In this document: in pieces, positions 1 through 64,000 of the stretch | Layout of the letters: the number at the start of each line of letters is the position of its first letter | How positions within the stretch are numbered: position 1 is the stretch's first letter | IMG/VR virus record: IMGVR_UViG_3300042691_053984 | Coordinates: 1 to 64,000 of that record | Reading direction: 5' to 3' (one strand) | Source of the DNA: a virus | Length of the DNA stretch: 64,000 nt | Program-made: the position numbers and the translations under genes | The notes under the pieces: generated by a model | Database searches by the model: none | What the model saw: the letters and a program-made list of their open reading frames with translations, nothing else | What the model was told of the DNA's origin: nothing

Positions 1-209
1 TCGACGTGTGCGCGCTGCTGCCCCGGATCGACGGCGTGTTCTCGCTGGCTGGGCGCGTCCACTACTACCCGGAGGTGCCGCCTGAAGGCAGCGGCTGGGA
101 ACCCGTGCTCCTCGCACGCAGGTCGACGTCCCGACGGGACCAGGGCGTGGACGGCGTCAGGCTCGGGGTCTTTCCCCGGGCAGGACGACGGGCGCGCGTC
201 CTTCCCTGA
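1..209 (+). CDS. hypothetical protein, probably the 3' end of a gene entering from the left edge
   Basis: Open frame from the window edge to TGA at 207-209, converging on the paralog array; no recognisable motif. Confidence 0.4.
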   Translation, partial: DVCALLPRIDGVFSLAGRVHYYPEVPPEGSGWEPVLLARRSTSRRDQGVDGVRLGVFPRAGRRARVLP

Positions 210-236
210 ACCGACGATTGGGGCACCACCGCGGGA

Positions 237-950
237 TCACCCGTGATAGTGCCTGCTCCAGAACTCGTTGCGTGCCACGGAGGAGATGAGGTCCTTCACC
301 TCGTTCCTCACGTTGGGGATGTCAGACAGCTCCTTCATCGTCGCCTCGTGCTGCGCCTCCAGGTACCGGAGCATGTCCCTCTCCCAACCCTCTGCCTCGT
401 ATGCGTAGTTGAGGTGTTCCTTGTGTTCATCATGGAATACGCTGCAGTCGTCCTCTTTCGGCGGCGTCTGCGGTGACAACTCGTCGTCAAACTTGTGACG
501 TTTTCGCCCGCTGTCGGCCACCTTCTTCCACGCCTGCCGCGCGCTTCCTGACACAGACCCCCTGTCCGACGTGAGGAGACCGTTCTTCGACAGGGCGTAA
601 CCCATACCGTACACCTCCTTGCCGAAACCTGGGCCCACCGAAAACGCGACGATGTCAGCGCCGTGACACTTGGTCTGGTTCCAGACCGCGATGTACCCCT
701 TCACTATCCTGTTGACGGCCACGACCGTCATCTCTTGACGGTACGCGAGGGGCTTCATCTCGTGCGGAACGTCGATGAACTCATCCCCGTAGCGCAGGTA
801 GTCGATCAGCGCGTTCGTGTCGTACAGGTACGCCCTCTTCATTTCCCCGTCCCGGACGACGAGCGCACCCAGGCCCGTGACCTTGCCGAGGGCGGACTCC
901 TCCTCCGACAACAACCTCCTCATCACCCTCTCGTATATCGTGGTTCTCAT
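237..950 (-). CDS. array paralog 1 (type A), putative GNAT-like fold
   Basis: ATG at 950 with AAGGGGAG SD; motifs GPGFGKEVYGMGYALS, LTSDRGSVS..ARQAW, DD..TP..DDC, YAYEAEGWE shared with the five neighbours. Confidence 0.8.
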   Translation of the reverse strand: MRTTIYERVMRRLLSEEESALGKVTGLGALVVRDGEMKRAYLYDTNALIDYLRYGDEFIDVPHEMKPLAYRQEMTVVAVNRIVKGYIAVWNQTKCHGADIVAFSVGPGFGKEVYGMGYALSKNGLLTSDRGSVSGSARQAWKKVADSGRKRHKFDDELSPQTPPKEDDCSVFHDEHKEHLNYAYEAEGWERDMLRYLEAQHEATMKELSDIPNVRNEVKDLISSVARNEFWSRHYHG

Positions 951-969
951 CGTCACTCCCCTTGCCCCG

Positions 970-1734
970 TCAATCGTTGTCTTCACCGGGGTACTCATTT
1001 TCCCACAGTTCCTGGGCCGCCTCTTTCAATAATCTGTGCAGCACCCGGGTCACGAAGGGATCGTTCGTGGCCGCGCTCAGCTCCGCCACGAAGGTCTCGT
1101 GTGACGAGGAGAGCCACCGCAGCTCCCCCGCCTCCCAACCTTGGGACTCGTAGGCGTGCTGCAGCTGTGGGTTCTTCTCCGGTGGCGTCTCCCCGGAACC
1201 CACGTACAGCTTGCAGTCGTCGCCCGGGAAGTCAGGCGTCCTGCGCTGTTCCTTGGGCAGTGAGACGTCGTCGAACTCCTTCGACCGTCGTTTCTTGCCG
1301 CTGAATATTCGCATCCACGCCCTCTTCGCCGGGAGAGACACGGAGGACCGGTCTGACATCAGGATTCCCTCGTCTGACATGGCGTAACCCAGGCCGTAGA
1401 TGGTGCGTGCGTTCTCGGCCGCGTCGACCCTCTGCTGCGCGACCGCCATCTTCACCTCCCAAGCTCCCCAGCACGGGTTCTTGGGGGCCACGATGACGAT
1501 CTTCCCCCGGATGGCCTCCCGCGCCGCCCGAGCCCCGACGTTCGGGTTCCACGAGGCCCCAACCCGTTGTTCGCTGTACAGGTCGTCGAAAATGGGTCGC
1601 AGCGCCACCGTGTCGTACAGGATGGCGATCCGGTCGAACGAGGAGCTCTCGTACACCCACGCCGCGAGGCGCGCTGCGCCCCCCGACTCCCGAAGCAACC
1701 TTCGGCACACCCTCTCGTATATCGTGTCAGTCAT
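970..1734 (-). CDS. array paralog 2 (type B), putative GNAT-like fold
   Basis: ATG at 1734 overlaps upstream stop (ATGACTGA); PCWGAWEV, YGLGYAMS, MSDRSSVS, TPDFPGDDC, NPQLQHAYESQGWE. Confidence 0.8.
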   Translation of the reverse strand: MTDTIYERVCRRLLRESGGAARLAAWVYESSSFDRIAILYDTVALRPIFDDLYSEQRVGASWNPNVGARAAREAIRGKIVIVAPKNPCWGAWEVKMAVAQQRVDAAENARTIYGLGYAMSDEGILMSDRSSVSLPAKRAWMRIFSGKKRRSKEFDDVSLPKEQRRTPDFPGDDCKLYVGSGETPPEKNPQLQHAYESQGWEAGELRWLSSSHETFVAELSAATNDPFVTRVLHRLLKEAAQELWENEYPGEDND

Positions 1735-2560
1735 TGTCGCTCCCCGGATAGTGATGTCCAAAAAATGGGGGGAGGCTGTACCTTAGGTATTTCTCCAGCG
1801 CCCTTGGCAGCCTCTTGTCCTCCCTTGCCAGTTCATTGCTGAACGCATCGTGAGACGCGACGAGGTAGTTGAGCATTCCCTTCTCCCAACCCATCGACAT
1901 GTAGGCGTTCTGGAGAGCTGGGTTCTTGTCTGGTTCGGTCTTCCCCGACTTTCCCCTGTACAGATCACAGTCGTCCTTCGGCTCCGGCGTCTTCGGGTTT
2001 CTTGCGTCGTCGAAGGGCAGAGCCTGCCTCTCGCCTTTCTCACGCACCCGGGCCCACGCCGCCTTCGCGGGCCTGCTCGCAGAGATCCTGTCCGACATGA
2101 CGATTCCACTGGGTGACATTGCGTAGGCAAGACCGTACACCGTCCGCGCCATGTCAGCACCTCCCGGTGCCGCGGAACCCACGACCTCCCAGGCACCCCA
2201 ACACGGCTGGTCGGAGGCCTTGATCTGTATTATTCCTCGCACCGCGTCCTCCACCGCCTTGTTGCTCAGCTCTGCCTTTACGTCCACCGCTTCGTCACGG
2301 GTGCGCTGCGACGCTGCGTCAGTGCCCCACGCGGTGTTGTACCTGTCGTCGTGTTCCTTGAACTTGCGCAGTGATTTCATCACATCATCCGGTGAGTACA
2401 GGATCGCCGACTTCAACTGTCCTCCGGCCCCATCGAAGCACAGCGCCGCGAGCGGCAACAGGGCCCTCAGGTGTGAGGTGTGCTTCATGTCATCCTGCGT
2501 GTGCACGTCAGCCTCACACAGGATCCTCTCGTAGATCCTCTCGTAGATTCTTTCAATCAT
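1727..2560 (-). CDS. array paralog 3 (type B), putative GNAT-like fold
   Basis: Start MIERIYERIYERILCE overlaps upstream stop (ATGATTGA); PCWGAWEV, YGLAYAMS, MSDR, DDC, GWE. Confidence 0.8.
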   Translation of the reverse strand: MIERIYERIYERILCEADVHTQDDMKHTSHLRALLPLAALCFDGAGGQLKSAILYSPDDVMKSLRKFKEHDDRYNTAWGTDAASQRTRDEAVDVKAELSNKAVEDAVRGIIQIKASDQPCWGAWEVVGSAAPGGADMARTVYGLAYAMSPSGIVMSDRISASRPAKAAWARVREKGERQALPFDDARNPKTPEPKDDCDLYRGKSGKTEPDKNPALQNAYMSMGWEKGMLNYLVASHDAFSNELAREDKRLPRALEKYLRYSLPPFFGHHYPGSDND

Positions 2561-3314
2561 TGTCCGGTCCTTCGTAGTGTTTGCTGAAGAATTCCGACTC
2601 CGCGAACGACAGGAGTCGCATTGCCGCCTTCGTGGCGGCCGATCCGAACTCCTCTTCCACCTCGTCCATGAACATCTCGTGCATCGCAACGAGGTCATGA
2701 AGCCTGTCCTTCTCCCACCCCTGGGACTTGTATGCGTATTGCAGGTGTGGGTTCTTCTCCGGTGGTGTCAGTTTCGAGGTTCCCCTGTACAACTTGCAGT
2801 CGTCCCCCGGGAAGTCAGGGGTTCGCCGCTTGTCAACGGGCAAGGAGACGTCATCGAGTTCCAACCGCTGCCTCTTGTTTCCGGCGTACACACGCTCCCA
2901 CGCCGCCTTCGCCTTCTTGCTCATCGAGCCCCTGTCCGACATCAAGACGCCTCCGTCAGACAGGGCGTAACCCAACCCATAGGTGATCCTTGCGATGTCC
3001 GGACCTCCCGGGGCAGCAGCCGCGGTGACCTTCCAGGCCCCCCAACACGGGTTGCGGGGCGGGGCAACGTTGATGATTCCCTTCACCGCAGTGTCGGCCG
3101 TGAGCTTGTGAAGCTTCTCCCTCAACGTGTAGTTGTCAAGATCGTACTTCTGCGCTGATCCCGTGTACTCTGCGATGTGATCCAGCAGTTCCTGCGGGTT
3201 GTAGATGACGGCACGCCGTTCTCCGAATTCCTCCCTGACGTACGCCGCGAGCCGTGAGGTGTCGTCCATCGACTCCCTGAGAAGTCGCTTGTAGATGTTC
3301 TCCAGTAGCTTCAT
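2553..3314 (-). CDS. array paralog 4 (type B), putative GNAT-like fold
   Basis: Start MKLLENIYKRLLRES just after upstream TGA; PCWGAWKV, YGLGYALS, MSDR, TPDFPGDDC, GWE. Confidence 0.8.
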   Translation of the reverse strand: MKLLENIYKRLLRESMDDTSRLAAYVREEFGERRAVIYNPQELLDHIAEYTGSAQKYDLDNYTLREKLHKLTADTAVKGIINVAPPRNPCWGAWKVTAAAAPGGPDIARITYGLGYALSDGGVLMSDRGSMSKKAKAAWERVYAGNKRQRLELDDVSLPVDKRRTPDFPGDDCKLYRGTSKLTPPEKNPHLQYAYKSQGWEKDRLHDLVAMHEMFMDEVEEEFGSAATKAAMRLLSFAESEFFSKHYEGPDND

Positions 3315-3315
3315 A

Positions 3316-4044
3316 TCACCTCTTCCAGTAGTGCTTCTGCCAGAATTCACCGATCGCCACGGAGGCGATGAGCCCCTCAACCTCTCTTCTGGCGTTGGGG
3401 ATGTCAGACAACTCTTCCATCGTCGCCTCGTGCTGCGCCTCCAGGTACCGGAGCAGTCCCTTTTCCCAGCCTTCTGCCTCGTACGCGTAGTTCAGGTGTT
3501 CCTTCTCTGGGTCGTTGTGCACTTTGCAATCGTCGTCAGTGGGCGGGGTCACCTTCAATTTCCAGTCGTCGAACTTGTGCCTCTTTCGACCCTTTTCAGC
3601 GACGTTCCTCCACGATGCAGTCGCCTCGCCAGACACGGTGGTCCTATCAGGAGCTAGCAGTCCGTTTGGTGACATGGCGTAACCAAGACCGTATATCTCC
3701 TTGCCGAAACCTGGACCCGCTGCGAGGGACACAACGGCCGCGTCGTAGCAGGGGCCTGTGTCTTCGCCGGGCGTCTTTATCTCGATGAATCCCTTCAAGA
3801 TCCTCTCTTTGGCGACTTTTCTTGTCTCTGACCTGTACGAGAGCTCTCTTCCCTCGAAGCCGTGGGGCGAGTCGATGAACTCGTCTCCGTAAAGTAAGTA
3901 GTCGATCAGTAAATTGGTGTCGTAGACGTATGCCGTCGTGAACTCGCTCTCCCGCCGCACGAAAGCCCCCAATCCAGCTGCGTTGGAGATCGCATATTCC
4001 TCCAACAACCTTGTCATGACCCTTTCTATCAGAGTTTTTCTCAT
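3316..4044 (-). CDS. array paralog 5 (type A), putative GNAT-like fold
   Basis: Start MRKTLIERVMTRLLEE; GPGFGKEIYGLGYAMS, PDR, DDC, EHLNYAYEAEGWE; closely matches paralog 1. Confidence 0.8.
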   Translation of the reverse strand: MRKTLIERVMTRLLEEYAISNAAGLGAFVRRESEFTTAYVYDTNLLIDYLLYGDEFIDSPHGFEGRELSYRSETRKVAKERILKGFIEIKTPGEDTGPCYDAAVVSLAAGPGFGKEIYGLGYAMSPNGLLAPDRTTVSGEATASWRNVAEKGRKRHKFDDWKLKVTPPTDDDCKVHNDPEKEHLNYAYEAEGWEKGLLRYLEAQHEATMEELSDIPNARREVEGLIASVAIGEFWQKHYWKR

Positions 4045-4058
4045 GTGTCCTGCCCTTG

Positions 4059-4826
4059 TCACAAATCCGAAGGTCCGAGGGACATGTCATTGAAGTGGAC
4101 GTCCCAGTAGTGATCTGTCATGTTGGATAACAACTCGTGAATCTCTTCACGGGCATCCTCACCGAATTCTTCCCCCACTGCGTCCCTAAATTTCGAGTGA
4201 TTTTTCCGCACCTGGCCCTCAAATGCGTCTTCCCAGCCTTGGGATTCATACGCATACTGTAGCTGTGGGTTGTCGTTCGGGGCCTCAGACCCATCCTTTC
4301 CACGAAATAGCTGGCAATCGTCGTCGGGAAAGCCCGGCGTCTGTCGTTGTTCCTCCGGTACAGAGACGTCGTCAAGCGGACGAGTTTTCCTCTTCTTGCC
4401 CTTGAAGATATTCATCCACGCGCCACGCGCCTTGTCCGAGACAGAGGTTCGATCTGAGGTGAGCGTTCCGACACTTGACATGGCGTACCCAAGTCCGTAC
4501 GTAGACTTCGCGTCATCACCTGACGCTATGGCCTTCACCTCCCACGCACCCCAACACGGATCCTTGTGAGGTTCGGCCCATATGTACCCCTTGATCACCT
4601 CATCCACGAAGAATGAGACCGTGTTGAACGATTTGTCTTCCCATTCCTGCGGGTCCATTTCCCTCATCCTGAGGAATTCCATGTAAGCGTTCGTGCTGTA
4701 CAGGATTGCGTCTAGGCCTTGCCCATGCCTATAGACGTAGGCGGCACGCCCATTTGCGGTGGGTTCATTAGAGGCCTCGCGAAGGAGCCTTTTCAACACT
4801 TTCAACTTGATGACGTCTCGTCGCAC
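4059..4826 (-). CDS. array paralog 6 (type B), putative GNAT-like fold
   Basis: Likely GTG start at 4826 behind AAGGAAGG; KRLLREAS, PCWGAWEV, YGLGYAMS, TSDRTSVS, TPGFPDDDC, YAYESQGWE. Confidence 0.75.
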   Translation of the reverse strand: MRRDVIKLKVLKRLLREASNEPTANGRAAYVYRHGQGLDAILYSTNAYMEFLRMREMDPQEWEDKSFNTVSFFVDEVIKGYIWAEPHKDPCWGAWEVKAIASGDDAKSTYGLGYAMSSVGTLTSDRTSVSDKARGAWMNIFKGKKRKTRPLDDVSVPEEQRQTPGFPDDDCQLFRGKDGSEAPNDNPQLQYAYESQGWEDAFEGQVRKNHSKFRDAVGEEFGEDAREEIHELLSNMTDHYWDVHFNDMSLGPSDL

Positions 4827-4847
4827 TCTGGCATCCTTCCTTTGGCT

Positions 4848-4877
4848 GTGAAACAACGCAATTCTATGTGATATATA
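4848..4877 (+). promoter_or_regulatory. putative promoter, GTGWAM-N17-TA-rich class
   Basis: GTGAAAC-17 nt-TATATA upstream of the gene at 4912; same layout recurs at 6042, 12198, 12808, 27177, 30482. Confidence 0.45.
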
Positions 4878-4911
4878 TACACCCCAACTTGAATACGAAG
4901 GAGTCGTCAAG

Positions 4912-5616
4912 ATGCGTAGTAATAAAATTATAAGTTTCATCGTGACCCTTACGGCGTTCCTCCTCCTTGGAACGGCCGCCGACGTGATGGCACGTCCACC
5001 CGCAAAGCCTTCAAGGATCGTGCTTGGTAGCCCTCCGCCTAATTGGGTGCCCGAGGGTCCGGGATGGTTCGTGGTACCGTCTCGGGACGAGCTGTTGTCA
5101 TTCCCCGCATCCAGTGGAGAGTGGCGTACGGTGTATTCTTGGATCGACGGTTGCGTCGAGATCGGACGTGTGAAGTACTCCATGGTGGACCAACTTGACG
5201 TTCTTGCCGTCCTCAGGTTGGAGGATTACCTCGGCGTTCCGTGGGAGGCGCGTGGAATCCTTGCATCGGTGTGGTGCATGGAGGCGAGCATGCTAAAGAC
5301 CGGTCGAGGAGGAGGCCCGGTACGCGGTGACTGGCACAACGGAGTTGCGCGTGCCCACGGTCCTGCACAGCTTTGGCCTTGGTTTCGCAATTGGTGTGGT
5401 CTCGGGCCACGTGGTGCGGATAACCTATTCGGAGCGCTCACTTGTTATTGGTCTCGAATGGTAGACAGGTTTCATCACAGAAATGCTTCGCGCTGTGGCC
5501 ACCCGTGGCGGGTCGCCGAGGCGCTCGCGGCAAATGGTCCCAGGTATCTCAATGCAGGGTGCGACGCAGAATCCAGTCACTGGAGGCAGATGTTGCGATG
5601 GCAGCGTAATATATAA
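4912..5616 (+). CDS. secreted lytic transglycosylase (SLT/lysozyme-like) protein
   Basis: N-terminal signal/anchor (IISFIVTLTAFLLLGTAA); ILASVWCMEAS (catalytic Glu position) and AHGPAQL (G-x-x-Q motif). Confidence 0.55.
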   Translation: MRSNKIISFIVTLTAFLLLGTAADVMARPPAKPSRIVLGSPPPNWVPEGPGWFVVPSRDELLSFPASSGEWRTVYSWIDGCVEIGRVKYSMVDQLDVLAVLRLEDYLGVPWEARGILASVWCMEASMLKTGRGGGPVRGDWHNGVARAHGPAQLWPWFRNWCGLGPRGADNLFGALTCYWSRMVDRFHHRNASRCGHPWRVAEALAANGPRYLNAGCDAESSHWRQMLRWQRNI

Positions 5617-5619
5617 GGC

Positions 5620-6036
5620 ATGAATAAAAAAGACGAGGTCGCGCTGACGAGGATGGTCCGCTCCGTAGAGGAATGGCTTCACCTCTCAGCGTTGCCGCGT
5701 TTTTGGTACCCAGAGCTGGTTGCCGAGGAGCTTTCTGGACACATCTGGCGGGGTCGTTGGTGGGATTGGCTTCCTTCTTGGGCCCAGTCACTACGGGAAT
5801 TTGCGGAAGAAGTTGATATCGTCGCCGGGGCGATGAAGGTTGACAGGGTCGAACTCGCGAGGAGCCTCGTTTCCGCGAGCAATGACGCCAACAGTAACGG
5901 GATTTTTTCCGTCCTTTACGAGACGACTCATCCGGTGCCAAACTGGTTGGTCGTCTTGCTCGTCAAGGAGTGGATATTTTACGAACTTCGTCCCGAACTG
6001 AGGTTCGTAATGCAGAGGTACTTAGATCCTGCATAA
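5620..6036 (+). CDS. hypothetical protein
   Basis: 138 aa ORF directly downstream of the SLT-like gene. Confidence 0.7.
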   Translation: MNKKDEVALTRMVRSVEEWLHLSALPRFWYPELVAEELSGHIWRGRWWDWLPSWAQSLREFAEEVDIVAGAMKVDRVELARSLVSASNDANSNGIFSVLYETTHPVPNWLVVLLVKEWIFYELRPELRFVMQRYLDPA

Positions 6037-6041
6037 ATCAT

Positions 6042-6071
6042 GTGTAAACTGCAGGGGTCTCGTTTTATAGT
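6042..6071 (+). promoter_or_regulatory. putative promoter
   Basis: GTGTAAA-17 nt-TATAGT, 6 nt before the ATG at 6078 (leaderless or short leader). Confidence 0.55.
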
Positions 6072-6077
6072 TTCTAC

Positions 6078-7058
6078 ATGACAGAAACACAACACTGCGT
6101 TGCCACGTTCGATAACCTGTACCTCGTACCAGGTCACAGTGACATTGAAAGCAGGCACGACATCGATTTGACGCCAAATTCCACGGACGTAGCAGTATTC
6201 CAGAACCCGATCATCGCAGCCCCAATGGACACGGTGGTTAACTCTGAGGTCGCAAGCATCATGAGGGAGTTGGGCGGTTCTGCCGTGCTTCATCGGTACG
6301 CGAGCATCGAGGCCCAGCGCGATGAATTCCTCGGAGTTCCTGATGGATATCAGCACGGCGTTTTTTGCGCGGTGGGTGCGGCGGGAGATTGGTGGGAGAG
6401 GTTCCAGGAGTTGTACGCGGCGGGCTGTCGATATTTTTGCGTCGACGTCGCCCACGGTTTCCACAAGCAGGTCGGTCTCGCGCTGGCGCGCATGTCGACT
6501 GAGAAGAGTGACGTTCACCTGATGGCGGGAAACGTGGCCGACCTGAATGGATTTGACTTCCTAGTGAATCACGGTGCGCAATACGTCCGTGTCGGAGTCG
6601 CCGGCGGGTCCGTGTGTGAGACAAGGAACAAGACGGGATTTGGTCTTCCGACCCTCGAATCTGTCGTCCGCTGCGCGCGGTCGACAACTGACGGCATCAT
6701 CGTCGCCGACGGCGGAATTCGTGACAGCGGGGACATCGTCAAGGCGCTTGCCTGTGGCGCCGACATGGTGATGCTTGGGTCCATGCTGGCGGCCCACAGA
6801 GAGTCACCTGGGGATCTTGTAGAAAAAGATGGTGTAACCTATAAGGTTTTTCGTGGTATGGCATCGGAAGGGGCCCAGAAAGACTGGAGAGGTTGGGTTT
6901 CGGTCGCTGAGGGACGTGAGACTCTTGTTCCCCTGAAGGACCGTCCTCTTCGAAAGACCGTGGACACCATTCTGCGAGGCGTCAAGAGTGGATTGTCTTA
7001 CGCCGGTTGTCGATCGTTGATTGGGTTCCCGGAACGATGTCACAAAGTTTTTGCCTAA
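6078..7058 (+). CDS. IMP dehydrogenase / GMP reductase family, CBS-less
   Basis: PIIAAPMDTV, VDVAHG, GNVA, VGVAGGSVCETR (catalytic Cys loop), ADGGIR..GDIVKALACGADMVMLGSMLA, FRGMAS. Confidence 0.92.
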   Translation: MTETQHCVATFDNLYLVPGHSDIESRHDIDLTPNSTDVAVFQNPIIAAPMDTVVNSEVASIMRELGGSAVLHRYASIEAQRDEFLGVPDGYQHGVFCAVGAAGDWWERFQELYAAGCRYFCVDVAHGFHKQVGLALARMSTEKSDVHLMAGNVADLNGFDFLVNHGAQYVRVGVAGGSVCETRNKTGFGLPTLESVVRCARSTTDGIIVADGGIRDSGDIVKALACGADMVMLGSMLAAHRESPGDLVEKDGVTYKVFRGMASEGAQKDWRGWVSVAEGRETLVPLKDRPLRKTVDTILRGVKSGLSYAGCRSLIGFPERCHKVFA

Positions 7059-7069
7059 AAGGAGTTGTT

Positions 7070-7474
7070 ATGTTGGAAGATCTTTCACAGAAACTCAGGA
7101 TCACACGCTCATGGCGTTGGATGCCCGGTATGCTTACCCTTGCCGGTGACAGAATAAAGACGGTCTCCGAGGATGGATCTGTCACCCTTGACAGGGGATA
7201 CGTTTCACTTGATTTGTCAAACAGTTGGTGTGTCATGTATCCAAGGCTTGACATGGGAGACAAACCCGACCCAAGAGATCCTGCCACAATCGGTTGCATG
7301 ATTGAGGTCCTACAGAGGGCAACGGGTTGTGTTGTGTCGCTCTTGTTCAACGCTGCGGCTCAAACGTGGTTGCTGCGGTTCTTTTCACAACAAGACGTCA
7401 ACCAGCGTGAAGTCGAAGGACCCACAGTGGGGGATGTTTTCTTGGCCGCGTTTGAGTCGTTAGAGACAAGCTGA
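7070..7474 (+). CDS. hypothetical protein
   Basis: AAGGAG SD then ATG at 7070. Confidence 0.7.
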   Translation: MLEDLSQKLRITRSWRWMPGMLTLAGDRIKTVSEDGSVTLDRGYVSLDLSNSWCVMYPRLDMGDKPDPRDPATIGCMIEVLQRATGCVVSLLFNAAAQTWLLRFFSQQDVNQREVEGPTVGDVFLAAFESLETS

Positions 7475-7519
7475 AGATTTTGGAGAAAATTCCACCTCGT
7501 CTCCATAACTAAACGTGAG

Positions 7520-7897
7520 GTGATTATGAACAACTATGTGAATTTTTCAGCTACGTACGAAGATTCTTGTGCTGAGGTGCTTGAACAACTCAATCACATA
7601 TACTCTGACGAACTCAAAGCTCAATTTTTGGGCCTTGAAGTGGAGCTCAAACGTCCTCCAAAGAGGATTGATGATGAAACTAGGCACGTTTCAGGAATCA
7701 TAGTAGACATTAATCTGTGGATGTCACGACCCAGGTTGGAAGTTCCACTCCTGATGTGTACCTTTGAGGTCAAGGGTCAAGACCAATTTGGTGATCTTTT
7801 TCATGAATTAGTGAAAGAGAGCGACTTGATAACCAAATTACCTTGGAAGAAAATTGCGCAACCTACGAAACATGAACTTGACATATCTTTTACATAA
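7520..7897 (+). CDS. hypothetical protein
   Basis: 125 aa ORF with GAGG SD. Confidence 0.7.
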   Translation: MIMNNYVNFSATYEDSCAEVLEQLNHIYSDELKAQFLGLEVELKRPPKRIDDETRHVSGIIVDINLWMSRPRLEVPLLMCTFEVKGQDQFGDLFHELVKESDLITKLPWKKIAQPTKHELDISFT

Positions 7898-7979
7898 TTT
7901 GATCACTTTTTTCTCGCGGCATGAACTGTGTGTGCCCATGTTTTTTATTCAAAGCGTCACGAACTAAAAAGGAGTTTTT

Positions 7980-8153
7980 ATGAAAAATATGAATAACTTT
8001 AGCACAAAGACCATCAATCTGAATTCTTCGTACTGGAAGTACGACAGTGATGATACGACACCTGTCATCTCTCGTGGAGAGAGGATCGTTGCATTTCGGG
8101 ATTCGTCCTCACGAGACGTATGCGTCAAGTTCCTCTTGAGGTCGCATGATTGA
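7980..8153 (+). CDS. small hypothetical protein (57 aa, not in supplied track)
   Basis: AAGGAG SD, MKNMNNFSTKTINLNSSYWKY...; stop overlaps next start (ATGATTGA). Confidence 0.6.
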   Translation: MKNMNNFSTKTINLNSSYWKYDSDDTTPVISRGERIVAFRDSSSRDVCVKFLLRSHD

Positions 8154-8346
8154 GGTCACAAATGTCATCCGCGCATTTCCAGAGACAAACGAAGGAACCT
8201 CTGGAATAAATTCGATCATGGTGAAAAGTCACTGGAACGATCCTACCAAGATAGTCATACTCGTGGAAGGTTGTTCCATCACTGTTCAATCATCTGACTT
8301 GATTGCTGCGATACACAACTCAGCAAACACCGCAAGATTTGTGTGA
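8146..8346 (+). CDS. small hypothetical protein
   Basis: 66 aa ORF coupled to the upstream ORF. Confidence 0.6.
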   Translation: MIEVTNVIRAFPETNEGTSGINSIMVKSHWNDPTKIVILVEGCSITVQSSDLIAAIHNSANTARFV

Positions 8347-8411
8347 AAAACTTTTCTCTTTTTGTTACCATCTAAACATCCGGTTGAATTTCCGGACCAC
8401 TTCAAGGAGAT

Positions 8412-8948
8412 TTGAAATTGAGCGACGTCAGCGTTAACATCGGTAAGATTGAGGAAGTGATTGCTGCGGCAAAGGCCCGTAAGGCAGAGCGTGAAGCTGG
8501 GATGGGGGATCCTGTGAAGGAGAAGATTTCCAAGGAGGACCGTTCCGCTCGCAAGGAGCAGATGCTCTCCGAGCGTGAGGCCCGTAAGGCCTCTCGGGCT
8601 GAAAAGCCTGTGAAGCTGAAGGTCAAGAAGACAGCTCCTGACCTCTCTCCTCTCGTTGGGCCGATGGAGGCAACGTATTCTGAGATCACATCTAATTTCA
8701 ATCAGTCACAGATCACATCGCTTGTGCAGCATTTGCAGCGTCACAACCGCCTTCGCTCGGTCGAGATGTCTGCCTCCTCTCCTGTGAAGGAGGGGATGAA
8801 CGTAAAGATTGTCAACGGAGATCCCAAGTTTATTGGAATGACCGGCACGGTGACAGAATCTCGAAGGATCAGGTGTTTTGTGAACGTACCGGGTGCAAAA
8901 AAGCCCGTTTATTGCTTCACAAGTGACGTTGAACCAATCAACGATTAA
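8412..8948 (+). CDS. protein with charged N-terminal helix and C-terminal KOW/SH3-like domain
   Basis: AGGAG SD, TTG start; VKEGMNVKIVNGDPKFIGMTGTV matches the KOW pattern G-x-x-V-x-I-x-x-G-x4-G-x-x-G-x-V. Confidence 0.6.
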   Translation: MKLSDVSVNIGKIEEVIAAAKARKAEREAGMGDPVKEKISKEDRSARKEQMLSEREARKASRAEKPVKLKVKKTAPDLSPLVGPMEATYSEITSNFNQSQITSLVQHLQRHNRLRSVEMSASSPVKEGMNVKIVNGDPKFIGMTGTVTESRRIRCFVNVPGAKKPVYCFTSDVEPIND

Positions 8949-8950
8949 TT

Positions 8951-8975
8951 CACGGGGGTCGCATAGACCCCCGTG
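8951..8975 (+). terminator. stem-loop after the KOW gene (terminator or processing site)
   Basis: CACGGGGGTC-GCATA-GACCCCCGTG, perfect 10 bp stem; no clear U-tract. Confidence 0.45.
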
Positions 8976-9002
8976 ACATATAATTATTCACGTGGAGGTT
9001 GA

Positions 9003-9428
9003 ATGTCGCCCGAAGAATACCTAAAATTGGTCCATTTCACATGGTCTCGTCACGCTGAGTCTACGTGGTTTGTGTCAGAAGTTGCATATTACGCAGCCGC
9101 GGGTCGAGTCCTTGATTCTCTGAAGGGTCACCTGAGGCTTGGATGTGGAATTGACAAGGAAAAGATCCTTACAGAGTTGGCGGGGCTCCTTCGCAGCCTT
9201 GTCGAACTGTGCACCTGCACTATGTCTCACGGAGAATTCGCGTCTCACAGTTGGGTTTCATCACGTGAGATGGTTCCTGCCGGAGTAAACGGCTGTGCAA
9301 ATAGTATCTTGAACATGATTAGGTCGGCCGAGACCTCTCGTAGGATTCACTTTCTCGCAAATGCGTGCAGCCAATTGGGCTTTACGTTTGACATGGTGGC
9401 CTCTCGCAGTCTAGGTGAACCCCTTTAA
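9003..9428 (+). CDS. hypothetical protein
   Basis: GGAGG SD, 141 aa. Confidence 0.7.
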   Translation: MSPEEYLKLVHFTWSRHAESTWFVSEVAYYAAAGRVLDSLKGHLRLGCGIDKEKILTELAGLLRSLVELCTCTMSHGEFASHSWVSSREMVPAGVNGCANSILNMIRSAETSRRIHFLANACSQLGFTFDMVASRSLGEPL

Positions 9429-9437
9429 GGAAGTCTA

Positions 9438-9827
9438 ATGGTTACGTATTACGAAAAACGTGGAAACAGATATCACCCAGTGTTAGAGAAAGACCTGTGG
9501 AGTGGAGGTGATACGTGGTCAGAAGGTTGTCACCTTGTGGTGTGCAAACCAGGCGTTAAAACCACGAGGTACAACATTGAACCTGATGACACGGCATTCA
9601 TTGCCGCACAAACGATTCACGCAGAAAAACTTGCAAACCTCTTAGTGAAGGCCTCAGAAGCGAAGTTAAGCCCAGATCCGACAACCCAGGAGCAGAGGGA
9701 CGCTTGGGCTACGTTGAAGAATTCTTTTGGCGGTGGACCGTTTTATGTAAGATACGAATCAGCGCTTTTCATTGTGAGAGAGTTTCTGAACTCCGTAAGG
9801 AATCTTCAAAATGAAGACGTCGAGTGA
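9438..9827 (+). CDS. hypothetical protein
   Basis: AAGGA SD, 129 aa. Confidence 0.7.
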   Translation: MVTYYEKRGNRYHPVLEKDLWSGGDTWSEGCHLVVCKPGVKTTRYNIEPDDTAFIAAQTIHAEKLANLLVKASEAKLSPDPTTQEQRDAWATLKNSFGGGPFYVRYESALFIVREFLNSVRNLQNEDVE

Positions 9828-10122
9828 ACCTGAAATCGCCGTGAATTTGATGACGGCAGAAGAAAGACGAGCATGGAACGATGGTTACAACTGCGCTCGT
9901 TTAATGCTGCAGAAGGAACTTGACATCCGCGACGATTCCTTAAGAAGGATCATGTTCCTTCAAGACAAAGAGATGCGTCGATGGCGAGACGCTGGTATCA
10001 CATATGACGCAGTGAGAGCTGCATTGAACAGCTATGAATCTTCAGAGATAAGTTTTGGAAAACTTGTTGAAGAATTGCGTGGATTAGCAGCCGCAGCACT
10101 TGAAAAACTTTCAAGTGAGTGA
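9811..10122 (+). CDS. hypothetical protein
   Basis: 103 aa ORF overlapping the upstream stop. Confidence 0.65.
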   Translation: MKTSSEPEIAVNLMTAEERRAWNDGYNCARLMLQKELDIRDDSLRRIMFLQDKEMRRWRDAGITYDAVRAALNSYESSEISFGKLVEELRGLAAAALEKLSSE

Positions 10123-10152
10123 TAGTTATACACTTGAAACAAGTGAGTTTTT

Positions 10153-10866
10153 ATGGACAACGATAGCGTATTGAGACAAGCAGGTGAAAGGGCCCTTGAA
10201 AGAGCAATTGCGGCTTGGAATCGTGACATCATCGATCCGCCCAGCCAGTCGATTCGCGACGTTCAGTTTGACCCTGATCGTGCAGAGATCGACGGTTACA
10301 TCAGAAACGCAGTCCTGTTGGGAGGAGTTCAGTATCCAAAAGTCTTCAGGTACACAAAGGACGGCGACTATGAGTGGTGCGGGGCCTTTGCCGCTCACTG
10401 CTGGGAGCCTTTCATTCATGCAGACTTGCGCCAGTTGTACTTTCCCAGCACTTACAGGTTGGACTGCTACGGTCGTTACGTTGCAGGGTTTCAGACGCCA
10501 AATGCACAGGCAGTGGCAAAGAAGTACTCTAAGCCGGCAGAAGGCGCAAGAAAACACATGAAGTTGAGTCACACCTCAAAGGTTGAAGAAGTGAATGCAT
10601 TTGCACCTCGTGCAGGCGACATCCTGCTTGTTGGGACTAGCAATGGGCCCGCGTACGGTGCACATGTCACCCTTGTAGAGAAGTGGGATCCACACACCAA
10701 GGTTTTTCACACCGTTGAAGGAAATGGAACCGGTCTCGGTCCGGACGGCAAGAGACGTCAAGGAGTCGTGAGGGCTGAGCGCCCACTTGGGTCGGCGTCG
10801 CCGACAAAGTTGTACCACGCGCTACGTCTCATCAGGCCTGGTATCACTGATTTCACCAACTTTTGA
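10153..10866 (+). CDS. CHAP-like cysteine amidase/peptidase (peptidoglycan hydrolase candidate)
   Basis: EWCGAFAAHCW (catalytic Cys), PRAGDILLV, HVTLVE (catalytic His), TVEGN. Confidence 0.75.
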   Translation: MDNDSVLRQAGERALERAIAAWNRDIIDPPSQSIRDVQFDPDRAEIDGYIRNAVLLGGVQYPKVFRYTKDGDYEWCGAFAAHCWEPFIHADLRQLYFPSTYRLDCYGRYVAGFQTPNAQAVAKKYSKPAEGARKHMKLSHTSKVEEVNAFAPRAGDILLVGTSNGPAYGAHVTLVEKWDPHTKVFHTVEGNGTGLGPDGKRRQGVVRAERPLGSASPTKLYHALRLIRPGITDFTNF

Positions 10867-10887
10867 TTTCGCTCCATAGATATTTGC

Positions 10888-11070
10888 ATGAAGATCACAA
10901 TCAATGAACTGAAAAGAATCATCAGGGAAGTTCTTAGTCAAGAGGCGGTTCCGCCCGGGAAATGGTCCGGCGATGCATCAGGTCCTGCTAGTGATGAGGA
11001 CCTTGAGAGGCTAGGGGGTGATACGTCTGTGGTTCCTTCGTCAGAAATAGGCGGAAGACGAAGACGATGA
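10888..11070 (+). CDS. small protein with MKITINELKRIIRE leader
   Basis: Leader nearly identical to that of 26791-27132. Confidence 0.65.
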   Translation: MKITINELKRIIREVLSQEAVPPGKWSGDASGPASDEDLERLGGDTSVVPSSEIGGRRRR

Positions 11071-11372
11071 GGTTTGGTCATCGCAACGCAAGCACGCTAC
11101 GTGCATACATCAGGTCTGTCCTGATGGAAATGGGAGGTCCTGCATCTGCATCAGGAACTGACCCAAAAGACGCAAAGGGGTTTTATCCTTATGATATCGA
11201 AAGGGGCGCCGACATTCACTCCTTTTGGTATCGATCCCCAGGCAGAGGGATGGGTAGTGATGGAGATTTCAGGCCCGACGATCCCATGTCTTACATCGGG
11301 ATGTCAGCACCTGCATCGGCTGAGGCAGATGCTACGCCTGCATCCACCACAACCGAGGAACCCTCCGCTTAA
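11067..11372 (+). CDS. hypothetical protein
   Basis: ATGA overlap with upstream ORF; leader LRAYIRSVLME. Confidence 0.65.
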   Translation: MRFGHRNASTLRAYIRSVLMEMGGPASASGTDPKDAKGFYPYDIERGADIHSFWYRSPGRGMGSDGDFRPDDPMSYIGMSAPASAEADATPASTTTEEPSA

Positions 11373-11572
11373 AACGATCTGAGGATTTCAAATATGAACT
11401 CTCGGAGAGAAGCAACTTCCCTTGATTCTATGTTCAATGTCTTCGGATAACCTTCCTCGCCTGGCCTCTTTGGTCTCTTGCCGGCACGTCTTCGGGCCCA
11501 AATGTTGTCCCAAAGCCCTCTTTTCTTCTTTTTTCTTTTTTTCTTTCTTTCTTCAAGGATTTCTAACATAGA
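11369..11572 (-). CDS. small basic phage protein
   Basis: Likely start MLEILEE; contains GLWDNIWARRRAGKRPKRPGEEGYPKT, resembling a motif common in large-phage hypothetical proteins. Confidence 0.55.
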   Translation of the reverse strand, partial: SMLEILEERKKKRKKKKRGLWDNIWARRRAGKRPKRPGEEGYPKTLNIESREVASLREFIFEILRSF

Positions 11573-11656
11573 ATTTTTGCCTCTTTGGTTGTACTTTTGC
11601 AAAAAGTGATGTAAAATGCTCATCACGATGATAAATAACACGTAACTTACAAATAT

Positions 11657-11730
11657 TGAGGTATCGTCTAAAGGAAAGACGTGAGATTTTGGTTCTCGCT
11701 ATCTGGGTTCGAGTCCTAGTACCTCAGCCA
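11657..11730 (+). tRNA. tRNA-Gln(TTG)
   Basis: Acceptor TGAGGTA/TACCTCA, anticodon loop TTTTGGT, TTCGAGT T-loop, encoded CCA. Confidence 0.9.
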
Positions 11731-11798
11731 AACCCGTGTGGGTTTCATGATGTGTTATCATGAAGTATCGTTGTTTAAATAGGAAAAGAGTAAAAAGT

Positions 11799-12143
11799 AT
11801 GTTCAATAAGATTGTTGCCAGCGTTATTTCTTCGGTCGTTATGTTTGCCTGCAATATGAAGGAAGAGACTCCAGTTGCCGCTGAGGACGTTGTCTCGGCA
11901 GAGGTCACTGCGGTTGAGCAGCCCAAGGTTGATCCTGTTGCACCGCCCGCAACCACGGTGACCCCACCGATTGCAAATGTTCCGCAGCCTCTTCCGGCGG
12001 TCACTAGCCCTTTAGTCCCGAGCCCGGTGAGTGCAGGTACGACTGCAACTGTGACACCGGCGCCTGCATCGACGCAGGGCTCGGTTGTTGTCCCAGAGGC
12101 TTCGTCTGCTGTGGCACCGACGACAAGCACACTTGCAAAGTAA
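11799..12143 (+). CDS. putative lipoprotein, Pro/Thr/Ala/Val-rich low complexity
   Basis: MFNKIVASVISSVVMFAC: basic N-region, hydrophobic core, lipobox-like FAC. Confidence 0.6.
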   Translation: MFNKIVASVISSVVMFACNMKEETPVAAEDVVSAEVTAVEQPKVDPVAPPATTVTPPIANVPQPLPAVTSPLVPSPVSAGTTATVTPAPASTQGSVVVPEASSAVAPTTSTLAK

Positions 12144-12170
12144 TGTAAATACAATTAACACTGTTCAAAT

Positions 12171-12197
12171 GCCCCGGTTCGTTCCGGGGTTTTTTTT
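12171..12197 (+). terminator. intrinsic terminator
   Basis: GCCCCGG-TTCGTT-CCGGGGT followed by T-tract. Confidence 0.85.
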
Positions 12198-12227
12198 GTG
12201 AAAAGCTTGAATCACCGGTGTTATAAC
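12198..12227 (+). promoter_or_regulatory. putative promoter
   Basis: GTGAAAA-17 nt-TATAAC, just before ATG at 12234. Confidence 0.55.
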
Positions 12228-12233
12228 TAACTC

Positions 12234-12584
12234 ATGGTTAACATCAAAACAACTCGTGAATGCATCGATTGCGGGATTATTTTTGATCTTCGCTCACCTG
12301 AAAAACGTCGCGCCGGAGGCCTTGCCACCACGTGTCCTGACTGTTCTGAGGAAGCCACTCCCAAGTACCTCGGCCTTACATCAGGCGATGGTAAGCAGGC
12401 TAGCATCACTGTCCTCAAGTTCAATAATTCCAGCGATCGTGAGGCATACCGTGAGATGTGGTACGTAAATTCAGGAATGCTTGTCGGTAAAAGTTGCCAG
12501 ATGGGTATCAGAAAGTCAGACCCGGGTGTTCGATTTCATACAGTGACTCAGTCGACAGCCACCAATCACAAGGGGAAAGCATGA
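12234..12584 (+). CDS. zinc-ribbon protein
   Basis: CIDC ... CPDC pairs at the N-terminus. Confidence 0.7.
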   Translation: MVNIKTTRECIDCGIIFDLRSPEKRRAGGLATTCPDCSEEATPKYLGLTSGDGKQASITVLKFNNSSDREAYREMWYVNSGMLVGKSCQMGIRKSDPGVRFHTVTQSTATNHKGKA

Positions 12585-12805
12585 CAAAGACCATTGCGGA
12601 AACATTGGGTAGAATCGGAGACAAGGGTGGTAAAAGGGCAAAAAAGAAGCATTTGGAAAAATCTGTCAAATCTGCACTTTTGTCATCAGCGTCTCTCATG
12701 AAGGATGTAATGAGCTCGTCAGACGTCAGGAAAGTTCAACTCTGTCTTGATCTGAAAAGAAGCTTAGAAGACATCGAAAAGGAATATGGGATCACGTTGA
12801 TTTAA
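12581..12805 (+). CDS. small basic hypothetical protein
   Basis: AAGGGGA SD, ATGA overlap with upstream stop. Confidence 0.65.
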   Translation: MTKTIAETLGRIGDKGGKRAKKKHLEKSVKSALLSSASLMKDVMSSSDVRKVQLCLDLKRSLEDIEKEYGITLI

Positions 12806-12807
12806 AT

Positions 12808-12837
12808 GTGTACTCTATGATCAAGTGATATTATACT
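12808..12837 (+). promoter_or_regulatory. putative promoter of the sigma-factor operon
   Basis: GTGTACT-17 nt-TATACT. Confidence 0.55.
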
Positions 12838-12927
12838 TGAAGCGTGCGACTTTCGCACGCTTAAAAAAGAGAGAAAGCAGTGTTGAAGAGAAACGCAAAG
12901 AAGCAGCACAATAATCAGGATGAGATC

Positions 12928-13242
12928 ATGAACGTAAATCACAACAAGTACCAGTGTCCAGTTCCGGTTCCTCAGGTCGTCAACGTGGATGACATTGCCG
13001 TCTTTTCCGACGAGGAATTGTATGCAAGACTCACTTCGATGGAAAGCGATCGGACCAAGGTCGTTGAGTCTCGCTTTGATCCGATGCTTTGGGAGGTTGA
13101 GATCGCATATCTACGTCGAGAAATGGGAATTAGACGACAGCGTCGTGAAGCTCACGAGGCTTATATGAAAGATAATGCTCACCTTGTCACAGAGGAAGAC
13201 GTGATCGTAGATTTCGATGACACCAGCGTGGTTCTGAATTGA
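12928..13242 (+). CDS. hypothetical protein
   Basis: AGGA SD before ATG at 12928; stop overlaps the sigma start (TTGA). Confidence 0.65.
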
Positions 13243-14057
13243 AGAAAAAGATCAGAAATAAATCAAAGAAGGATTCCTCCGCCGGAATTGTCGGAGATTA
13301 TCTGAACAACCTACACAGCATCCCGCAGCTGAAGCACCCAGAGCTAATTGAACTGTTCCAGAACGTAGAGACGGGCGGCGTGAGTGCAGATCGTGCACGT
13401 CGCAAATTGATTGAGTGTAATCTGAGACTTGTGGTTTCCATTGCAAAGCAATACAAGAACCACAATTTGCCGATAGAGGACCTGATCCAGGAGGGGAATA
13501 TTGGCTTAATGAAGGCGGTTGAAAGGTTTAAGTGGGAAAAAGGATTTAAATTTTCCACTTATGCCACTTGGTGGATCCGACAGGCCATCGGACAACACGT
13601 CTTGAAGAGAAAGAGGATCATCCGCCTTCCGGCACACGCAGCCACTGTACAACGTAAGATGCTGCAAGCGGCTGAAGAATACCGTGAAGTCATGGGTTGT
13701 GAACCTTCTCAAGAAGAGCTGAGCGAACTTGTGGGTGCTTCTGAGACAGTGGTGAAGGCCACAATCCACGGAGGAAGGTCGGTCATTTCACTGCAACAGC
13801 CGATGTCTTCGGATGAAGACAGTGACTGCCTTGAAGACAAACTCGAGGACACAAACCCAGAGTCAAACCCGTTTGAGAGAGTGTCTCAACGAGAACTCTT
13901 TGAAATTGCGAGGGGTGTGATTGACCAACTTTCTGCGAAAGAATCCGCCATCATCAGGCTCAGGTTTGGTCTATCACATGACGATAAGGATGATGAAAAG
14001 TTTCCCATCACTCAAAGTGAATTGAAGGTTGCAGTTGAGGAAAAGAGGTTTTCATGA
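13239..14057 (+). CDS. RNA polymerase sigma-70 family factor (RpoD-like regions 1.2-4.1), region 4.2 apparently absent
   Basis: [68 protein letters not shown]; stops 28 aa later with no TRERIRQ-type helix. Confidence 0.92.
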
Positions 14058-14335
14058 TGGAAATTGGAATGATCATACTTTTTTTCAGCCTAAGCCTCGC
14101 GGCGATGATAATCAGCATAGCGTTTGCACACCGGATACTGACTGAGACCAAAATCAAGGCAAGGGCTTTTGAACGTTCGTACTCTGACGACCTAGATACT
14201 GGTGTAAAGGTCGATGAAATGTCGCAGAGGTTAAATGAATTCAGGAACCAGAGGTTTGGTCGACAGTTGGTCAATCCTGAGCAATTGAGGTCATCAATCT
14301 CTTCGCGAACCAAAGCGAAACCAAACAAGGAGTAA
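14054..14335 (+). CDS. small membrane protein
   Basis: N-terminal hydrophobic helix; ATGA overlap with sigma stop. Confidence 0.7.
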
Positions 14336-14340
14336 CTCAA

Positions 14341-14637
14341 GTGGTTTTAAAGAGGGGAACCCGTGTGGATCGTGGTTATGCCACTGTCGGTGAGGACGAA
14401 GGCGTTAACTATAGGGAAATTGCTGACGCAATGACCCAGGCCGGATTTACCATGAATCACTCCTCGGTGAGAAATTATGTTCTCAGGGTGATGCGAAAGT
14501 TTGCCGTGGCCTACGGAGAACGTTGGGGCATAGCCTTGAACGAAGATAGGCTCGACGAGATCGCCAAATCGCCAACGTTCCAACAAGGAATCGCGGACAT
14601 CATGAGAAAAGTCAAGACAAAGAATGATTTGAAATAA
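14341..14637 (+). CDS. HTH protein resembling sigma-70 region 4.2
   Basis: AAGGAG SD; NYREIADAM...MNHSSVRNYVLRVMRKF aligns by eye with RpoD TLEEVGKQF.VTRERIRQIEAKALRKL. Confidence 0.6.
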   Translation: MVLKRGTRVDRGYATVGEDEGVNYREIADAMTQAGFTMNHSSVRNYVLRVMRKFAVAYGERWGIALNEDRLDEIAKSPTFQQGIADIMRKVKTKNDLK

Positions 14638-14646
14638 ATAAGGAGG

Positions 14647-15051
14647 ATGCTTATGTCGATCGTAAAGCTCAAGAACTTGCCAAAGTTGACGTTGTTGACG
14701 TTGTTGAGGCGTCGCAAGAAGACGCTAAAACAGTACATGAATGAATTGGGAATCATAACGTATGAAGAACTCAATATCAGGTGTGAAAGGATGGGAATCA
14801 AGGCTCCTTCACTCGAAGAGTTCAATGATGCAAGCCCGGCGGTCGTTAGCTCTCCCACGGAAGGGATTGTTGTGTTAGAGGCTCCACCGATCATCCATGA
14901 ACAAACCGGTAATGTAATCTCCGAGGCGTCGGAAATGACAATAGACCTTGGCAGACGAGCCAAAAAGAAGAAGGCTGATCCGGTGATTGATGCCGAGCTT
15001 CAAGAAGACGAAATGTTTCACGCCACACATGAAGATAACGGTGAAGCGTAA
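14647..15051 (+). CDS. hypothetical protein
   Basis: AAGGAGG SD, 134 aa. Confidence 0.75.
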   Translation: MLMSIVKLKNLPKLTLLTLLRRRKKTLKQYMNELGIITYEELNIRCERMGIKAPSLEEFNDASPAVVSSPTEGIVVLEAPPIIHEQTGNVISEASEMTIDLGRRAKKKKADPVIDAELQEDEMFHATHEDNGEA

Positions 15052-15174
15052 CCCGACCTGAAGGTATGATCCCTCACGTTAGGAGGTTTGCCATACGATT
15101 CAAGTTCATCTTGAGTGTCTTCTTTACCTGAATTCTGCATTGCATTATAAAGTTATATTTTCAAGGAGTGATCT

Positions 15175-15396
15175 GTGAACAATTTTTGGAAGTTTTTTGG
15201 TCTGAGTGTTATCGTTTGCGCGTTGTTCTTCTTGTACGCATTCATCCTTATGAACTCGTGGAATTTAGGACTCGCTCTTGCGATCCCAGGCCTGTCGACA
15301 GTGGATTTCATCACGTCGTGTTGGGTGATGATCTTCATCTTTTTGCTCAAGTTGTGCTTTTGGAGCTATCCTGCACGTGCCCAAAAAACCGAGTGA
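15175..15396 (+). CDS. small membrane protein (two hydrophobic segments)
   Basis: AAGGAG SD, GTG start. Confidence 0.6.
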   Translation: MNNFWKFFGLSVIVCALFFLYAFILMNSWNLGLALAIPGLSTVDFITSCWVMIFIFLLKLCFWSYPARAQKTE

Positions 15397-15444
15397 TTGA
15401 GACGTTATCATATAATTGCAGATAGTTTCCATATCTACATTTGT

Positions 15445-15681
15445 ATGAAGTTTACCGTGGGCGATCTGGTGTTTCTGTCACCCCTTTGTGGGGGTAAGGC
15501 AGAGCTTTCCTCAACACCGGTCTTTTCTTCCATAGAAGACAGCAGGATAGTTGGGTATTTTTACGGCGCTGAGATTGCAGTCGTGATTGACGTGAACTTG
15601 AACGACTGTAGCTCTGTGCTGGTCCTTACCCAAGGCACGTTGGGATGGCTTGCGGGGGCCTGGATAAAGCGGGTAGCCTAG
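15445..15681 (+). CDS. small SH3-like hypothetical protein
   Basis: MKFTVGDLV start, beta-rich; converges on the fibre operon. Confidence 0.55.
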   Translation: MKFTVGDLVFLSPLCGGKAELSSTPVFSSIEDSRIVGYFYGAEIAVVIDVNLNDCSSVLVLTQGTLGWLAGAWIKRVA

Positions 15682-16451
15682 AGAATCGGTACTTCTGCCG
15701 TAAATGATGCGCGAAACTCTGATTGACCAGCTATGGGAAACATAGTGTCTTCACTACCACCAGGTCCACCCCATGTCGCCGGTGTTCCTGAGGTAGTTGC
15801 ATTGGGCATTCCGACAAGTATCATAGATCCCGTCGTAAATGGTATGACAGCGACAGGGACACCGCCCAGAGTGGTGTTCCCGGTGATCAATCCGGTTCCG
15901 ATGGATATACCGTCAAGCCATTTTAACGAGGTTGATCCCGTTGGCGCCACCTGAGTATCTATCGTAAACTCACCGGGCATACTGATCCTGTAGGCACCGT
16001 AACCGCTAGATCCGCCAGACGTGGAGTCGTAAGACAAATTGAACATCAACGTCAGTTTCTTTCCTAGTCGGCAGTATTTACCGTGAAGGTAACGAGTCGT
16101 AGGAAGCGAAAGATTCACCGGTGTTGATGTGACAGTGGGGGTGTATGACGCCCAGTGGTTTGCGACGTCAAGAGATCCACTTATCATCACACCCCCAGAA
16201 AAGACAGATACGCTCCTATTCGCAGAACCCGTGCTGACGAGCAGAAACGTATCTGATCCCATAGATCCTGATCCAAACACTGTTGGATTAAGGAACCTAA
16301 AAACAGAAGAGGAAGACCCATTTGAGACCTCAATGTCTCCTGTCGGCGAAACTTCAATTCTTGCAGTTCCACCTAAAGACCCTGTGAACTCGATGGTTGG
16401 GTTTCCCTCACCCTCTAGTTCTTTAGGTTTTATGACAATGCTTTTTGGCAT
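15678..16451 (-). CDS. short tail-fibre/tip protein
   Basis: N-terminus similar to the 2147 aa fibre; C-terminal domain similar to 37051-38004. Confidence 0.7.
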   Translation of the reverse strand: MPKSIVIKPKELEGEGNPTIEFTGSLGGTARIEVSPTGDIEVSNGSSSSVFRFLNPTVFGSGSMGSDTFLLVSTGSANRSVSVFSGGVMISGSLDVANHWASYTPTVTSTPVNLSLPTTRYLHGKYCRLGKKLTLMFNLSYDSTSGGSSGYGAYRISMPGEFTIDTQVAPTGSTSLKWLDGISIGTGLITGNTTLGGVPVAVIPFTTGSMILVGMPNATTSGTPATWGGPGGSEDTMFPIAGQSEFRASFTAEVPIL

Positions 16452-16483
16452 AATGGGCCTTCCTCTCTCTTCAGTTAATTATA

Positions 16484-19400
16484 TCAGACTTTCACGTATT
16501 CCACGTCGAACGTTACGTCTCTTCTCTGCGCCTGCACGAAGTAGAAGAAGTCGACGACCTCTCCTTCCACATGGAGCGTGATCCTCTCCGGTGACACTGA
16601 AGTCACGTAGAAAGACTGCATGCCTCCAATCGGGGTGATCTGCACAGTGACAGAGTCAGGGAACACGAGGTTTGTCCAGTACTCTGGGAGCACGATCTCC
16701 GTTGAGCTTGAACGTCCTCTCGCGTAGATACCATGCTCAGGTCCTTCAAGAGAGCCGTACTGTAGCTTCCAGCCTGGTTTGCTTGGGTGGTCGATGACGA
16801 AGCTCTTGGAGCTTGCCTTCAAGGACCCGCTGACAGTAAGGTCGCCGTCGAAGAGCGAGACGTTGGCGGCGCCTTGCGATCCGACGTAGAAGAACGTGTC
16901 GGAGTTCACTGAACCCGAACCGATCATCACGTGGCCTTCGTTCACGATGAAGATGTCTCTTCTTCCACCGCCTTCGCTACCGTTGCCCACCACGAGGAGA
17001 GAATCGGAGTTGTTCAGCTTGTTGTACTTTCCGAAAACGGCCTGCGCAGAGCCAGAGGCAACAACGTATTCGCCTGAGGCGAACGCGTAGTTGCCTGCCG
17101 CCACGGACCCGAGCCCCATCGTGGTTGATCCGTACCCACTTGCCAAGGTCGCGACACCACCAGCGTGTGAGAAGTTACCCAATGCGGTCGTATCTTTACC
17201 TTCAGCGTGAGAACCGATTCCCGTCGCCAATGAGCCGCTACCTTCGGCATGTGAGGCTTCACCGCGGGCTACTGTGAACACACCTTCAGCGTGTGACCAA
17301 GAGCCGGATGTTGTCGTCGCCTTACCTTCAGCATGTGACCATGAGCCAGAGGCAATCGTTGACCATCCTTCAGCGTGCGAGTAGTTGGCCGGAGCTGATG
17401 TCAAGAATCCTTCAGCGTGAGCCGCGACACCCATCGCCAATGAACCGCTGCCTTCCGCGTGAGAGCCTGCACCACCTGCCGTCGTCAAGTCACCTTCCGC
17501 GTGAGCGAACAGGCCTGACGCCAGAGAGAACCTGCCTTCCGCGTGAGCATAGTCGGCCGAGCCCGTCGACATGTAACCTTCCGCGTGAGAAGCCTCACCA
17601 ATCGCCACGGTCTCTCGTCCTTCCGCGTGGGCATAATCCCCGCCGGACCAGACATCTCCTGCACCCATGATGCCTGTCTTGGTATCATATCCTTCCGCGT
17701 GAGAACCTAAACCGAAGGCAATCGTGTTCCATCCTTCCGCGTGGGCGGAATCACCGCCTGACCACCCAGACGAACCTGAGGCACCTGTCTGGGTACTAGT
17801 TCCTTCCGCGTGAGAACCTCCACCGAAGGCAATCGTATTGCCTCCTTCTGCGTGAGCATCGTTTCCACCCACCCAGACATCATCTGCACCCATGACACCT
17901 GTCTTGGTGTTGTATCCTTCCGCGTGAGAGCTTTGACCGAAGGCAATCGTGTTCCATCCTTCCGCGTGGGCATAGTTGCCACCAGACCACCCAGACGAAC
18001 CTGAGGCACCTGTTTGGGTACTAGTTCCTTCAGCGTGAGAACCTGCACCGAAGGCAGTCGTGCTGTTTCCTTCTGCGTGGGCATAGTTACCACCCGTCCA
18101 GACATCATCTGCACCCATGACACCTGTCTTGGTCCCAGCTCCTTCCGCGTGAGAGCTTTGACCGAAGGCAGTCGTGCTCTCTCCTTCCGCATGGGCGGAA
18201 TCACCGCCAGACCACCCAGCTGAACCTGAGGCACCTGTCTTGGTATCATATCCTTCCGCGTGAGAACTTAGACCGAAGGCAATCGTGGTGCTGCCTTCCG
18301 CGTGGGCATTGCCTCCACCGCTCCGGACTCCTTCGTAGTTTGTTGCTCCAGTCTGGGTCTGATACCCTTCCGCATGGGACGAGAGACCCGTAGCAATGCT
18401 CAAATTCCCGTTCGCCAGCGAGCCCGTGAGGAACACCGTGCCTCCCGCGAAAGTGAAGGCCGAAGACGCCGCAAATGCACCACCGTTGTTGTACTGGATT
18501 CCGGTGTCCGGCGATCCAGGTGTCGTAGTCGCCGTGGACGTGATGGTCACTGCACCGTTCGACTCCGAAGAAATCGAGATGCCCGTTCCGGCGATGAGGT
18601 ACGAAGTTCCGTCTGCGAGCGTCGTCAGTGAACCTGACAGGCCCTCGTTGAACTTCACCGCACCTGTGAACGTCGAGCCTGAGATCGTGGCAACCACACT
18701 GTTGTTGACGCTGAGTGTGTAGGCGCCGTTTGCACCACTGTCTGTCGACACGAGGCCTGTGCCCATCGTCAGTTGACGCTCATTTGTGAGCGTTCCATCG
18801 TATCCCAAGGTCAGGTAAGATGCACCGACCGGTGCGCTCGATGGAACAGTCGCAGCGATTGTAACCGACCCGTTCGACTCAGTCGTCAGCGTGATGTTTG
18901 CCCCCGCCTTGAGGTAGTCGCTTCCGTCAGCCAGCTTCGTCAACGAACCGCTGAAGCCGAGGCTCGCAGTGATGATCGAGGCCTGCAGTTTGGCGACCTG
19001 AAGGTTGGAGTATGAAGTGAGTGCAACCGGTAAGCTGCCTGTCGCGGACGAAGCCGTCCTGCCCAGGGCAAACTCGTCGGCCGTCTCCTTCCACAGGAAG
19101 GCCACATTGTCCTCTCCCGATAGACCCATGATGAGACCTCTGTCACCGACAGGCGCCGCGATGGTACCTGAGGCAAAACCGAGACCGACCACGGAGTCAG
19201 ACACTTCGAGGTTCGTGGTGTTCACGGTGACGAACAATCCGTTTACGATGAGGTCACCTGCCACCACTGCGTTCTGCACGCTGAGGGTGTCCGTGTCCTT
19301 GTTGAAGGTGAAGGTTGAGTCACCCGCAAATGAATTGTTGTCGTTGAACTGGACCTGTGTCGTGGATCCACCCGCGTTCGTCGTGGCTGTCGAGGCGATC

Positions 19401-22400
19401 TCGATCCACCCACCTGAACCTGTCGTCACGGTGATGGCTGCACCCGCACGGATGTAGGACGTCCCGTCCACGAGCTGTGTCAGTGAGCCTGACAGGCCCT
19501 CGTTGAACTTCACCACACCTGTAAAAGTGGACCCAGAGATCGTAGCCACCACACTGTTGTTGATGCCCACCGTGTAGTTTCCGCCGAGACCGCCATCGGT
19601 TGATACGAGACCTGTACCCATGGTGAAGACGCGCTCATTCGTGAGGGCGCCGTTGAGTCCCAATGTCAGGTATGAAGCGCCGGCCGGTGCCAGTCCCGTC
19701 GTGGCAATTGTCACTGACCCATTTGACTCCGTCGTCAGTGCGATGTTGGCTCCTGCCTTGAGGTAGTCGCTATCGTCTGCAAGCTTTGTCAGAGAACCAG
19801 ATAGGCCTTCGTTGAACTTCACCACACCTGTGAAAGTGGACCCAGAGATCGTCGCCACCACACTGTTGTTGACACTGAGTGTATAGGCGCCGTTTGCTCC
19901 TCCGTCGTTAGAAAGAAGCCCTGTTCCCATCGTCAGTTGACGCTCATTCGTGAGCGTTCCATCGTATCCCAAGGTCAGGTAAGACGCGCCGACCGGAGCG
20001 CTTGATGGCACTGTTGCAGCGATCGTCACCGCGCCGTTTGACTCCGTCGTCAGTGTGATATTGGCACCTGCCTTGAGGTAGTCGCTTCCGTCAACCAACT
20101 TTGTCAGAGAACCACTGAAACCCAAGCTTGCAGTGATGATCGAGGCCTGTAGGTTGGCGACGTGAAGGTTCGAGTACGAGTTGAGAGAGATCGGTAGGCT
20201 GCCCGTCGAGCTGGCGCTCGTCCGACCCAACGCAAATTCATCAGCGACCTCCTTCCACAGCAATGCCACGTTATCCTCATTCTGCAGACCCATGATGAGG
20301 CCTCTATCACCTGCAGGTGCCGCGAGGGTGCCTGAGGCAAATCCGAGTCCGATCACCGAGTCTGATACTTCGAGGTTTGTGGAATTGACTGTGACGAATG
20401 TACCGTTGACCGTGAGGTCTCCGGCCACAATCACATTCTGCACGTTCAAGGTGTCAGTATCCTTGTTGAAGGTGAAGGTTGAGTCACCTGCGAAGGCATT
20501 GCTGTCGTTGAACTGTACCTGTGTCGTGGAACCGCCTGCGTTTGTCGTGGCCGTCGAGGCAATCTCGATCCAACCGCCCGAGCCCGTCGTCACAGTGATG
20601 GCTGCACCCGCACGGATGTAGGACGTGCCGTCCACGAGCTGTGTCAGTGAGCCTGACAGGCCCTCGTTGAACTTCACCACACCTGTGAAGGTTGATCCAG
20701 AGATCGTGGCCACCACATTGTTGTTGATTCCGATCGTGTAAGCACCGTTTGCTCCGCCGTCGGTGGACAAGAGACCTGTGCCCATCGTCAGTTGACGCTC
20801 ATTCGTGAGCGTTCCATCATAGCCCAACGTCAGGTAAGATGCACCGACCGGAGCGCTTGATGGCACCGTCGCAGCGATCGTAACTGACCCATTCGACTCC
20901 GTCGTCAAGGTGACGTTGGCACCTGCCCTCAGATAGTCGCTACCATCAACCAACTTCGTCAATGAACCGCTGAGGCCCACAGCAAACCTGCCTGTGCCTG
21001 ACACATAGGTGTTGCCTGCAAAGGTGGCCGTGTTTCTGGCTCCTTGCGTTCCTACGTACAGGAACGTGTCTGTACCCAGCGAGGCGGACCCGATCATCAC
21101 GTTGTCAGGGTTGACGAGGAAGATGTCGTTCCGGTCGTTGTTGGCAGTGCCATCTCCAACGATGAACAGGGAGTCTGTGTTACCCGTCTTGTTCCATCGA
21201 CCCACCACATTCTGGCCAACGCCTGCTGCGATAGTACCCACGCCTGCTGCGTGAGAGTAGTTGGCTGACGCAGTAGTCAGAGTGCCCTCTGCGTGTGAAG
21301 CTTGCCCCGAAGCCAGTGTGCGCCACCCTTCGGCATGCGCGGAATCACCTGACGCCGTGGTGAAGTAACCCTCTGCGTGAGAGTAGAAACCGGTAAATTC
21401 AGCACCTGCCAGGGTACCGTAACCCTCTGCGTGTGAATATTGACCTGCGGCAGTAGTGAAGCCACCTTCAGAGTGCGCATTAGAATTTGAGGCCGTAGTG
21501 TAATAACCCTCTGCGTGAGCCCACGAACCCTCTGAGAGAGAGCCAAATCCTTCCGCGTGAGAGAAGTTACCCAGTGCTCTCGTCCCGTCACCTTCTGCAT
21601 GGGAAGCCACACCTTCGGCAATGGAGTACCATCCTTCCGCATGAGAGTTCTGGCCCGAAGCGATGGACCCCTCACCGTTCGCTAGCGAACCAGTGAGGAA
21701 CACCGTGTTGCTGGCAAACGTAAAGTCAGCCGATGCCGCAAAGGCGCCGCCGCTGTTGAACTGGATGCCTGTCTCGGGGGATCCGGGCGTCGTGGTAGAC
21801 GTGATGGTCACCGCGCCGTTCGACTCCGACGTGACCGTGATCCCTGCACCTGCGCGCAGGTAGGACGTCCCGTCCGTAAGAGTTGTCAGAGAACCAGATA
21901 AACCTTCATTGAACTTCACTGCGCCCGTGAAGGTTGAACCAGAGATCGTCGCCACCACACCGTTGTTGATGCCCACGGTAAAGTTTCCACCTGCACCACC
22001 GTCAGTGGCAACAAGACCCGTTCCTGCCGTAAAAACCCTCTCATTGTCGAGGCTTGCGTCTGACGCAAGCGTCAAGAACTGAGCAGTCGGTGCAGCGCCT
22101 CCCGCAGCCGAGATCGTCACCTGACCCAACCCACCAGTTGTCAACGTGATGTTGGCGCCTGCCCTGAGGTAGTCGCTGCCGTCAACCAACTTCGTCAGAG
22201 AACCGCTGAAGCCCAGGCTTGCCGTGATGATGGCACCCTGGATGTTGGCGACTCGTAGGTTTGCGTAGGAAGAAAGCGCGACCGGAAGGCTTCCCGTGGC
22301 CGAAGATGCAGTCCTGCCCAACGCAAATTCATCTTGTGCCTCCTTCCACAGGAGGGCCACGTTGTCCTCGTTGCTGAGGCCCATGATGAGGCCCCTGTCA

Positions 22401-22927
22401 CCCACCGGGGCTGCGATTGTGCCGGACGCAAATCCCAGACCGACGACGGAGTCGTTCACCTCGAGGTTCGTGGTGTTGACAGTGACGAACGTTCCGTTCA
22501 CCGTGAGGTCGCCCGCGACCACCACGTTTTGTACACTGAGGGTGTCAGTGTCCTTGTTGAAAGTGAACGTGGAATCTCCGCCAAAGGTTCCACCGTCGTT
22601 AAATTGGACGCCGTTTGAGGTGGCTGCAGGGGCCACCGTGGATGCGATCGTGACCGCGCCGTTCGACTCCGTCGTCAGCGAGATGCCCGCTCCTGCGCGG
22701 AGGTAGTCGCTGCCGTCGTCGAGCTTCGTCAACGAACCCGTGAGGCCTTGAGCCACGACGAGTGGCCCCCCCTCGAATGTGAAAGCCTGACCTGTTTCGT
22801 CAAGCGTGAATGTCATGGCGCCTTGCGCGCCGATCGTGAGACTTGAAGTCCCACCAGCTGAACCGGTGAACTCGACGCGCGGATCGCCGCCCGTCAACCT
22901 ACCTGGTTTAATGATTAAGTCTGACAT
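16484..22927 (-). CDS. long modular tail fibre/adhesin, 2147 aa
   Basis: Ten SGSLTxLxDG modules, two blocks of (S/A)HAEG repeats, C-terminal KSFVIDHP...SLEGPE domain. Confidence 0.85.
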   Translation of the reverse strand: MSDLIIKPGRLTGGDPRVEFTGSAGGTSSLTIGAQGAMTFTLDETGQAFTFEGGPLVVAQGLTGSLTKLDDGSDYLRAGAGISLTTESNGAVTIASTVAPAATSNGVQFNDGGTFGGDSTFTFNKDTDTLSVQNVVVAGDLTVNGTFVTVNTTNLEVNDSVVGLGFASGTIAAPVGDRGLIMGLSNEDNVALLWKEAQDEFALGRTASSATGSLPVALSSYANLRVANIQGAIITASLGFSGSLTKLVDGSDYLRAGANITLTTGGLGQVTISAAGGAAPTAQFLTLASDASLDNERVFTAGTGLVATDGGAGGNFTVGINNGVVATISGSTFTGAVKFNEGLSGSLTTLTDGTSYLRAGAGITVTSESNGAVTITSTTTPGSPETGIQFNSGGAFAASADFTFASNTVFLTGSLANGEGSIASGQNSHAEGWYSIAEGVASHAEGDGTRALGNFSHAEGFGSLSEGSWAHAEGYYTTASNSNAHSEGGFTTAAGQYSHAEGYGTLAGAEFTGFYSHAEGYFTTASGDSAHAEGWRTLASGQASHAEGTLTTASANYSHAAGVGTIAAGVGQNVVGRWNKTGNTDSLFIVGDGTANNDRNDIFLVNPDNVMIGSASLGTDTFLYVGTQGARNTATFAGNTYVSGTGRFAVGLSGSLTKLVDGSDYLRAGANVTLTTESNGSVTIAATVPSSAPVGASYLTLGYDGTLTNERQLTMGTGLLSTDGGANGAYTIGINNNVVATISGSTFTGVVKFNEGLSGSLTQLVDGTSYIRAGAAITVTTGSGGWIEIASTATTNAGGSTTQVQFNDSNAFAGDSTFTFNKDTDTLNVQNVIVAGDLTVNGTFVTVNSTNLEVSDSVIGLGFASGTLAAPAGDRGLIMGLQNEDNVALLWKEVADEFALGRTSASSTGSLPISLNSYSNLHVANLQASIITASLGFSGSLTKLVDGSDYLKAGANITLTTESNGAVTIAATVPSSAPVGASYLTLGYDGTLTNERQLTMGTGLLSNDGGANGAYTLSVNNSVVATISGSTFTGVVKFNEGLSGSLTKLADDSDYLKAGANIALTTESNGSVTIATTGLAPAGASYLTLGLNGALTNERVFTMGTGLVSTDGGLGGNYTVGINNSVVATISGSTFTGVVKFNEGLSGSLTQLVDGTSYIRAGAAITVTTGSGGWIEIASTATTNAGGSTTQVQFNDNNSFAGDSTFTFNKDTDTLSVQNAVVAGDLIVNGLFVTVNTTNLEVSDSVVGLGFASGTIAAPVGDRGLIMGLSGEDNVAFLWKETADEFALGRTASSATGSLPVALTSYSNLQVAKLQASIITASLGFSGSLTKLADGSDYLKAGANITLTTESNGSVTIAATVPSSAPVGASYLTLGYDGTLTNERQLTMGTGLVSTDSGANGAYTLSVNNSVVATISGSTFTGAVKFNEGLSGSLTTLADGTSYLIAGTGISISSESNGAVTITSTATTTPGSPDTGIQYNNGGAFAASSAFTFAGGTVFLTGSLANGNLSIATGLSSHAEGYQTQTGATNYEGVRSGGGNAHAEGSTTIAFGLSSHAEGYDTKTGASGSAGWSGGDSAHAEGESTTAFGQSSHAEGAGTKTGVMGADDVWTGGNYAHAEGNSTTAFGAGSHAEGTSTQTGASGSSGWSGGNYAHAEGWNTIAFGQSSHAEGYNTKTGVMGADDVWVGGNDAHAEGGNTIAFGGGSHAEGTSTQTGASGSSGWSGGDSAHAEGWNTIAFGLGSHAEGYDTKTGIMGAGDVWSGGDYAHAEGRETVAIGEASHAEGYMSTGSADYAHAEGRFSLASGLFAHAEGDLTTAGGAGSHAEGSGSLAMGVAAHAEGFLTSAPANYSHAEGWSTIASGSWSHAEGKATTTSGSWSHAEGVFTVARGEASHAEGSGSLATGIGSHAEGKDTTALGNFSHAGGVATLASGYGSTTMGLGSVAAGNYAFASGEYVVASGSAQAVFGKYNKLNNSDSLLVVGNGSEGGGRRDIFIVNEGHVMIGSGSVNSDTFFYVGSQGAANVSLFDGDLTVSGSLKASSKSFVIDHPSKPGWKLQYGSLEGPEHGIYARGRSSSTEIVLPEYWTNLVFPDSVTVQITPIGGMQSFYVTSVSPERITLHVEGEVVDFFYFVQAQRRDVTFDVEYVKV
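17460..18360 (-). repeat. coding tandem repeat, alternating two long HAEG unit types
   Basis: ASGS(S/A)GWSGG and (V/I)MGA(D/G)DVW(T/V/S)GG units alternate three times; near-identical DNA at ~17771/~17996 and ~17878/~18100. Confidence 0.85.
18620..22620 (-). repeat. dispersed long internal repeats in the fibre gene
   Basis: Three copies of a ~140 aa unit (GDSTFTFNKDTDTL...IITASLGF) near 18930-19350, 20090-20520 and 22190-22610; five copies of an (S/Q)(Y/F)LTL...VVATISGSTFTG unit. Confidence 0.85.
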
Positions 22928-22959
22928 GATGAGTGTTTCTCCCTTTGTGATTTGTTTGG

Positions 22960-25900
22960 TTAACCTTCGTACTCAACATCAAAAGTAAAGTCTGTTCTCT
23001 CTGCCTGGGCCTTGTAATAATATTCGATGTCGTTATCCAGGCATTCGACACTGAATTCTGAGATAGAGGTTGTAACCACGTAAATGACACTAGGAGACCC
23101 GATGGGTGTGAGGTGGACAGTGATGGAAGATTCGTCCACGAGGTTTTTCCAATATTCCGGTAGCTTGACAGTTCTTTCCTTCGTTCGACCCCTCACGTAC
23201 ACACCGTTCTCTGGTCCCTCAAGCGTCCCGTGACGCAGTTTCCAACCTGGTTTGTTTGGGTGTTCAATGACGAAGCTCTTCACGGTGGCGGCAAACTCAC
23301 CGTTCACTTCAAGTGCGTAATTTGGTGTGGAGGTATTGATACCTACCTTTGAATTGACGACAGACAATGTGCTGACGTTGTTACCATTCTTGACGTCAAG
23401 CGTGCCGCTGACGACCATATTTCCGTCGAAACGAGCGTTTGCGGCGGTTCCTTTTGTGCCCACATAGAAGAAAGTGTCGGGTGCTAGCGAGGCCGAACCA
23501 ACCATGACGGAACCGGAGTTGACGAGGAATATGTTACTTCTTTCTCCCAAACTACTGAACGGGCCTAAAGTGTTGGTTGGGGTCGGGTACCAGCCGTCCC
23601 CGTTGCCAACAATGAACAGGGAATCAGTATTCAGTCTGTTATATTTACCCACCACGGTCTGGTGGTTTCCCTGCGCAAAGGTGTACAAACCTCCTGCGTG
23701 CGAGTATTCTCCGAAAGCAAGGCATCCTTGGCCTTCTGCGTGAGAGTAATTGCCATAAGCGCGAGTGTACTGGCCTTCTGCGTGAGAAAAATTACCCGAT
23801 GCAGTCGTAATGCTGCCCTCTGTGTGGGAACCTTGACCAGACGCGAGTGTGTACGTGCCCTCTGCGTGGGCGGCGAAGGCGGATGCTGTGGTGAACCAAC
23901 CTTCGGCGTGAGAAGAACCACCTTGGGCTAACGTGTCAATGCCTTCGGCATGATCGCCGCTCGCTGCGGCACGAGTACGTACGCCTTCCGCGTGAGTGTA
24001 TGGTGCAGACGCCGTGGTGAGCCAACCTTCGGCGTGAGAGTAGTTGCCTTGCGCAAGAGTCAACCGGCCTTCGGCATGTGACCATTGACCTGAAGCAAGT
24101 GAACCTGAGCCCTCTGCGTGTGCGCCAAGGCCTGAGGCAACAGTGTTACCTCCTTCAGAGTGTGAGAATTGACCTGAAGCAAGTGAACCTGAGCCTTCCG
24201 CGTGGGCGGCCTGACCTTGTGCAACGTTTCTGAAACCTCTTGAGTGAGAGAAATCACCGGACGCTGTGGTGAGGTAGCCTTCCGAGTGAGCAGCCTGTCC
24301 TTGTGCCGTTGTCAACTCACCTTCTGCGTGAGAGAAATCACCGGACGCTACGGTGCGATAACCCTCAGTGTGAGCAGTCTGCCCTGATGCCACCGTCTCC
24401 TCTCCTTCTGCGTGCGCAAAAGAATTTGAAGCCGTCGTGAAGTAACCTTCTGCGTGAGAGTAGATGCCTTCCGCAAGCGTAAATTCTCCCTCTGCATGTG
24501 AGCCCAGGCCGGTTGCACGTGTCGAGTCTCCTTCGGCGTGGGCGTACCAGTCCGACGCCGTGGTGAAGTAACCTTCTGCGTGAGAGTAGTTGCCCTGCGC
24601 AAGCGTTTGCCAACCCTCCGCATGCGCGCTGATGCCCACTGCTACCGTGAGCAGACCTTCCGCGTGTGTGGCGCGTCCTTCTGCACGTGTCTTCTCTCCT
24701 TCTGCGTGCGCAGCGAGGGCACTGGCTGTTGTGTACAACCCCTCGGTGTGAGAGTAGGTGCCGTCAGCCCAAGTCCTATATCCTTCTGAGTGTGCACCAA
24801 AGCCGTCTGCAATGGTCTCGTGACCCTCTGCATGTGCAGAGGTATTTGAAGCCGTAGAAAGAAAACCCTCGGCGTGTGAATAGGGGCCTTGCGCGTGCGT
24901 CTGTTGACCCTCGGCGTGAGAATATACTCCCTCAGCTAAAGTGTTGTCTCCGATGGATAGCGACCCAGTCAAGAAAACAGTGTCGCTTGCAAATGTGAAA
25001 TTCGCGGTCGCGGCAAATACGCCGCCATTGTTAAATTGTATACCTGTGTCGGGGGCGCCGGGCGGCGTGCCCACAGCAGACGTGATAGTGATCGCCCCAT
25101 TAGATTCCGAGGTGATCGAGATTCCCGCTCCCGCAATCAGGTACGATGTACCGTCAATAAGCTGGGTGAGTGAGCCGCTTAGGCCCACCTCAAACCGGCC
25201 AGTTCCCGACACGTATGTATCACCCGCAAATGTGGCCGTCGTGGCCGAGCCCTGCGTTCCCACATAAAAGAAAGTATCTGTACCTATCGATGAAGATCCT
25301 ACCATCACCGAATCAGGATTTACGAGTAAGATGTCACGACGGTTGGCGTTCGAATCCCCGGTGCCATTTCCCACGACGAAGAGAGAATCCTCATTGTCAC
25401 GCTTGTTGTACTTTCCGACGACAGTCTGGCCTGAACCAGAGGCGATGGTAAACACGCCGCCTGCATGAGAGTAGGTGCCTACTGCCTCTGAACCCCAACC
25501 CTCGGCATGCGAAGCGCCTCCAGAGGCCGTTGCGTAAAATCCTTCGGCGTGAGCGTAGTTCCCAAGGGCCCGAGTCCTATATCCCTCAGAGTGAGATCCG
25601 CCTCCCTCTGCGTGGGTGTACTCACCCTCAGCGTGAGAAGAATCACCCGATCCTGTGGTAAAAAGGCCCTCAGAGTGAGATTGCTCTCCTGAAGCCAGTG
25701 TGTACCAGCCCTCTGCGTGGGCACGAATCTCTGATGCCACAGTTAGCGTGCCCTCGGCGTGCGTCGCCATGGCAGACGCACGTGTAGACCATCCCTCTGC
25801 GTGCGAAAAGATGCCAGACGCAGTCGTTAAATATCCCTCAGAGTGAGCAGAGTCCCCGGAAGCAAGTGTATTATCTCCCTCTGCGTGCGCGCCCCCTCCT

Positions 25901-26718
25901 GTCGTTCTTGTTGCAAAGCCTTCTGCGTGGGATAGGTTTCCTTCTGCCCTTGTGCTTGCACCCTCTGCGTGAGAATAATCACCTTGAGCCGTTGTTTCTT
26001 GACCTTCTGCGTGAGAAGCCTGCCCAAGAGCAAACGCATTCCAGCCTTCTGCGTGAGCGTAGATGGCGGAAGCTGTCGTTAGATAACCCTCAGTGTGAGA
26101 GGCCTCCCCTGACGCAAGGGTCTTGAATCCCTCGGCGTGGGCGTAATCTCCACGGGTCGTCGTGTTGTAACCCTCGGCATGCGAAAATCCCCCCTGGCCT
26201 ATCGTGCCTGTGCCCGCCCGAGAAAGCTCACCCTCTGCGTGTGCATAATAATTTGAAGCCGTGGTGCGATAACCCTCAGCGTGAGAAGCTGCGCCTGCTG
26301 CAAGCGTAAATTCTCCCTCTGCATGTGAGTACTGGCCTGCTGCGGTAGAGACATTTCCCTGTGCCAGTGTTCCCGTCAGGTACAGGTTGCCGCTCACGAA
26401 AGTGAACGCAGAAGAGCCGAGGAAGTAACCGCCACCATTATACTGCACGCTATTGACGGGAAGACTCAAGTCTCCTGATGGGCCTGACGCGAGGGGGATG
26501 GAAGATCCCCAGGGACCTTCATCAGAGGGCTTGGGGCCGTACAGGTTCCAGGCCGACGTATCTATATAGAGGTCGTCTACCAATCCCAACGTGTCTGCAG
26601 GAGGTCCCACACCGTTCAATATCGTATTACACACTGCACATGCGTCGCCGGATTCCCTTGGGACCTCTCTGCGATACGAATACGTCTTTTTGTAGCGGGT
26701 CGCGTCTCTTCTAACCAT
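22960..26718 (-). CDS. tail fibre/adhesin, 1252 aa
   Basis: Two long runs of 14-aa HAEG repeats; C-terminal KSFVIEHP...TLEGPE domain shared with the 2147 aa protein. Confidence 0.85.
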   Translation of the reverse strand: MVRRDATRYKKTYSYRREVPRESGDACAVCNTILNGVGPPADTLGLVDDLYIDTSAWNLYGPKPSDEGPWGSSIPLASGPSGDLSLPVNSVQYNGGGYFLGSSAFTFVSGNLYLTGTLAQGNVSTAAGQYSHAEGEFTLAAGAASHAEGYRTTASNYYAHAEGELSRAGTGTIGQGGFSHAEGYNTTTRGDYAHAEGFKTLASGEASHTEGYLTTASAIYAHAEGWNAFALGQASHAEGQETTAQGDYSHAEGASTRAEGNLSHAEGFATRTTGGGAHAEGDNTLASGDSAHSEGYLTTASGIFSHAEGWSTRASAMATHAEGTLTVASEIRAHAEGWYTLASGEQSHSEGLFTTGSGDSSHAEGEYTHAEGGGSHSEGYRTRALGNYAHAEGFYATASGGASHAEGWGSEAVGTYSHAGGVFTIASGSGQTVVGKYNKRDNEDSLFVVGNGTGDSNANRRDILLVNPDSVMVGSSSIGTDTFFYVGTQGSATTATFAGDTYVSGTGRFEVGLSGSLTQLIDGTSYLIAGAGISITSESNGAITITSAVGTPPGAPDTGIQFNNGGVFAATANFTFASDTVFLTGSLSIGDNTLAEGVYSHAEGQQTHAQGPYSHAEGFLSTASNTSAHAEGHETIADGFGAHSEGYRTWADGTYSHTEGLYTTASALAAHAEGEKTRAEGRATHAEGLLTVAVGISAHAEGWQTLAQGNYSHAEGYFTTASDWYAHAEGDSTRATGLGSHAEGEFTLAEGIYSHAEGYFTTASNSFAHAEGEETVASGQTAHTEGYRTVASGDFSHAEGELTTAQGQAAHSEGYLTTASGDFSHSRGFRNVAQGQAAHAEGSGSLASGQFSHSEGGNTVASGLGAHAEGSGSLASGQWSHAEGRLTLAQGNYSHAEGWLTTASAPYTHAEGVRTRAAASGDHAEGIDTLAQGGSSHAEGWFTTASAFAAHAEGTYTLASGQGSHTEGSITTASGNFSHAEGQYTRAYGNYSHAEGQGCLAFGEYSHAGGLYTFAQGNHQTVVGKYNRLNTDSLFIVGNGDGWYPTPTNTLGPFSSLGERSNIFLVNSGSVMVGSASLAPDTFFYVGTKGTAANARFDGNMVVSGTLDVKNGNNVSTLSVVNSKVGINTSTPNYALEVNGEFAATVKSFVIEHPNKPGWKLRHGTLEGPENGVYVRGRTKERTVKLPEYWKNLVDESSITVHLTPIGSPSVIYVVTTSISEFSVECLDNDIEYYYKAQAERTDFTFDVEYEG

Positions 26719-26790
26719 ATGTGAGCCTCATGATTTCCACATAATTATCATCTTCTGACGATATAAAACCAAATTACTGGTATAGATATG

Positions 26791-27132
26791 AACATGAAGA
26801 TCACAATAAATGAACTGCGTAAAATTGTCAGAAGCGTTGTCAGCGAATGCTATGGTTGGCCCGTGGAATCTGAAGCACCGCTTTACGGTGTCAAGGGCAC
26901 GGTGGGCAAGCCTTCGAAGCACGACCCCAAGAACTCCGCGTTACGCGTTCCAAAGGGCCGAAATTCCAGGATGAACGAGTCGTTCACCAAGATCTCACCC
27001 CGCGAAATCGCTGAGTGGCGCAAGGGAAACCTCGGCTACATCCAGGAGAACGACGAGGTGACCGAGGGTTCCTGCTCCGAGTGCGGCGGTGGCATGATCG
27101 AGGGTGAGTGCTCCGAGTGCGGCGCCTACTGA
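26791..27132 (+). CDS. hypothetical protein with MKITINEL leader and C-terminal CxxC pair
   Basis: MKITINELRKIVRSVVSE...CSECGGGMIEGECSECGAY. Confidence 0.7.
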   Translation, partial: NMKITINELRKIVRSVVSECYGWPVESEAPLYGVKGTVGKPSKHDPKNSALRVPKGRNSRMNESFTKISPREIAEWRKGNLGYIQENDEVTEGSCSECGGGMIEGECSECGAY

Positions 27133-27176
27133 GGCAAGACCTCCCCCGTAAAAAAGCGGCGACTCTTCACTTTTCT

Positions 27177-27206
27177 GTGAACAATCCTGAGATCTCGTGT
27201 TATAAC
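27177..27206 (+). promoter_or_regulatory. putative promoter of the tRNA cluster
   Basis: GTGAACA-17 nt-TATAAC about 50 nt before tRNA-Thr. Confidence 0.6.
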
Positions 27207-27257
27207 TTGATCATACGGTAACGGTTCATTGAAAAGTAAAGAGTCGCTTTTGTTTTT

Positions 27258-27333
27258 GCTGGAGTAGCTCAGTCGGTAGAGCTCTCGATTTGTAATCGAG
27301 GGGTCGCAGGTTCAAGTCCTGTCTCCAGCACCA
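27258..27333 (+). tRNA. tRNA-Thr(TGT)
   Basis: Canonical cloverleaf, CTCGA-TTTGTAA-TCGAG, CCA end. Confidence 0.93.
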
Positions 27334-27347
27334 AAAAAAACATCGAT

Positions 27348-27419
27348 GTGCCTATAGCTTAGCGGGAAAAGCCGTCTATAGTCAAGGCGAGGACGAAGGT
27401 TCGAATCCTTCTGGGCACA
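27348..27419 (+). tRNA. atypical or degenerate tRNA-like gene, anticodon AGT if read canonically
   Basis: Acceptor GTGCCTA/TGGGCAC, perfect T arm GAAGG-TTCGAAT-CCTTC, D stem GCTT/AAGC; anticodon loop ATAGTCA has C37, no nucleotide 26, 3' TCA instead of CCA. Confidence 0.6.
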
Positions 27420-27436
27420 TCATCTTTATCTCATGT

Positions 27437-27530
27437 GGGAGTGTAGGTTAATGGTTAAACCCCCGGCCTTATACTCCGGTCAGAGTCTGATAAGCTCAAT
27501 ATGTGGGTTCAACTCCCACCGCTCCCACCA
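27437..27530 (+). tRNA. tRNA with TAT anticodon (nominal Ile) and long variable arm
   Basis: Acceptor GGGAGTG/CGCTCCC, loop CTTATAC, 23-nt variable region, A73, CCA. Confidence 0.8.
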
Positions 27531-27537
27531 TCACCAT

Positions 27538-27610
27538 GCACCCATAGCTCAACGGTTAGAGCCGCCCGCTCATAACGGGTTGGTTGGGGGTTCAAATCCC
27601 TCTGGGTGTA
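27538..27610 (+). tRNA. tRNA-CAT (Ile2 or elongator Met)
   Basis: GCCCG-CTCATAA-CGGGT anticodon arm, TTCAAAT T-loop; CCA not encoded. Confidence 0.85.
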
Positions 27611-27616
27611 CTCATT

Positions 27617-27693
27617 GCCCTCGTAGCTCAGTTGGATAGAGCGACGCATTCCTAACGCGTAGGTCACAAGTTCGATCCTTGTCGGGGGCACCA
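27617..27693 (+). tRNA. tRNA-Arg(CCT)
   Basis: Loop TTCCTAA, TTCGATC T-loop, CCA end. Confidence 0.92.
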
Positions 27694-27736
27694 AATTTGT
27701 TTATACAAACTAATTGTCTTATATAAGATGTAACAT

Positions 27737-27812
27737 GCGGGTTTAGCTCAGCTAGTAGAGCGGCGTCCTTCCAAGTCGCAGGTCGTCGGGGCAGAACCGA
27801 CAATCCGCTCCA
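27737..27812 (+). tRNA. tRNA-Gly(TCC) with non-canonical T and D loops
   Basis: Loop CTTCCAA, U73-CCA; T-loop GGCAGAA, D-loop AGCTAGTA. Confidence 0.82.
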
Positions 27813-27827
27813 AATAATAAATTTAAA

Positions 27828-28664
27828 GTGCAACAATTTATTTGCAAAATTTGTGAGAAAGAGTTTGAGACCGGGCAGTCTTTGGGGTCTCACAAACGAT
27901 CGCACTCAAGAAAATTAATTAATTGTGAAATTTGTCACCAAAAATTTGGTGTCAATTCACTTGAAAAGCACAAAATAATTTGCCTTGAAAAAGAAAGATT
28001 GAGTTACAAGCATTGTGAAAAATGCGGAAAAGATTTCAAATCTTACTCAAGTCGTTTTTGTAGTAGAAGTTGTGCAAATGGTCATTCAGTAAATGAACAT
28101 CAAAAAATGAAAGTTTCAAGTTCGCTTATCTTTCATCACTCAGAATCAGAAAGCTTTCTCTTAAAAAGAAAAGATAAAAATTGTAAATATTGCGGAATTA
28201 TAACAAAATCGATCAATAATCGCCCAACTAAAGAGTATTGCACACCCCCTTGTTTAAAAGCAAAAGAAAAGAAATCACAAGCTATTTCTTTAAAAGTAAA
28301 AGGTAAGACTGGTGGCTATAGAAAACAGGGTGGAAGAGGTAAAGGATGTTTTTATAAAGAAATTTGGCTGGATTCGTCTTGGGAATTGGCGTTGGCTAAG
28401 CGATTAGATGATTTAGGAATTAGTTGGGAGCGAGACACAGGTAAACATAGATTGCCATACTTTGATGAAAGTGGAAATAAAAAAAATTATTTTCCTGATT
28501 TTTACATACCAAGCCTTAATCTTTATATTGAAGTAAAAGGATTTTGGACTCCAGGCGTAAAGTACAAAATGCTTGCAGTAGAGCAAAATAATAAACATCT
28601 CAATATTTTGATACTAGATTCTCTTTCTCAAATTGAAACATTAAAATTGAATATTGATGCGTAG
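27828..28664 (+). CDS. zinc-finger + PD-(D/E)xK endonuclease (homing-endonuclease-like) inside the tRNA cluster
   Basis: C2H2 finger CKIC..HKRSH, further CxxC clusters, then DSSWELALAKRLD...YFPDFYI...YIEVKG; much more AT-rich than its flanks. Confidence 0.8.
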   Translation: MQQFICKICEKEFETGQSLGSHKRSHSRKLINCEICHQKFGVNSLEKHKIICLEKERLSYKHCEKCGKDFKSYSSRFCSRSCANGHSVNEHQKMKVSSSLIFHHSESESFLLKRKDKNCKYCGIITKSINNRPTKEYCTPPCLKAKEKKSQAISLKVKGKTGGYRKQGGRGKGCFYKEIWLDSSWELALAKRLDDLGISWERDTGKHRLPYFDESGNKKNYFPDFYIPSLNLYIEVKGFWTPGVKYKMLAVEQNNKHLNILILDSLSQIETLKLNIDA

Positions 28665-28730
28665 TAGCTCAGTCGGTAGAGCATGTGGCTGTTAACCACA
28701 GTGTCGCTGGATCGTTCCCAGCCTGCGCAG
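28658..28730 (+). tRNA. tRNA-Asn(GTT)
   Basis: TGCGTAG/CTGCGCA acceptor, TGTGG-CTGTTAA-CCACA, G73; T-loop ATCGTTC; overlaps the endonuclease stop codon. Confidence 0.85.
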
Positions 28731-28735
28731 TACAT

Positions 28736-28822
28736 GGAAGTGTGCTAGAGTGGTTTAATAGACCGGTCTTGAAAACCGGAGAGATGTGATAGTCTCCGTG
28801 GGTTCGAATCCCACCGCTTCCT
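28736..28822 (+). tRNA. tRNA-Ser(TGA)
   Basis: CCGGT-CTTGAAA-ACCGG, long variable arm, TTCGAAT. Confidence 0.9.
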
Positions 28823-28854
28823 AAGAATACTTTTGAGGTCCATATATACGGATA

Positions 28855-29783
28855 TGAAACTACGTTCACTAATGCACAACCTGTTCGTTGAAAACGCCGA
28901 CCTCCGTCGCATGGACGTCGCACAGATCATCGACGACACAGATCCGGCCTACCTGCAAAAGACTCTCGACACCAGGAATCCAGGTGGTAGCCTCCAGGCA
29001 GGCTCACAGTTCCTGACTCCCATGACGGTCGAGGACCTTAAGTCCGCCGAGTGGATTCCGCTCAGCCATCCCGCCGTCAAGTCTCCGGCCATCGCCTTCA
29101 CGGCCCAGATCCCGGGTAAGTTGGGTATCACGGAGATAGACAACCTCGACGACGACGCTCCTGTCAAGTTTCAGCTGTCACACGGCGGCACAGGCGGTAA
29201 GAGCGGTAGGTCAGCCGAGGTCGTCTCCACGTTTTCTGACGCTCTCTTGAGAGTGGACAACACCACCCTGATCGCGGGGCCGAGCGGTGACAAGACGGTG
29301 GTGTGGACGTTTCACCCGGGCGATCCGTCTCCGCCCTTCAACGAGATCACGATCGACGACGTTCGAGAACTGTACCCTGACATGTTGGCGACGGCGCGAG
29401 AGGCCCGAGAGTTGGGCTTCAACTTCGTCAAAAAAGTCGACTCATTGGGCATCAATGAAGGTAGGATCACCGATTTTTTCAAGGGTCTTGCCGGCATACC
29501 AACATATGATAAGGAAAAAATGGGATTCAACGTGCCCAAGAACGAGTGGTTCTTGAAGCACATCAATGAATTGAATCCCGCCAAGCTCGGTTCTCTCATG
29601 CGTAGCGTCTCGTCCGCCGTGGGGCAGGCACCGTACATCATGCACGATTCGGTGCAGTCAGAGGTCTCACGTTTGAGGGACTACATCAGGGCTACCCTCA
29701 AGCAGAGGGGCTACGACAACGAATATGCGATGAGGGTGAGCAACGGTTTGATATACCACGCCTACAAGGGTGGAAGTGAGTGA
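28855..29783 (+). CDS. hypothetical protein with LxxLFVE leader
   Basis: Start MKLRSLMHNLFVE; GC-rich ORF between tRNA genes. Confidence 0.75.
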
Positions 29784-29784
29784 C

Positions 29785-29855
29785 GGGGGATTAGTTTAGG
29801 GGTAAAACATGTGCTTTGCACGCACAGGTCACCAGTTCGACTCTGGTATCCTCCA
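29785..29855 (+). tRNA. tRNA-Ala(TGC)
   Basis: GGGGGAT/ATCCTCC with G3-U70, TGTGC-TTTGCAC-GCACA. Confidence 0.9.
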
Positions 29856-29889
29856 TTTAAATTTGCTTCGTGTCTTTGGTCTCATACTT

Positions 29890-30480
29890 ATGATCATGAC
29901 GATCAACTCCAAGCGTAGGAACAAGAGCATCACACTGAAGCTGCAGTACCTAAAGCTTGAGCTAGAAGAGCGCGAAGATGAGTTGCGAGCCCTTGAGAAA
30001 GAATTCTTGAGAGAATTGAGCTCTCTGCAGCTAGAGTCCCTCTCACTTCCGCACAAATCCGCTCCTCCTGCCCGGGTATCTCCGCCGCATCCTGATGAAG
30101 TCATCGACTTTTCCCCTCGTCAAGAGGGTCCTGATGACGTCAAGAAGCTGTGGAGAAACATCGCACTTGTCACTCATCCTGACAAGACAGGAGGAGATCC
30201 CATAAAGGATGAACTATACAAAAAAGCGGGTGATTCTTGGAAGGGCGGATCGTACATCGATCTGTACAAGATAGCGCTTGAGCTCGGCATCGAACCACCT
30301 GACACGGACACGACGTACACGATCCTAGAGTCACTGTCTCTAGACCTAGAAAAAAAGATAAAGGAGAGGGAAAAGTCCCTGCTATGGGAATGGGGGCACT
30401 CTTCAGACCCCGCGAAGAGGCAGGGGTTGATGGATGCATACCTCGCGTCCATGGGAAAAAAGAGAAAAAATTTGAGTTGA
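29890..30480 (+). CDS. J-domain (DnaJ-like) protein with N-terminal coiled coil
   Basis: VKKLWRNIALVTHPDKTGGD: HPD motif between helices. Confidence 0.75.
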   Translation: MIMTINSKRRNKSITLKLQYLKLELEEREDELRALEKEFLRELSSLQLESLSLPHKSAPPARVSPPHPDEVIDFSPRQEGPDDVKKLWRNIALVTHPDKTGGDPIKDELYKKAGDSWKGGSYIDLYKIALELGIEPPDTDTTYTILESLSLDLEKKIKEREKSLLWEWGHSSDPAKRQGLMDAYLASMGKKRKNLS

Positions 30481-30481
30481 G

Positions 30482-30511
30482 GTGAAAACGTCGTCGAGAC
30501 TGTTTTAATAT
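30482..30511 (+). promoter_or_regulatory. putative promoter of the two tRNA-Leu genes
   Basis: GTGAAAA-17 nt-TAATAT, 14 nt before tRNA-Leu(CAA). Confidence 0.55.
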
Positions 30512-30525
30512 GGAAAAGAAAATGA

Positions 30526-30611
30526 GCCCAAGTGGTGGAATGGTAGACACGACAGACTCAAAATCTGTTATCCGTGAGGGTGTGCGAGTTCGAGTCTCGC
30601 CTTGGGCACCA
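30526..30611 (+). tRNA. tRNA-Leu(CAA)
   Basis: ACAGA-CTCAAAA-TCTGT, long variable arm, CCA. Confidence 0.93.
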
Positions 30612-30616
30612 GATGA

Positions 30617-30699
30617 GCCAAAGTGGTGTAATTGGCAGCCACGCGTGACTTAGGATCACGTGCTCGTAGAGCGTGCAGGTTCAAGTCCTGTCTTTGGCA
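30617..30699 (+). tRNA. tRNA-Leu(TAG)
   Basis: CGTGA-CTTAGGA-TCACG, long variable arm, A73. Confidence 0.92.
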
Positions 30700-30710
30700 C
30701 TGAATCAACG

Positions 30711-30740
30711 AGGCCGGGGAATTACTTCCCCGGCCTTTTT
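30711..30740 (+). terminator. intrinsic terminator after the tRNA cluster
   Basis: AGGCCGGGGA...TCCCCGGCCT followed by T-run. Confidence 0.85.
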
Positions 30741-30813
30741 GAGTTTAAGAACCTGCAACATTCGGTTGAGACATTGGCGCCGAGCATCCAGAGCCATTCA
30801 CAGAATGAATATC

Positions 30814-30848
30814 AAAAACGGGCCAGGGTAATCCTGGCCCGTTTTTTT
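30814..30848. terminator. bidirectional intrinsic terminator
   Basis: AAAAACGGGCCAGG-GTAAT-CCTGGCCCGTTTTTTT; T-tracts on both strands, just past the stop of the 2054 aa gene. Confidence 0.85.
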
Positions 30849-30862
30849 TCTGTCACTACGTG

Positions 30863-33800
30863 TTACACGAGGACCTGGACGATGGGGAACGTTGCCGATA
30901 TCACGATCTTGAAGTCGTCGTAGAAGATCTGGTCGGCGCCGAACACTTTCACCTTCGTGTCGAGTGGTTGCTTTCCGACGAGAACGAACTGTCTTCTGTT
31001 GATCGGGACCACGGCCCAGACTCCACCTCCACCCGGACCATCGTAGGTGATGGCCGCAGTGCCTACCGCGATGTTTTTGGCAAAGTTTCTCGAAGAGATC
31101 GAGCCCACCTCCACCACGGACGTGTCAAACACGTAACCTTCAGGCAGGGTAAATATGTAATTACCGCTTCCTCGGTTCACACCGGTCAACACGATCGTGT
31201 TGTTCATGTTCGCCATTCCGCTCTCGACGGTGATGAACACGGGATCCAAGGCGGTGCCCGCGCTGAATGAGGAGCTGGTTTCAAACTGCAGGTTCGTGCC
31301 GCCCATCAGCAGGCTTCCGCTTTGCTGAAAGAAGTCTCCCGCAACGACGCTGTTGACGGACGCCGCGAGGGGTTTTCTTTCGTCAAAAAACTGGAGCAAG
31401 TCGCCCCCGCTGCCGACAGTTACCTTGGTGACGAAAGAGGCCGAAGTGCTGAGGGTCGACGTACCTGCGGCCGTACCGATGATGAAGTTATCGTTATTGG
31501 CCGGTGCCACAGTCAGCGAAGAGGAGGGATTCAGGACAAGCCTCCTGTCTACCTCGTTGGTCGTGAGGTCGGCCCGTAAAAATCCGGTGTGCGGAAGGAC
31601 CTCGGTGCTGGTGGTATTACCTCCAACAAAGAGCCTTGCGCCAAACGGAGAAACTGTGTTAATGGCCGGTGAACCCGCAAGTCTCGCATCCCAGTCCAGA
31701 ACTCTTCCTGTGGTGGTGTCAATTGCACCGACGCCCTTGCGTGACACCGAATCCAAGGTCGTGAAGGCTCCTCCGACGTACAGGCTCGACCCAGACACTG
31801 CGAGGGCGAAGACAGCGGAACCCGGGCGCGGGTTAAATCCGGAGGGCTCCCCTGTCGTCGTGTCCACCTCCCCGAGGTAGGTCCGCGACGAGCCGCTGAG
31901 GGTGGTGAAGACTCCTCCGACGTACAGGCTCGACCCAGACACTGCGAGGGCGTAGACGAAGTTACCTGCGTTTGACGCAAACGCCGTCGGTGTTCCGGTC
32001 GTTGTGTCCACCGCCCCGAGGTAGGTCCGCGACGACCCGCTGAGGGTGGTGAAGGTACCACCTACGTACAAGCTCGACCCAGACACTGCGAGGTCGTTGA
32101 CTTGGCTTCCTACGCTTGTGTCTGCGGCAAAGGGCAGCAGGTTGCCAGTCGTTGTGTCCACCGCTCCGAGGCGGAGACGGGACGAGCCGCTGAGGGTGGT
32201 GAATGAACCACCTACGAACAGGCTCGATCCCGACACTGCGAGGGCGAGGACGGTGCCACCTGCGTCTGCGGCAAATGGCAACAGGTTGCCAGTCGTTGTG
32301 TCCACCGCGCCGAGGCGGTCTCGGGTTGACCCGCTGAGGGTGGTGAAGACTCCTCCGACGTACAGGCTCGACCCCGACACTGCGAGGGCGAGGACGGTGT
32401 TGTTGGTGTCCACTTTGAACGTCGCATCCAGCTTTCCGTCAGATCGGATCTTTGCGAGCCTGAGTCTTTGCTCACCCAAGACACCGGTGAAAGATCCACC
32501 GATGATGGTGCTGCCGTCAGGCAAAGTGACAGAATCATTAACGTCTCCTCCGCTTGCGGCGATTCCACCCAAGTATCCGGTTCTCTCCGGAGAGATCGCC
32601 GTGTTAAAGAATGCACCTCGATCTGCGGCCTTAAACGGAGAGCCGAATGTGCCGGCCATGTAAAGATCTGAACCCGTGACGACGATGTTGTTGACGTTCA
32701 GCGTCGCCAGGCTCGTGGATCCCACCCTGAGTCCCGACCGATTTATCTCTCCCGTTCCCGCGTTGACCGTTATGAGCCCGTTGAACTGTGTGGGTTCCAG
32801 CGCGTTCGAGGCTCCCGTAAACTGCCCGCCGATGAACACCTTGCTTCCCAAGGAGGAGATTGTACTAACATCGGTTCCCCTAATTGATGGGTTGATGGTA
32901 CGAGCCCCCAACGCCGTTGATGTTGCTCCGAAGAACGTGCGCGGGATAGTCGACGTAATCCTCGTGAACGAACCTCCCCAGTACAAGGTCGACCCAGACA
33001 GGGCCAAGGCAAGGACGGAACCATTAGCTCCAATATTACCCACGGGGGTGCCTGTCGTGGTGTTCACAGCACCACCGTAGAGTGCGCTTGAACCAGAGAG
33101 GGTGGTGAATGTACCTCCTACGAACAGGGTCGATCCAGATACCACCAGGGCCCTGACGCTGGTCGATGTGGTCATGTTTGCGGCAAAGGGCAGCAGGTTG
33201 CCAGTCGTTGTGTTCACCGCCCCGAGGCCGACCCGCGACGAGCCGCTGAGGGTGGTGAAGACTCCACCTACGTACAGGGCCGAGCCGGAAACGGCCAGGA
33301 CCCAGGGGACGGCGTTGGCGTCTGCGGCGAACGGCGTCGGTGCCCCTGTCGTCGTGTTCACAGCACCGAGGCTGTTCCGCGACGACCCGCTGAGGGTGGT
33401 GAAGGTACCACCTACGTACAAGCTTGATCCAGACACCTCTAGCGAGTAAACTGTGGACGGTGCGTTTGTGTTTGCGGCAAACGGCCTCAGGTTGCCAGTC
33501 GTTGTGTCCACCGCTCCGAGGCTGACTCGGGACGAGCCGCTGATGGTGGAGAAAAATCCTCCGATGAACAACGACGATCCGGACACCTTCAGGGCTTGGA
33601 CTGTGTTTCCTACGTTGGGATTAAACGCAAGGTCCAGCGTGCCATCAGATTTTATCTTTGCCACGTTGTTTCTTGCTACGCCGAGGACGCTGGAGAACGC
33701 TCCTCCGATGAACACGCTTCCTTCAGGTAAACCGGCAGACGCGTTGATGACGCCGAGAGCGCTGCCCGATGTCACGTCCACGTAGTTGGTGATCGCGCCC

Positions 33801-36800
33801 GGTAGCGTGGGATCCCCGTCAATCAACAATCCTGAGGCTGCGTTCTCCACGTAGTGTTGAAACATTCCGCCGATATAGAGATCCGAACCTGTGACGGCGA
33901 GGGTGCTGACGGACCCAGATAGACCAAACCTCGCATCAAATGATCCGTCGATGGCACCCGTAGTCGAATCAACAACGCCGAAGCGGTTCCTGTTTTGGTT
34001 GGAAATTCTGGTGAACTCTCCGCCTACATACAACCTAGAACCTGAAACCGCCAGAGCCCTGACTGCGCCGTTCGCGTCTGCGGCAAACGCCGTGGGCGCC
34101 CCCGTTGTGGTGTTCACAGCACCGGTGTAGGATTTTGTCGAACCGCTGAGGGTCGTGAAGTTACCCCCGACGTACAGGCTTGACCCCGACACTGCCAGGG
34201 CGAAGACGGCGCTATTTGTGGACGCAGCAAATGGCCTCAGGTTGCCAGTCGTTGTGTCCACCGCGGCGAGGCACAACCGGGTTGACCCGCTGAGGGTGTT
34301 GAAGATTCCACCCGCGTACAAAGCAGACCCAGACACTACGAGGGCGTAGACGCTACCGTTTGCGTTCGGGTTCCACGAAGAATTGAGCGTACCGTCCGCG
34401 TTGATCTTGGCCAGCCTGTTCCTTGTCTGTCCGAGGATGGTCGTGAAGTCTCCACCGACAATCACGCTGTTGTCAGGAAGAACGACAGAGGCAGAGACAG
34501 CCGCGTTGGTCGCGAGACTCTTGATGTTGAGGAACCCAGAATCTGACTTTCTCGCAGACATTCCACCCTGGACAACCCTGGTTTTTTGCCTGAAAGCCCC
34601 TCCCAAGAACACATCCGATCCCCAGATAGAAATGGAGTTCACTCCGCCGTCGACGGCGCTCGATGAAATAAATGTCCCTGTCGTCGTATCCACCACGGCA
34701 AAATTGTTTTGAAGCGTTCCGGTGATAGAGGTGAAAACTCCACCCACGTACAGTCTTGACCCCGACACCGCCAGGGCGTTGACGTTGCCGTTCGCGTCTG
34801 CGGCAAACGACGTCGGTGTTCCGGTGGTGGTGTTCACAGCACCGAGGTCGGAGCGTACAGAGCCGCTGAGAGCGGTGAAGTCTCCTCCTACGTACAAGGC
34901 GGATCCAGAGACCGCCAGAGCTCTGACAGCTGTTCCGCCTGTCGCACCAGCGGCAAAAGACCTCAAGTTGCCCGTCGTGGTGTCCACCGCGCCGAGGCGG
35001 TCTCGGGCTGAGCCGCTGAGGGTGGTGAAGTCTCCGCCTACGAATAGGCTCGACCCCGACACCGCCAGGGCGTAGACGAGGGAACCGGATGATACATCTG
35101 CGGAGAAATTCTGAAAAACCAGGCTCTTGTCTAGAACACCGGAACCGTATGTTTTTCTATAGTTGGCGTTGAGCGCTGCGAGCTTTTGTTTCCTTGAGAG
35201 GTATATGTGTTCTCCCGGTGACAGCCACAGCTCATTATTTCTCATGAAAAGATGGGAGATGCTGCCGCGGGTTCCCAGAATTTCCTGAGATTTTATGTTT
35301 CCCGTCGTGGTGTCCACGGCTCCAAAGCAGGCCTGCAACGACCCGCTGAGGGCGCCGAAAGTTCCGCCCACGTACAAGGTCGACCCCGACACCGCCAGGG
35401 CGTTGACTGTGTTGTTTGTGTCTGCGGCAAATGGAAGCAGGTTACCAGTCGTGGTGTCCACCGCGGCGAGGCGGTTTCGGGCTGAGCCACTGAGGGTGGT
35501 GAATGTACCACCTACGAACAGGCTCGACCCAGACAACGTCAGGAAGTTGACTGTGTTGTTTGTGTCTGCGGCAAATGGAAGCAGGTTACCAGTCGTGGTG
35601 TCCACCGCGGCGAGATCGAGGCGTTGTACGCCTTGTACGACTGAGAAAGCCCCTCCGACGAATAGCGTCGATCCTGACAACACCAGCTCGTTGACGTTGC
35701 CGTTCACGTATGGAACGAAGGCCTTCACGTTGCCCGTCGTGGTGTCCACCGCCCCGAGGAAGTCTCGGAATGATCCGCTGAGGGTGGAGAATGTACCTCC
35801 GACGAACAGGGTCGATCCAGATACCACCAGGGCGCTGACGGTGCTGTTGGCGGTTGCCTCAAACCTTGTGGCCTGACCTGTCGTGATGTCCACCGCCCCA
35901 AGACGGGTTCGAATTGAGCCACCCAAGGCGCTGAACTGTCCGCCCACGTACAAGGTCGACCCAGACACTGCGAGGGAGTTGACGGTGCTGCTCGGTTCCG
36001 GATTAAATATAGGATCCAGGGTATCATCGGCCCTTATCTTTACGAGGTTTCTCCTTACCTCCCCCAAGATATTTGTGAAGGAGCCTCCGACAATGGTGCT
36101 GCCGTCCGGCAGGTCGATTGACGTGAAAACTGTGCCGAAGGCGCCGAGAGGATATCTCTTTATTTGACCGTTTACCGTGTTGAGGGAGAACAACCTCTCG
36201 CCGTTCGTGCCGACGTAATCAAAGTCTCCGCCCGCAAACAACGTAGATCCGGACAACTTCAGCGCCCTTACAGTCGAGTTCGTCGTCACGTCCCAAGACG
36301 ATAGTTGTCCGTCGCTGCCTATGTGCGCAAGGTTGTTTCTGCGGTCTTCATTGCACCTCGTGAACGTACCTCCGACAAATGCGCCGCCCGTTCCGTCAGG
36401 CTCTATGGCCAGGACAGTTCCGTTGATTCCGACGAGGGCGTCCCTTGCTTGAGTTGAGATAGAGGCAAAATCAAAAGATCCCCTCCTCCCCTCGAGGGGT
36501 CTCGATCCCGTGAGGGCGACCCCAAACCCTTTGACATTTTCGTCGATATTGACGGAACCGTCTGACCCGGACGTCAACCGGATATTTCCGCCGGCCTTCA
36601 GGTAATCGCTGCCGTCGACGAGCCTCGCCAGAGAGCCTGAGATTGTGTCAACGACGAGTGCATTCGTGGTCTTGTTGAACGTGAACGTGGACGATCCGTT
36701 GACCGCAGTCCCACCGTCATTGAAAAACACACTCCCGTCGACGCCGGGCGGCGTCGACGGGGCTGCGGTGGATGAGATGGTGATCGATCCGTTTGAGGCA

Positions 36801-37027
36801 GAGGCGATCTGAACGTTCTCCCCTGCGATCAAGTATGATGATCCGTCTGAAAGCCGCGTCAAAGATCCTGACAGGCCTTCAGGTATGCTGATCGCGTGCA
36901 ACCCTTGGTTCAGTACCGTGTAGGGTGACTGTGTGACAGGTTCCGCTGTGTCTCTTTCTACCTGAGATTGAGATTCTACCGTTGATCTTTCTTGCTCTAT
37001 GACACTTAGGTTGTCTTCTCTTGACAT
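30863..37027 (-). CDS. giant repeat protein (beta-propeller-type blades), putative tail fibre/receptor-binding protein, 2054 aa
   Basis: About 32 units of ALAVSGSxL(Y/F)VGGxFTTLSGSxRxxLGAVDTTTG; fibre-type N-terminal modules; GGAGG SD. Confidence 0.85.
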   Translation of the reverse strand: MSREDNLSVIEQERSTVESQSQVERDTAEPVTQSPYTVLNQGLHAISIPEGLSGSLTRLSDGSSYLIAGENVQIASASNGSITISSTAAPSTPPGVDGSVFFNDGGTAVNGSSTFTFNKTTNALVVDTISGSLARLVDGSDYLKAGGNIRLTSGSDGSVNIDENVKGFGVALTGSRPLEGRRGSFDFASISTQARDALVGINGTVLAIEPDGTGGAFVGGTFTRCNEDRRNNLAHIGSDGQLSSWDVTTNSTVRALKLSGSTLFAGGDFDYVGTNGERLFSLNTVNGQIKRYPLGAFGTVFTSIDLPDGSTIVGGSFTNILGEVRRNLVKIRADDTLDPIFNPEPSSTVNSLAVSGSTLYVGGQFSALGGSIRTRLGAVDITTGQATRFEATANSTVSALVVSGSTLFVGGTFSTLSGSFRDFLGAVDTTTGNVKAFVPYVNGNVNELVLSGSTLFVGGAFSVVQGVQRLDLAAVDTTTGNLLPFAADTNNTVNFLTLSGSSLFVGGTFTTLSGSARNRLAAVDTTTGNLLPFAADTNNTVNALAVSGSTLYVGGTFGALSGSLQACFGAVDTTTGNIKSQEILGTRGSISHLFMRNNELWLSPGEHIYLSRKQKLAALNANYRKTYGSGVLDKSLVFQNFSADVSSGSLVYALAVSGSSLFVGGDFTTLSGSARDRLGAVDTTTGNLRSFAAGATGGTAVRALAVSGSALYVGGDFTALSGSVRSDLGAVNTTTGTPTSFAADANGNVNALAVSGSRLYVGGVFTSITGTLQNNFAVVDTTTGTFISSSAVDGGVNSISIWGSDVFLGGAFRQKTRVVQGGMSARKSDSGFLNIKSLATNAAVSASVVLPDNSVIVGGDFTTILGQTRNRLAKINADGTLNSSWNPNANGSVYALVVSGSALYAGGIFNTLSGSTRLCLAAVDTTTGNLRPFAASTNSAVFALAVSGSSLYVGGNFTTLSGSTKSYTGAVNTTTGAPTAFAADANGAVRALAVSGSRLYVGGEFTRISNQNRNRFGVVDSTTGAIDGSFDARFGLSGSVSTLAVTGSDLYIGGMFQHYVENAASGLLIDGDPTLPGAITNYVDVTSGSALGVINASAGLPEGSVFIGGAFSSVLGVARNNVAKIKSDGTLDLAFNPNVGNTVQALKVSGSSLFIGGFFSTISGSSRVSLGAVDTTTGNLRPFAANTNAPSTVYSLEVSGSSLYVGGTFTTLSGSSRNSLGAVNTTTGAPTPFAADANAVPWVLAVSGSALYVGGVFTTLSGSSRVGLGAVNTTTGNLLPFAANMTTSTSVRALVVSGSTLFVGGTFTTLSGSSALYGGAVNTTTGTPVGNIGANGSVLALALSGSTLYWGGSFTRITSTIPRTFFGATSTALGARTINPSIRGTDVSTISSLGSKVFIGGQFTGASNALEPTQFNGLITVNAGTGEINRSGLRVGSTSLATLNVNNIVVTGSDLYMAGTFGSPFKAADRGAFFNTAISPERTGYLGGIAASGGDVNDSVTLPDGSTIIGGSFTGVLGEQRLRLAKIRSDGKLDATFKVDTNNTVLALAVSGSSLYVGGVFTTLSGSTRDRLGAVDTTTGNLLPFAADAGGTVLALAVSGSSLFVGGSFTTLSGSSRLRLGAVDTTTGNLLPFAADTSVGSQVNDLAVSGSSLYVGGTFTTLSGSSRTYLGAVDTTTGTPTAFASNAGNFVYALAVSGSSLYVGGVFTTLSGSSRTYLGEVDTTTGEPSGFNPRPGSAVFALAVSGSSLYVGGAFTTLDSVSRKGVGAIDTTTGRVLDWDARLAGSPAINTVSPFGARLFVGGNTTSTEVLPHTGFLRADLTTNEVDRRLVLNPSSSLTVAPANNDNFIIGTAAGTSTLSTSASFVTKVTVGSGGDLLQFFDERKPLAASVNSVVAGDFFQQSGSLLMGGTNLQFETSSSFSAGTALDPVFITVESGMANMNNTIVLTGVNRGSGNYIFTLPEGYVFDTSVVEVGSISSRNFAKNIAVGTAAITYDGPGGGGVWAVVPINRRQFVLVGKQPLDTKVKVFGADQIFYDDFKIVISATFPIVQVLV

Positions 37028-37050
37028 TTTTTATCCTCCTCGGTTTGGTA

Positions 37051-38004
37051 TTAAACGACTGGAATCGTTGCGATGAATGAGACGCGTAGGTTTTGTGTCT
37101 GCCCGATGTAAAAATTACCGGACCCCCACGCTAGAGGTTGAGAAACCGAGGAGAGATCTTGTCCCACGAGCACAAGCGTCGTTGCCGTGTCTGGCACCAC
37201 TGACCATCCTCCACCTGAGCCTGCTACGTCAGCCAGCAAGGCCGACATTCCAACGTGTGTACCGTCTACGTACTTTGGCGGCGTTCCCGCGGTCAAAGAC
37301 GTGGAGAAACCGGGAGGTAAGGAGATCTTGTATGTGCCGCTTCCCGCGGAAGAACCCGCAGACGCCTCGTACGAAAGACTGAACATCAGGGTCATCATTT
37401 TACCCTGCACCGCATACTTACCGTAAATGTTGTGCACGGTGGGTAAGGTCGGGGAGGTTGTCGTGGCAGTGACGGCGGGAGTGTATGAGAACCACGATGT
37501 CTCATTTGTCGCCGTGGACGTGATCGTGACCGAACCATTCGCACCAGTCACCAACAGGACGCCCGTTCCGCCTCTCAGGAAGGCAGTACCGTTTGCAAGA
37601 TTTGTCAAAGAGCCCGACAGATTTGTGACGCGGAGGGTGTTCGTGGCGCTGTTAAAGGTAAAATTTGAAGATCCACCAAAAGTGCCGCCATCGTTGAATT
37701 GAACCTCGGTGTCTGCACCCCCTGGCACTGGAACACCTGCCGTCGAAGAAATGGTGATCGACCCATTTGATCCTGTGCTCAGTACGACGTTAGTACCTGC
37801 GACGAGGTAGTCTTCGCCGGTCGCCAACCTTGTCAACGAGCCGCTGAGACCCAACGGGAAACTGGATGGGCCATCCGACGGTAGAACGATGACTCCTGGG
37901 TTTGGTGCGGCGAGGACTGGGTCTGGACCCCTCTCTGCCGAAGCCTGTTGTTCAGCAACGACTCTGTCTGTTTCGATCTGATCTAAACTGGATTCTCTTG
38001 ACAT
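37051..38004 (-). CDS. short tail-fibre/tip protein
   Basis: N-terminus shared with the 2054 aa protein, SGSLT modules, C-terminal domain shared with 15678-16451; GAGGAG SD. Confidence 0.75.
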   Translation of the reverse strand: MSRESSLDQIETDRVVAEQQASAERGPDPVLAAPNPGVIVLPSDGPSSFPLGLSGSLTRLATGEDYLVAGTNVVLSTGSNGSITISSTAGVPVPGGADTEVQFNDGGTFGGSSNFTFNSATNTLRVTNLSGSLTNLANGTAFLRGGTGVLLVTGANGSVTITSTATNETSWFSYTPAVTATTTSPTLPTVHNIYGKYAVQGKMMTLMFSLSYEASAGSSAGSGTYKISLPPGFSTSLTAGTPPKYVDGTHVGMSALLADVAGSGGGWSVVPDTATTLVLVGQDLSSVSQPLAWGSGNFYIGQTQNLRVSFIATIPVV

Positions 38005-38034
38005 GACTTTGATCTCCTCGGTGATTTAATGGTT

Positions 38035-38460
38035 TTACTTTACGATCTTAGAAACCGGTCTCTTGCTCCACATCCTACATGACCAGTAGGCTGCCTTTGT
38101 CCTGTCAGAGGCACGACCTGTACCGCACCCGTGACGCGCTCTGAAACTCTTTCGCGCCTTCGGGTTGTCACGACGTATCTCCATGTTGGGGTCACCGAAG
38201 TTGACCTTCTTCACGTTCCCAGTCTTGGGATCTTTGACGAAGACCTTGAACTTCTTCACGTCGCCTCGCATGGGTTTGCCCAGCTGCACTTTGCGTCCCC
38301 TATATTCGGCTTCGTTTAACGTGTTCGATTCCTCATCGATCGATTCATTGATGATTGCCGCAAAATTCAACTCGTAGTCCTCAAACACACCAGTCATCTC
38401 TAACATGATGGCTTCGTCTATTATCGTGTTGAATATGTCCTGAGAAATCTTTAACTTCAT
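38035..38460 (-). CDS. conserved large-phage hypothetical protein (acidic leader + basic domain)
   Basis: AEYRGRKVQLGKPMRGDVKKFKV...VNFGDPNM...RKSFRARH.C...YWSCRMW. Confidence 0.75.
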   Translation of the reverse strand: MKLKISQDIFNTIIDEAIMLEMTGVFEDYELNFAAIINESIDEESNTLNEAEYRGRKVQLGKPMRGDVKKFKVFVKDPKTGNVKKVNFGDPNMEIRRDNPKARKSFRARHGCGTGRASDRTKAAYWSCRMWSKRPVSKIVK

Positions 38461-38509
38461 GTTACACCCCTTCACATTGGACCATAATTATGGCAGGGTG
38501 GTGATTGTC

Positions 38510-38941
38510 ATGGATAAAATAGACAGGTTCGTAGGTGAACACTCATTTTTGAACAATTTCCACAAGTCAACCTTGTATTTCAGGGGTAAAAAGTATCCGA
38601 CCGTGGAGCACGCATATCAGTCACATAAATCCTCAGAACCCGAGGTTCAAGAGATCATCAGGTGTGCAAGTGATCCGATGGAGGCAAAAAAATTGGGAAG
38701 GTCGATCACGTTGCCTCAAGATTGGGATACGATGAAGGTTTCCCTAATGAAGGAACTGCTCACTGCAAAGTTTGAAAATCCGCTGCTTCGTGAGCTCTTG
38801 AAGTCCACCGGAGACCGCGAGTTGGTCCATGACAATAGATTCAATGACAGATTTTGGGGAGTGTGTCGTGGGTCAGGAGAGAACTGGCTGGGACGGCTTC
38901 TTGAAGAAGTGAGGGCTGCCGCCCTCGAAGACGAGGGGTGA
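38510..38941 (+). CDS. NADAR (YbiA-like) family protein
   Basis: YPTVEHAYQSHK, AKKLGR, WD..KV.LM.ELL.AKF, LL.STG.RELV..N..D.FWG. Confidence 0.88.
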   Translation: MDKIDRFVGEHSFLNNFHKSTLYFRGKKYPTVEHAYQSHKSSEPEVQEIIRCASDPMEAKKLGRSITLPQDWDTMKVSLMKELLTAKFENPLLRELLKSTGDRELVHDNRFNDRFWGVCRGSGENWLGRLLEEVRAAALEDEG

Positions 38942-38944
38942 ATC

Positions 38945-39331
38945 ATGCAGAACACGAAGATGGTTGTGGTTGTGAGGAAGGACCTGAGCATGAGGAAGGG
39001 AAAGTTTGCGTCGCAGGTCGCGAACGCGGCGCTGCAGTTTCTTCTCGGAAACAACGAGTCTGAACGTGCCGATGAGATGCACGTGAAACTCTCACATGAA
39101 GAGGTCACCTGGTTGAGAGGTGGTATGTCACGCATCATCGCGACCGTCGATTCGGGTGATGCCTTGCAGGACCTGTTGCTGAAGGCTGAGGTAAATGGGA
39201 TACCTGCATTTCCTGTGTTCGACAACAGGGTCACCCTTGACGGTGACCGGACGTTGACGTGTGTTGCCTTCGGTCCGTGCGAAGGACAGGAACTATCGAT
39301 CCTAACGGGAAGACTCAAGATCATCCAGTGA
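38945..39331 (+). CDS. peptidyl-tRNA hydrolase 2 (Pth2)-like protein
   Basis: KMVVVVRKDLSMRKGKFASQVANA, W..GG..RII, LTCVAFGP. Confidence 0.8.
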   Translation: MQNTKMVVVVRKDLSMRKGKFASQVANAALQFLLGNNESERADEMHVKLSHEEVTWLRGGMSRIIATVDSGDALQDLLLKAEVNGIPAFPVFDNRVTLDGDRTLTCVAFGPCEGQELSILTGRLKIIQ

Positions 39332-39364
39332 ACACCGAAGCGTCACAGAATATGATGGTATGAT

Positions 39365-39685
39365 ATGTCAGACGATTTAAGAAATACCCTAAAATCAGTG
39401 ATCGACACCATACAGAGACAGCAACTCATCCTTCAGGCCATGTCTTCAGCCGTGAATAGCACGGTTTTTTTGTGCATGGATTCGAAGGAACGCTGTGGCA
39501 CTCAAGACTGTGAAAAGGTGGCGATTTGGACGGGTAAGTCAGGTGTCGCCTGTGATAGGCACCTTGCAGAAAACGTGTCGACCGGATCGACAACGTTGGA
39601 TGACTGGCAACAAGTTCCCAACTCTGAACACGTCAGGAACTTGGAGACTTTTTTGGACCTCTGGCGAGGTGTTGACATCAATTAA
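39365..39685 (+). CDS. hypothetical protein
   Basis: 106 aa, preceded by GTGAACA-16 nt-TATGAT. Confidence 0.65.
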   Translation: MSDDLRNTLKSVIDTIQRQQLILQAMSSAVNSTVFLCMDSKERCGTQDCEKVAIWTGKSGVACDRHLAENVSTGSTTLDDWQQVPNSEHVRNLETFLDLWRGVDIN

Positions 39686-39912
39686 ATGTTTGTGAGCATC
39701 GCCTGAATGGCTGTCTCAACCTTTCTCCTGAGTTCTTCGGGAAGAGCCGACAGAAGAACATAGTGTTCAGGCTTGATGGGAGATATCTGGGGACCTTCTA
39801 CGGTATACTGATCGAGTCCTTGAACACCGACTTTCAAGACCAAAGGAGGCTTTCCCTTTCGTGATGAAAGGATTGGAGAATATAGGTCTACGTTTTGAAA
39901 TTTGTTGTTCAT
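39682..39912 (-). CDS. small hypothetical protein
   Basis: 76 aa, end of the minus-strand structural operon. Confidence 0.6.
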   Translation of the reverse strand: MNNKFQNVDLYSPILSSRKGKPPLVLKVGVQGLDQYTVEGPQISPIKPEHYVLLSALPEELRRKVETAIQAMLTNI

Positions 39913-39913
39913 A

Positions 39914-40105
39914 TCAACCCTTTAGAATCTGTCTGCTTTCATTTAACGCGGCTGACGCAGAAGCCAACCTCTTACTCAGTTCGTTTGCCTGATGCTCGAG
40001 TTCTGATACGTCAGACCCCTCTCTTCTTTTTACTGCGATCTTTTCTCTCAACATGGTTATCTGTTCTGTTAACATCTCTGTGGTTGCTGGCATTTTATAC
40101 CTCAA
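39914..40105 (-). CDS. small coiled-coil protein
   Basis: 63 aa, overlaps upstream stop. Confidence 0.6.
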   Translation of the reverse strand: MRYKMPATTEMLTEQITMLREKIAVKRREGSDVSELEHQANELSKRLASASAALNESRQILKG

Positions 40106-43100
40106 TATCTTTTTAGGATTCCTGATAGTTGTTGTAGCAGCAGTACATCCCTGATTCTGCTTCTGTCTTCTTGACCCAAATACATTTCTGATCCAAGATA
40201 CTCTAGCTTGCTTCTTTCTAACATGTGAGATTCTATCGTAAAATTTGTGCCTTTAAATTGGGTCTTTCTTGGCACGAGTTGCTCGATGAATCTTCCAAAA
40301 GATTTGTCAAACCATCTAAAGAACTCAAAGAAGGACTGAAAATTTAATTTGTCTTTTATCCTGTTGAAGTAAACGTCTCTGAGTTTTTCAAGATCGGGAT
40401 AGTCCGGTGAATACAACAATTCCGGTGAGCCAATTGCGTTTTCTATTGCGTCAAATGTAGAGAACATAGTAACTATGTCTCTGTTTAGGGCATCAATGAG
40501 TGAAAACTCTATTGACATCCTCGTGTCATCTGTCGGACGTTCACTTTTTGTTATTTCGTGGACAGGTCCCAACTGAGACCATGGATTTTCCTGTACGAGT
40601 CCAAAATCTTCATATCCTCTCACTCTGATCTTTTCATCAGTTGCTGCTTCGTCAAAATACGGTGAAAGGTGACTGTAGTCAAAGATTTCTCCCACAAAAC
40701 TCTTCGTTGAACTCGGAAGTCCAGTACCGGACAGGTGTAAGTCATTTTGACTGAAATCAAGCACTGTTAATTGTCCATTTGAACTTGCGGTCCTTGACTC
40801 CTGTTTCATCATTGAATCTATTCTGACCTTTTCAAACGAACCCTCCCTGGTTGAAACGAAGTTGTAGTTCACGAGCGGATCTTGCACACCCAACGACTTG
40901 TAATTACGTGTGTGCTCTGTGAACTCAGATAACGTCAATCCCTTTGACCAAAACCTAACATTTGACGACTGTCCGTTAAACAAGGTTGTTCGTGCATCAC
41001 TTGGTACATTTGCTGTATCGTTTAGATGCCTTGATACAATTGAGAACGCCTGATTCTCTCCCATTGAGATGAAATTTTGCATGTTTGTTGAATTTTTTTC
41101 CCTTAATACGTTAATTTCACCTGTGGGATTTTCGTGAAACCAAGAACTAGTGGACGATATCCAAGCTATGTCTCCATCATTTTGGGAGGCAGCCATCAAA
41201 AAATAGGAAGACGAGTTAATAGAGTCAACAGAGTCATTCCTGTTGCAACCAAAAACAACGTTCCATCTTTCGTTGTCATAAAAAGAACTTTTGGGCAGGT
41301 CAAGCTGTAATCCTAATAAAGGAGATGAAGCTGAGTCACCTGTCCTTAAGTACAATTTAAGATAATTTCTATCTGCCAGCCTATCAAACACTAACAACAA
41401 ATTTGCAACAAGATTTGGTTCTAGAGTTCCAACAAAGCTCCACGGATGTTGTTCGCTTATGTCAAAGTTGCACAACCTCACAAGGCTTTGAACCTCAGAT
41501 GAAGGTTGTTGTCTATATTTGAATATTCCCTCTATTGACCAAGAACCTGACGTAAAAAGTCCATCATTTGGATTGTTTGAAATTCCATACGGTGGAAACA
41601 ATTCAGTGTTGACCATGTCACCAGAGATATTAGGAAAGCCTGGTTCTGTCCTTGATCCTGACAAAAACGGACTTAGCACCAGTGATCCGGATGAAAACTG
41701 CAACATCACTCCACTGTCTATTCTTTTTTCTCTTGCGAAAGAAATTGCCTTTGTTGTGGGACCTCCAAATTCTCTAATCCTCAGAGAATTATTTGGATCT
41801 ACCCCGATTGATCTCAGGAAAGATTTTATTGCGTGTTGAGTTCCCTTAGAACGAATTACTTCAGGCATATTTATGAGAATGCGTCTCATGATTTCATTTT
41901 GAACTTCACGCAGACTCAATGTGGAAGTTGAAATGTTTGAATCGATGTTTTCTCCATCTACGTATTGCTCTATGGTTGAGTTGTTGAAAAACGAAGGTAG
42001 ATAGACACCCCATGAACTCACCAAATCAGACAAAAAGTTGTCAGGTGCGCTATCAAATTTGTTGTAATCAACGTGTTTGATAGTACTAAATGCGTCCACA
42101 TACAACTTAATCTCATCAAAAAATTTGGACCAAATGTACAAAAATGACATAATAACTTGTGCAGATGTCATTTTCCCTTGTCTTGGTAATCCTGATCCAC
42201 CATAAAATTCTTTTGTGTCAGCAGCAAGAGGGGCTTCAATATTTTCAACAATTGAAGCTTCCTCAAAATAATGCTGAGGAATCAATCTTGTGATTATGTT
42301 TGGATTTTCTTGATCATACGCTGATGCACTTGATATTAAGTCTTCATTTAATGAAGTGACTCCAAGATATGCAGGAAACAGGATTGGTGAAAACAGTTTG
42401 TTTTCATATATCATCGGATTTTCATCTGATTCTTCAGCGTTTAGCCTCAATGGCCCTAAAAAATTTTGTATTAGACCGTGTAAAGAATTACCGGAAGAGT
42501 CAAGTACTATTGAGTTTATTTGATCATTCTCGTACTGAGTTAGAGGCGGAGGTGGTTCATTGAACTTGTAATACAATTTTAAATCTGGCGATGCAAACAC
42601 CGACTTCTTTGCATATGATTTTTGTTGTTGTATCGAACGAATTGAATGAAAGACCCTCAACTCATCAAGACTGCCGCTAAAGGTCTGCACGGGTTCATAG
42701 ATGGAACCATCCACCTTTGTTGAGCTACCCGAACCTATCGTTATGTCGGCATCTCTTAAGTCTAGATCGTGCATTGAATATGAGTGCTTAGAACTATTCA
42801 CAAGCGCTTCATTTACGAATAGGTCAAGTTTACCAAGTGATTTTTCTCTGTCCCAAACTGCACAAATGTGACTAAATTTGTTCTTGGAAATTGGAGCCTT
42901 AACATTTAAAGACACACTTCCAGAAACTACGGCAAACATCAATTCGCTTTCATTACTCGAATATCCACTGTCAATGTAAATGCCTATGTTAGATGTGTCA
43001 TCTCTTCTTTTCTGAAAGATAACTTGTTTTCCGCCTAATACATTTGATGGAAATACCTGAGCCTCAAAACTGATTGACGTTCCCTTTGGACTGATTATTG

Positions 43101-43596
43101 ATTCTCCGGTATTGTTTTTTGAAATTTCTGGGAACAAAGATCCTGCATAGTCTTTTGTTTTTATCCATGTTCCAAGTTCTTCGTCAAATCCATTGCTTGG
43201 TGTTTCGTTTATCAACGTTCCTGAAAACGCAAGATAACCCCTAAATTTTGGAAATTGATCAAACACCCACTTTTCAAATCCTGTTAGGTTTTCAAAAAAC
43301 CTTTCAACTTCTACTTTGCTTCCATCAAACGGATAAGAGTTAATAATCTGATCAAACGCAATGTTGACTTTTGTCTCGGCAGAAGAAAAGAAGGTATGAT
43401 TTTCAAATTTAGACCAATCTACATTGAGTTGCTGAGTGCTTTTTAGCGGGAAATTACCTGGTTCGTATTTAAATGACGCCGTGCTTGCGATGTTTGTATT
43501 TTTCACTTGAGAAAAATTCAACTGAAGAGGTCTTGAATCCTCAAGAGTTGATTTTAAAAATGATGGAATGTACTTTTTGAACATGAAATTTCTCAA
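40102..43596 (-). CDS. large baseplate/tail structural protein with LamG (concanavalin-like) domains
   Basis: FSHICAVWD...LFVNE and FSGSLDELRVFHSIRS are LamG-type motifs; lies in the baseplate operon. Confidence 0.7.
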   Translation of the reverse strand: MRNFMFKKYIPSFLKSTLEDSRPLQLNFSQVKNTNIASTASFKYEPGNFPLKSTQQLNVDWSKFENHTFFSSAETKVNIAFDQIINSYPFDGSKVEVERFFENLTGFEKWVFDQFPKFRGYLAFSGTLINETPSNGFDEELGTWIKTKDYAGSLFPEISKNNTGESIISPKGTSISFEAQVFPSNVLGGKQVIFQKRRDDTSNIGIYIDSGYSSNESELMFAVVSGSVSLNVKAPISKNKFSHICAVWDREKSLGKLDLFVNEALVNSSKHSYSMHDLDLRDADITIGSGSSTKVDGSIYEPVQTFSGSLDELRVFHSIRSIQQQKSYAKKSVFASPDLKLYYKFNEPPPPLTQYENDQINSIVLDSSGNSLHGLIQNFLGPLRLNAEESDENPMIYENKLFSPILFPAYLGVTSLNEDLISSASAYDQENPNIITRLIPQHYFEEASIVENIEAPLAADTKEFYGGSGLPRQGKMTSAQVIMSFLYIWSKFFDEIKLYVDAFSTIKHVDYNKFDSAPDNFLSDLVSSWGVYLPSFFNNSTIEQYVDGENIDSNISTSTLSLREVQNEIMRRILINMPEVIRSKGTQHAIKSFLRSIGVDPNNSLRIREFGGPTTKAISFAREKRIDSGVMLQFSSGSLVLSPFLSGSRTEPGFPNISGDMVNTELFPPYGISNNPNDGLFTSGSWSIEGIFKYRQQPSSEVQSLVRLCNFDISEQHPWSFVGTLEPNLVANLLLVFDRLADRNYLKLYLRTGDSASSPLLGLQLDLPKSSFYDNERWNVVFGCNRNDSVDSINSSSYFLMAASQNDGDIAWISSTSSWFHENPTGEINVLREKNSTNMQNFISMGENQAFSIVSRHLNDTANVPSDARTTLFNGQSSNVRFWSKGLTLSEFTEHTRNYKSLGVQDPLVNYNFVSTREGSFEKVRIDSMMKQESRTASSNGQLTVLDFSQNDLHLSGTGLPSSTKSFVGEIFDYSHLSPYFDEAATDEKIRVRGYEDFGLVQENPWSQLGPVHEITKSERPTDDTRMSIEFSLIDALNRDIVTMFSTFDAIENAIGSPELLYSPDYPDLEKLRDVYFNRIKDKLNFQSFFEFFRWFDKSFGRFIEQLVPRKTQFKGTNFTIESHMLERSKLEYLGSEMYLGQEDRSRIRDVLLLQQLSGILKRY

Positions 43597-45092
43597 GTTT
43601 TGTTGATTTTAAACACAGATGATGTGTTTTTGTAAATTTGCTTTTCATTCCCAACTATTAACATTACATCTATTACATAGGATTTTGTAGCAATAAGGTT
43701 TGACGCGTCAAGTTCAAAAAACATGGTGTTTAGGTCACTTGACAATCTCGTTGAACCCTTTTCATAATCAAAGGGAATGATTGCATAATCTGCATTGACG
43801 TCTCTAACGCTGTAAAATGCGTCAGTGACTAATCCTTGGAGATTTCCTAAAGAATTTACGGGAATTTTCTTGCTTTTCACAAATGGAGATTCATTGTCAA
43901 AGATGTTAACTTTGGTTACCACTTTTTCAAATGGTTCAATAAGATCTTTGAGGCCATAGGTGGATACCGTAAATCTCTTTGGCGCAAGATAATTTCCTGC
44001 AACATAAGAAGGATGTACCGTAATCGTAGATCCCGTGACAAAAACCTTGTTGCCATCAAGAGAAGTCCAGATAGGTGTAAAAAGCACTTTTTGCGCATCA
44101 ACGCTTAGTGCGTTTTTTATATGTACGTTATCAGAGGGAAGCAATATTGATGCAGAATACATTCCAGGAGTTTGAAAACTTCCTAAGTGATGCTGACTTC
44201 CGGTAAATATGAATTGCTCAACACCACCAGAAATAGGTAATTTTAAGATTAAGGCTATGCAGTTAGATCCCGTTAATTCATTAGAGTTTTGCGATAAATT
44301 ACGAGGTACACCTTTGTCATAATTAAATAAAAAGGAAGTGACCCTAGAATCAAATGTCATCCCCTGAGTAGTATCTTGTATTGAATCGTCGAATCCAACG
44401 ATAAGTTGAGGACGCTTTGTTTGATCGAAGGCATGTCGTGACGCAAATCTTTTTACGAAATACGTTCGCTGATCTTCTTCTTCTGATTGTGAAAAAGAAA
44501 TTCGAAATCCTGAATCTGGAATTTGTCCTGCAAGAACACCTGATAGCACCGGCGTGATATCAACATTAATGTCTTCTTCACCAGTCAAAAAGTATTGAGT
44601 TTCTTCAAGAGAACCTGTAAAAAAGTCACAAACAGTTCCCAATGAACCTGAATTATTACAACCGGGTGAAATCCACTTAGTTCCACCTAGGGATGCTGTA
44701 AAAAAATTTGATACATCAAGATCTGCGTAAAAAGTAACGTCTCTTCCGTGTCCTTCTTCAAAAGACTTTGACAAAGGGGAGACGATCAGGTTGAATTTAT
44801 TTGGCGTAGGTTGTCCTCCATATACGTCAAATAATTTTAAGTGTGCAAAGAAACTGGGATGGGTTGGGTCAATTTTACCTTTTTCAAATAAATTTTTTGC
44901 TTCACTGATATCGAAATGAATCAATCCTCTCGATAATTCAATGTTAGGAGAATCTCCTTCAAACGTAGCACCGTAAATCTTGAAAAGATCTATAGTTCCT
45001 GCGTTGCCTACGTTTGAATTGTAGGTCCTGATGCCGTTTATGACACGATTGGTTACGTAAGTGTCCTTATCTGACTTGAATATCTTGTACAT
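43593..45092 (-). CDS. virion structural protein (baseplate region)
   Basis: 499 aa between wedge genes; MYKIFKSDKDTYVTN...NAGTIDLFK start typical of large-phage structural proteins. Confidence 0.6.
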   Translation of the reverse strand: MYKIFKSDKDTYVTNRVINGIRTYNSNVGNAGTIDLFKIYGATFEGDSPNIELSRGLIHFDISEAKNLFEKGKIDPTHPSFFAHLKLFDVYGGQPTPNKFNLIVSPLSKSFEEGHGRDVTFYADLDVSNFFTASLGGTKWISPGCNNSGSLGTVCDFFTGSLEETQYFLTGEEDINVDITPVLSGVLAGQIPDSGFRISFSQSEEEDQRTYFVKRFASRHAFDQTKRPQLIVGFDDSIQDTTQGMTFDSRVTSFLFNYDKGVPRNLSQNSNELTGSNCIALILKLPISGGVEQFIFTGSQHHLGSFQTPGMYSASILLPSDNVHIKNALSVDAQKVLFTPIWTSLDGNKVFVTGSTITVHPSYVAGNYLAPKRFTVSTYGLKDLIEPFEKVVTKVNIFDNESPFVKSKKIPVNSLGNLQGLVTDAFYSVRDVNADYAIIPFDYEKGSTRLSSDLNTMFFELDASNLIATKSYVIDVMLIVGNEKQIYKNTSSVFKINKT

Positions 45093-46933
45093 TAAATCAC
45101 CCTTCCGATGATATCAACTTCAGGATATCGAAATTCAAAGATTCCACCTGGGGGTGGAATGATTATTCCCTTTCTCGTGTTTTCACTTACATTAAATGAT
45201 GAGGAACTATATTGTCTATTACTGACGTTATTGCGGATGTTTCTAAATTCAACTGTTTCAATTGAAATTATTCCGCTGACCGCAGCAATAGCTCTAAGAA
45301 CGTCTGAGACTATGATGGGTTGGTCTATCTGAAAGTTTTTTATGTTCATCATTTCCTGCAATCTTACTAGAACCTGTTGTATGACAATGTTTTTATTGAG
45401 AGCAGGATCTAACACAACATCAAATTGACACGTTAGGTTTATCACCCTTGCGTCAAGTACGTCAATTGCGTCAGATATTAACCTGTAAGGATTTAAAAAT
45501 TTTTGAAGATTTTGTTTCAAAGTGTCAGGTGAAGTTATCAATCTTTGTTCTGGGTCTCTGGATATGATAAACAATTGAGTTGCAAGTGGGTTGTTTGCAT
45601 TGGATCTAACGGCGGCCCTAAACACTCTTCCAAAATTAGATGGTAACGAATACACCCTGGCTAGCAAGTCTTCACGTGTGACGATTCTGTCTTGTGAATT
45701 TTTGATAGACGGAATCAGACTTCTTAGATCGTTAACTGTTGGTGAATCCTCACCGCCGGAGGCATTTGAAGAATTTGACACAGATAGTGATGCTCTCACC
45801 CTTTCTGCAATGATTGCAGTTGGATTTTCTGGGAAACTTGCTATGAGTGATGATACCACAGATACTGACCCTGCTCGTACATTATGCGATAGTCCACCAC
45901 CGTATCGATATGTCACCGTAATGTTTGTGTTATTTGCAATGACACCAAGTGTTTTGGTTTGAAGTAGCTGTTGTGGGTTAACAGATATTCTTGAAAATGT
46001 TTTTGTATGAGGAAAAGAAATGGCAAATTCAGAAGGATCGGGTATTACGTCATCCTCTAACGTGTCAGCTGACCCACCTCCAAATGTTAGTGTTGTTTTT
46101 CTGCTTCCAAGTTCAGTATTTGCAATGAATCGATATGGAGCAGGAATTACCCTCAAGGTATCTTTGACAAGATCACTATCACCAGCAGTGTTTAAAACAT
46201 TTTTATAAACAACGTCATGAGTTAATGACTTCACTTGATGATACGTATTTCCAAATCCGTCGACTACATTGATGATGTCAGTAACGTTTGCATTTGATAA
46301 CGTGAATTCCCTGAATGGGATGAAACTGCTGCCAACGGAAAATAGTTCAGTTGTTTCGTTTCCGGAGATGCAGGTACCGCGTGCAGTCAATATAAATGAC
46401 CTTGCTGTTCCATCAGAATTTCTATTACCGATTTTTATGGTCGCATAATAACTGCCATCACTTCTTTTTTTTGCAAAATCTACGTCATCCATCAGGTTAA
46501 ACTTAGTTCCCGTGTCTGATTCAAACACACTTCCCATTTCAATAATTGGAAATGCCTCTGAATTTGGAACCACCTGACCTCCGACTTTTATGGCAGGCAC
46601 CTCTATGTAAAGATTGACCGCGACCAGCGCTGGTGCGGCCCCAACTATGGGAACACCGGCGTCTCTGAGGTGTCTTTGTATGTTTGACGTCTCAACCGCA
46701 ACGTCGGGTATTGTTTCACCATACTGGTGGTCTAGATAGAACGACATGTTGTCACCTACGTAGGCCGCCATGTCCAAAAACAATCCACCCAACGAGGATT
46801 CAGAAAAATCTCTCAGGCGATCAGGATAGTAGTTCCTTGCATATTCAAGTATTTGACTACGCAAAGAGTCAAAGTCCTTTGCAAGGTACTTTCTTTGCCT
46901 GATATTTTTTAATTCATCTGTTTTAAGAGACAT
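45092..46933 (-). CDS. baseplate wedge subunit (T4 gp6 / baseplate J-like)
   Basis: YLAKDFDSLRSQILEYARNYYP..DFSESSLGGLFLDMAAYVGD; VTYRYGGG, QDRIVTREDL. Confidence 0.85.
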   Translation of the reverse strand: MSLKTDELKNIRQRKYLAKDFDSLRSQILEYARNYYPDRLRDFSESSLGGLFLDMAAYVGDNMSFYLDHQYGETIPDVAVETSNIQRHLRDAGVPIVGAAPALVAVNLYIEVPAIKVGGQVVPNSEAFPIIEMGSVFESDTGTKFNLMDDVDFAKKRSDGSYYATIKIGNRNSDGTARSFILTARGTCISGNETTELFSVGSSFIPFREFTLSNANVTDIINVVDGFGNTYHQVKSLTHDVVYKNVLNTAGDSDLVKDTLRVIPAPYRFIANTELGSRKTTLTFGGGSADTLEDDVIPDPSEFAISFPHTKTFSRISVNPQQLLQTKTLGVIANNTNITVTYRYGGGLSHNVRAGSVSVVSSLIASFPENPTAIIAERVRASLSVSNSSNASGGEDSPTVNDLRSLIPSIKNSQDRIVTREDLLARVYSLPSNFGRVFRAAVRSNANNPLATQLFIISRDPEQRLITSPDTLKQNLQKFLNPYRLISDAIDVLDARVINLTCQFDVVLDPALNKNIVIQQVLVRLQEMMNIKNFQIDQPIIVSDVLRAIAAVSGIISIETVEFRNIRNNVSNRQYSSSSFNVSENTRKGIIIPPPGGIFEFRYPEVDIIGRVI

Positions 46934-46961
46934 ATTTCACCATCTGTAAGTATGTAATGAA

Positions 46962-47432
46962 TTACATGGCATTTAGGTTTATTTGCAACATCTTGTTTTT
47001 TACACCAAGAGAAGGCACGTTATACGTGATTTTGATGTAAATCCTTGCAAGTGACCGATTGTCGATCTTTGTAGAGTCAGAAAGATAGTTTTCCAATGAA
47101 ACAAATGGCATCCACTTTTTCACCGCCGAATTTATCCTATCTATCGCAGCGGTGTCAAAGTCGTCCTGTGAAACAAGTTCAGAAAGAAGTGGTTTTAGGT
47201 TTGCTCCAAATTCATAGATTCCCAACCTCTCACCCCAGTTTGTTAATATCAAATTTCTCAAGTTATCGTGAACAACGTCTGACAGTTTGTCATATGTCAC
47301 AAATATTTCACCGTCATTTTCATTGATCTGTAACGGTGTTTTAATACCAATCGGTACCGGACTTGATTCTATCCTTTCTACGACTTTTTGCTCAAAAGTC
47401 TTTCCGGTGCTTTTAAAACTATATGATCCCAT
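46962..47432 (-). CDS. baseplate protein (T4 gp25-like)
   Basis: DNLRNLILTNWGERL...EFGANLKPLL, INSAVKKWMPFV. Confidence 0.85.
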   Translation of the reverse strand: MGSYSFKSTGKTFEQKVVERIESSPVPIGIKTPLQINENDGEIFVTYDKLSDVVHDNLRNLILTNWGERLGIYEFGANLKPLLSELVSQDDFDTAAIDRINSAVKKWMPFVSLENYLSDSTKIDNRSLARIYIKITYNVPSLGVKNKMLQINLNAM

Positions 47433-47460
47433 GACATTTATATATGGGGAATCTCAAATA

Positions 47461-49104
47461 TCAAGATACCTTTACTTTTAAAGACCCTCTTTGAATAAAA
47501 CCATGTGGAGGAATCATGGGAACAGTAAGACCTGCTAAACTGACAGGTTGACCTGCCTGGCTTAGGGCGACCATATTGGCATATATTATACTCATGAACT
47601 TTATGACATCGTCTGAAAGGTAGATTGGATCGCCTTCTCTTGCACAAGGAAAAGGTGAATCATCGCCGATAATGATCGGACCATCAGAGTCTATAATAAA
47701 ATCAGTGACTGACGCCAACCTCCCGGTTTTTTGTGAAGTCACAGTTAAAAATTCATTAGAATTTATTTCTACATTTGCACCTGAATTAATCGTTGTGTTT
47801 CCCGCAGAATTAATTGTCACATTTCCGCCACTATCAATCGTGATTGATGAATTTTTTGCTTTTATAGTGACGTGACCCGTGGATTTTGCCATTACCGTTG
47901 TCACAACAGATCCAGCGTCATCTTTGACCAAAATTTGTGCGTCTTTTCTTCCTATCACTCTGATTTTATCAGACTTCATTAAAACAACTGCATCTCCATT
48001 TGGATCGTCAGACACAGAAAATTGCTTGTTTATGTCAGAAATTTGAAGGTTTCCATCAACCTTGGTTCTCTGTGAGATCAACAGCCGACTCTTGTCATTT
48101 ATCCAGTCTGGATCTCCTTCGTCCTTGACTACTTCACGTTCACTTTTTCCAATCTCTTTCTTAAAATTAGATCCGTCTATCAACTTTGAATCGACAACTT
48201 TTCCTAACGTCCTTTCAGTCTGTCCTCTTCCTGCGACCATATCGATCGAACCTGCACTTTCTGCAAAGTCATTCGTGGTTTTTTGTGGCACCTTACCTCT
48301 GCCATCATCTGTTTCTGTCGTTGTTCCTATTGGTCCCAATCTATCTGTTCCCAGGACTATCAAGGTATTATTGCTTCCTTCTATTGCAATATCACCGGGT
48401 CTTTTTTTAAATCTTGGAACTGGTTCATATGTCATCAATTTTGATGCATCACTATTTTTCAATAAATTTTCGTAGAAAAACTCATCATCGGAGTCAACAA
48501 CTGAAGTGTCTATTGATGTTTTTGTCCCTTGATCGGTTTTTCTGGCTTGACCTACGCGGTATTCGTAGACCGCCTTATCTCTTTCGTTTGCAATGTCTTT
48601 TGTAGCGGGAAAGAAGCTTTGTTCGTATGCTCGTGGAGGATGTGTGTGATTGACGTCATCAACATGCTTGATCTCTGTGATCTTGGAAACCCAATATCCA
48701 ATTTCTTGATCTTGAAAAGTTTCAAACATTACCCACACATGCTCGCCCGGCTTGCAAGGCAATGCAATATGAGACGATAAAAATGGAAAAAGAAACATCG
48801 GATTTTCTACAGACGTTGCATTTATGTCATAAATTCTTTTTCCGATGATTGTATTTCTGGGCAGGACACGAGCAAGCTCAAGATTTGATACGTTAATTGA
48901 CGCCCAATACGCCTTTTTCTTTTCATAGGCTTCATCATTACCATTGAAAAACATCTCTGCGTCAGGAATCACGTCAATCACAACAAATCTATGAAAAATT
49001 ACGTTGTTTCCTGGTACTTCAACCTGTTGGTCGGTGAAATTCCGACCCATTGCAATTGTTTTTGCAAATTCTGAATTGTTGTATTTACCGAGAAACTTGC
49101 TCAT
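47461..49104 (-). CDS. baseplate hub/spike protein (gp5-like)
   Basis: PCKPGEHVWV OB-fold motif, PGDIAIEGSNN, C-terminal beta-helix-like repeats and AREGD tip motif. Confidence 0.7.
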   Translation of the reverse strand: MSKFLGKYNNSEFAKTIAMGRNFTDQQVEVPGNNVIFHRFVVIDVIPDAEMFFNGNDEAYEKKKAYWASINVSNLELARVLPRNTIIGKRIYDINATSVENPMFLFPFLSSHIALPCKPGEHVWVMFETFQDQEIGYWVSKITEIKHVDDVNHTHPPRAYEQSFFPATKDIANERDKAVYEYRVGQARKTDQGTKTSIDTSVVDSDDEFFYENLLKNSDASKLMTYEPVPRFKKRPGDIAIEGSNNTLIVLGTDRLGPIGTTTETDDGRGKVPQKTTNDFAESAGSIDMVAGRGQTERTLGKVVDSKLIDGSNFKKEIGKSEREVVKDEGDPDWINDKSRLLISQRTKVDGNLQISDINKQFSVSDDPNGDAVVLMKSDKIRVIGRKDAQILVKDDAGSVVTTVMAKSTGHVTIKAKNSSITIDSGGNVTINSAGNTTINSGANVEINSNEFLTVTSQKTGRLASVTDFIIDSDGPIIIGDDSPFPCAREGDPIYLSDDVIKFMSIIYANMVALSQAGQPVSLAGLTVPMIPPHGFIQRGSLKVKVS

Positions 49105-49113
49105 AGCAACCTC

Positions 49114-49485
49114 TTATCTCTTGTTAATTTTGTCAAAAATGTCATCGACGTCAAGTTCTTCATTTTTTTTGTCGGCTTTGTCGATCAACTCCGCAAGTTT
49201 GATCAATTGATCATTTGCCTTACTCATTCTTTCAATGTACGTTGCCATTGTTTTTCCATGTACCGCGTGCTCTGAGCTTTTATCCTGAGATATCTTCACT
49301 AGTCTTGCAAACATTGCGTATGAATTTTGTCTGTCAGAAATTGCATTTTCGTATATTTCTGTCCACAATTGACGCTTCTTGTCGTTTAACGTCTCTATCT
49401 GTTTTAATAGACCACTAAAATCTTTGATTCTTTCTTCGACAGATTTATTGGAAATGCCAACGGTATCATCTTGACTTTCAGACAT
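49114..49485 (-). CDS. conserved hypothetical helical protein
   Basis: 123 aa, coupled to the upstream gene. Confidence 0.65.
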   Translation of the reverse strand: MSESQDDTVGISNKSVEERIKDFSGLLKQIETLNDKKRQLWTEIYENAISDRQNSYAMFARLVKISQDKSSEHAVHGKTMATYIERMSKANDQLIKLAELIDKADKKNEELDVDDIFDKINKR

Positions 49486-50303
49486 TATTCACTCCCAATT
49501 ATGTCAAATTCTGTTCCTACTTTGATTTTTTTATAATGTTTTTTGATAGTTTGCATTGTTGTTGTCAACAATTTGGGACTCAAACCAGACAGTTCTCTCA
49601 TATACAGTAATATTGCTCGCTTATTTAAAAGATCAATATCGTCTATGTTTTCAAAGATGGTTATGATTGAATTAATACACGAAAGCTCGTTTTCAGTTTT
49701 GATTTTTGATCTTATGTCGTGCAAAGTGTTAAGTATGTCATTTGATGCGTATCTAGACTCAAACAAAGAATCAACACCTGGAATTATGGATTGTTCTTCA
49801 ATTGACTTTAGTTCCAACGATGTTAATGAGTCCGGATCATCCAACGAGATTGAGCGCTTCACCTTTTGAAGTTTTTGTTTCGTCTTAGAAATGAGCCAAT
49901 TTTTTGCAACAACGTTGAAATAAGAGAATGCGTTTGTCCCGCGAGATCCATCAAATTTGTGTATTGTCTCAAAAAGGAAGTTGACACAGTCGCTTTTGAG
50001 GTCATCATAAGAATCGTGCATGCTAGAGAACTTGTGTATGTTGATCAAATTTTCTGCGAGTTTTTCAAACGCAGGCATTATCTCTTCCATGTAAAGTTTG
50101 TTTCTTTCTTTCTTTTCGTTTGTGAGCTGGTATGCTGTTATTGCAGCTTGTGTATTTTGGTTGAAATACATTTTTGTTAATTTTGCTGCTTTTTTTGCCT
50201 CTTCACTCAGGCGTTTCATTTCCTCTTGATATGCGGGCCCTGCTTTTGACTGCGTTTCATCTGAAGATTGTCGCCTCTTTAATTTTTTCCGTAATCCCAT
50301 CAC
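49485..50303 (-). CDS. divergent sigma-like factor (candidate late transcription factor)
   Basis: DLKSDCVNFLFETIHKFDGSRGTNAFSYFNVVAKNWLI resembles sigma region 2. Confidence 0.65.
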   Translation of the reverse strand: MMGLRKKLKRRQSSDETQSKAGPAYQEEMKRLSEEAKKAAKLTKMYFNQNTQAAITAYQLTNEKKERNKLYMEEIMPAFEKLAENLINIHKFSSMHDSYDDLKSDCVNFLFETIHKFDGSRGTNAFSYFNVVAKNWLISKTKQKLQKVKRSISLDDPDSLTSLELKSIEEQSIIPGVDSLFESRYASNDILNTLHDIRSKIKTENELSCINSIITIFENIDDIDLLNKRAILLYMRELSGLSPKLLTTTMQTIKKHYKKIKVGTEFDIIGSE

Positions 50304-50602
50304 TTCATTTCCTTCCCTATTTCATCTTGAAGCGGTTCAACCAACAGATTTGCAACCAACAAAACTGCATCACGTGACAATTGAATGTCGTCTAAAAGTT
50401 CTCTCACCACAGGTTCATCGCTTAATACTTCCAGTTTTGCCCTAATTGATGCACGATTGTAACACGCGTCAAGAACGTCAAGAGATTCTTCGATTTTATC
50501 AACAACATTTTCAAATCTCTCAGAAAATTCGAGGTTCTTTCTCACGCTTAACACGAGGAGAAATAACAAAATCGCGCAAAAAATAGACAAAAATATGATC
50601 AA
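50300..50602 (-). CDS. small membrane-anchored protein
   Basis: N-terminal hydrophobic helix, then coiled coil. Confidence 0.65.
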   Translation of the reverse strand: MIIFLSIFCAILLFLLVLSVRKNLEFSERFENVVDKIEESLDVLDACYNRASIRAKLEVLSDEPVVRELLDDIQLSRDAVLLVANLLVEPLQDEIGKEMK

Positions 50603-51765
50603 ATCACTTCTCCCAAAATGGCATCGTACATACTACAAATAGACCCAAAGTTGTGTGTTGTACTTAGTTTCTCAGACAGGCTCATTGCCCACTGCTTGGG
50701 AATTGTGGGTGATTGTCTGAATTTCAACACTTTTTTCTTGAAGTCATCTTCATTTGGGAACGCCCACTGCATTCCGGGCAAAAATATCTTGTTGTCTATT
50801 CTAGAAGAATGCACATTTTCCATTTTGTAGTCAACGGAAATAAAGCGTCCTTGGTTCAAGAAGTCAAGATGTCCTGACCAGTTGGTTGCAATGACCGGAA
50901 GACCAGCAACAGACGCTTCCAAAAGCGGTAGTCCGTATCCTTCTCCTCGAGTCGCTGACACAAGAGCGTGGATCTTTGGGTGTTTATATAACGAGATCAC
51001 TTCGTCATCATTCATGTCCCCGTGAACCAAATAAACCTTTGGATATGGACCCTTTCTGACCTCTGACAACATTGTGTTAAAAATACTTAACACAGATTGT
51101 CTGTCAATCTTTGTATTCCGACTCGTGTTTGTCTTTACAAAGATTCCTACGTCTTTATCGTCCTTAAACGTTTCACATAGCCACTTGATTGAAAAAAACG
51201 TGTTCTTTCTATCGTTGTAAGGATTGTTTCCGGTCAATTGTCCAAAGACTAAAAAATTAAAGCCTGTTGGTACATCAAACAAATTATTGTCAACGTTCTC
51301 GTGATGATCCAGCCTTTCAAGATATGACTCTGGAACGACATGTATCTGCTTATTTGTTTTGCCCGTGGACTCAAAACATTTCTTTACATGTGTCGACGGT
51401 ACAATGACAGTATCCATCTTGTTTATGTCGTTCAGCCATGCCGGATTGCACCTATCTGTCTCTACGCCTGCAGTGAGACCTACGTTATGTCGGGCGATTT
51501 GAGTGTCCCATTCGTTTGGAAGTTGCAGCTGAACAGAAACATCGGCTGTACCCCTTAGATCGGTGGTCCTTTCCATCACCTTTCCAATAAATCCATTGTC
51601 ATGGTCAGGATTTATAAACCACGGAGTATCACCCCACGGCAATAACTGAAATTTCACGTCAATGTTGGGTTTTGATAAAAGCCACTTTGCCAACTGACGA
51701 CAGTGAACACCATAACCAGACTGCGTCAACACGGGGCCACGTAAGATCACACTTTTCTTCATCAT
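50599..51765 (-). CDS. glycosyltransferase, GT-B / GT4-like
   Basis: SGYG N-motif; RGEGYGLPLLEASVAGLPVIATNWSGH (E-x7-E). Confidence 0.88.
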   Translation of the reverse strand: MMKKSVILRGPVLTQSGYGVHCRQLAKWLLSKPNIDVKFQLLPWGDTPWFINPDHDNGFIGKVMERTTDLRGTADVSVQLQLPNEWDTQIARHNVGLTAGVETDRCNPAWLNDINKMDTVIVPSTHVKKCFESTGKTNKQIHVVPESYLERLDHHENVDNNLFDVPTGFNFLVFGQLTGNNPYNDRKNTFFSIKWLCETFKDDKDVGIFVKTNTSRNTKIDRQSVLSIFNTMLSEVRKGPYPKVYLVHGDMNDDEVISLYKHPKIHALVSATRGEGYGLPLLEASVAGLPVIATNWSGHLDFLNQGRFISVDYKMENVHSSRIDNKIFLPGMQWAFPNEDDFKKKVLKFRQSPTIPKQWAMSLSEKLSTTHNFGSICSMYDAILGEVI

Positions 51766-53009
51766 ATCTCGGTTATCTCCCAACGCTTGTATGTCTGCTT
51801 CCACGTATCGATGCAGTTGGTCAAGGTTTCATCCCACCTTTTGATCATGTCGTTCATACCGTAATTTTTACGTGCGTGCTCCATTGCCTTCAGCCCGAGT
51901 TGCTCTCTATCTTCAGGACCTAATTCGTACATCTTCATGAAAGCATTTGCGACTGATTTGTGAGACACAAAGTCTTCATAAATGTATGGAACACTTTGGC
52001 TACCGGCTAAAGACCTCACTTCCGGCTCAAGGGCTACTCCGTATTCAAATCCGGTTTCGTGATCTTCCACCTGTCGCGTCAAACCACCTGTTTTAATTGC
52101 AATCACGGGAGTTCCACACATCTTTGCCTCAAGAACCCCAAGTCCAAATCCTTCGTTGCACGACCTATTGACAAGCACGTCAGATATGTTGTAAAGAGAT
52201 GACATTTCCTCAAACTCTATCCTTTCTTTCGAGAAGAGGACGTGTTTCTGTAGACCAAACAAGTTGACAACCTCGTGAAGATTTGGACCTTCATTATCAA
52301 AAGGTTCTGTATGCATGATCATGGTGGCATTCCTATGCCCATGTTTTGCCTCAAGTTCATCTAGGAAAATCTTCCACGAATTTATAATGTCACTCGCAAG
52401 TTTTCTTCTTGCATTTCTGCTCACGTACAGGCCGATGAAGTGATCCTTCTTTTCCTTCCCGAGGAGTTTGATTTTGAATTTTTCTTTTTCATCCCTGGGA
52501 AGAGGCTTGAATATCCATTCAGGAACTGAATGAGGTATGTAGTTGGTCTTGTCTGGAAATCTTTTGTGAACCATTTCATACGTCGGCCAGTTGATACAAT
52601 TGATCAGATCTGTACTTTCGTATAATACCCTGTTGAACTCCGGCCACGGAGGATTGTCCCAGAGGTGATTGTAAGTTATCGGGCAGATTTGGTGGATCTC
52701 ATCTTCCATCTGCCACACCCAAATAAAGAAACGTGGATCGGTGAACAATAACATTGCATCAGGTTTGATCTGTGCAAGCGCTTGCCTCAGCAGATTTCTG
52801 TCTCCGAAAGCATTTGTGGGCTTAATGATAAAATCGGGATTTACAACTTGTTCATCGTAGTTTGAATGCTTTATTGCACCACCAAAAACATAGAACTTGT
52901 ACTTGCCCGTAGAAATCAATCCGTTGATCAGCCATCTAGCCTGAGTTCCCACACCGCTAGCCGCCAAAGGATGATCACAAAGCATTAAAATTGTTTTCTT
53001 TTTTTCCAT
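51762..53009 (-). CDS. glycosyltransferase, GT-B / GT4-like
   Basis: SGVG N-motif; NEGFGLGVLEAKMCGTPVI. Confidence 0.88.
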   Translation of the reverse strand: MEKKKTILMLCDHPLAASGVGTQARWLINGLISTGKYKFYVFGGAIKHSNYDEQVVNPDFIIKPTNAFGDRNLLRQALAQIKPDAMLLFTDPRFFIWVWQMEDEIHQICPITYNHLWDNPPWPEFNRVLYESTDLINCINWPTYEMVHKRFPDKTNYIPHSVPEWIFKPLPRDEKEKFKIKLLGKEKKDHFIGLYVSRNARRKLASDIINSWKIFLDELEAKHGHRNATMIMHTEPFDNEGPNLHEVVNLFGLQKHVLFSKERIEFEEMSSLYNISDVLVNRSCNEGFGLGVLEAKMCGTPVIAIKTGGLTRQVEDHETGFEYGVALEPEVRSLAGSQSVPYIYEDFVSHKSVANAFMKMYELGPEDREQLGLKAMEHARKNYGMNDMIKRWDETLTNCIDTWKQTYKRWEITEI

Positions 53010-53028
53010 AAAAACCTATTTAGCAAAA

Positions 53029-53841
53029 TTATACGCAATGCTGTGTATTTTTATACTGACAATATGTGCAAGAGTCCCTGTTTTTTAGGGCAATTCCCTT
53101 TCTAACGGAAGAGATCATGCTATTAAGGGCCTTTAATGCACGTCCAGACGTTACGTCTCCAACGGAGACTTTGACCAATTCACAATGCGAGCCTCTCTTT
53201 GCGGATCTTTTAAGCAAGACAAATCCACACCTTACGTGTCGTGGGTCTATGTTTGTCTTGCCTGACCAAAAGTTTTTATAGAATATGAGTTGTTGCTGGA
53301 TTTTATGATCAGACTTTTTATCAGCCGTCCAACCCCACGCTGTGGTCTTCCAGTCTAATAACCAATATTGGTCTTCCCCTCTTTTCCCCTTTGTCTTGAT
53401 GATTCCATCAATAAATCCCTTGAATGCGTGATTCGGATGTTTTTCAATCGCCTCGTACAGGGCATGCTCTGCATCTACTGTTTCCCACGAAGGAAAATTA
53501 TCTTCAAGAAATTGTGGAATGTCAGCCAAAATGTCAATTGCCTCTCGCTTAAAAGAGTCAAGTAATTCAGTCTTGTATTCTGCAATTTCTTTGTTTTTTT
53601 CAAAAGACTCGATCAACAAATTGACCGCAACATCTGTGTTCATCACACGTGTTTTTAAAAAATCTTCGCATGAAGCGTGTACCGCGGTGCCAAAGTCCAA
53701 GATAGGTGAAGGAACAAAAAGGTCAATCTTATCGATGTGCCTCAGTTTGTGACGATAGGAACAGTCTTGCCACTCCTTCAATTCACTGAAACTTACGTGA
53801 GGTTTTCCTGTGGGAAGATTTTCAAAAGCGCTCATTGTCAA
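53029..53841 (-). CDS. Cas4/AddB-like PD-(D/E)xK exonuclease with 4-Cys cluster
   Basis: N-terminal Cys (QDCSYRH), GFIDGII, LDWKT, QLIFY, C-terminal CTYCQYKNTQHC. Confidence 0.85.
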   Translation of the reverse strand: MTMSAFENLPTGKPHVSFSELKEWQDCSYRHKLRHIDKIDLFVPSPILDFGTAVHASCEDFLKTRVMNTDVAVNLLIESFEKNKEIAEYKTELLDSFKREAIDILADIPQFLEDNFPSWETVDAEHALYEAIEKHPNHAFKGFIDGIIKTKGKRGEDQYWLLDWKTTAWGWTADKKSDHKIQQQLIFYKNFWSGKTNIDPRHVRCGFVLLKRSAKRGSHCELVKVSVGDVTSGRALKALNSMISSVRKGIALKNRDSCTYCQYKNTQHCV

Positions 53842-53856
53842 AATTTAAACAAAAAT

Positions 53857-53886
53857 AAAAAAAAGTTCAATCTAGTTAGATTGAAC
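53857..53886 (-). terminator. intrinsic terminator after the fractured dehydrogenase gene
   Basis: Minus strand GTTCAATCT-AACT-AGATTGAAC followed by a T-tract. Confidence 0.7.
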
Positions 53887-53908
53887 CTTTAAGTTTAGTT
53901 GAAGTTAT

Positions 53909-54196
53909 TCAGCTTCTTTTTGAGACAGCACGCCCTAATTGTCTCTCCCAATCTTTGTCTTTTCTGACCTCCTTGTTCTTTTCCCAAGCGGCCTGCAGAA
54001 CGACTGGATTTACGTCTAAATTCTTAGAAAGCTTAATTAAAGCGTTGATATCTTTTGGAAAACAATTGTGGACAACAATGTTATTGCACACCCAAAACAA
54101 ATCATCATTTTTCTCATCAAGGGATGAAAGTTCTAAATTGTGAACTGTTCCGGTGTACGACAATCTTTCAATTTTTTCGATTTTTGCAGTTTTCAT
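53909..54196 (-). CDS. split-intein C-fragment (44 aa) fused to C-extein of UDP-glucose dehydrogenase-family enzyme
   Basis: MKTAKIEKIER...VHNLEL...NIVVHN|CFPKD: His-Asn terminus, Cys+1; CFPKD is the dehydrogenase catalytic motif. Confidence 0.92.
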   Translation of the reverse strand: MKTAKIEKIERLSYTGTVHNLELSSLDEKNDDLFWVCNNIVVHNCFPKDINALIKLSKNLDVNPVVLQAAWEKNKEVRKDKDWERQLGRAVSKRS

Positions 54197-55225
54197 AAAA
54201 TGTTTTTTTCCTTGAGTTCATCATCAAAAACAAGTCTTATCTTCAACTCAGGATTAGACTTTTTTATATTTTCCCATTTTTTTTCATTTAAACTAAAGTG
54301 ATATTTATTTTTGATATCAATATATTCATCGGAATCAGGAAGGTAAAAATCTGGATAGTATGATTTCTCTGAACCGTTTTCATCCTTATACTTGATTCTT
54401 CCTTTGTGGGCTACAAAATTTACTCCTTCATTTTGTAGCCATCTTGCGTATGCAAGTTCCCATGTTCCCTGTAGCTTACAAATGGAGCCGTCAGATTTTT
54501 CAAAGTCAAACCATTTACACTTTCCTACTTTGACGCCATCAAACTTTCCTTCAGCCCAAGCCTTTTTTACAAGTTCACGTGTCATGTTTTTAAAATTTTC
54601 ATCTGACTTGAACCTTTCAGATCTTTTCTTCCCTGCTTTGACTGCAATCTCGGGATTTTTCATCGGATTTTTTTCACCTGAAATATATCCTTTTTCAAGG
54701 TGAGTCTTTGAAACCTTTTTTGCCCACTCAGGATGAGTTTCTTTTGTTCGATAAGTTTTTCCAAACGATGGATTTTTTTCTCCGGTTTGGAATAGGCTCA
54801 CACATTTTGTAGAACAAAATTTTCTTTTTCTTTCTTTGTAAGAAACTGTGAACAAAACTTGGCAGTTTTTACAACTTATGTCAATTTTTTTCATACCCAT
54901 AGGTATTGGCGGTCATTGCTTTTCATATGGTAAAAAGTTCATCTGTTTCTAAAATTTCAGATGCTTGAATGAGCAAAATTTGATTGTTTCTCTTGATTGG
55001 TAGGATATGACACGGTGTACAGGTTACTGACGTTTCAGTACCGTTGACAATGACTGTGAATTTGATCACTTCACCATGATAAGCACGAGCATGAATTTCT
55101 TCAACTCGCTTAGTGTTCGTTTCATTTAAAGTGTGATTTGAACTAATGACTGAATCATATGGTTTGATATCTTGAACTAAGACGCTGCCTTTTTCGGTTA
55201 GCACGGCGGTGTCACCGACAATACA
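54065..55225 (-). mobile_element. fractured-gene cassette: IntN - mini-ORF - endonuclease - IntC
   Basis: Removing 55225..54065 restores GYGGH-CFPKD in frame. Confidence 0.88.
54193..54894 (-). CDS. free-standing endonuclease (Zn-binding + NUMOD3-like + PD-(D/E)xK) between intein halves
   Basis: CKNC..FCSTKC, GEKNPSFGK, GEKNPMKN, LQGTWELAYARWL...YYPDFYL...YIDIK. Confidence 0.82.
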   Translation of the reverse strand: MKKIDISCKNCQVLFTVSYKERKRKFCSTKCVSLFQTGEKNPSFGKTYRTKETHPEWAKKVSKTHLEKGYISGEKNPMKNPEIAVKAGKKRSERFKSDENFKNMTRELVKKAWAEGKFDGVKVGKCKWFDFEKSDGSICKLQGTWELAYARWLQNEGVNFVAHKGRIKYKDENGSEKSYYPDFYLPDSDEYIDIKNKYHFSLNEKKWENIKKSNPELKIRLVFDDELKEKNIL

Positions 55226-55975
55226 ATGCCCGCCGTACCCACGATCCCCATCGGGACCGGGAACTGACCAATGAGAATTTCCCAATCTTACATCATACTT
55301 TGCGTATTCAACGACTTTATCGTAGTCAATGTTTAGACCGTCCTTATCCAAAGCCTCACAAATTTGCGACATCTCGTTCGCAAATGAGACCTTTGTGGCT
55401 AAGAAACAATTAGTCACGTACTTCACCATTTCCGCAGTAGTTGAAGACGTTTTGATGAGCGGAACCTTGGGAAATGCTGTTTGAAACACTTGCTTTACCC
55501 TGTTGATCCAGGGCCGAGGTCCACCGAGGATTATTCGATTCTGGTTTCTCATGTCATCGAGGGCGTTTGCCTCTGTGAGGAACTCAGGATTGAAGACAAC
55601 CTTGAGACCGGTTCCTTCAAACTTTTTGTTCCAACTCTCTGTGGAACCGGGTGGTACTGTTGACTTTACTACCGCGATTCGTTCTCCGGGGATATCTGCC
55701 AGCTCCTGAAGCACACCACCCACGATGGACAGGTCGGCCTCTCCGTCCTCATACATGGGAGTGGGTAAACACACAAAGTAAACCCCTGAGAAATTATCTT
55801 GTGCCTCACAAGAGGCCACAAGATCACCCGTAGATGCTGCATTTCCAAGGCTGCCTTCGGCACACTTTCCCGCCTTGTCATATGTGTGAACCTTGAAACC
55901 TCTTTCCGAGAAAACAGTGGTGATTGAACCACCTACGAAACCTTGACCGATCACAGCGATAGAATTTTGAGACAT
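54923..55975 (-). CDS. UDP-glucose/GDP-mannose dehydrogenase family N-extein fused to split-intein N-fragment (100 aa)
   Basis: IAVIGQGFVGG, CLPTP, KSTVPPG, FNPEFL, AEMVKYVTNCFLATKVSFANE, GYGGH|CIVGDT (block A), TPCH (block B), then stop. Confidence 0.92.
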   Translation of the reverse strand: MSQNSIAVIGQGFVGGSITTVFSERGFKVHTYDKAGKCAEGSLGNAASTGDLVASCEAQDNFSGVYFVCLPTPMYEDGEADLSIVGGVLQELADIPGERIAVVKSTVPPGSTESWNKKFEGTGLKVVFNPEFLTEANALDDMRNQNRIILGGPRPWINRVKQVFQTAFPKVPLIKTSSTTAEMVKYVTNCFLATKVSFANEMSQICEALDKDGLNIDYDKVVEYAKYDVRLGNSHWSVPGPDGDRGYGGHCIVGDTAVLTEKGSVLVQDIKPYDSVISSNHTLNETNTKRVEEIHARAYHGEVIKFTVIVNGTETSVTCTPCHILPIKRNNQILLIQASEILETDELFTI

Positions 55976-56034
55976 CACGACCACTCCTGATTTGTTAATC
56001 AACGTAATTTAAGACATTTAAATGTTCATGTGAA

Positions 56035-56976
56035 TCACGTTAATTCTACCCAGTCCAAAACCGTCGCCGTCTCCGGTCTGATTGGGTTCTTTAGCCAATT
56101 GCCGTTCTGATCGATTGGATTGTTGAAACCGATTGGTCTTGCGACTGCCTCAATTGAATTCGGGTAATTCAAATCATGGTCGCCTTCATTTATGTATTCG
56201 TAGTACTTCCACCCGGTTTCATCCTTTGCGGGCCAATATGCACCATAACGCTTGTTTCCTCTCACTCTGCCTTGCGTGCCTCTTATATCGGTGTATATTG
56301 CAACGGCCTGAGGAACGGCTGAAAGAGTGGCAACGTAATCTTTCATCTTACCCTCTGACATCAACTTCTTGACCTTGAATCGCATTTCATTCTCGGAATC
56401 CATTCCGCCTTCGTGATTTACGTTCTTTTCATGCCACGGTGCTATCTGTTCAATGACAGCTCTGCTGTAGATTGCATCTGCTGACGGACAGATCTTGTCG
56501 CGTGTCAGGTCGGCAAAAAACCTGTTCTTACCTGAGGCAGGTTGTCTTTCAGGTGAAAATTGCCTGATGTCATGGGATCTATGAGTGACCTGTCGTTGTG
56601 CGTCTAACGTGTAAGATCCCACGATGTCAACGTTCATTTCCAAAAATGACATCACGTCTTGCAACCAACCGTTCAAGACAAATTGCATGTCCCCCTGCAA
56701 CATGCAAATATAGTCCCCAGATGCCATCGAGACTATCTTATTTAATCCGATTGCAAACTCATTGGCGTAATTTCTCGTGCCTTGTCTGATCACCTTTACA
56801 CCTCTCTCTTCGAGGCTCAGAAGGTAATCTGACGTTCCATGCTCGATAGATGCATTATCGATGACGATCAATTCCTTGTTTTCGTAATCTTTGGTGGTGT
56901 CTATCAGCGACTCAAGGCAACTTTTAAGATAATAAAGCCTGTTGCAATTGACGATTCCAAAGGTGATCTTTTTCAA
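56035..56976 (-). CDS. glycosyltransferase family 2-like (GT-A)
   Basis: ITFGIVNCNRLYYLKSCLESL, VIDNASIEHGT, YICMLQGD; TTG start overlaps upstream stop. Confidence 0.8.
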   Translation of the reverse strand: MKKITFGIVNCNRLYYLKSCLESLIDTTKDYENKELIVIDNASIEHGTSDYLLSLEERGVKVIRQGTRNYANEFAIGLNKIVSMASGDYICMLQGDMQFVLNGWLQDVMSFLEMNVDIVGSYTLDAQRQVTHRSHDIRQFSPERQPASGKNRFFADLTRDKICPSADAIYSRAVIEQIAPWHEKNVNHEGGMDSENEMRFKVKKLMSEGKMKDYVATLSAVPQAVAIYTDIRGTQGRVRGNKRYGAYWPAKDETGWKYYEYINEGDHDLNYPNSIEAVARPIGFNNPIDQNGNWLKNPIRPETATVLDWVELT

Positions 56977-58013
56977 TTTGTCCTCACTGAGTCGATTATT
57001 TCTGCAACGATTGTCGGGAGTGTCTTTGTGATATTCCAACTAGGATAGTGGGATCGAAACTTGGACATGTCACTTATGTAACATATGTGATCTCCGATAC
57101 GCGCTTTGTCCGACACATTAAAGTCTAGTTTATGACCCAAGCTACTCAGGATGCCTATTGTTTCGAGTATCGATGCGTTATTCTGCACTCCGCCGCCGAT
57201 GTTGTAGACTTCGCCCGGGCGTGGGTTTTTCATAAACTCATGGAATGCCGTGCAAACGTCGTATGAATGTATCTGGTCTCTGACCTGCTTTCCTTTGTGT
57301 CCATAAATTGTGTATGGGGTGCCTTTTACTGCACACTTTACGATGTACGACAAGAATCCATGTAATTCAACACCTGCATGCTGTGGGCCTGTGAGGCAGC
57401 CTCCTCTGAACACGCCTACGGGCATACCAAAGTATCGTGCATACTCCTGTGCCAGAAGATCAGCAGATGTCTTTGACACCCCAAATAGAGAGTGTGTCGT
57501 CTGGTCTATTGACATCGATTCGTTGATACCATTGCAATACTTTTCGTCTGCGTAATCGAATCTTGATTCTTTTTCGATCAAGTTCAAACGATTCGGAGTA
57601 TCACCATACACTTTATTGGTGCTGACGTGTACAAACGGAGATTCCGGAGTTGTTAGCCTAGCTGACTCTAGTACGTTTAGGGTACCCACTGCATTCGTGG
57701 CAAAGTCATCATGTGGAATTTTGGCCGCAAGATCGTGTGACGGTTGTGCAGCTGCGTGGACGATGTAGTCCGGCTTATGAATTCCAAATATCTCGAGGAT
57801 TTTTTTGAAATCCCTGATGTCTGAGTCTTCGTGAGTGTAATGAGGGGTTTTGCACAGCTCACTCGTCACAGATGACGTATCGCCGCCAATACCAAAAAAT
57901 GTTTTTCTCATGTTGTTGTCTATACCGACAACACGATGTCCTGCCGCAAGAAAGAATCTTGCGACTTCAGATCCAATCAAACCTGATGCGCCTGTGATTA
58001 AGATTGTTTTCAT
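56973..58013 (-). CDS. NAD-dependent epimerase/dehydratase (CDP-paratose 2-epimerase-like)
   Basis: ITGASGLIG, HAAAQPSHD, STNKVYG, FGVSK, ELHGFL, GKQVRD. Confidence 0.88.
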   Translation of the reverse strand: MKTILITGASGLIGSEVARFFLAAGHRVVGIDNNMRKTFFGIGGDTSSVTSELCKTPHYTHEDSDIRDFKKILEIFGIHKPDYIVHAAAQPSHDLAAKIPHDDFATNAVGTLNVLESARLTTPESPFVHVSTNKVYGDTPNRLNLIEKESRFDYADEKYCNGINESMSIDQTTHSLFGVSKTSADLLAQEYARYFGMPVGVFRGGCLTGPQHAGVELHGFLSYIVKCAVKGTPYTIYGHKGKQVRDQIHSYDVCTAFHEFMKNPRPGEVYNIGGGVQNNASILETIGILSSLGHKLDFNVSDKARIGDHICYISDMSKFRSHYPSWNITKTLPTIVAEIIDSVRTN

Positions 58014-58022
58014 ATCTTTGGT

Positions 58023-58679
58023 TTAAATCTTTGTCAGGTACGATGTGATGCTGGCGTTAAACGGCCTTTTTGGATTATTAGAAATAATTTTTTTGCTCCA
58101 GATTATTTCTACTTTGTCTACTGAACTCTTTATGTCTTCAAAAGAGGTCGCAGAGATGTACGAGCTCTGAAAACGCTCTTTTTGCAGCAAAGAAATAAAT
58201 AAATCATACGTTGTTGGTTGGTTCTCTACGTTATACTCCGGGTAGAATTCCTTGATACTCGTGTGCATATCTTCCATGATGAAGATTCCGCCTTTTTTTA
58301 GGTTTGGCCACAAAACCTCAAGCGCATTTTGCTGCTGTCTCATTGTGTGACCGCCGTCATCTATGATCACGTCAAATTCTCCCAATTTTTCTGCAAAAGA
58401 TTTCAAGGATTCTTTGCTATCACAGTCAACAATGTGCATGGTGACGTTGTTTAGATCTGACAAGTTGATCTCATTTATGTCAACGCAATGTATCTCAGCG
58501 TTTGGAAAATATTCCCTCCACATCCTGATGCTTGCACCCTTGAAGACCCCGATTTCAAGAATTTTAATGTGAGAGTCTCTTAGGTGAGATAAAATTTTTT
58601 CATAATGTGGAAGATAGAAATGTGTGACTTTGTCAGTTTCAAACTTTTTACCAATACTCAGCAGATCATTGTTTGACAT
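58023..58679 (-). CDS. class I SAM-dependent methyltransferase
   Basis: ILEIGVFKGASIRMWREYFPNA, DVIIDDGGH. Confidence 0.85.
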   Translation of the reverse strand: MSNNDLLSIGKKFETDKVTHFYLPHYEKILSHLRDSHIKILEIGVFKGASIRMWREYFPNAEIHCVDINEINLSDLNNVTMHIVDCDSKESLKSFAEKLGEFDVIIDDGGHTMRQQQNALEVLWPNLKKGGIFIMEDMHTSIKEFYPEYNVENQPTTYDLFISLLQKERFQSSYISATSFEDIKSSVDKVEIIWSKKIISNNPKRPFNASITSYLTKI

Positions 58680-58704
58680 AAGCTTTCCTTTAGTTGCCGT
58701 AGGA

Positions 58705-59388
58705 TTATAATCCGCACATTTTATGTGTTTCATCCATGTCTAGTAAACACACCCAAAGTTCAGGCAAATACCTCCAGTTATCAGAAGACGGGGACGATGG
58801 GTTCTTGTTTTTTCTAAAATCCACTAAAAATCCATGCGTTTTCATGAGATTTTCTTTACTAGGATACGGTAGGTTCTTTACGTGTGAAGCTGTCGTCCAC
58901 CAAAAATTTCCTGAATAGTTTCTTGCTACTTTATTTTTAACCTTATATGCTTCGGAGAATCTTGTTCCCACCGAATTGTGATGTGCCAACTTTTGCCGGC
59001 AAGTTTCGTGACTGTGCACCACACAATTAAGCATCGATTGTGTCCATTCACATTTCTTGTTGATCAGTGAAGGTTTTGAGGCATTTTTAAGGTGCATGTA
59101 AAGTATTTGATCGTCATCATTCATTTCACTTGCGTCACTTGCCATTTTTTCCAACGTGGGAAATTCATAAGAATACCTGTCGTTAACGTGATTAACGTGA
59201 AAAACTTTTTCGTAAGTAGAAAAATCAGTTTTTAAATCAGTCTTGTTTCCAACTGTTACAACTCGTATTTCTTGCAGGTCTTCTAGCAATTTTGCTTCGA
59301 CGATTTGCCTGTAAATATTTTGAAAAATTTCGTGTGAAAACTTTCCGCTATCGGAAGAAACGAGGTAGTGCATGTAGCAATAATTCAT
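58705..59388 (-). CDS. putative glycan-modifying protein / glycosyltransferase
   Basis: ILYMHLKNAS and YSGNFWWTTA motifs; island context; ATGA-coupled. Confidence 0.5.
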   Translation of the reverse strand: MNYCYMHYLVSSDSGKFSHEIFQNIYRQIVEAKLLEDLQEIRVVTVGNKTDLKTDFSTYEKVFHVNHVNDRYSYEFPTLEKMASDASEMNDDDQILYMHLKNASKPSLINKKCEWTQSMLNCVVHSHETCRQKLAHHNSVGTRFSEAYKVKNKVARNYSGNFWWTTASHVKNLPYPSKENLMKTHGFLVDFRKNKNPSSPSSDNWRYLPELWVCLLDMDETHKMCGL

Positions 59389-60359
59389 AAAATAAATAAT
59401 GCTTGACTCGTCATAGACGACACCTTTGTGTCTATTATGTTTATTGCCCGCTGGATCATGAAATCCATGGTTAGTTCTTGTTGAATTTCTGATACGTTTT
59501 TTTCTAATTCTTTCCATCTATCGTCGAGAAGCAGTTCATCAATCTTTCTTTCCATAGAAAGGAAGTCAAGATCGTATCCCATCGATGAATAGTGAATATT
59601 TTCTTGGCATGTCCATGGCGTGATTTGCTGTTTTAACGCCAAGACACACTTTTCAAGTACCATATATTCATAAAATTTTCTTGAAGAAAGGCCGATTCCA
59701 GGTAGATCTATACAAATCTTGCTTCTACTGATATAGTCATAAAATTCATGTGGTTGCAATATTTGATCAAAAATCTGAACGTTTAGATCTTTTCTTCTGC
59801 TTTTTATGTCATTAAGCACTTGATAGCCCCTGTTTGATGCACCGGGCCACCATCTTTTTGGGTCACGATTTTTAGGCCACGCATGTGGCTTTAATTTAGC
59901 AAACTTCGATCCTCCAGCAAAAAATACATCAATATCTTTGTCAGATTGTGACAACTTCTTCTTTGTACTTTGAATTGTGCGCGGGTCATTGCTAAAAATT
60001 CCTAATGCATGAACGTCTGATTTGAAAGGGTAGAATTGATTGTATTCTGGGTCTGTGTTTACTTGGGATTTCAGTACCAGCACGTCTTGCGGTTTATACG
60101 ATTCAAGGACGTTGTTGTAGGCAGACCAAATGATTTTGCAATCTGCGGTCGTGCCCCCACTCCCGTCATCGGCGTCTATCAGTACCAGTAACCTTTTTTC
60201 GTTTTTTTCGTAAATAAAGGCACCAAAATTTTTTCCTAAATTTTCAGTTGAAAGCCGGTGATCAAGTTTTGAATGGCCTGTCAATATTCTTTTATGCAGC
60301 TCTGATTGAAAATTTAAGATGTGATCTCGTGTATTAATTCCAAAGTGAGTGATCATCAA
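59385..60359 (-). CDS. putative glycosyltransferase (GT-B C-terminal-like)
   Basis: SKICIDLPGIGLSSRKFYEYM..CVL. Confidence 0.55.
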   Translation of the reverse strand: MMITHFGINTRDHILNFQSELHKRILTGHSKLDHRLSTENLGKNFGAFIYEKNEKRLLVLIDADDGSGGTTADCKIIWSAYNNVLESYKPQDVLVLKSQVNTDPEYNQFYPFKSDVHALGIFSNDPRTIQSTKKKLSQSDKDIDVFFAGGSKFAKLKPHAWPKNRDPKRWWPGASNRGYQVLNDIKSRRKDLNVQIFDQILQPHEFYDYISRSKICIDLPGIGLSSRKFYEYMVLEKCVLALKQQITPWTCQENIHYSSMGYDLDFLSMERKIDELLLDDRWKELEKNVSEIQQELTMDFMIQRAINIIDTKVSSMTSQALFIL

Positions 60360-61123
60360 GTTGTCCTGTTTTCAATTCTTCCAATTAACCTTAATTTTCT
60401 TAATTCATCAATTTCAGGTGCCTCTATTATTCCTGGTATTTTTTTGTAGTTTGTTGACCTATATTCGACTTTTTGCTCATTAGCAACGGGAACGTAGTAA
60501 TACGTAGCCAAAGACTTTCTAGATTTATCTTCTGGGCAGTTTAGAGGCTCTGGGTGTCCGTGGTTTGACGTCTGGTCTGTTCGAAAGATAACCATTCTTC
60601 CAAACAACGGTGAAATCTTTTTTACGCATTGCGACATCTTTGCGTCCCACATCTCAAGATCACCACCATATGATTCTTTCCAATCAGCATTCAAATATAA
60701 GATTACGTTTAATTTTCTAAACGCATTTAACTCTTTATGAATATTGAAGTCTTCATGAATGTCAAGTTTTCCGCCCCGCAAGATTTGGTGTAAGCCACCA
60801 CCGTTTAATTTGGGATCAGCTATTATCCCATAAATCCCAGAAATTTCTTCTAAAAAATTTATGAAGTCTTTTGACTTCATAAATTCAAAAAAATTATGAA
60901 ATATTACAGGTAATTTTTCAATTTCATTGAAAGCCAACTTTTTTTCTAGTGGGTTGTCGTACAACCACCACACTTTTTCAGTTGAGCTTGGAAAATTTTC
61001 CAACAATTCATGCAAAAATTCTTGTGTAAACAAATCATCTATTACGATGTGATTAAATGGTGTGGATGTTGCAAATATTTTTGCATACTGATTTGATAAA
61101 TTTTTTAAATTTTTTTTTAGCAT
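60356..61123 (-). CDS. 2OG-Fe(II) dioxygenase
   Basis: LDIHEDFN (HxD), NVILYLN, GGDLEMW, NHGHP, RKS. Confidence 0.88.
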   Translation of the reverse strand: MLKKNLKNLSNQYAKIFATSTPFNHIVIDDLFTQEFLHELLENFPSSTEKVWWLYDNPLEKKLAFNEIEKLPVIFHNFFEFMKSKDFINFLEEISGIYGIIADPKLNGGGLHQILRGGKLDIHEDFNIHKELNAFRKLNVILYLNADWKESYGGDLEMWDAKMSQCVKKISPLFGRMVIFRTDQTSNHGHPEPLNCPEDKSRKSLATYYYVPVANEQKVEYRSTNYKKIPGIIEAPEIDELRKLRLIGRIENRTT

Positions 61124-61130
61124 AAAGAAT

Positions 61131-61871
61131 TTAAACCTTATATTTTAAAATTAAATCTAATGCAATTGATTTAAATTGTTTATCTAACAGCTCTGCATTC
61201 TGTATCACACAGTGACCGCCAATACCATTAGTTGGTGGAGTTAAAACCGGCCTTACAACATTTGTTTTCCCAAGTTTTTTATAACCGTCATTGTAGGTAG
61301 AGTTATAAAACGTCATGACATCGCTAAAGTCTGCGTCAAAATGTTCGCAAGCCTTGAGCGCTTCGCCGTGATATGCAATGCATAATCCATAATAGCTTGT
61401 GTCAAGTAATTTGGCTAATTCGCTTGTTTCAGCATTTTTACACACACGATTTTTTATTCTTAAAAAATCAAAGTGTTCTGAAACTTTCGTGGCATCTGCA
61501 TGGACAGGCGAACCGATTAATTTTTCAAAAGTCAACAGTCCTTCATACAGGTGAGGATGCACCCCCCTGCACGGGGAGTGTGCAACAATTGTGTTTGGCA
61601 ACCTTTCTTTTATTTTTGAAGTTGTGCCTATTGCCACCGTAGAGTGAATAATCACGACCTTTGCGCAAGATTCAATGACATTTTGCACAACAGCTTCTAC
61701 AAAATCAAAAGATTCATTGTATGGAATTGAGACGTTTAAAACGTCTAATGATATTAGCCCATCATTTCTTTCGATGTCTTTGACAAAGATATTAAATTTT
61801 TCATCAGCTAGGTAAAGCTGATGGATGGCTTTTCCAATTTCTCCGTACCCTAAGATGCCAATTCTCATCAT
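61131..61871 (-). CDS. nucleotide-sugar dehydrogenase family protein (intein-free)
   Basis: IGILGYGEIG, IHSTV..GT, HSPCRG, ELAKLL, GIGGHCV. Confidence 0.8.
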   Translation of the reverse strand: MMRIGILGYGEIGKAIHQLYLADEKFNIFVKDIERNDGLISLDVLNVSIPYNESFDFVEAVVQNVIESCAKVVIIHSTVAIGTTSKIKERLPNTIVAHSPCRGVHPHLYEGLLTFEKLIGSPVHADATKVSEHFDFLRIKNRVCKNAETSELAKLLDTSYYGLCIAYHGEALKACEHFDADFSDVMTFYNSTYNDGYKKLGKTNVVRPVLTPPTNGIGGHCVIQNAELLDKQFKSIALDLILKYKV

Positions 61872-61890
61872 AAAACCCCAAAGTTGATGA

Positions 61891-62778
61891 TCATAATAAT
61901 CTATGATCGTTAGCAATGTTTTTATAAAGTTTAACAATTTCATCTATGTGAAATCGTTTAGCAACCTCGTATGAAGAATCTGATAGGAATTTTCTTTGAT
62001 CAACGTCATCAATTAAAATATTTAGATTTTCTATCAATTCATCAATATTTTGAATTTTTATGTATGCGTTATAGCCAAACTGATCAAAGCTTTCATAAGG
62101 AATACTGATTGTTGGTATTCCATAACTTTGAAAGTTTGATAATTTGGTATTTGGTTTGTATTTTTTTATAGCCTCAATTACGGTACTAGAGTGTGATGAC
62201 TCATCTAAAAAGATGAGACCGATATCAAGAGACATAAAAATTTCATCGCATTTTTCTCTTGTGCTTGGGGAAACATTGACAAAATCAATGTTTTTTTCTT
62301 TACAAAAATTTATAATTTTGTCTGCCTGGCTTAATTGCTCGGGTAGACCTACGTAACCTATTTTAGTTACTTTTTTATTTAAATTTATTTTTTTATAATC
62401 AGTGTTTGTAGTGTGATGGGGAATAACAAAAATAGGCTTTTTTATGAATTGCTCTAATTCACTCTTGCATAAATCATTGTTGACAATGAAAAAATCATAA
62501 ACATCATGACAATAGTTTTTTAGCTGTATGTCTTTGGCTCCTCTAAAAAAAGCGTCGCCGACGGGCATGTCTAAAATGTCATAGCCTATGATTTTATTGT
62601 TTTTTTTATTTAGTTCAGCAATACCTGGAATGTGATTTCTAATCATTATTGAAAATTGATTTTTGCCAACCTTGGATTCATGACTGTTAAAAAATTCAGA
62701 GTTTTCAATTTTAGATGAAATCTGCTTGCCTCTAATGAGGCCTGATGTTCGATCGCTCAATCCTAAAAAATTGATCAT
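61891..62778 (-). CDS. putative glycosyltransferase
   Basis: IGYVG, KPNTKLSNFQSYGIPTI resemble a GT-B C-terminal domain. Confidence 0.55.
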   Translation of the reverse strand: MINFLGLSDRTSGLIRGKQISSKIENSEFFNSHESKVGKNQFSIMIRNHIPGIAELNKKNNKIIGYDILDMPVGDAFFRGAKDIQLKNYCHDVYDFFIVNNDLCKSELEQFIKKPIFVIPHHTTNTDYKKINLNKKVTKIGYVGLPEQLSQADKIINFCKEKNIDFVNVSPSTREKCDEIFMSLDIGLIFLDESSHSSTVIEAIKKYKPNTKLSNFQSYGIPTISIPYESFDQFGYNAYIKIQNIDELIENLNILIDDVDQRKFLSDSSYEVAKRFHIDEIVKLYKNIANDHRLL

Positions 62779-63593
62779 ATTTCTGTTTTACTCGCGATGA
62801 TTACATGTTGGTAAGTTTTACCGCTCCACAACTTGACATACTCTTGCGAACGTAAATTTAGTTTAAATAAAAGTTTTGAAACTTGTTCGACATTTGGTTG
62901 ATAAATATGACCGAATGGTTCTTGATTAAGCGGTCTAGCATCTACAGGAAATGATAGCATCAATTTTCCAGTTGAAGAAATAATCTTTGATATATCAACC
63001 AATATTTGCTCACCTTGCTCTGGCGTTAAATGCTCTAGCACTTCTGCAAACATGATCAAATCAAAAAAATCGCCCTTATACAAGTTTGACAAAGACGTTC
63101 TGTCTGCATCAAAGTAACTTGCATTTATTCCAAAAATAGTCTGTAGCTCAAGATAGCATGGGAGTATATCTGCTGAGTAGAAATCAAAATTTGCCTTGTA
63201 AAATTCTTTGTAGAGAATGTTGCTATGAATTCCGTGGCATGGCCCAATATCTAAATAAGTTTTTGCATTTTCTTTTTTTGAAAGAAAGTTTTCCCATGAC
63301 CATTTAGGTCTAATCCCAAATCCTTTAGACCAAGCGGGTTCAATTAATTCTTTTAGAATCCATTGCTTAATGGACTGTTTTTCAAGCAAAGATAGATCAT
63401 TATAATTTTCAATGAAACTTTTGAACTCTTGCTCTAGTTCTTTAGACATAACATCTGTTCTGTTGTAGCAATAGTTCTCTAATTCTTGGTTTGTGTGTGG
63501 GCAAAAAGTTTTGCCCCATTTTTGAAAAAAATCATTATCAAAGTTCTTTGAATTTAATTTTCTGAAAATCTCTTCATGGGGCATATCAAACAC
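62775..63593 (-). CDS. class I SAM-dependent methyltransferase
   Basis: YLDIGPCHG, FDLIMFAEVLEHL. Confidence 0.8.
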   Translation of the reverse strand: MFDMPHEEIFRKLNSKNFDNDFFQKWGKTFCPHTNQELENYCYNRTDVMSKELEQEFKSFIENYNDLSLLEKQSIKQWILKELIEPAWSKGFGIRPKWSWENFLSKKENAKTYLDIGPCHGIHSNILYKEFYKANFDFYSADILPCYLELQTIFGINASYFDADRTSLSNLYKGDFFDLIMFAEVLEHLTPEQGEQILVDISKIISSTGKLMLSFPVDARPLNQEPFGHIYQPNVEQVSKLLFKLNLRSQEYVKLWSGKTYQHVIIASKTEI

Positions 63594-63608
63594 TCTTTGG
63601 TTTGCAAT

Positions 63609-64000
63609 TTAAATTTTTATTTGTTGATCAATCCAGTCATAGGTAATATTAACACCTTCTATTAAAGGTTGTTTAGGTTTCCAACCTACTTTTAAATAAA
63701 TTAAGTTGTTATCTGAATTTCTTCCCCTTACGCCCACTGGGCCGTCAATATTTTTAATATTGATATGCTTGCCAGCTATAAAGGCGACCATCTTCACAAG
63801 ATCATTTATTTTGATCATCTCTTCAGAACCGATGTTGACAGTAGATTGACAATCTGATCTCATCAGCCTGAGAACACCTTCTACACACTCATCGACATAA
63901 AGAAAGGATCGCGTCTGTTGTCCATCACCCCACACCTCTATGGTTCCACCATCGTCACATTCAGCGACTTTTCTACAGATGGCAGCTGGTGCTTTTTCTT
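63609..64000 (-). CDS. NAD-dependent epimerase (GDP-mannose 3,5-epimerase-like), 5' truncated by window
   Basis: KAPAAICRKVA, VWGDGQQTRSFLYVDECVEG, VGVRGRNSDN. Confidence 0.85.
   Translation of the reverse strand, partial: EKAPAAICRKVAECDDGGTIEVWGDGQQTRSFLYVDECVEGVLRLMRSDCQSTVNIGSEEMIKINDLVKMVAFIAGKHINIKNIDGPVGVRGRNSDNNLIYLKVGWKPKQPLIEGVNITYDWIDQQIKI

Follow-up and report, generated by a model that had tools for sequence, protein, structure and literature searches.

The stretch of DNA analysed here (the window, 64,000 nucleotides) covers positions 1 to 64,000 of the IMG/VR virus record IMGVR_UViG_3300042691_053984. Its carrier is a large uncultured tailed phage, and the 133-kb record is about 40% complete. 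The locus consists of three ORFs on the minus strand (Table 1), whose coordinates and sequences, as seen in the ORF listing and the sequence itself, agree with those predicted earlier, including an endonuclease ORF between the two intein halves with its own start and stop. ORF1 and ORF3 share one reading frame and ORF2 occupies another, and the ORF3 ATG overlaps the ORF2 stop (ATGA). The likely ORF1 start has AGGAG upstream, and P0001, a 350-aa protein on an independent ENA contig, begins at the equivalent Met. GC content is 0.44–0.51 in the N-extein versus 0.28–0.38 in the insert; the base composition of the insert is thus foreign to its N-extein surroundings, which we count in favor of a fractured gene.

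Table 1. Features of the interrupted dehydrogenase locus, in window coordinates.
Feature	Position	Strand	Sequence or basis
ORF1, N-extein + IntN	open frame from 56002, likely start ATG 55975, to 54923	(-)	
N-extein, 250 aa, ending ...GDRGYGGH	55226..55975	(-)	Pfam matches and alignment to uninterrupted homologues
IntN, 100 aa, CIVGDTAVLT...TCTPCH...ETDELFTI	54926..55225	(-)	Cys1, block B TPCH, acidic tail
TGA stop closing ORF1, at canonical endonuclease-insertion point of intein	54923..54925	(-)	
ORF2, homing-endonuclease-like gene, 235 aa, free-standing	54193..54900	(-)	own start and stop
ORF3, 95 aa, IntC + C-extein	53909..54196	(-)	NNIVVHN then CFPKDINAL
IntC, 44 aa, basic head MKTAKIEKIERL, block F GTVHNLEL...DDLFWV, block G VVHN	54065..54196	(-)	
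C-extein, 51 aa + stop, starting at the +1 Cys of CFPKD, ending ...GRAVSKRS	53909..54064	(-)	
Terminator-like hairpin, 13-bp stem then T run, directly 3' of ORF3	53861..53890	(-)	consensus scan only

No obvious Shine-Dalgarno sequence precedes ORF2. The consensus scan found no terminator-like site within or between ORF2 and ORF3, and three weaker matches (6–7 bp) fall inside the N-extein coding region of ORF1; the three ORFs probably form one transcription unit. The surrounding genes make up a glycan-biosynthesis cluster (an epimerase/dehydratase, a GT2, two GT4, and a methyltransferase), and the cluster containing the host gene differs among many related phages. A DNA search of the phage collection with a 4-kb stretch around the locus gave no match.

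The N-extein matches Pfam PF03721 (6.5e-24) and PF00984 (8.7e-19), which cover the NAD-binding domain and the greater part of the central domain, and is 60–74% identical to uninterrupted viral homologues. The central domain is complete only when ORF1 and ORF3 are joined. Intein-less relatives (308–372 aa, one of them syntenic) are colinear with the N-extein followed by the C-extein, and intact alleles (L003–L006 plus 80 more) read G(G/R)H-CFPKD with no gap at the junction. The GGH-CFPKD junction proposed for the rejoined protein is therefore exactly what intein-less homologues encode. The +1 Cys aligns with the Cys of GGxCFPKD in solved UDP-glucose dehydrogenases, which bears out the predicted insertion at the catalytic-motif Cys and places the interruption exactly before it (GGH/CFPKD). 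In UDP-glucose dehydrogenases, this Cys is the catalytic nucleophile.

The UDP-binding C-terminal domain (PF03720) is absent throughout the 133-kb record; a control search gave a PF03720 signal in 14 of 14 control genomes, above the cut-off in 11. The C-extein stops 51 aa past the Cys, and the viral homologues that are intact are just as short. Against NCBIfam equivalog models with cut-offs of 670–757, the intact homologue L003 reaches 91–149 bits; the one model it passes is at the subfamily level (TIGR03026, nucleotide sugar dehydrogenase; 205 vs 189.8). The original prediction of a UDP-glucose dehydrogenase-family host thus stands as far as PF03721, PF00984, and the GGxCxxKD motif go, but not with regard to PF03720 or the UDP-glucose dehydrogenase (UGDH) equivalog scores. 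Because the UDP-binding C-domain is missing, we refer to the host protein, judged by its sequence, as a C-domain-less nucleotide-sugar dehydrogenase relative and not as a proven UGDH. For the same reason, the statement that activity depends on splicing presumes an activity.

Both intein halves retain the signature residues of protein splicing. Cys1 directly follows GGH and is invariant in alignments A2 (13 sequences) and A6 (9 sequences), as are the Thr and His of the block B TxxH, which reads TPCH in the window. On the IntC side, VVHN is followed by C, and 23 IntC–C-extein sequences share invariant G16, V18, N20, E22, L23, D31, D32, L33, W35, H43, and N44 in the intein and invariant C45, F46, K48, and D49 in the extein; the catalytic-motif residues of the exteins (K185, N189, C, K, and D) are invariant as well. 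An IntN profile matched solved inteins (Mja KlbA, E 2e-10; PI-PkoII, 7e-8; NrdJ-1, 2.6e-4; gp41-1, 4.3e-4). The single IntN sequence found no solved intein in the PDB below E 0.05, its weak bacterial intein-like match there having E 0.053, and neither half was recognized as an intein in Pfam and PHROGs at E 0.01. IntN had a single weak PHROG match (E 0.0076), at the C-terminal end of a split “DNA helicase” entry; our reading does not draw on it. A word-indexed protein search with IntN alone returned one protein, a picture superseded by an exhaustive HMMER search, which found 33 IntN relatives among 1.84 billion representatives; the majority of these are dehydrogenase N-fragments that terminate at the same split point. 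The conserved motifs support the assignment of IntN/IntC as a class-1 split mini-intein. Fast-type charge pairing had also been proposed, with an acidic IntN tail and a basic IntC head. This is true locally, since the final 12 residues of IntN are acidic and residues 1–15 of IntC carry a net charge of +2, but not of IntC as a whole, which has a charge of -2. Fast splicing and the proposed orthogonality are conjectures.

A complex prediction for IntN + IntC gave an ipSAE of 0.86 versus 0.00 for the best control; the 0.86 mark was reached by 58 of the 80 solved complexes used for calibration and by 2 of the 110 mismatched pairs. The runs had at least 92% of contacts in common, a partner pLDDT of at least 73, and a large predicted interface. 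The model supports binding of the two halves, though because solved split inteins exist, its pass may reflect likeness to them. Such a tight predicted association could also serve a purely non-covalent assembly, in which the intein halves are mere affinity domains that bring the enzyme fragments together. There is a precedent in the split NrdA of Aeromonas phage Aeh1, where the fragments are reported to assemble through domains derived from a mobile element (PMC3045599). However, binding alone would not call for the strict conservation seen at Cys1, TxxH, the terminal HN, and Cys+1, and if the intein were not excised, the catalytic Cys would abut ~144 intein residues. We therefore consider assembly without splicing highly improbable.

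The split itself recurs well beyond the window. P0001, which comes from a different sample and strain than the window's phage, is 98% identical to its counterpart and ends at the same ...ELFTI. The three-gene layout recurs in roughly 16 contigs from IMG/VR and some 25 loci from metagenomes, together ~40 diverged loci with identities down to about 30% for IntN and about 45% for IntC, and the ORF1 stop of homologous loci is in the same place as in the window. Wherever an endonuclease lies between the halves, it is always an ORF of its own, out of frame with at least one half except in L039; a separate endonuclease ORF, not fused to the intein, is also present in L007, L008, and the L028–L041 series. 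The IntC–C-extein proteins form 24 clusters, all 73–103 aa long (94–103 aa in 23 of them) and with the same start position. The endonuclease has decayed in L027 and L032 and is absent in L030, with both intein halves intact in all three. The window and L007 share 57–64% protein identity and their synonymous sites are saturated, so dN/dS for this pair was dropped.

These loci also bear on whether the gene is truly split, as opposed to an ordinary, contiguous intein that encloses an endonuclease domain and appears split through assembly or sequencing errors. Contiguous inteins do occur at the same site, in viral contigs L042 and L043 and in cellular genomes, but these carry a LAGLIDADG domain or none, never an ORF2-type endonuclease in frame. 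Because ORF2 is out of frame with both halves, the error would have to comprise two compensating frameshifts plus a stop. In addition, the ATGA overlap and the IntC Met start recur in independent assemblies, and P0001 has the same final residue in another sample and strain. Such an error is extremely improbable. The separate ORFs, the out-of-frame endonuclease, and a layout kept in ~40 loci support the original reading of a naturally split intein in a fractured gene.

ORF2 carries a Cys4 zinc-ribbon-like motif at its N terminus and GxxNP repeats in a helical region, and its C-terminal domain is of the PD-(D/E)XK type, with a putative active site of E148, D184, and D195-x-K197; E148, H165, P183-D184, K197, and K208 are invariant in its family. 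It scores 28.1 bits against DUF7487 (cut-off 27), covering only profile positions 164–211 of 220, and 26.9 bits against Phage_endo_I (PF05367), which is under the cut-off of 29.1. In the PDB, its match is T7 endonuclease I (6e-5), and in alignments to 3cae and 1m0d, the PDF and (D/E)xK motifs are in register; the putative active site matches T7 endonuclease I residues E20, D55, E65, and K67. The best PHROG match is annotated as a Holliday junction resolvase. An ORF2 structure model (pLDDT 82) found nothing below E 0.001 with Foldseek, while VIA-align of modelled residues 126–235 gave TnsA as the best structural match (Z 9.3), followed by Bax1 (7.4), I-Bth0305I (7.2; rmsd 3.2 over 80 residues), and Vsr (6.3). 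I-Bth0305I (Taylor et al. 2011, PMC3239194; PDB 3R3P) is likewise modular, combining an N-terminal region that binds DNA with a restriction-endonuclease-like fold at the C terminus, and EDxHD endonucleases of its kind share the location between split-intein halves. Unlike I-Bth0305I, ORF2 has a classical E...PD...(D/E)xK site with a lysine. We rejected an EDxHD/Vsr-like assignment: ORF2 has no EDxHD motif, its sequence does not match 3R3P or Vsr at E up to 1, and the likeness is at the level of the fold only.

The T7 endonuclease I and resolvase PHROG matches raise the question of whether ORF2 instead serves phage recombination or repair, as a T7-endonuclease-I-like resolvase whose gene landed in the intein by chance. 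In favor of this, three ORFs elsewhere in the same record are paralogous to its nuclease domain. Yet the closer ORF2 relatives (at least 37% identity, with readable flanks) all lie either within this intein or immediately downstream of the same host gene, and the N-terminal zinc-ribbon and helical extension are typical of modular site-specific endonucleases. Also against a resolvase, the gene is distributed patchily among close relatives and co-occurs with the junction-codon variants described below. We judge a chance insertion quite unlikely; ORF2 is most likely a PD-(D/E)XK homing-endonuclease-like protein and a putative mobility module, to go by its motifs and modelled fold.

Altogether, we consider it very probable that the locus is a phage fractured gene, with a trans-splicing split intein and an endonuclease as its mobility module. 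The class-1 mini-intein that interrupts the dehydrogenase gene is itself broken, by the ORF2 gene, at the canonical endonuclease-insertion point. Following probable co-transcription of the three ORFs, the ORF1 product (N-extein–IntN) and the ORF3 product (IntC–C-extein) would pair through their intein halves into a HINT fold. Trans-splicing would then proceed by an N-S acyl shift at Cys1, trans-thioesterification to Cys+1, cyclization of Asn44, and an S-N shift, giving a product of ~301 aa and ~34 kDa (250 aa of N-extein and 51 aa of C-extein) in which the former +1 residue is the active-site Cys. The ORF2 endonuclease most likely cuts intein-less alleles at or near the GGH/CFPKD codons, and the interrupted allele would be immune because its target site is split.

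A locus of this kind might alternatively be a dead relic: the endonuclease gene would have wrecked an intein-bearing gene, the halves would go unexpressed or fail to splice, and the phage would manage without the enzyme. The host is, after all, an auxiliary gene that lacks the UDP-binding domain, in a cluster that varies among many related phages, and the endonuclease remnants in the locus family speak for ongoing decay. Nevertheless, both halves are open and full-length in ~40 loci that have diverged to 30–50% identity, and all splicing residues and extein catalytic-motif residues are invariant. Where the endonuclease has been lost or has decayed (L027, L030), the intein halves are intact. 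Halves that outlast the endonuclease, together with invariant residues, are the pattern expected under selection for splicing, and we regard a relic as very unlikely.

A trans-spliced fractured gene would be of a known kind, common in viral metagenomes. The layout had been recognized from the outset as that of fractured genes, and its architecture is identical to that of the loci described by Dassa, London, Stoddard, Schueler-Furman, and Pietrokovski (2009; PMC2677866) from ocean metagenomes, which comprise fractured gp41, NrdJ, NrdA, IMPDH, DnaE, ligase, and terminase loci and eight host enzyme types of DNA synthesis or repair. As in those loci, an N-extein–IntN ORF, a free-standing endonuclease ORF, and an IntC–C-extein ORF are clustered at a single locus and point the same way, their coding frames overlap, and their source is environmental and viral; the split is at the canonical endonuclease-insertion point, and the intein sits at an active-site residue. 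Unlike those loci, the host in the window is a sugar-metabolism enzyme, the endonuclease is neither GIY-YIG nor Vsr-like, and its family also occurs free-standing beside intact copies of the host gene. The window intein also resembles gp41-1 (PDB 6QAZ) and NrdJ-1 (PDB 8UBS), split mini-inteins of class 1 that likewise come from phages and have halves of similar size, though the +1 residue is Cys and not Ser and the likeness is at the profile level only.

The contiguous intein noted earlier in an archaeal UDP-glucose dehydrogenase is the “udp” allele of UDP-glucose 6-dehydrogenase (InBase Mja UDP GD; Soucy et al. 2014, PMC4071816), which is known from Methanococcales and Halobacteria as well as a few bacteria, and it indeed occupies the same site in the same host family. 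Halorubrum, Haloarcula, Halobacterium, and Halosimplex carry HN/CFPKD junctions, as do many bacteria and archaea that are uncultured (the M. jannaschii copy was outside the comparison), and blocks F and G are recognizably similar, with 30–45% identity over IntC plus extein. In contrast to the window intein, 77 of the 80 cellular loci compared are contiguous inteins in full-length enzymes with the C-terminal domain; the window intein is split, has a different endonuclease as a separate gene, and interrupts a viral, C-domain-less host. Given the contiguous archaeal intein at the same site, we take the window intein to be a split viral branch of this known allele. A split intein is not known to have been described in this host enzyme, and our literature search, which covered few subscription journals, found no description of one; nor did it find a published description of the fractured-gene layout with this type of endonuclease.

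Members of the ORF2 endonuclease family also occur as free-standing genes immediately downstream of intact host genes, with a patchy distribution among close relatives. All 13 intact alleles with the endonuclease downstream have substitutions in the codon for His(-1), in that for Pro(+3), or in both, or else in neighbouring codons, versus 13 of 67 intact alleles without it (Fisher p 3.3e-8, with relatedness ignored). Variant junctions include GGS/CFVKD (L149 and L150), GGS/CFCKD, and GLS/CFPKD, compared with the standard GGH/CFPKD of alleles such as L003 and L127. The changes fall at first and second codon positions that are elsewhere at least 90% conserved. With relatedness corrected for, seven independent pairs include three to five concordant and no opposite ones, and significance is lost (sign-test median p 0.125). 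The junction substitutions in all 13 endonuclease-bearing alleles, and the distribution of these variants, suggest that the enzyme targets the GGH/CFPKD-coding site.

Collaborative homing, in which free-standing endonucleases act together with group I introns, was reportedly described by Bonocora and Shub (2009) and by Zeng et al. (2009) for F-CphI of cyanophage psbA. The term is used in PMC10448857. As with those introns, the endonuclease gene here adjoins its target gene, a carrier would be protected by a self-splicing element where cleavage is presumed to occur, and there is a composite form with the endonuclease inside the splicing element. Unlike the intron cases, the element is an intein, and the cleavage site and immunity are deduced from the junction-variant distribution only. 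The whole locus family may be a record of collaborative homing for an intein, a reading that we find tenable if somewhat short of probable. In such a history, a DUF7487-type PD-(D/E)XK endonuclease would recognize the DNA encoding the dehydrogenase active site, GGH/CFPKD. Genomes with an adjoining free-standing endonuclease would evade self-cleavage through changed His(-1) and Pro(+3) codons, and intein-bearing genomes through interruption of the site. The split intein would have arisen when the endonuclease gene entered a mini-intein belonging to the old “udp” allele; selection would have kept it, and it would have reached two or more dehydrogenase subfamilies, including carriers in which the endonuclease subsequently decayed. 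If this history is true, its by-product is dozens of naturally diverged Cys1/Cys+1 split-intein pairs.

The locus would extend fractured genes beyond DNA-metabolism enzymes to a glycan-biosynthesis enzyme, with the intein on the active-site nucleophile residue, and would add a third endonuclease type to the layout. The many diverged natural IntN/IntC pairs are candidate trans-splicing tools, for which the Cys+1 requirement is a limitation. Within this one gene family, the site occurs empty, as a variant with a free-standing endonuclease next to it, occupied by a contiguous intein (either a mini-intein or a LAGLIDADG intein), and occupied by a split intein whose endonuclease is present, reduced to a remnant, or missing; with all of these stages side by side, models for the origin of split inteins become directly testable.

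The locus comprises three consecutive ORFs (table below), and every coordinate of the original prediction proved correct when the ORFs were re-read from the sequence. ORF1 opens with an N-extein of 250 residues belonging to the UDP-glucose/GDP-mannose dehydrogenase family (Pfam PF03721, 6.5e-24; PF00984, 8.7e-19), which ends ...GDRGYGGH and runs into the N-terminal intein half (IntN), CIVGDTAVLT...TCTPCH...ETDELFTI. The ATG of ORF3 overlaps the stop of the endonuclease-like ORF2 (ATGA) and lies in the ORF1 frame. ORF3 reads MKTAKIEKIERL...NNIVVHN, the C-terminal intein half (IntC), then CFPKDINAL..., and ends 51 residues past that Cys. The GC content is 0.44-0.51 in the N-extein versus 0.28-0.38 across the insert. 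In a consensus scan, the sole strong terminator-like hairpin of the region, with a 13-bp stem, lies directly 3' of ORF3; the remaining matches are 6-7-bp stems within ORF1 coding sequence, plus a mirror match on the other strand.

Features of the interrupted dehydrogenase locus in the window
Feature	Position	Strand	Basis or detail
Three consecutive ORFs	53909-56002	minus	ORF calling and translation
ORF1, most likely start (ATG)	55975	minus	AGGAG 9 nt upstream
IntN (100 aa)	55225-54926	minus	
ORF1 stop (TGA)	54925-54923	minus	follows ...ETDELFTI
ORF2 (235 aa)	54900-54193	minus	22 nt past ORF1, different frame
IntC (44 aa)	54196-54065	minus	

The prediction of a naturally split intein at the catalytic Cys is supported by invariant splicing residues, colinear intact homologues, and a recurring three-gene layout. 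An exhaustive HMMER search returned 33 IntN relatives, most of which are dehydrogenase N-fragments with an IntN-like stretch of ~100 residues at the end and the same stop point; three are contiguous mini-inteins at the GGH/CFPKD host site, with a short linker between their IntN-like and IntC-like parts (P0047, P0050, P0058). Proteins combining IntC and C-extein form 24 clusters (48-100% identical) with a common start position and lengths of 94-103 aa in all but one (73 aa). Cys1, the block B Thr and His, the terminal His-Asn, Cys+1, and the extein motif residues are invariant in the alignments, and the IntN profile matches the solved inteins Mja KlbA (2e-10), PI-PkoII (7e-8), NrdJ-1 (2.6e-4), and gp41-1 (4.3e-4). 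The uninterrupted gene occurs in four related viral contigs (308-372 aa, GYGGHCFPKD or GARGHCFPKD, with the same short C-terminus), and the locus of L003, an intact viral homologue, is syntenic with the window. The N-extein and C-extein (250 + 51 aa) are colinear with the intact homologues, and the interruption of the locus is evidently an insertion. The three-gene layout was found again in ~16 IMG/VR contigs and ~25 metagenome loci, and in every case the endonuclease is its own ORF, placed between the two halves and, except in locus L039, out of frame with one or both of them. A different sample yielded an ENA contig whose corresponding protein is 98% identical and has the same ...ELFTI end; its six substitutions mark it as a different strain. 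A sequencing artefact would require a stop and two frameshifts, repeated in independent assemblies. Altogether, these comparisons support interpretation as a gene fractured by a split intein.

The fit of the two halves was assessed by complex prediction, using IntN with five extein residues and IntC with eight, each with its own alignment, and three controls. The ipSAE was 0.86 versus 0.00 for the best of the three controls; in the calibration of the predictor, 58 of 80 solved complexes attained that mark, as did 2 of 110 mismatched pairs. Prediction runs had at least 92% of contacts in common, with a partner pLDDT of at least 73, and the predicted interface covers the two splice junctions and brings the acidic tail of IntN against the head and last strand of IntC. 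The model supports binding of IntN and IntC to each other, although its pass may reflect likeness to known structures because split-intein complexes have already been solved. The suggested charge pattern, an acidic IntN tail and a basic IntC head, holds locally and across the family (head net +1 to +6 in 24/24 sequences), but taken in full, IntC is slightly acidic.

The host had been called a UDP-glucose dehydrogenase (UGDH)-family gene. Its family stands, and the junction Cys corresponds in alignment to that of the GGSCFPKD motif in solved UDP-glucose dehydrogenases, the catalytic nucleophile of these enzymes; however, the gene is not a proven UGDH. A profile search did not find the UDP-binding domain PF03720 in the window gene, its homologues, or the whole 133-kb record (the control search gave a signal in 14 of 14 control genomes, above the cut-off in 11), and the intact homologue passes one NCBIfam model only, the subfamily "nucleotide sugar dehydrogenase," and falls far under all UGDH equivalog cut-offs. 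Thus, we refer to the host as a nucleotide-sugar dehydrogenase-family protein. Proteins of this viral clade end ~50 residues past the catalytic Cys (window 53909-54064; L003:3998-4924), without the UDP-binding C-terminal domain, and the short C-end is native to the clade.

A contiguous intein is known in an archaeal UDP-glucose dehydrogenase. The pattern [VT]HN↓CFPKD (arrow, splice junction) occurs 228 times in cellular genomes, and 77 of the 80 cellular loci fetched have contiguous inteins at the same site. Among the carriers are Halorubrum, Haloarcula, Halobacterium, and Halosimplex, which carry the published "udp" intein allele (PMC4071816), and the window element is therefore the split, viral branch of a known allele, one already described in contiguous form. 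We found no description of a split intein in a UDP-glucose/sugar dehydrogenase in the literature, including metagenome work, with most subscription journals outside the scope, and such a host is not mentioned in the 34-intein library paper. The hosts listed in the fractured-gene paper belong to DNA synthesis and repair only (PMC2677866). One cellular locus, L251:2601-2843 (a Solirubrobacterales MAG), has only 30 in-frame residues before HN↓CFPKD, the sole such case in the 80, and could represent a bacterial copy that is split or frameshifted. Two more cellular loci have upstream frames of merely 158 and 166 residues.

The site also occurs in other states. The split intein is accompanied by a full endonuclease in the window, L007, L008, L028, L029, L033-L041, and other loci, by a 72-aa remnant in L027, and by a partial one in L032; no endonuclease was detectable between the halves of L030. 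Empty sites occur as well, in intact alleles. Two viral contigs carry contiguous 357-aa LAGLIDADG inteins at the exact same site, GG(L/K)↓C...THN↓CFPKD (L042:1626-2696, L043:1629-2702); with the block B sequence SEDH, theirs is evidently a different intein lineage. Members of this intein and endonuclease family also interrupt a second subfamily of dehydrogenases, at GMGDGG(A/G)↓C...HN↓CHPRD (CHPRDNIAL), and in the metagenome loci of that subfamily, L075, L081, L085, and L087, the C-fragment has 128-203 aa, including a longer C-terminal part.

The N-terminus of ORF2 has four conserved Cys, of which two (C10 and C13) are invariant in every set and two (C29 and C33) in the closer one. Next come a helical region with GxxNP repeats and a C-terminal nuclease domain. 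By sequence, ORF2 is closest to T7 endonuclease I (E 6e-5 in the PDB), the alignment bringing PDF and (D/E)xK into register, and its Pfam scores lie slightly above the DUF7487 cut-off and slightly below that of PF05367. In the AlphaFold model (pLDDT 82), residues 126-235 are predicted to form a restriction-endonuclease-like fold, matching TnsA (Z 9.3, rmsd 2.5, 106 aligned), Bax1 (7.4), I-Bth0305I (7.2, rmsd 3.2, 80 aligned), and Vsr (6.3). Unlike the Vsr-like endonucleases of published fractured genes, ORF2 lacks their defining EDxHD motif, and retains a catalytic lysine; as an endonuclease it thus differs in type from the GIY-YIG and Vsr-like genes described for this layout. Three more ORFs carry its PD-(D/E)XK domain, one in the window at 27828-28664 (+) and two elsewhere in the record (G000:C1:103553-103882 and 122482-122790). 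The first (278 aa) matches the ORF2 family profile at E 1e-16 and carries C2H2-type zinc fingers at its N-terminus in place of the Cys4 motif. This phage seems to have several free-standing endonuclease genes of the ORF2 type.

The closer ORF2 relatives (at least 37% identity, readable flanks) are found, without exception, either within this intein or 10-150 nt past the end of an intact copy of the host gene. A wider scan fetched 80 intact IMG/VR alleles. The 13 with a downstream endonuclease never have the standard junction (G/R)GH↓CFPKD, reading instead GGS↓CFCKD, GGS↓CFIKD, GGS↓CFVKD, GGH↓CFVKD, GGS↓CFPKD, GLS↓CFPKD, SLS↓CFPKD, or AGS↓CFIKD, whereas the 67 without one include 54 standard and 13 variant junctions (Fisher p 3.3e-8, uncorrected for kinship). 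The substitutions hit first and second positions in the codons for His(-1) and Pro(+3), positions that are otherwise at least 90% conserved, and the metagenome loci give the same picture. In a tree that excludes the junction residues, seven pairs fall on supported branches, of which three to five run in the same direction and none in the opposite (sign-test median p 0.125). The association is suggestive, resting on few independent contrasts. On the most economical reading of this distribution, the ORF2-family enzyme would recognise the DNA coding for the active site. Genomes with the free-standing endonuclease would be shielded by junction substitutions and intein carriers by interruption of the target; the standard GGH and CFPKD flanks kept in fractured alleles are expected if interruption protects. 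Such a three-part scheme would resemble the collaborative homing of group I introns. PMC10448857 employs this term, and the scheme also agrees with step II of the model in PMC2677866. Near-sister alleles on the tree, L127 (GGH↓CFPKD, no endonuclease) and L149/L150 (GGS↓CFVKD, endonuclease directly downstream), offer a natural pair bearing on cleavage and immunity.

A second endonuclease-like ORF (262 aa, 25% identical), with GxxNxFFGK repeats and PDF...E-V-K, lies directly upstream of the intact dehydrogenase gene and overlaps its start by 4 nt. It is found at L004:3216-4004 and in L148, L154, L168, L189, and L194 (about 740-1600); L154 and L004 are one contig, leaving five distinct alleles. 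Because four of these five keep the standard junction, this ORF may target another site.

The parent IMG/VR virus record has 132,858 bases and is 40% complete (CheckV estimate). Genes adjoining the locus encode an NAD-dependent epimerase/dehydratase, a GT2 and two GT4 glycosyltransferases, a methyltransferase, and a PD-(D/E)XK nuclease, with a baseplate wedge protein gene further along the record; the locus is therefore placed in a glycan-biosynthesis cluster of a large tailed phage. Elsewhere in the window, a highly repetitive 1252-aa ORF (22960-26718, minus strand) aligns with phrog_25468 over 12 distinct stretches (E 9.5e-187) and is adjoined by ORFs of 2054 and 2147 aa.
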